From assembly GCA_034440375.1 (NCBI GenBank), contig JAWXBZ010000031.1, positions 1-17,924 on the forward strand: a stretch of DNA of 17,924 bases, given 5' to 3'. The translations under genes and the position numbers were made by a program. Positions 1 through 17,924 of this stretch are shown piece by piece. This stretch comes from Candidatus Eiseniibacteriota bacterium (GTDB lineage: Bacteria; Eisenbacteria; RBG-16-71-46; JABDJR01; JAWXBZ01). Every line of letters begins with the position of its first letter. The first letter of the stretch is position 1. The notes beneath the pieces were generated by a model. It was not told where the DNA came from. It saw nothing but the letters and a program-made list of their open reading frames with translations, and ran no database searches.

Positions 1-528
1 CGAGAAGACGACAAATCGAACGGGCCGTCCCGGGATGTCGGGGCCGTCGGTCAGCGCATCGAGGGCCATGGCCAAAAGGACGATCTCCAGGGCGAACGTC
101 AGGGCGCTGAACCAGTAATAGAAATAGAGGATCGAAACGAACGCCGCGTGAAAGAGGGCCACGGCCAGGAACCCGCCTGATGGGCGCCCCGTCACGCGAC
201 GGCCGATCCGGTACAGGGGCCACATGGCGCCGACGCCAAGACCTGCGAGAACCAGTTGATAGCCCAGTGGCTCGAATCCGAACAGCCGAAAGAGAACCCA
301 CCAGAGCAGTGTGGGCAGCGGGCGGTAGTAGCCGAACAGATTTTGACCGGGATCAAAGGCCGTCAGCGGATTGGGGTGTGAGGCCGCCCAACCGAGCCAG
401 TGAACGTCGTCGGTTCGAAAATACACCGGCAGACCGAGCAGTGGAATGATCACGGCCAGCGACAGGGCCGCGGACAGGTATGCGAGGCTGTTCCGTCGGC
501 GGTCGGCGGGTGCGGAGGGCTCGATCAC
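1..528 (-). CDS. GT-C fold membrane glycosyltransferase (ArnT/PMT-like), N-terminal part; runs off the left edge
   Basis: Translated by hand; not in the ORF track. GTG at 528, with an in-frame TGA upstream at 543-541, and open to base 1: MIEPSAPADRRRNSLAYLSAALSLAVIIPLLGLPVYFRTDDVHWLGW...NLFGYYRPLPTLLWWVLFRLFGFEPLGY... A first TM helix followed by DD and YYRPL is typical of GT-C enzymes. Confidence 0.8.
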   Translation of the reverse strand, partial: MIEPSAPADRRRNSLAYLSAALSLAVIIPLLGLPVYFRTDDVHWLGWAASHPNPLTAFDPGQNLFGYYRPLPTLLWWVLFRLFGFEPLGYQLVLAGLGVGAMWPLYRIGRRVTGRPSGGFLAVALFHAAFVSILYFYYWFSALTFALEIVLLAMALDALTDGPDIPGRPVRFVVFS

Positions 529-534
529 CGGGGG

Positions 535-543
535 ACTGTATCA
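535..543 (-). promoter_or_regulatory. Extended -10 box (TGA-TACAGT), 6 nt before the GTG start; probable leaderless promoter
   Basis: The minus strand reads TGATACAGT-CCCCCG-GTG, with no Shine-Dalgarno sequence. Confidence 0.5.
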
Positions 544-581
544 GTCCGATGGGGCAGCGGGCAGCAGATGGCTCCTCGTCC

Positions 582-590
582 TGCTAGACT
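582..590 (+). promoter_or_regulatory. Extended -10 box (TGC-TAGACT) for the GT87-like gene
   Basis: A TGnTAnnnT match 10 nt before ATG 601, with no SD. It is divergent from the box at 535-543. Confidence 0.4.
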
Positions 591-600
591 CCAAGACCCG

Positions 601-1815
601 ATGGGAACTGAGTATTTTCGTCTTCATCCGTGGATTGGCGTGCTGTCAAACCTGCCGGTCACTGCCGGGGTGGCCGCCATGCTGTTACTTGCCTGGGACC
701 CGTTCCGGATTCAACTGGAGAGAAGGCCGGTACTCTGGACCGGCGCCCTGTTCGTAGCAACCCGGCTCCTCTTTCTCGCACTCGTCGTCGGGCTGTTCGG
801 CCATGTCAGCCTCGATCTGACCACCTACTTTGAAGCACAGGGGCGCGCGGTCCTCTCGGGTCAGATGCCGTACCGCGATTTCGCCTGCTCGTATGCGCCA
901 CTCTTTCCGTTTGTGATGGCGCCGGCGACGCTCCTGCCCTGGCCGATACCGGCCATCTTTCTCCTGTTCGTGGCCTTCGATCTCATCACGCTCGTGACCG
1001 TCGGACGCATGGCCGGGACGGCGGCCGACGGAGCCCGCGCGGGTTGGCTGTATGCGGCGGCCCCGATTACCTGGTATTTCCTGGTCCGCTACGGACAGGA
1101 TGAGGCCTTGTCCGCGGCCATCCTGACGCTGGCCGCGCTGGCCCTTCGGCAGGGTCGGGCGTTGAGAAGCGGCCTCCTGCTTGGCCTTGGCTTCTGCGTG
1201 ACCAAGTTCACCTTCGGCCTGGCGCTCCCCCCCTTCTGGCTGGTCTCCCGAGCACGCAGCCGACTCTCGCTCGGCGTCTTCCTGCCGGTCGTGGGAATAT
1301 TCGGCCTCGCCCTGCTTGCCGGACTCCCTGTCTGGCAGCCACTCCTCGGCGAATCGGCTGAACTGGGCTTCGGCCCCAGCCTGTGGCGATTGCCGGTCCT
1401 CTTCACCCCGCTGGTCCTCGGCCGATGGGCTGCGCTGATCCTGGCGGCCGGCCTCGGCGCGGCCTGGTGGTGGTTCGCAAAGAGGGCCTGGGAGAAGGGT
1501 CTCGACGCCGGCCTTGTCCTGACGGCAGCCGTCTTCCTGCTCCTCTCGCCCAAGGTACTGCCGATGTACCTGACCCCCTTCTGGCCATTCGCCGCGCTCT
1601 GGGCCGCGAAGCGTGATGATCGGACCGATCTTTGGCTCCTGGCCGCGCTGAACCTGTTCCTTGGCATCTGGTGGTATGTCGACGCCGGGGGCGTCCAGGG
1701 GATGTTCGGACCGGTCGTTTCGGCATTGGCCGTGGGCGTCACGGGGGCCATTCCGATTTTGCTCCTCTTCCTGATCCGCCGGCTACTTACACGAGAGCCC
1801 ACGCGGGCCTCGTGA
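601..1815 (+). CDS. GT87/DUF2029-like polytopic membrane glycosyltransferase (GT-C), about 404 aa
   Basis: Motif DLTTYFEAQGRAVLSGQMPYRDFACSYAPLF, plus GQDE, TKF and many TM segments. Start moved from 400 to ATG 601 because 400-528 overlaps the divergent gene. Confidence 0.75.
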   Translation: MGTEYFRLHPWIGVLSNLPVTAGVAAMLLLAWDPFRIQLERRPVLWTGALFVATRLLFLALVVGLFGHVSLDLTTYFEAQGRAVLSGQMPYRDFACSYAPLFPFVMAPATLLPWPIPAIFLLFVAFDLITLVTVGRMAGTAADGARAGWLYAAAPITWYFLVRYGQDEALSAAILTLAALALRQGRALRSGLLLGLGFCVTKFTFGLALPPFWLVSRARSRLSLGVFLPVVGIFGLALLAGLPVWQPLLGESAELGFGPSLWRLPVLFTPLVLGRWAALILAAGLGAAWWWFAKRAWEKGLDAGLVLTAAVFLLLSPKVLPMYLTPFWPFAALWAAKRDDRTDLWLLAALNLFLGIWWYVDAGGVQGMFGPVVSALAVGVTGAIPILLLFLIRRLLTREPTRAS

Positions 1816-1821
1816 TAGACT
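1813..1821 (+). promoter_or_regulatory. Extended -10 box (TGA-TAGACT), 7 nt before the dinB ATG; probable leaderless promoter
   Basis: TGATAGACT-GGGCAGC-ATG with no SD. The TGA is also the stop codon of the upstream gene. Confidence 0.5.
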
Positions 1822-1828
1822 GGGCAGC

Positions 1829-3061
1829 ATGGAAGCGGCCAACGGGCGGCCGACCCGCTGGATCGGCCATGTCGACATGGACTCCTTTTTTGCCTCCGTT
1901 GAAATCCATGACGACCCATCCCTCTCCGGCAAGCCGGTGGTCGTCGGCGGCCCACCCGAAAAGCGGGGCGTCGTGGCCGCCGCCTCCTACGAATCACGGA
2001 AGTTCGGCATTCACTCCGCCATGCCGATGGCCCGGGCCCTCCAACTCTGTCCCGGGCTCGTGCGGGTATCCCCCAGGAGCGGCCGCTACAAGGATGTTTC
2101 GGACCAGGTTTTCGCCATCCTCCGCGATTTCTCTCCGCTGCTCGAGCCTCTCTCGCTGGATGAGGCCTTTCTCGATCTCACCGGCTGCGAACGACTGCTG
2201 GGTCCACCGGACATCGTCGGCCCCGAGATCCGGCGTCGAATCCTCACGGAAACCGGGCTCACCGCGTCGATGGGTATCGCACCCAACAAATTCGTGGCCA
2301 AGCTGGCCTCTGACCACCAGAAACCGGACGGACTCACGATCGTGACGCCGGAGTCGGCGCTGGGGTTCGTTCAATCCCTGCCGATCGGCCGCATGTGGGG
2401 CGTCGGCCAGCGGACACAGGAGGCGATGACCAGGGCCGGCATCGTCACCATCGGCGATCTGGCGGCGCTCGGTCCCGCGCTTGTCAAACAACACTTCGGG
2501 ATCGGTGCCCTCCGAATGCACGAACTGGCCTGGGCGCGGGACGATCGCCCCGTTGTTCCCGACCAGGATCCGCAATCAATCAGCCACGAGATCACCTTCG
2601 CGCGGAACCAGGGGTCGCACGATGTCCTGAAAGGGGTGCTGCTCGGCCTGTGTGAACAGGTTGCGGGGCGGCTCCGGCGTCACCAGTTTCTGGGCCGGAT
2701 CATCGTCCTCAAGCTCCGGTTTGCCGATTTCCGAACGATCACCCGCCGGCAGACGCTCGGGCACCACACGGACGACGCCGGGGAAATCTTCGAGATCGCA
2801 GAGGAGTTGCTCCTCGAGGGGCGGACCGCCTCACCGCTCACCGTCCGATTGGTCGGCGTCGGCGTCACGGGCCTGCTCGAACCCGATCAGATCCCGCTCG
2901 ACCTGTTTCCCGAGGCGCCGGCCGACGCCCGCACCTCGCGTCTCAATGCGGCAGTCGACCGGCTTCAAGACCGTTTTGGCCGCGAAGCCGTGCGACGGGC
3001 AAAGAGTCTCCTTGGCGAAAAGCCCCTGTCGACGGACTCCACGCTGGAACGGCGCGACTGA
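1829..3061 (+). CDS. dinB: DNA polymerase IV (Y-family)
   Basis: HVDMDSFFASVE, RGVVAAASYESRKFGIHSAM, SLDEAFLD, NKFVAKLASDHQKPDG, the HhH motif WGVG, and a C-terminal QIPLDLF clamp-binding-like motif. Confidence 0.95.
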   Translation: MEAANGRPTRWIGHVDMDSFFASVEIHDDPSLSGKPVVVGGPPEKRGVVAAASYESRKFGIHSAMPMARALQLCPGLVRVSPRSGRYKDVSDQVFAILRDFSPLLEPLSLDEAFLDLTGCERLLGPPDIVGPEIRRRILTETGLTASMGIAPNKFVAKLASDHQKPDGLTIVTPESALGFVQSLPIGRMWGVGQRTQEAMTRAGIVTIGDLAALGPALVKQHFGIGALRMHELAWARDDRPVVPDQDPQSISHEITFARNQGSHDVLKGVLLGLCEQVAGRLRRHQFLGRIIVLKLRFADFRTITRRQTLGHHTDDAGEIFEIAEELLLEGRTASPLTVRLVGVGVTGLLEPDQIPLDLFPEAPADARTSRLNAAVDRLQDRFGREAVRRAKSLLGEKPLSTDSTLERRD

Positions 3062-3098
3062 CGACCCGAGCCTCTGCGCGCACGGTGCCGACCTCCCG

Positions 3099-4385
3099 AT
3101 GATATCCCCGCTTCAGGAGCGGCCGGTCGTGGTCACCGGGATGGGCGTCGCCTCGCCGATCGGCGTCGGACTGGCCGCTTTCCGGGAGGGGCTTCAGTCG
3201 GGACGGAGCGGCACGGGTCCGATCACGCAGTTCGATGCGTCCGATCTTCCGTGCCGGGTGGCGGGGGAAGTCCTGGATCCGCTTCCGAGTCTCGAAGATC
3301 TCATCGAGAAAAAAGTGCTTCGGGTGATGTCGCGGACGACGCGATTGGCGTTGGTGGCGGGGCGGGAAGCGCTTGTGCACGCCGGATTGATTTCCACGGG
3401 CGCCAACGAGTCGGCTGTCGCCGACTCGTTGGGAGTCTGGATCGGTACCGGCGGCGGCGGGGTCGGATGGGCCGAAGAGCAGTACGGCATCTATTTCCAG
3501 GAAGGGTGGCGCCGAACGAGCCCGCACGGCATCGTGGCGGCTCTGCCGGGAATGCTGTCGAGCGACCTCTCGGCCGCGTTTGGCGCGCACGGACCTTCTC
3601 ATGTCCTGTCGACCGGCTGCACGTCGTCGAGCGACGCCATTGCGTATGCGGCTCTGGCGGTGGCCATGGGGTGGTGCGATCGGGCGCTGGCCGGCGGGGC
3701 CGAAGCACCGCTGACGCACGGCATCGTGTCCAATTTCTGTCGGATGAAAGCGGTGTCGACTGCCTGGAACGATCAACCCGCGGCCGCCAGCCGGCCCTAC
3801 GACCTGCGGCGTGACGGATTCGTGCCGGGCGAAGGGGCCTGGTTCGTGGTGATCGAGCCTGCCGATCTGGCGGCCCAACGTGGTGCCCGGGCGCTCGCGC
3901 GCCTTAAGGGCTACGCCTCGACCTGCGATGCCCATCATCGGACCCGCAACCATCCCTCCGGTGCCGAAACAGCCCGTGCGATCCGGACGGCGCTGGAATC
4001 TGCCGGCGTATTGCCCGGAGCCGTCGGTTACGTGAACCTGCACGGCAGCGCCACACCGTTGAACGACCGGATCGAGAGCCTGGCCATGCACGCCGTTTTC
4101 GGAGAGGCCGCGCACCGGATACCGATGAGCGCGCTCAAATCGCAGATCGGCCATCCGCAGGGGGCTTCGGGGGCCGCCGGCCTCGTGGCCACGATCCTGG
4201 GGATGCATGGCAGCTTCATCCCGCCCACCATCAACTGCGACGAACCGGATCCCGATTGCAACCTGGATGTCGTTCCGCACCGCGCGCGTCCCCATCAATT
4301 CGAGGTGGCCGTGGTAAACGCCATCTCGTTCGGATCGAAGAACTCCGTGCTGGTCGTCACGGCACCGGACGGATCGACCCGGTGA
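3099..4385 (+). CDS. fabF: Beta-ketoacyl-ACP synthase II family (FabF-like, divergent), about 428 aa
   Basis: VVVTGMGVASPIG, catalytic Cys in STGCTSS, ASRPYDLRRDGFVPGEG, His in NLHGSATPLND, and KSQIGHPQGASG. Start placed at ATG 3099, just after dinB. Confidence 0.85.
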   Translation: MISPLQERPVVVTGMGVASPIGVGLAAFREGLQSGRSGTGPITQFDASDLPCRVAGEVLDPLPSLEDLIEKKVLRVMSRTTRLALVAGREALVHAGLISTGANESAVADSLGVWIGTGGGGVGWAEEQYGIYFQEGWRRTSPHGIVAALPGMLSSDLSAAFGAHGPSHVLSTGCTSSSDAIAYAALAVAMGWCDRALAGGAEAPLTHGIVSNFCRMKAVSTAWNDQPAAASRPYDLRRDGFVPGEGAWFVVIEPADLAAQRGARALARLKGYASTCDAHHRTRNHPSGAETARAIRTALESAGVLPGAVGYVNLHGSATPLNDRIESLAMHAVFGEAAHRIPMSALKSQIGHPQGASGAAGLVATILGMHGSFIPPTINCDEPDPDCNLDVVPHRARPHQFEVAVVNAISFGSKNSVLVVTAPDGSTR

Positions 4386-5584
4386 AACGCCTCACCGCCC
4401 GACTCGCGGCCCTCCTGTTCGGACTGTTGGTCGGAGTGGCCGCGCTCGAAATTGGCCTTCGTGTCATCGGCTGGTCGGCGCCGCGGCTGACGACGCACGA
4501 TCCGAACCGCGGCAAGGCCTACCGGCCCGGAATTCGATGGCATCAGGCGGAGGAAGGCGAGGCGGACATCATCATCAATCGATGGGGATTCCGTGATCGG
4601 GAGTGGACCCTGGTAAAGCCGCCGGGCACGGTGCGGGTGGCCCTGCTGGGCGATTCCTTCGTCGACGGCCTCCAGGTGCCGATTGATTCCACCTGGGCCC
4701 GCGAGGCCGAGCGCCGGCTGAACGCATGCCACGCCTTCGGCGATTCAACGGTGGAGGTGATGAACTTCGGCGTCTCCGGCTACGGCACGGCCCAGGAGCT
4801 TCAAACTCTCCGCCATGATGTCCACCGTTTCGCGCCGGACATCGTCGTGCTGTCATTCCTGCCCGGAAACGACGTGCGTGACAACGGTGTCCGGCTCCGG
4901 CGTGATCCCGGACGCCCCTATTTCACCTGCCACGATGACAGCCTGATCCTCGATCGGACATTCCAATCCTCGCACGGGCGGATGCCAGAGGGGGTGCGCT
5001 CCACCGGTTTGTTTCTTCTCGACCGGTCACGGGTGGCGCAGGCTGTCTACCGGATGCGCCTGCGCTCCCGCGAGCGGGCGCAACTCCAGTCGATCCACGA
5101 GCGCACCGACATCCTGGGCGACGCACCCCACCAGGAACTGGGCCTCGACAACATGGTCTTTCGACTTCCGGAGCATCCCGCCTGGATCGAGGCGTGGCAG
5201 GTCACCGATGCCCTGATCAACGCAATGAATCTCGAGAGCACCGCCCGGGGTGCCTCGTTTCTTGCCGTCACGATCTCGAGCAGCATCCAGGTTCACCCCG
5301 ACCGGGCGGTCCGCGAGGCGTTCATGACCACACTCGGCGTTGACAGTCTGTCGTATCCCGAGGAGCGGGTGGCCGCCCTGGGACGGGCGGAAGGATTTCC
5401 GGTCCTGGTGCTGGCCCCTCGGATGCTGGCCTTTGCGGAGTCGCGCCATGCCTGGCTGCACGGCTTCGCCAACACCCGACCCGGATACGGTCACTGGAAC
5501 GGACTCGGGCACCGGCTGGCCGGCGCCTGCCTGGCCGAGGCGCTGGCAGCCGGATTTGGCCGAAGAGCCTGTCCGGCCGAATGA
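4382..5584 (+). CDS. Membrane-anchored SGNH/GDSL hydrolase-family protein, about 400 aa
   Basis: The GTG start overlaps the fabF stop (GTGA). N-terminal TM ending in EIGLR; INRWGFRD; block I LGDSF; block II NFGVSGYG; block III GND; block V GHWNGLGH. Confidence 0.85.
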   Translation: MKRLTARLAALLFGLLVGVAALEIGLRVIGWSAPRLTTHDPNRGKAYRPGIRWHQAEEGEADIIINRWGFRDREWTLVKPPGTVRVALLGDSFVDGLQVPIDSTWAREAERRLNACHAFGDSTVEVMNFGVSGYGTAQELQTLRHDVHRFAPDIVVLSFLPGNDVRDNGVRLRRDPGRPYFTCHDDSLILDRTFQSSHGRMPEGVRSTGLFLLDRSRVAQAVYRMRLRSRERAQLQSIHERTDILGDAPHQELGLDNMVFRLPEHPAWIEAWQVTDALINAMNLESTARGASFLAVTISSSIQVHPDRAVREAFMTTLGVDSLSYPEERVAALGRAEGFPVLVLAPRMLAFAESRHAWLHGFANTRPGYGHWNGLGHRLAGACLAEALAAGFGRRACPAE

Positions 5585-5662
5585 TATGATGGTCGCCCGT
5601 CAACCCGTTCAAACATCGACACGGGACTGGACCGATCGATCACTCCTGCATGCGGACAACTG

Positions 5663-7558
5663 ATGAACATCCTCGGCCTATCAGCCTTTTATCATGACAG
5701 CGCCGCCTGTCTGGTCAAGGACGGGGTCCTGGTCGCCGCCGCACAGGAAGAGCGGTTCACCCGGGTCAAACACGACTTCCGGTTTCCGACCAGCGCCATC
5801 GACTACTGCCTGACCGAGGCCGGCATCACGCCGGAACAGGTCGACTACGTGGCGTTCTACGACAAGCCGCTCCTCAAGTTCGAGCGGCTGCTTGAAACCT
5901 ACATTGCGGTGGCGCCGTCCGGCTTCAAGCTGTTTCGGATGGGGATGCCGCTCTGGCTCAAGCAGAAACTCCATCTCCCCCGTGAAATGGACCGGGGGCT
6001 CGGCGGTCGTTACAAGGGGCGCTACGTCTTTCCCGAGCATCACGAATCGCATGCCGCCAGCGCTTTTTTCCCGAGCCCCTTCGACGAGGCGGCCATCCTG
6101 ACGCTCGACGGCGTCGGCGAGTGGGCCACGGGCTCCGTCGGCCACGGCGAGGGAAACAGGATTCGCCTGCTGAAAGAGATGCACTTCCCCCACTCGCTCG
6201 GCCTCCTCTACTCGGCCTTCACCTATTTCACCGGTTTCAAGGTGAACTCGGGCGAATACAAGCTGATGGGCCTGGCCCCCTACGGTCGGCCGATCTACGC
6301 CGACCTCATCAAGGACAACCTCCTCGACCTGAAGAGCGATGGCTCGTTCCGGATGGACATGTCGTACTTCGCCTTCCACCGCGACGACGTGATGACCTCC
6401 CCGAAGTTCGCGCGGCTTTTCGGCGGCCCGGCGCGCAAGGCCGAGGCCCCGCTGACGCAACGGGAAATGGATATCGCCGCCTCGATCCAGGAAGTCACCG
6501 AGGAGATCATGCTGCGCTCGGCGCGACACGCCCACGACCTGACCGGAAGCAGGAACCTGGTCATGGCTGGCGGCGTGGCGCTCAATTGCGTCGGCAATGG
6601 CCGAATTCTGCGGGAAGGGCCATTCGAGAACATCTGGATCCAGCCGGCGGCCGGCGATGCCGGCGGGGCGCTCGGGGCCGCCCTCTTCGTCTGGTACCAG
6701 CTTCTCGACCAGCCGCGCCAACCGGGCGGCCGGGACCAGCAACGCGGCTCGTTGCTGGGCCCCGACATCAAACCGGATGAGGTTCAGGAACTCCTCGATT
6801 CGGTCGGGGCGGTGTACCGCCGGATCGACGACGACGCGGAACTCGAGAGGACCGTGGCCGACCTCATCGCCAATGAAATGGTTGTCGGGCACGTGGCCGG
6901 CCGGATGGAATTCGGCCCGCGCGCCCTCGGCAACCGCTCGATCATCGGCGATGCACGCAGTTCGAAGATGCAGGCGACCATGAACTTGAAAATCAAATTT
7001 CGCGAGTCATTCCGTCCCTTCGCGCCGGTGGTCCTGCGGGAGGCGGTGGCCGACTGGTTTGACATGCGCCCCAACGAGGACAGCCCCTACATGCTCCTGG
7101 TGGCTCCGGTGCGTGCCGACAAGAGGGTGCCGGTCGACAACCCCGGGCCGTTTCGTGCCGACGAACCGGCGGCCGACAACGACCAACCGACGAGCGGCGC
7201 CGACGGCAAGGCCGCCTGGGGCATCGAACTCCTCAACGAAATTCGCTCGGTCGTCCCGGCGATCACCCACGTCGACTATTCCGCGCGGGTGCAGACACTG
7301 GACGAGGAGCGCCACGGACGGTTTTATCGGATTGTCCGGCGCTTCCACGAAGCCACGGGCTGCCCGGTGATCATCAACACCAGTTTCAATGTCCGGGGCG
7401 AACCGATCGTCTGCACGCCCCGCGATGCCTGGCGCTGTTTCATGGCCACTGATATGGATGCCCTGGTTCTCGATCGCTTCATTCTGCGGAAGTCGGAACA
7501 GCCGGAGCGGGCCGGGGTCGATCGGGATGCCTATCTCAAGGAGTTCAAGCTTGATTGA
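5663..7558 (+). CDS. O-carbamoyltransferase, NodU/CmcH/TobZ family (SxtI-like)
   Basis: LGLSAFYHDSAACL, EHHESHAASAF, DGVGE, EYKLMGLAPYG, GGVALNC, EFGPRALGNRS, FRESFRPFAP, NTSFNVRGEP. Confidence 0.95.
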   Translation: MNILGLSAFYHDSAACLVKDGVLVAAAQEERFTRVKHDFRFPTSAIDYCLTEAGITPEQVDYVAFYDKPLLKFERLLETYIAVAPSGFKLFRMGMPLWLKQKLHLPREMDRGLGGRYKGRYVFPEHHESHAASAFFPSPFDEAAILTLDGVGEWATGSVGHGEGNRIRLLKEMHFPHSLGLLYSAFTYFTGFKVNSGEYKLMGLAPYGRPIYADLIKDNLLDLKSDGSFRMDMSYFAFHRDDVMTSPKFARLFGGPARKAEAPLTQREMDIAASIQEVTEEIMLRSARHAHDLTGSRNLVMAGGVALNCVGNGRILREGPFENIWIQPAAGDAGGALGAALFVWYQLLDQPRQPGGRDQQRGSLLGPDIKPDEVQELLDSVGAVYRRIDDDAELERTVADLIANEMVVGHVAGRMEFGPRALGNRSIIGDARSSKMQATMNLKIKFRESFRPFAPVVLREAVADWFDMRPNEDSPYMLLVAPVRADKRVPVDNPGPFRADEPAADNDQPTSGADGKAAWGIELLNEIRSVVPAITHVDYSARVQTLDEERHGRFYRIVRRFHEATGCPVIINTSFNVRGEPIVCTPRDAWRCFMATDMDALVLDRFILRKSEQPERAGVDRDAYLKEFKLD

Positions 7559-7991
7559 CCTGAATCTCCGCCCGGACCGAAAGCTGCTCCGGGGATTCGG
7601 CTGGATCGCCCTGGGATTCTTCGGACTGCTGGGCGGGGTCGTCTACTGGAAGAAGTCGATCGTCGGCATCCACCTCGGGCCAGATACCACCCGGCTCGTG
7701 GCCGGCCTGCTCTGGGGCGTCGGCGGCATCTCGGGGCTGTTGTCCCTGGTACGGCCGGAGTGGAATCGATTCCTCTTCATCGGCATGTCCCTTGTGGCCT
7801 TCCCGATCGGCTTCGTCATCTCCCACCTGATCCTGGTCCTGATCTACTTCGGAATCATGACGCCGATCGGCCTCCTCTTCCGGCTGATCGGGCGGGATGC
7901 GCTCAACCGCCGACTCGACCGGGCCGCCGAAACCTACTGGATCGACCGGAAGCCCGTGAAGTCGGTGGAGCGCTACTTCCGCCAGTTCTGA
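7551..7991 (+). CDS. SxtJ-family membrane protein, about 146 aa
   Basis: TTG start with an AAGGAG SD 7 nt upstream, overlapping the carbamoyltransferase stop. LRGFG and the C-terminal YFGIMTPIGLLFRLIGRDAL...TYWIDR...RQF are characteristic of the family. Confidence 0.85.
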   Translation: MIDLNLRPDRKLLRGFGWIALGFFGLLGGVVYWKKSIVGIHLGPDTTRLVAGLLWGVGGISGLLSLVRPEWNRFLFIGMSLVAFPIGFVISHLILVLIYFGIMTPIGLLFRLIGRDALNRRLDRAAETYWIDRKPVKSVERYFRQF

Positions 7992-8003
7992 GACGGAGGA
8001 GAA

Positions 8004-8035
8004 GAGGCCCCGGAGGTTCGCACCTCCGGGGCCTC
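8004..8035. terminator. Probable bidirectional terminator hairpin between convergent genes
   Basis: Perfect 14-bp stem GAGGCCCCGGAGGT/ACCTCCGGGGCCTC with a 4-nt loop (GCGA, a GNRA loop, on the minus strand). U-tracts are weak. Confidence 0.7.
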
Positions 8036-8060
8036 GACTGCTCTCTTGATCAGGTGACTC

Positions 8061-10316
8061 TTAGCGGGTGCCGCCGAAGCCTTCGGTGCCACCGCGGTTC
8101 AGAACCACCTTCTGGTTCTTGATGACGCCATCGGCCTGCAGCTTGAAGAAGTAGAAGCCGCTGGGGGAGACGACGCCGCCGTCGCTGCGACCATCCCAGG
8201 TGACGCTGTGCGAGCCGGCATCCTGGACGCCGTCGAGCAGCGTGGCCACCTTGCGGCCCTGAATATCAAAGACAGCCAGGTGAACCGCACGGGACTGGCT
8301 CAGAGAAAATTCGAGGGTGGTGGAAGCATTGAACGGATTCGGGCGCGCACCGCGCAGCTCGGCGATGACCGGCCGGGAGCTGGCCGGCTCGAGGTTGATC
8401 GATCCGAGCCACTTGGTGATGCCGGAGCGCTCGACTTCCTGGAGCCAGTAGGTGGCGCCATCTTCCGGTGCCCCCTCGTCGACGAACTCGTACTCCGTGC
8501 GGCCGGACAGAATGCCGACGTTCAGGATGACACGGGCGCCGCCTTCGGTCTCGCGGAAGATGTTGAAGCCGAGATGATCATGCTCTTCAGTAACCGTCCA
8601 TGAGAGCTTCGCGCCGTTGCCTTCGCGAACGGCCTCGAACCTTGCCAGGACCACCGCAACCGCCTGGCAGCCATCCGGCAGGCCATTGCGGTCGTCATCC
8701 ACGTAATAGCTGACCGCACGCGTCCACCAGCGGCCGTCTTCGGTGACAGTGCCGACTGTCGTCGGGGTACCAGTCGTTCCGGCGTACTCGTGATAAGACC
8801 AGAAAATGCACGCATCCGGATCGACCACGGTGGCGCTGTAATCGCCCCAGCGATTGCGGGCGGCCGTGTTGCTGCTGAACGTACGGCGATAGAACGCATT
8901 GCCGCTGGCATACACCGTCAGCGGATTCAGGAAGCCCGGAGGATCAGCCGCCGAGCGGGTCGTGTAGGCCGCGCTGGCAAACGTCGTGGGGGAACCGATG
9001 CCGACGCAGATGGCCATGTTGCCCAGCTTGTCGACGCCGATACTCGGATAGTTGGTCCATGCGGAGACGCTGACTTCTTCGCCGCCGATATCACCCTGGT
9101 CCACCACAGTCCCCGCGCCGGTGGTGATGGCTTCCTTCACCCAGTGGGCGGTGTTCTGCCCGGCATTGACGCCGACCGGGGGATTCACATGAAAGACGCC
9201 GTAAATGTGCCCGTTCCGCCAGAGCGCCGCCAGGCAGCGCCGGTCACCGGTGTCGATGCGCGTGGCGGTGTTGATGCTGCCCGGCTGGTTGCCGCGGGGA
9301 AGGGTGCCCGAAGCGATATCGATGTCACCCATGGCCGCCTGATCACCCGTGAAAACGGGGACTCCGGTCGGATTGTCGACCCGAATGGTCTGGAAGAACT
9401 CGAGACCGCCGATGCCGGGAGCAGATGTCAGGCCGGAGTAGAGGCACAGGTACGTTCCTACGCCCACGGGCGGGGTACCGAACATCTGGGCCGGCTGCAT
9501 CGTGCTGTTCGGGAAGCCGCTGGCCGCGGCCGCGTCGAACGGCGAGCCGGGATTGAGCGTCAACGCGCCGCCGGAATAGAACGGCGCCTTGTTGAGGATC
9601 CAGAGGCGTGAAGCGGCACCCATGGTGCCCGGGTAGTTGAAGTAGTTACCGGTCACATAAATGACGTTCTGGTCGCAGGCCAAGCCCGGATAGTCGAACC
9701 AGTAGTCCGTTCCCGCGATGTTGATTTCCGAGTTGATCGCGGAAAAATACCAGGTGCCGTTCGGGTCGCTGTCATCTGACACCGCGAAGAGGAGCCTCGA
9801 TGTCATGGTGGCACCGCCGACCTGCTCCAGGGCCACCACGAAGAAGCGACCGCTGTACTGGTCGTAGATGATCTTCGGGTCGAACAGAGCGTTGACCGGA
9901 GTCAGCGAGTTGAAAAATGCATTGGTGATGGTGGCCACCTGCTTGCCGAGCGGCTGCTGGTTCTGCGGCGCGCCGCCGGTCTTCAAGTACCACTGGATCG
10001 AACAGTTCACGATCGTGACGATATGGTTCGGCCCAACGGCCGCGTGCGGATCGGGCGGAATGAAGAGGAATCCGCCATTCAGGGCCGGCATCTCTTCGAA
10101 CTTCACGCTCTCGATCGTATTCTGCTGGACGGCCGGCAGATCCGTATCCTCGGCACCGAGAACGCCGACATTGAAGCCCCATTCGGCGTTTCCATCGATG
10201 CCCGGCTCGTAGTTGTAACCATCGAGCTCAGGCGTCGCGACCGGTGGACCGGCCACGGCTGCGGAAAACGCAACAAGCGTTCCCGCGACGATTCCGAAAA
10301 GTACCCTTTTCTTCAT
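8061..10316 (-). CDS. Secreted protein (751 aa) with an uncharacterised N-terminal domain and a C-terminal FlgD-Ig/T9SS type-A-like sorting domain
   Basis: Signal peptide MKKRVLFGIVAGTLVAFSAAVA; motifs PPDPHAAVGPNHIV, FDPKIIYD, DYP and RWGDYS; DDDRNGLPD; C-terminal PNPFNASTTLEFSL...VFDIQGRKVATL...VTWDG...SGFYFFKL. GGGGG SD upstream. Confidence 0.85.
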   Translation of the reverse strand: MKKRVLFGIVAGTLVAFSAAVAGPPVATPELDGYNYEPGIDGNAEWGFNVGVLGAEDTDLPAVQQNTIESVKFEEMPALNGGFLFIPPDPHAAVGPNHIVTIVNCSIQWYLKTGGAPQNQQPLGKQVATITNAFFNSLTPVNALFDPKIIYDQYSGRFFVVALEQVGGATMTSRLLFAVSDDSDPNGTWYFSAINSEINIAGTDYWFDYPGLACDQNVIYVTGNYFNYPGTMGAASRLWILNKAPFYSGGALTLNPGSPFDAAAASGFPNSTMQPAQMFGTPPVGVGTYLCLYSGLTSAPGIGGLEFFQTIRVDNPTGVPVFTGDQAAMGDIDIASGTLPRGNQPGSINTATRIDTGDRRCLAALWRNGHIYGVFHVNPPVGVNAGQNTAHWVKEAITTGAGTVVDQGDIGGEEVSVSAWTNYPSIGVDKLGNMAICVGIGSPTTFASAAYTTRSAADPPGFLNPLTVYASGNAFYRRTFSSNTAARNRWGDYSATVVDPDACIFWSYHEYAGTTGTPTTVGTVTEDGRWWTRAVSYYVDDDRNGLPDGCQAVAVVLARFEAVREGNGAKLSWTVTEEHDHLGFNIFRETEGGARVILNVGILSGRTEYEFVDEGAPEDGATYWLQEVERSGITKWLGSINLEPASSRPVIAELRGARPNPFNASTTLEFSLSQSRAVHLAVFDIQGRKVATLLDGVQDAGSHSVTWDGRSDGGVVSPSGFYFFKLQADGVIKNQKVVLNRGGTEGFGGTR

Positions 10317-10739
10317 AACTGCCCCCGGGGGTGGGATCTTGCGGTTGACCGTTCCCGGATGGGAACAATCAGCGACCAGAACAGAACAGAAACTGGATTT
10401 GGAATTTCGGAATGACGGTGGGAATGCCGGTTGGTGCCGGACAAGTGACGGGCCCTCCGCGATGTCGATCAGGCTGCACCCGGTTGAGCCACAAAGCCTA
10501 ACGGAACGGGTGAGCGGCGTTCAGGACGTTGTATGGGCCGAACTCAATCGAGGAATGGACCGGCGGGAGGTCCGCATGCGACAACCCCGTGGAAATGCCC
10601 CGAAGGAGGAGAAGATTAGCACCTTGTGGCAACGGATCATCCCTTTTTCCTGTCCCATCCCACATTTTTCAGGACCCCGTAAGTTGCTCCGGAATTCAGG
10701 CGCCCGGCCTAAATTGTGTCCTCAATCCCTTGGCGCCTA

Positions 10740-10745
10740 TATAAT
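10740..10745 (+). promoter_or_regulatory. Consensus -10 box TATAAT, 6 nt before the ATG; probable leaderless promoter
   Basis: TATAAT-GTGCCC-ATG(10752), with no SD. Confidence 0.55.
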
Positions 10746-10751
10746 GTGCCC

Positions 10752-10952
10752 ATGCCAAACCCGCCCGGTGGAGACGACTTCCGCAAATTGGCCGAGTCCC
10801 CCCGCACGGGCTTCCTGGCCGAATTCTTCGGATTTCTCCGACAGAACCGCAAGTGGTGGATGCTGCCCATGTTGGCGGTGATCCTCCTGCTCGGGGCCCT
10901 CGTCCTCCTTGGCGGAACGCCGCTGGCGCCGTTCATTTATACCCTCTTCTAA
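10752..10952 (+). CDS. DUF5989 / SxtK-family small membrane protein, 66 aa
   Basis: The family signature FLAEFFGFLRQNRKWWMLP...LAPFIYTLF; this family usually accompanies SxtJ and a carbamoyltransferase. Confidence 0.9.
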   Translation: MPNPPGGDDFRKLAESPRTGFLAEFFGFLRQNRKWWMLPMLAVILLLGALVLLGGTPLAPFIYTLF

Positions 10953-10959
10953 TCGCGGA

Positions 10960-12747
10960 ATGAAACGGGCGGATCCGACGAGGGCGGAGCGGCGATCGAA
11001 CCGACCCGGCAGTCTCGGATTACCTTCGGTTGTCTGGCTGGTGGTTGCCATTGCGGCCTCATTCCTCCTGCATGCACGAGCGATCAACCACCCCTGGATA
11101 TCGGACGACCATGTCATTCTGAAGGACAATCCGACGCTCCGCCGCACCGAAGCCTCAACGCCCCTGCGGCTGATCGGCCTGGACTACTGGTCGGCCCTCG
11201 ATGCCGAAGGTCGCGCCTTTCCCCTGGTCGGCGATCGTAATCTGTACCGCCCGGCCACGACCATTTCCTACTGGATCAACGCGCGGTTGACCGGCATCAC
11301 GCCCGCCGGTCTCCGATCCGGAAATGTCCTGCTTCACGGCCTCGCCGCCGGCATCCTGGGACTGCTTTGCGCCGCGCTCTTTGGCGGACCCGCGGGATTG
11401 CTGGCCGGAGCCGCCGTACTGGCCCATCCCGTGGGAACCGACGTCATCAATCGAATCGTCGGGAGAGCCGATATCCTCGTGCTCGTCGGGATCGCCGGTT
11501 TCCTGCTCGTGGCGCGGCCGATCCCGGGGCGTGGCTGGTCTCCATTTCGGGTCGCGGCTGCCGCGCTCCTGGCATTGACCGCCCTCGGCGCCAAGGAGAC
11601 GGGGCTGGCACTCCTGCCGATTGCGGCCCTGCAAGCCTGGTTGAGCCGTCCCCCGGGAGCCCCCTGGGATCGGGTCCGCTGGATCGGCCCGGCCATCGCC
11701 CTCTCGGCCGGGATTCTGGTCCTCGGAGCACGCACCGCCTTCGTCGGCTGGCCGCGCTATGACCCGGTGCCCGGACTCGACCTGTTGATGAACCCCCTTT
11801 CGGGAATGGGATGGCTCGAACGATTGCCGGCCGCTCTTTCGCTCGGCTCCTGGTATGTCCAGCTTCTCGTCGCGCCCTGGCCGCTCTTGACGCTCGATCG
11901 GCCGGCGCGGCTTCCGGACTGGGGCTCACCAACGGTCTGGATCGGAGCGGTTGTCCTGGCGGGTATGCTCCTCCTTCTCATTCGTTCGGTGCGACGCCGT
12001 CACTTTTGGGGCCTCGCTGCCGTTTGGTGGCTCGCGATGTTCGCCCTCGTCGGCCAGATCCTCGCGCCGATCGGCACCTACCGGGAAGTGCGGATCGTGT
12101 ACCCCTTTCTCGGCAGCCTGGCCCTGGGGCTGGCCGGCGCATTCGCCCTGGTGCGGCCGCCGTGGCGTGGACCGGCCCGCGCCGCGGCAGCGATCGGCGT
12201 GGGCCTGCTGATGGTCCTCACCATCATCCGCACCGACAATTACGGCTCGGAAGTGGCTCTGTATGAAGCCGATGTCCGACACCACCCGGACTCACCGTTG
12301 ACGCATCTCATGCTTGGCGTCGTCTACAGCGAGGCCAATCGCGCAGGCGATGCGCGACGCGCGCGCGAAACGGCATTGAGCCTGGCCCCCGACTCGCCGC
12401 AAGCCCTGAACGAGGTGGCGGCCCTCGAGGTTCAGGCCGGCAACTTCCCCCGGGCGGAGGAACTGCTGTCGAAGGCACTGACCCTCGAGCCGCGACACAG
12501 CGTGGCCCTGATGAACCTGGGCAATCTTCGAGCCCAGCAGGATCGCCTGGAGGAGGCTCACGCGCTGTTGCTGCGTTCCGAAAGGCTGAACCCGGCTTAC
12601 AGCCTGATCCAGGTGAATCTCGCCCTGGTGGAGGCCCTTCTCGGGCGTCCGGCCGACGCGCTCCGGCGCGCCGACCTCCTTGGTCGCCAGAACCCGAATG
12701 ACCCCAACGTTGCGGCTATCCGGCGACTGGCAGGAGGCGCTCGTTGA
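10960..12747 (+). CDS. TMTC-like GT-C membrane glycosyltransferase with C-terminal TPR repeats, about 595 aa
   Basis: SDDHVILKDNP, LYRP, NVLLH, AHP...VGRAD and AKE, multiple TM segments, then about four TPR-like repeats. Starts 7 nt after the DUF5989 stop. Confidence 0.8.
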   Translation: MKRADPTRAERRSNRPGSLGLPSVVWLVVAIAASFLLHARAINHPWISDDHVILKDNPTLRRTEASTPLRLIGLDYWSALDAEGRAFPLVGDRNLYRPATTISYWINARLTGITPAGLRSGNVLLHGLAAGILGLLCAALFGGPAGLLAGAAVLAHPVGTDVINRIVGRADILVLVGIAGFLLVARPIPGRGWSPFRVAAAALLALTALGAKETGLALLPIAALQAWLSRPPGAPWDRVRWIGPAIALSAGILVLGARTAFVGWPRYDPVPGLDLLMNPLSGMGWLERLPAALSLGSWYVQLLVAPWPLLTLDRPARLPDWGSPTVWIGAVVLAGMLLLLIRSVRRRHFWGLAAVWWLAMFALVGQILAPIGTYREVRIVYPFLGSLALGLAGAFALVRPPWRGPARAAAAIGVGLLMVLTIIRTDNYGSEVALYEADVRHHPDSPLTHLMLGVVYSEANRAGDARRARETALSLAPDSPQALNEVAALEVQAGNFPRAEELLSKALTLEPRHSVALMNLGNLRAQQDRLEEAHALLLRSERLNPAYSLIQVNLALVEALLGRPADALRRADLLGRQNPNDPNVAAIRRLAGGAR

Positions 12748-12766
12748 CCTCGGCGCGTGACGTGCA

Positions 12767-12775
12767 TGCTAAAGT
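12767..12775 (+). promoter_or_regulatory. Extended -10 box (TGC-TAAAGT), 6 nt before the ATG; probable leaderless promoter
   Basis: TGCTAAAGT-TTGGCC-ATG(12782), with no SD. TTGACC lies upstream at 12744-12749. Confidence 0.5.
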
Positions 12776-12781
12776 TTGGCC

Positions 12782-13360
12782 ATGACGATGACCCGCGAGG
12801 ACAACCTGGAGCTGGTGCGGGAATACACGACGAATCCCGGCCTGATCAAGCACATGATTGCGGTTGAAGCCGCCATGAGGGCGATGGCGCGGGCCCGCGG
12901 CGAGGATCCCGAGCTCTGGGGAGCCGTCGGACTCTTGCACGACTTCGACTACGAACGCTGGCCGGACTTGACGGATCACACCGTCAAGGGCGCGGAGATA
13001 TTGCGTCTTCGTGGTTATCCCGAGGTCATCGTTCGCGCCATTCTCACGCACAATGACCACAATGGCCTGAATCTGCCCCGCGAATCCCCGCTCGAAACGG
13101 GACTGGCGGCCTGCGATGAACTTTGCGGTTTCATTACGGCCGTGACGCTGGTCCGCCCCGGGAAGAATATCGAGGAAGTCACCGCCGATTCGGTCCTGAA
13201 GAAGCTGAAGGACAAGGCCTTCGCCCGGCAGGTTAACCGTGAGGAGATCCGCCACGGGGCGGAGGCCTACGGCGTCGACCTCCGGGAACACATCAGTTTT
13301 CTCATTGACGCGCTCAAGCCCGCAGCCGTCGAGCTCGGCCTCGACGGTTCCGCGGCCTAG
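12782..13360 (+). CDS. HD-domain (HDIG-type) metal-dependent phosphohydrolase, about 192 aa
   Basis: KHMIAVEAAM, GLLHDFDYE, HTVKGAEIL, AILTH, ACDEL, KKLKDKAFA. Confidence 0.9.
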   Translation: MTMTREDNLELVREYTTNPGLIKHMIAVEAAMRAMARARGEDPELWGAVGLLHDFDYERWPDLTDHTVKGAEILRLRGYPEVIVRAILTHNDHNGLNLPRESPLETGLAACDELCGFITAVTLVRPGKNIEEVTADSVLKKLKDKAFARQVNREEIRHGAEAYGVDLREHISFLIDALKPAAVELGLDGSAA

Positions 13361-13399
13361 CCGATCTTACTTACCTGCGCCGACCGGAGTTCACCGCGG

Positions 13400-14887
13400 A
13401 TGACACGCCCAACGACTCTCGGAAGCCTGCGCGCTTCCGGTTACAACGATCTGACGGTCAAACAGGAAATGCGGCGAAACCTCCTCGCTTTCCTCAAGTC
13501 CGGCGAAATTCTCTTTCCAGGCATCATCGGCTATGACCGCACGGTCATCCCGCAGCTGGTCAATGCCATCCTGTCGAAGCACGACGTCATTCTCCTCGGC
13601 CTGCGGGGCCAGGCCAAGACGCGCCTGCTTCGCGGCCTGACGCGCTTCCTGGATGAATTCATTCCGGTGGTGTCCGGCAGCGAGATCAACGACCATCCGT
13701 ACCATCCGGTTTCGGCGCTCGGCCGCCGCACGTTGTCGGAACTCGGCGACGCCACCCCCATCGACTGGATTCATCGCGATCTCCGGTATCACGAGAAACT
13801 GGCCACGCCGGACGTGACGATCGCCGACCTGATCGGCGACATCGATCCCATCAAGGCCGCCTCGAGAAAGCTCGACTTCTCGAATGAAGAGGTCATCCAT
13901 TACGGCCTCGTTCCCCGGGCCAATCGTGGCATCTTCGCCATCAACGAACTACCGGACCTGGCACCCCGCATCCAGGTGGGCCTGCTCAATGTCCTGCAGG
14001 AAAAGGACGTCCAGATTCGCGGCTTCGACGTCCGCCTGCCGCTCGACGTGGCCATCGTCTTTTCGGCCAACCCGGAGGATTACACCAACCGCGGCAGCAT
14101 CATCACCCCGCTCAAGGACCGGATCGACAGCCAGATCATGACGCACTACCCGGAGGATCTGGCGACGGCCCTGGCCATCACCAACCAGGAAGCCTGGCTC
14201 GAGCGGGATGCGGGATCGAGACTCGTCGTCCCGGATTGGCTGCGCGAGATCATCGAGGAGATCGCGTTCCAGGCGCGCGACAGCGACTATGTCGACCAGA
14301 ACTCCGGCGTCTCGGCGCGCCTGTCGATCACCGCGCTGGAGAACGTTCTGTCGAACATGGAGCGGCGGGCGCTGAAGACGGGCGACAATCCGGTCGTGGC
14401 GCGAATCGCCGACCTCCAGGCGGCCGTTCCCTCGCTGACCGGCAAGATCGAACTGGTGTACGAGGGGGAACAGGAAGGGCCGATAAAGGTGGCCAAACAC
14501 CTGATCGGCCGGGCGGTCAAGGAAATCTTCGAGAGCCACTTCCCGCCGGCCCACCGCGGCAAGAAAAGCGCGGAAAAGGAAGAGGTGGCCACGAGCCCGT
14601 ACCGAAAGATTGTCGATTGGTTCAGCCAGGGGAAGAAGCTGGAAATCGGAGACGACGACCCGGCGGCCGACTACTTTGCCGCGCTGAACAAAGTGCCGGG
14701 CCTCAAGGATGCGGCTGTCAAGTTCACCGGCAGCGAAGACCCCGACCTGCTGGCCCCGACCATGGAGCTGATTCTCGAAGGGTTGCACCAGAGCGCCATC
14801 CTGGCCAAGGAAGAACTCGAGGGGCAGGTCCGATTCCTGGACATGTTCCAGACGATGCTTTCCAACCTCGGCGATCCGAAGCGCTGA
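13400..14887 (+). CDS. Mg-chelatase-subunit-like AAA+ ATPase (Rv0958-like family)
   Basis: Walker A GLRGQAKT, EKLATPD, ADLIGDIDPIKAA, Walker B variant IFAINELPDL, SANPEDYTNRG, and arginine finger PLKDR. Confidence 0.9.
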   Translation: MTRPTTLGSLRASGYNDLTVKQEMRRNLLAFLKSGEILFPGIIGYDRTVIPQLVNAILSKHDVILLGLRGQAKTRLLRGLTRFLDEFIPVVSGSEINDHPYHPVSALGRRTLSELGDATPIDWIHRDLRYHEKLATPDVTIADLIGDIDPIKAASRKLDFSNEEVIHYGLVPRANRGIFAINELPDLAPRIQVGLLNVLQEKDVQIRGFDVRLPLDVAIVFSANPEDYTNRGSIITPLKDRIDSQIMTHYPEDLATALAITNQEAWLERDAGSRLVVPDWLREIIEEIAFQARDSDYVDQNSGVSARLSITALENVLSNMERRALKTGDNPVVARIADLQAAVPSLTGKIELVYEGEQEGPIKVAKHLIGRAVKEIFESHFPPAHRGKKSAEKEEVATSPYRKIVDWFSQGKKLEIGDDDPAADYFAALNKVPGLKDAAVKFTGSEDPDLLAPTMELILEGLHQSAILAKEELEGQVRFLDMFQTMLSNLGDPKR

Positions 14888-14906
14888 GCGGTCAGCCACA
14901 TCACCC

Positions 14907-15992
14907 ATGAAATTTCGCTACTCCGAATGGGATGACGCGCTGGCGGACATGCTCCGCCAGTTCGAGACGCTTCGCTCCCTCTTCAACCATCTCCTCCTTC
15001 AGACGGACGGCGATGTGGAGGAGGCATTCCGATGGCTCGAATTCCTGAAGCAGAAAGGTATCCTGCCGCCCGGCTTCGATCTGGATGCTTTCCGCGCCGA
15101 AATGGAGAAGCAGGACATCATCCGCCAGGAAGGCGATCGGGCTGTCCTGACGAAGAAGGGTGAGCGCAGCATCCGTCAGGAAAGCCTTGACCTGATCTTT
15201 GGCCAGCTTCGGAAAGGCGCCGGAGGCGAACATCGAACCAGCCACACCGGCGAAGGGAGTGAGACGCTCCCCGAAAGCCGCGCCTACGTTTTTGGCGATT
15301 CGATTGCCGACCTCGACCAGATCCAGACGATCCGTTCGGCTCTGCGCCACGGCCTGGACGACATCAACATCACCGAGGATGACCTGCAGGTGCACGAAAA
15401 AGAGATGAGGACCAGCGTGGCCACCGTCCTTTGCCTCGATATCAGTCACAGCATGATCCTGTACGGTGAGGATCGCATCACGCCCGCGAAACGGGTGGCT
15501 CTGGCGCTGTCCGAGCTGATCCTGACCCGCTATCCCAAGGACAGCCTCGATATTCTGCTCTTCGGCGACGACGCGCGCGTCGTCCCACTTGAGGAACTGA
15601 CCTACAGCGGTGTCGGCCCGTACCACACCAACACCAAGGCCGCCCTGCAGCTGGCCCAGCGAATTCTGCGAACGAAGAAGCATGTCCAGAAGCAGATTTT
15701 CATGATCACCGACGGCAAACCCTCCGCCATGTTCGAGGAGGGACGCCTCTACAAGAATTCAATTGGCCTGGACCCTAAAATCGTCAACCGAACACTGGAC
15801 GAGGCCGTGGCCTGCCGCCGCAAGAACATCGCGATCACCACGTTCATGGTGGCCCAGGACCATGCCCTGGTCGAGTTCGTCGAGGAAATGACGCGCCTCA
15901 ACAAGGGACGGGCGTATTACACCGGCCTCGATAACCTCGGCGGATACGTCTTCGCGGACTTCGTCAGGAACCGCCGTCGCGTCGTCCGCTGA
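14907..15992 (+). CDS. von Willebrand factor A domain protein, partner of the AAA+ ATPase
   Basis: MIDAS motif DISHS, GPYHTNT and MITDGKP; directly downstream of the ATPase gene. Confidence 0.9.
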   Translation: MKFRYSEWDDALADMLRQFETLRSLFNHLLLQTDGDVEEAFRWLEFLKQKGILPPGFDLDAFRAEMEKQDIIRQEGDRAVLTKKGERSIRQESLDLIFGQLRKGAGGEHRTSHTGEGSETLPESRAYVFGDSIADLDQIQTIRSALRHGLDDINITEDDLQVHEKEMRTSVATVLCLDISHSMILYGEDRITPAKRVALALSELILTRYPKDSLDILLFGDDARVVPLEELTYSGVGPYHTNTKAALQLAQRILRTKKHVQKQIFMITDGKPSAMFEEGRLYKNSIGLDPKIVNRTLDEAVACRRKNIAITTFMVAQDHALVEFVEEMTRLNKGRAYYTGLDNLGGYVFADFVRNRRRVVR

Positions 15993-16218
15993 CGGTAGTT
16001 TTGTCCCGATTCGGGAGATCCTTCCCGATTGCGCCCATCGGGTGCCTCCTCTGCGAACGGCCCGTTCCGGCCATCTGAACATCGGCACGCGCCGCCGATC
16101 CCCGTAAGCCCAAGGGGAGCCACGCCCCGGTACGACCTTGCCCTCAACACCCCCGCCGTCGCACGATTTTTGCATGACCATCGAATATAGCCCGAATCGG
16201 GCCCGTTTGGGAGGAACC

Positions 16219-16452
16219 ATGAACACGTGCGATGTGTGCGGAAACACCTACGACAGGACATTCGAAGTGATCCAGGACGGCAAACGACATGTCTTCGACA
16301 GCTTTGAGTGCGCCATCCATGCCTTGGCACCCATCTGCGCCCATTGCAGCTGTCGTGTCATCGGACACGGGGTGCAGGACGAGGCAGACATCTACTGCTG
16401 CGTCCACTGTGCCGAAACGAGCGGCGTGACAGGTCTGCGTGATCGGCAATGA
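16219..16452 (+). CDS. Small Cys/His-rich metal-binding protein (metallothionein-like, tandem TRASH-like), 77 aa
   Basis: Strong GGAGG SD. CDVCGN...FDSFECAIH...CAHCSC...GHG...YCCVHC; 9 Cys and 5 His. Confidence 0.85.
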   Translation: MNTCDVCGNTYDRTFEVIQDGKRHVFDSFECAIHALAPICAHCSCRVIGHGVQDEADIYCCVHCAETSGVTGLRDRQ

Positions 16453-16472
16453 AAAATGAAGGAGGAGCGCCC

Positions 16473-16892
16473 ATGACAGTACGAGAAGTGATGACGAGCC
16501 ACACGGAAATGGCAACGCCCGACATGAGCCTGCGCGACGCGGCCCGGTTGATGCGCGATTGCGATATCGGCGCCCTTCCGGTCGGGGATAAGGACCGACT
16601 GGTGGGAATGATCACCGACCGGGATATTACGATTCGCGCGGTGGCCGAAGGGATGGACGTCGAGGCAACTCAGGTTCGCGAGGCAATGACCAGCAAGTTC
16701 CTGTACGTCTTCGACGACGAACTGATCGAGTCGGCGGCCCAGAAGATGGCAGATCTCCAGGTGCGACGGTTGCCGGTGCTTGATCGCAGCGAACACCTGG
16801 TCGGAATCCTGGCGCTCAGCGATGTTTCGATCGAGGGACCTCAGAAAGCTGCCGCTCACGCGTTGCGGGGCGTATCCGAACCATCGGACTGA
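16473..16892 (+). CDS. Stand-alone CBS-pair protein (YhcV/Hrp1-like), 139 aa
   Basis: AAGGAGG SD. VREVMT, AARLMRDCDIGALPV, LVGMITDRDI, QVRRLPV, LVGILALSD. Confidence 0.92.
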   Translation: MTVREVMTSHTEMATPDMSLRDAARLMRDCDIGALPVGDKDRLVGMITDRDITIRAVAEGMDVEATQVREAMTSKFLYVFDDELIESAAQKMADLQVRRLPVLDRSEHLVGILALSDVSIEGPQKAAAHALRGVSEPSD

Positions 16893-16908
16893 CTGATGTT
16901 GACGTCCA

Positions 16909-16936
16909 CCGACCCCGCCATCCCCGGCGGGGTCGG
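16909..16936 (+). terminator. GC-rich hairpin after the CBS gene; possible terminator
   Basis: Perfect 11-bp stem CCGACCCCGCC/GGCGGGGTCGG with a 6-nt loop, followed by AT-rich sequence but no U-tract. Confidence 0.5.
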
Positions 16937-16991
16937 AATATGATGTAACAGTTGCCACCGAAGGTAGTACCCAGCTTCCAACCAGTTGCAA

Positions 16992-17005
16992 TGTAAACGA
17001 TTACA
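16992..17005. promoter_or_regulatory. TGT-N8-ACA palindrome; candidate binding site for an enhancer-binding protein
   Basis: TGTAA-ACGA-TTACA, about 165 bp upstream of the predicted sigma54 start. A degenerate copy, TGTAACAGTTGCCA, lies at 16944-16957. Confidence 0.4.
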
Positions 17006-17099
17006 GGATCCAATCGCCCGGGATGGATACCTGATTCCCGAAATCGTAAACAGGCCTGCCTCCCCCGGGGACTCGGTCATTTGACGATCCGGTGAGCAT

Positions 17100-17112
17100 T
17101 TGCAAGCACTTA
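17100..17112 (+). promoter_or_regulatory. IHF-like site
   Basis: TTGCAAGCACTTA versus consensus WATCAANNNNTTR (2 mismatches), lying between the palindrome and the sigma54 box. Confidence 0.35.
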
Positions 17113-17138
17113 CAGCGTTCTCGGAACCCGTCTCCTCG

Positions 17139-17155
17139 TTGGCATGATCGGTGCC
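17139..17155 (+). promoter_or_regulatory. sigma54 (-24/-12) promoter
   Basis: TTGGCATGATCGGTGCC has the exact GG-N10-GC spacing; predicted +1 is near 17166. Confidence 0.55.
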
Positions 17156-17165
17156 TATACCTAAC

Positions 17166-17591
17166 CCTGCAAGCGAGGCTCAGCCGGGCCGAGGGAGACA
17201 ACCAGCACTCCGGTTGCAAACGTCAAATCTCCAACCCCGGCAAGGCTACTGATGGTGTCCAGGCAGCCATCATCAGGACGCCTCTTGCGACCTCCGTCGA
17301 ACGAGGTTCGGTTGAGTCCCGTATTCAAGTTCCGCCCCGCGGAACAAGTGTTTGAAAAACTTGGCGGGTCGTAACCATAGAGTTGGTTCCCTGACGTGCT
17401 GTGTTCGGTTCTGCCGGTTCACAGTCCTCAAAGCCTGGGGATGCCTCCCAATAGGTTTGAGATCCAGGCCGGCTGCGGTTCGTCAGGGAACCGTCAATAT
17501 CCCTGAGGGGGGGATCGCGCGACCAAGAGTCCTCAAGCCCGCTCTTGTTCGCCGTAGGGGCGGCTCCGCAAGGAGCCGCCCCAGTTTTTTT
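17166..17591 (+). ncRNA. Candidate structured non-coding RNA (or long regulatory leader), family not recognised
   Basis: Bounded by a sigma54-like promoter and a strong terminator, with about ten hairpins including a 108-nt irregular stem-loop, and no convincing ORF. The 5' end is inferred. Confidence 0.5.
17557..17591 (+). terminator. Rho-independent terminator
   Basis: Perfect 11-bp stem GGGGCGGCTCC/GGAGCCGCCCC with a GCAA tetraloop, followed by AG and T7. Confidence 0.9.
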
Positions 17592-17768
17592 GGTTGATAG
17601 TTCCGGATCAGAAAAAATAGTCTAATTAATTGTAAGCAAATAAGTTAGCAATGAGCCCAACACGCCGAGTCAACTCTCCGTCAACCCCGTGGATCGACAT
17701 TCCCCCTGCTGACGGGTCGAGCCTCGACCCGCCTCCGCAAGTGAGAACAGTCTGGAGGAGAGTTGATC

Positions 17769-17924
17769 ATGATGACGTTGCGAACGATCACCCCATGGAT
17801 GCTGGCGGCAGCTCTGCTCGCCGGTGCGTCAACCCGGGCCGAAGCCTGGCGCGATGATGACGGCAACAAGATTGACGATTCGATCGACCAGGTACAGTCG
17901 AGCGGCTGGGCCTGGGCCTTTGAA
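17769..17924 (+). CDS. Secreted protein, N-terminal fragment; runs off the right edge
   Basis: Not in the ORF track. GGAGGAG SD, then MMTLRTITPWMLAAALLAGASTRAEA|WRDDDGNKIDDSIDQVQSSGWAWAFE: a signal peptide with an AxA cleavage site followed by an Asp-rich, Ca-binding-like motif. Confidence 0.75.
   Translation, partial: MMTLRTITPWMLAAALLAGASTRAEAWRDDDGNKIDDSIDQVQSSGWAWAFE

Follow-up and report, generated by a model that had tools for sequence, protein, structure and literature searches.

A putative sigma-54-controlled gene for a large structured RNA in an order of Candidatus Eisenbacteria

Toward the 3' end of the window, by which we mean the whole stretch of 17,924 nucleotides analyzed here, a CBS-domain gene (16449-16892) followed by its own hairpin (~16911-16936) is the last gene before a putative RNA gene on the same DNA (Table 1). 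The RNA gene ends in an intrinsic terminator, and a 177-nt AT-rich spacer (51% G+C) with a sigma-70-like promoter within it leads from this terminator to the next gene, which starts at 17769 and encodes an exported protein without an assigned family. An earlier reading of the letters alone (the sequence-only reading) had placed the terminator at 17557-17591, about 665 nt past the last gene, itself followed by a hairpin, and this was borne out, the distance from the stop of the CBS-domain gene being 665 nt. The hairpin (17557-17582) consists of 11 pairs, 10 of them G-C, and a 4-nt loop, and is followed by AGTTTTTTT, with seven T after the hairpin. No second terminator-like site is present in 16400-17924. 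Shuffles give 0.8 ± 0.9 such sites, so a count of one is unremarkable and the terminator is notable for its quality.

Table 1. Positions of the predicted RNA gene, its control sites and its structural elements in the window.
Feature	Position	Strand	Description
RNA gene (putative)	17166..17591	+	predicted start from promoter geometry to end of terminator U tract
Distal UAS (putative)	16955..16975	+	degenerate GGRTA-N5-TAYCCA; window keeps right half only (GTACCCA)
Proximal UAS (putative)	17022..17042	+	TGGATA-N5-TTCCC in window; position-weight search
Sigma-54 promoter	17140..17154	+	TGGCAT, five bases, GTGC; read directly from sequence
5' block AGCGAG	17172..17177	+	identical in 20/21 homologues; AACGAG in L047 (alignments A4, A6)
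Helix P3	17213..17291 (17213-17217 with 17287-17291)	+	encloses J block and hairpin P4
Junction block J, UCUCCAACCCCGGC	17228..17241	+	core CUCCAACCCC invariant (A4, A6)
Hairpin P4/P4a	17242..17283	+	10-nt loop 17258-17267
Variable region, lineage-specific hairpins	17290..17380	+	A4 columns 150-262
Long helix P5	17384..17493	+	closes multi-branched 3' domain
Hairpin P10	17499..17515	+	AUCCC/GGGAU, loop UGAGGGG; part of invariant block AUCCCUGAGGGGGGGAUCG
P11 and P12	17516..17556	+	P11 (17516-17521 with 17550-17554) encloses P12
Intrinsic terminator	17557..17591	+	11-bp stem, GCAA loop, U tract

The comparison covered 21 distinct homologues of 380-446 nt, namely the window RNA, the copies in eight relatives' genomes and those on 12 metagenome contigs; f1 below denotes the family of the window and f2 a second family. 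Of 151 genomes from the phylum, two covariance models picked out nine with the RNA, one copy each, and all nine lie within the window's order of Candidatus Eisenbacteria. A 26-nt blastn match in genome G040 comprised the terminator hairpin only, and since both covariance models find nothing there, it is not a homologue. Likewise, an 18-nt motif matched 19 times in genome contigs, and the 11 matches that had none of the other motifs were attributed to chance. The invariant blocks are kept in all 21 homologues, and all of these end in a hairpin with a T run. The terminator stem reads GGGGCGGCUCC/GGAGCCGCCCC in f1 and GGGGCACCCG/CGGGUGCCCC in f2, so that its sequence differs and its pairing is kept.

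Folding against shuffled controls, a check that the sequence-only reading had named, came out in favor of a structured + strand. The minimum free energy of 17166-17595 was -191.9 kcal/mol, compared with -160.2 ± 6.3 kcal/mol for 100 dinucleotide shuffles (z = -5.03), none of which folded as well. The - strand gave z = -3.00, and two homologues gave z = -4.98 and -4.53. The fold has multi-way junctions and no fewer than 10 helices. All stems listed in the sequence-only reading were found where it had put them. Of the eight short ones, seven agree exactly in start and end; the eighth span (17519-17552) begins with GCGA, finishes with TCGC and contains CAAGAG at 17524 and CTCTTG at 17542. The long stem at 17385-17492 is closed by 12 perfect pairs (GGTTCCCTGACG/CGTCAGGGAACC).

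Across the 21 homologues the stems change by compensatory substitutions, the outcome that the proposed search for relatives and covariation had been meant to reveal. On a plain MAFFT alignment (A4), the 5' domain had changes on both sides in 17 of its 26 pairs, compared with 5.3 ± 1.5 after shuffling (reached in 0/500) and 1-7 in slid controls, and on an alignment fitted to the model's own structure (A5), the 3' domain had 15 of 47 such pairs, compared with 6.7 ± 1.7 after shuffling (0/500) and 5-10 when slid; the 21 sequences being related, these shuffle counts are not probabilities. Cells of the 5' domain were paired in 97.1% of cases, and in 30-47% when slid. By helix, both sides had changed in 5/6 pairs of P3 (A4), 12/15 pairs of P4/P4a, and 6/11 and 5/6 pairs of A5 helices 1 and 2 (P5 region), respectively. 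In the P11/P12 region, A5 helices 7 and 8 show pairing in 99-100% of cases and hardly any variation. Helix 6 never varies, P10 being identical in 21/21 homologues, and so gives no covariation signal.

Several sequence elements are set into this scaffold. The 5' block lies inside a GAAGC/GCUUC stem-loop domain in f2, a domain that f1 is without. The P4 loop carries AGGCAGC in 21/21 homologues and the fuller GAGGCAGC in 20/21, the window having CAGGCAGC. P5 encloses P8 (17432-17436 with 17453-17457) and the invariant GGGAUGCCUCCC (17438-17449), while P12 pairs CAAGAGU (17524-17530) with GCUCUUG (17541-17547) and has the invariant AAGCCCG (17535-17541) in its loop. Between the two domains, the length and sequence of the variable region are not constant among homologues; in the window it forms hairpins at 17290-17307, 17312-17328, 17329-17345 and 17345-17363. 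For the J block, two candidate partners were found, a GGGGUUGGA-like segment located 38-44 nt past the P4 loop motif in 12/21 homologues and, by alifold, the invariant G run at 17506-17512. In addition, the invariant UGCCUC is complementary to GAGGCA of the P4 loop and may form a kissing contact with it. One alifold long-range pair (A4 columns 13/422) was rejected, as uncompensated single changes in L047 and L007 break it. The other alifold long-range pairings never vary; since all proposed long-range contacts lie within invariant sequence, covariation is mute on them.

The sigma-54 promoter has its -24 GG at 17141-17142 and its -12 GC at 17153-17154, and the start predicted from the latter is position 17166, the very one chosen in the sequence-only reading. 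The motif TGGCA[CT]-N5-[TGA][TA]GC occurs once, at the matching place, in 9/9 genome copies, and with a looser eleventh position ([TGAC][TA]GC) it was found in 14/14 metagenome copies; the promoter is kept in all 21 distinct homologues. Each of five genomes has one rpoN and 19-29 genes for sigma-54 activators. The locus thus has the promoter, and the genomes have the sigma factor, of sigma-54-dependent regulatory RNAs, a functional class and not a homology family, as well as two predicted palindrome-like upstream activator sites (UAS) at fixed offsets in 21/21 homologues.

These two putative enhancer sites lie ~100-195 bp upstream of the promoter. In a position-weight search over the 21 homologues, with offsets counted from the first base of TGGCAC, the distal site was located at -196 in f2 genomes and most other sequences, at -185/-186 in f1, and at -181/-182 in the L039 group (-182 in L046). 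The distance from distal to proximal site was always 63-68 nt (21/21 homologues). The strict pair GGRTA-N5-TAYCCA-N(50-72)-TAYCCA occurred exactly once per genome in 6/10 genomes of the order and always in front of the RNA gene, with no control matches; the degenerate copies of G000 and G001 escape it. The window's distal site scored low (10.8, compared with ~20 in f2). Both the promoter of the window (TGGCAT...GTGC) and its enhancer sites are poorer matches than the f2 versions.

Other candidate components of the control system were rejected. A consensus IHF site was present in 4/21 copies only, at -51 to -53, which is too weak to claim. A composite pattern of enhancer half-site and promoter yielded no more regulon members: its three extra matches (G003:C14, G005:C7 and G008:C19), compared with four control matches, were without the enhancer pair and had best scores of 2.9-7.5 vs ~20. 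Of 118 Sigma54_activat matches across five genomes, not one was within ~30 kb of the RNA. An AAA+ protein at 13400-14887 gave a weak and partial match only and adjoins a VWA protein, so it resembles a MoxR or Mg-chelatase type more than an enhancer-binding protein. Shared control with hsp20-dnaK was likewise dismissed, there being no sigma-54-like promoter towards hsp20 within 3.5 kb in six f2 loci.

Searches against Rfam 15 (4227 covariance models) at gathering thresholds gave no matches in the window and none in the loci of eight relatives, so the cmscan check put forward earlier left the novelty of the RNA unrefuted. In E-value mode, the window had sub-threshold matches only, to BjrC68, H19_2 and COG2827, all of which were rejected; they did not recur in two homologues, for which no Rfam match was obtained at E <= 1. 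H19_2 and COG2827 lay over the enhancer region, upstream of the RNA. BjrC68 (RF02353) scored 25.2 bits against a gathering threshold of 39 and covered only the last 82 nt (17510-17591); what the RNA shares with this sRNA of Bradyrhizobiaceae is one hairpin and a GCAA-looped terminator, a generic likeness. Identity with RNase P, 6S RNA or tmRNA, housekeeping RNAs comparable in size, was rejected: RF00010, RF00013 and RF00023 matched above threshold elsewhere in G001, G002, G003 and G006, and none of these matches coincides with the RNA locus. In G000, RNase P was not found and tmRNA was cut at the contig end.

Small shares of the sequence words were present in 16 runs recorded as RNA, from 13 studies. 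Short contigs from metatranscriptomes of four studies lie on 17139-17590; being assembled and of depth 2-5, they show presence and neither transcript ends nor a dependence on sigma-54, and DNA may occur in RNA libraries. In one run the contigs run on past the RNA at either end, into sequence that does not resemble the window. The four runs compared had nothing on 16900-17138 or 17600-17924, which at this low depth, and with the diverging flanks of the relatives, says nothing about these flanks.

Based on this comparative evidence, we consider 17166-17591 (+) to be a stand-alone gene for a highly structured noncoding RNA of ~425 nt that is probably driven by sigma-54, with a probability of roughly 0.75. 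That the locus is in general an independent structured RNA gene under sigma-54 is, in our judgment, very probable. The sequence-only reading had likewise suggested an independent RNA of an unrecognized class with its own promoter and terminator, and it gains comparative support from the conserved sigma-54 promoter, enhancer sites and terminator, the covarying stems, and the lack of both an Rfam family and a conserved ORF. The neighbors of the RNA are not the same in f1 and f2, and no protein gene was consistently linked to it among the loci compared; this variation between the two families indicates that the RNA is an independent unit.

The same neighborhoods bear on the possibility that the RNA is a cis-acting leader, in which read-through or stopping at 17557-17591 would control the downstream gene. 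The RNA and the next gene share a strand in the window, G002, G003, G005 and G008, and the terminator could in principle be bypassed. Yet the downstream gene is not conserved: G003 and G008 have TonB_C proteins at this place, G002 and G005 have CDP-alcohol phosphatidyltransferases, and for G001 and G006 the sole downstream ORF with a Pfam match encodes an outer-membrane beta-barrel protein on the opposite strand. This variation argues that the RNA is not an attenuator, and the locus does not fit the class of riboswitch or attenuator leaders. The terminator stem, with its 10 G-C pairs, showed no conserved alternative pairing by eye, and the gene in the window has the spacer and sigma-70-like promoter in front of it. 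We hence regard this explanation as very improbable, and the large attenuator for the gene at 17769 that had been offered as an option falls away with it. Even less is to be expected of a sponge that titrates Hfq, as CrcZ does, or CsrA, as CsrB/RsmZ do. Its appeal lies in the sigma-54 promoter, the CrcZ-like length of ~400 nt and one A-rich linker in f2 copies; against it, AANAANAA is absent in 20/21 homologues, GGA occurs 6-11 times per copy where composition predicts 7-10, and Hfq (PF17209) was found in 0/5 and CsrA (PF02599) in 1/5 genomes that are 93-100% complete. With these proteins largely missing, a CrcZ- or CsrB-type sponge is unlikely, and the RNA falls into neither the CrcZ-type Hfq class nor the CsrB/RsmZ-type CsrA class. 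The least probable explanation is that the region encodes one or more small proteins, from the ORFs 17092-17355 or 17352-17597 or from a 21-codon frame that begins at the invariant AUG of GGGGAUGCC (AUG at 17441). Most copies do have open frames of 60-145 codons, but the frames, their positions and their strands vary from homologue to homologue, and neither window ORF has a Pfam match. The best-conserved parts are invariant at all three codon positions, the most conserved block contains indels of 0, 1 and 2 nt (A4 columns 426-429 and 456-459), variation tracks base pairing and not codons, and what follows the invariant AUG is not conserved as protein by eye. The small-ORF check suggested earlier thus turned up no conserved ORF in the homologues.

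A further explanation concerns the role of the RNA and not its existence. It might be a large "ornate" RNA whose chief task is something other than regulating genes through pairing or titration, such as a ribozyme, a ligand-binding RNA or an RNP core, for which sigma-54 would merely limit synthesis to one condition. The complexity of the fold is comparable to that of OLE, ROOL, GOLLD and raiA, the longest runs of invariant sequence fall in junctions and loops and the covariation in the helices, and the invariant blocks are complementary (GAGGCA with UGCCUC, CUCCAACCCC with G runs), as is typical of tertiary contacts; the near absence of Hfq and CsrA points the same way. On the other hand, no protein gene is consistently linked to the RNA and it resembles no Rfam family, and tight control by sigma-54 and enhancers is typical of regulatory RNAs. 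We think such a role unlikely, though well ahead of the three explanations above. The bolder version, a new class of large RNA in which GAGGCA/UGCCUC and CUCCAACCCC/G run would lock a compact particle with an activity or an RNP core, gated by sigma-54, seems to us similarly doubtful; if true, it would be part of an Eisenbacteria-wide habit of wiring sigma-54 activators to structured RNAs and not to protein operons.

We return to an RNA that acts in trans as a regulator, to which we give about even odds over other roles. RNA polymerase with sigma-54 forms a closed complex at its promoter, and opening awaits an enhancer-binding protein that uses ATP. An activator oligomer on the two predicted palindromes would open the promoter in this way, and judging from sigma-54 biology the RNA would be made only upon a signal to its activator. 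In f2 the enhancer pair is found only in front of the RNA gene, so that a dedicated activator seems to have the RNA as its chief, if not its sole, output. The logic of the circuit would be that of CbrB-CrcZ, GlrR-GlmY and LuxO-Qrr. With less support, the covarying helices might serve as a scaffold that displays CUCCAACCCC, GAGGCAGC, GGGAUGCCUCCC, CCCUGAGGGGGGGAUCGCGCG and the AAGCCCG loop to a partner of protein or RNA nature, for which Hfq and CsrA are improbable candidates. Antisense targets in G000 were rejected, as exact complements of at least 12 nt were no more frequent than expected by chance; the strongest match involving an invariant block (14 nt, contig C52) falls within a dehydrogenase gene, at its 3' end.

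Few bacterial noncoding RNAs combine a length above 350 nt with an intricate conserved fold, and the known ones, OLE, ROOL, GOLLD and raiA, pointed to unexpected biology. The range of the present RNA is narrow, namely one order, and its readable control set is unusually complete, with two enhancer sites, a sigma-54 promoter and a terminator, which makes the RNA directly testable even though the organisms are uncultured. The circuit from sigma-54 activator to RNA, familiar from Proteobacteria and Myxococcus, would accordingly exist in a distant uncultured phylum as well, and the lack of Hfq and near lack of CsrA imply a different downstream mechanism.

Among known systems, CrcZ of Pseudomonas is ~400 nt long, is transcribed from a sigma-54 promoter and stands among the main outputs of its signalling pathway; crcZ adjoins cbrB, the gene of its sigma-54 activator. 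CrcZ and CrcY are described as antagonists of Hfq and Crc (PMC5113210, PMC4063720). The Eisenbacteria RNA is like the CrcZ/CrcY-CbrB system in being a ~400-nt noncoding RNA with its own terminator and a sigma-54 promoter served by an enhancer-binding activator. It resembles CrcZ neither in sequence nor in structure, is without repeated A-rich Hfq motifs, has a conserved fold far more elaborate than that of CrcZ and, in five genomes, has no activator gene beside it where crcZ has cbrB. The CrcZ comparison made in the sequence-only reading stands for the promoter type alone, AANAANAA motifs being absent in 20/21 homologues and Hfq not having been found in any of five genomes. GlmY (GlrR), Qrr1-5 (LuxO) and Pxr (Myxococcus) are sigma-54-dependent small RNAs of ~85-185 nt with simple folds, and Hfq and RapZ are the known partners in this group. 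For Qrr1-5, LuxO together with sigma-54 is reported as required (bioRxiv 10.1101/2021.07.01.450815). Like these RNAs, the Eisenbacteria RNA combines a sigma-54 promoter and upstream activator sites with a terminator-capped noncoding RNA in what looks like a small RNA-centred regulon, and it is 2-4 times longer. OLE, ROOL, GOLLD and the raiA motif were recognized by comparative analysis before their function was known; none of them is known to be driven by a sigma-54 promoter with a dedicated enhancer. The Eisenbacteria RNA matches no Rfam 15 family. Like these four, it exceeds 350 nt, has numerous covarying helices and junctions and loops of invariant sequence, and is restricted or patchy in its phylogenetic range.

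On comparative grounds, we regard window positions 17166-17591 as a genuine structured RNA gene with clear boundaries, not catalogued before and with predicted sigma-54 control; comparison established its promoter, its enhancer, its terminator, its fold and its independence from neighbouring genes. Among 61 related genomes searched by blastn, 10 had matches, the window's own genome (G000) included. The match in G040 was discarded as a homologue, since its 26 nt cover the terminator hairpin only, and eight genuine relatives carry the RNA besides G000, namely G001 from the window's family (f1) and G002-G008 from the sister family (f2). Their records are named Candidatus Eisenbacteria or Eiseniibacteriota in five cases and uncultured bacterium in three. 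The region shared in blastn spans window positions 17415-17592 in G001 (87% identity) and 17433-17561 in f2 (77-88% identity), and a more sensitive local blastn additionally aligned G001 over 17137-17270. An exact scan of genome contigs for an 18-nt invariant motif returned 19 loci, eight of them the relatives already found; the remaining 11 had no other motif of the RNA and were rejected. A gapped two-motif scan of metagenome contigs yielded 14 loci, all 14 with the full architecture, although one duplicated another and one carried an RNA identical to the window's. The resulting MAFFT alignment (A4) holds 21 distinct full-length homologues of 380-446 nt.

Covariance models of the 3' domain (R1) and the 5' domain (R2) were used to survey the distribution. 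R1 detected the RNA in 9/151 genomes sampled from the class and in 9/151 sampled from the phylum, and R2 in the same 9/151 genomes. Positives comprised the single f1 relative (1/1), 7/8 f2 genomes and G000, with none in 16 other families, where absence means "not found in those searched" because the Infernal filters were stricter and the models roughly calibrated. The one f2 genome without a match is 75% complete. Each genome has one copy, and among the genomes searched the RNA gene is, by these sequence searches, confined to a single order within an uncultured phylum.

The layout was derived from RNAalifold (9, then 21 sequences) and the two covariance models (see table). Covariation bears out the structured RNA proposed in the sequence-only reading. 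For the 5' domain, scored on the plain MAFFT alignment A4, 17 of 26 pairs changed on both sides compared with 5.3 ± 1.5 after shuffling, and 0/500 shuffles reached the observed value, a count that is not a probability because the sequences are related; slid controls gave 1-7 pairs, with 97.1% of cells paired versus 30-47% when slid. The corresponding numbers for the 3' domain were 15/47 pairs versus 6.7 ± 1.7 (0/500, read in the same way) and 5-10 pairs in slid controls, with 95.5% versus 36-50% of cells paired; these come from the model-fitted alignment A5, which leans towards its own model. Helices P9-P12 speak neither for nor against the fold because they never vary.

Positions and structural elements of the RNA gene and its surroundings
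Feature	Position	Strand	Description
HD-AAA+-VWA gene set, window	12776-15992		upstream of the RNA
HD-AAA+-VWA gene set, f1 relative's locus L053	8920-12187	-	upstream of the RNA
CBS-domain gene	16449-16892		window only, between the HD-AAA+-VWA set and the RNA
Upstream site starts, f2 genomes and most other sequences	-196/-129		
Upstream site starts, f1	-185/-118 (window 16955-16975, 17022-17042)		
Upstream site starts, one metagenomic clade	-181/-115		
Sigma-54 promoter	TGGCAT 17140-17145, GTGC 17151-17154	+	motif match in window
5' stem-loop domain			near-invariant AGCGAG; GAAGC/GCUUC stem in 18/21 sequences, missing in f1
Helix P3			encloses invariant junction CUCCAACCCCGG and long hairpin P4/P4a
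P4/P4a loop			10 nt, carries GAGGCAGC
Variable region			lineage-specific hairpins between P4 and P5
Long helix P5			closes multi-branched domain holding invariant GGGAUGCCUCCC
Invariant AUCCCUGAGGGGGGGAUCGCGCG			able to form local hairpin P10
Long stem	17385-17492		closed by 12 perfect pairs
P11/P12			loop AAGCCCG invariant; terminator next
Terminator	17557-17582		11 pairs (10 G-C), GCAA loop, then AGTTTTTTT
Spacer	17592-17768		AT-rich, 51% G+C vs 64% in the whole window
Sigma-70-like promoter	17594-17621		TTGATA-16-AATAGT, within the spacer

The candidate tertiary contacts all join invariant blocks: GAGGCA of the P4 loop may pair with UGCCUC, and CUCCAACCCC with the G run of P10. Alternatively, the invariant junction CUCCAACCCC may pair with a GGGGUUGGA-like near-perfect complement, which 12/21 homologues contain at a fixed distance of 38-44 nt past the motif of the P4 loop. 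This match is weak in the window (17228-17241 and 17300-17318) and absent in four homologues (L009, L047, L050 and L051); the pairing might form a pseudoknot with P3, or else replace another pairing that excludes it. In the candidate contact GCGA/UCGC, uncompensated changes disrupt the outer pair in the homologues L047 and L007.

Within the window, a script check found that 7/8 of the short inverted repeats reported earlier start and stop exactly where they had been placed; the span 17519-17552 has the ends GCGA...TCGC, and within it CAAGAG lies at 17524 and CTCTTG at 17542. The long stem is likewise present. No terminator-like site other than the terminator itself occurs in 16400-17924; it is notable for strength rather than count because shuffled sequences also give about one site (0.8 ± 0.9). 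The + strand of 17166-17595 folds at -191.9 kcal/mol versus -160.2 ± 6.3 kcal/mol for 100 dinucleotide shuffles (z = -5.03), with z = -3.00 for the opposite strand and z = -4.98 and -4.53 for two other homologues.

A sigma-54-type promoter motif was recovered in every copy: a single TGGCA[CT]-N5-NWGC lies about 20 nt 5' of the first conserved RNA block in 9/9 genome and 14/14 metagenome copies, and, judged from the -12 element, whose GC is at 17153-17154, transcription would start near the proposed 17166. An iterated weight-matrix search further revealed two upstream sites with the consensus GGgTA-N5-GTAcCCAc at constant offsets, always spaced 63-68 nt apart. As this search takes the best 21-mer within a 65-nt zone, it is biased towards finding something; the sites are credited as enhancers because their positions are constant in otherwise unalignable DNA, not because a best 21-mer exists. 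When the stricter form GGRTA-N5-TAYCCA-N(50-72)-TAYCCA was required, 6/10 genomes of the order had a single match each, always before this RNA, and the reversed control had 0 occurrences. The four genomes without a strict match are G000 and G001, where the sites are degenerate, G008, and the 75%-complete G009. A pattern of enhancer half-site plus promoter picked out the RNA gene in 6 genomes; three further sigma-54 promoters obtained with this pattern lacked the enhancer pair and were rejected, control matches numbering 4. An IHF-consensus match (WATCARNNNNTTR, opposite strand) lies between enhancer and promoter, at -51 to -53 from the promoter, in L008, L040, L041 and L051; no IHF site is claimed, since 4/21 homologues are too few. 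Sigma-54 itself (PF04552) is present once per genome in 5/5 genomes, which have 19-29 Sigma54_activat matches each, and an activator gene was not found within ~30 kb of the RNA in these five. Separately, the G003 locus L068 (contig C14, ~409350-409500) has a sigma-54 promoter (TGGCACACGCGTTGC), then ~115 nt in which no start codon is obvious, ending in a G-rich/C-rich hairpin and T run; this resembles another, small RNA gene driven by sigma-54.

An index search returned 16 RNA-recorded runs, from 13 studies in all, containing 5-14% of the sampled words. Four runs aligned to the window gave short contigs (151-243 nt, depth 2-5) over 17139-17590. Three were 95-99% identical to the window where they covered it (17364-17511, 17399-17563 and 17180-17321); the fourth, more distant, tiles the whole RNA, and its end contigs extend 51 and 59 nt past it into sequence unlike the window. 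Close relatives of the RNA are present in RNA libraries of four studies, as assembled contigs from libraries in which DNA is possible.

The neighbouring genes bear on the earlier suggestion that the element might be an attenuator for the gene at 17769. In all seven f2 genomes, hsp20 and/or dnaK lies on the opposite strand, ~0.5-3 kb upstream. At L054, L056, L057, L058 and L059, long ORFs antisense to dnaK match PF10712 ('NAD-specific glutamate dehydrogenase', NAD-GH; E down to 1e-195), and at L060 the genuine Hsp70 match is seen on the opposite strand. We take PF10712 to be a known spurious family antisense to dnaK, and therefore read hsp20-dnaK as the divergent upstream neighbour in f2. Both f1 genomes instead have, immediately upstream of the RNA, the conserved HD-AAA+-VWA set, whose AAA+ ATPase is of the Mg-chelatase/MoxR type, with a weak partial Sigma54_activat match and no GAFTGA motif by eye. 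Downstream genes vary (TonB_C, CDP-alcohol phosphatidyltransferase, an exported protein without family); in G001 and G006 the sole downstream ORF with a Pfam match runs on the opposite strand and encodes an outer-membrane beta-barrel protein. Because neighbours are not conserved, the attenuator reading was abandoned. The gene at 17769 is probably served by the sigma-70-like promoter in the spacer; its product has a signal-peptide-like start, and Pfam matched nothing in the 52 residues that fall within the window.

A protein-coding explanation was also rejected: every copy has stop-free frames of at least 60 codons, but frame, position and strand shift between copies, Pfam gave no match for two window ORFs, and the best-conserved block in A4 shows indels of 0, 1 and 2 nt while no codon position in it varies. 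Nor is the RNA a known class, in agreement with the sequence-only reading. Rfam 15 gave 0 matches at gathering thresholds for the window and the eight relatives' loci; at E <= 1 there was nothing in two homologues, and the window's sub-threshold matches were not common to them. It is also distinct from RNase P, 6S and tmRNA, which score above threshold elsewhere in G001, G002, G003 and G006. G000 gave no match for RNase P RNA (RF00010), which 4/4 relatives have, and its tmRNA match is truncated where contig C35 ends; gaps in the assembly (264 contigs, 93.7% complete) are the most likely cause. A sponge of the CrcZ or CsrB type is made unlikely by the absence of CrcZ-type repeats, noted earlier (AANAANAA 0 times in 20/21 copies), by a GGA frequency equal to the composition prediction, and by the scarcity of Hfq (0/5 genomes) and CsrA (1/5). 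Full-text searches on Eisenbacteria with RNA or sigma-54 turned up no paper describing this RNA; PMC10434106, which mentions "Eisenbacteria" and "noncoding RNA", concerns a soil co-assembly.

Our preferred reading is a trans-acting regulator, in which a rigid scaffold may show invariant C-rich and G-rich elements to some protein or mRNAs. Its chief competitor is an 'ornate' RNA without a regulatory role, or a ribonucleoprotein core. A search of G000 for exact complements gave matches at chance level only. By the established sigma-54 mechanism, a dedicated enhancer-binding activator would bind the two palindromes, and the RNA would be made only when that activator is turned on. In f2 genomes the enhancer pair is unique, and the RNA therefore appears to be this activator's principal output. 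In this it resembles CbrB-CrcZ, GlrR-GlmY and LuxO-Qrr, in which an RNA is the principal output of a sigma-54 activator.
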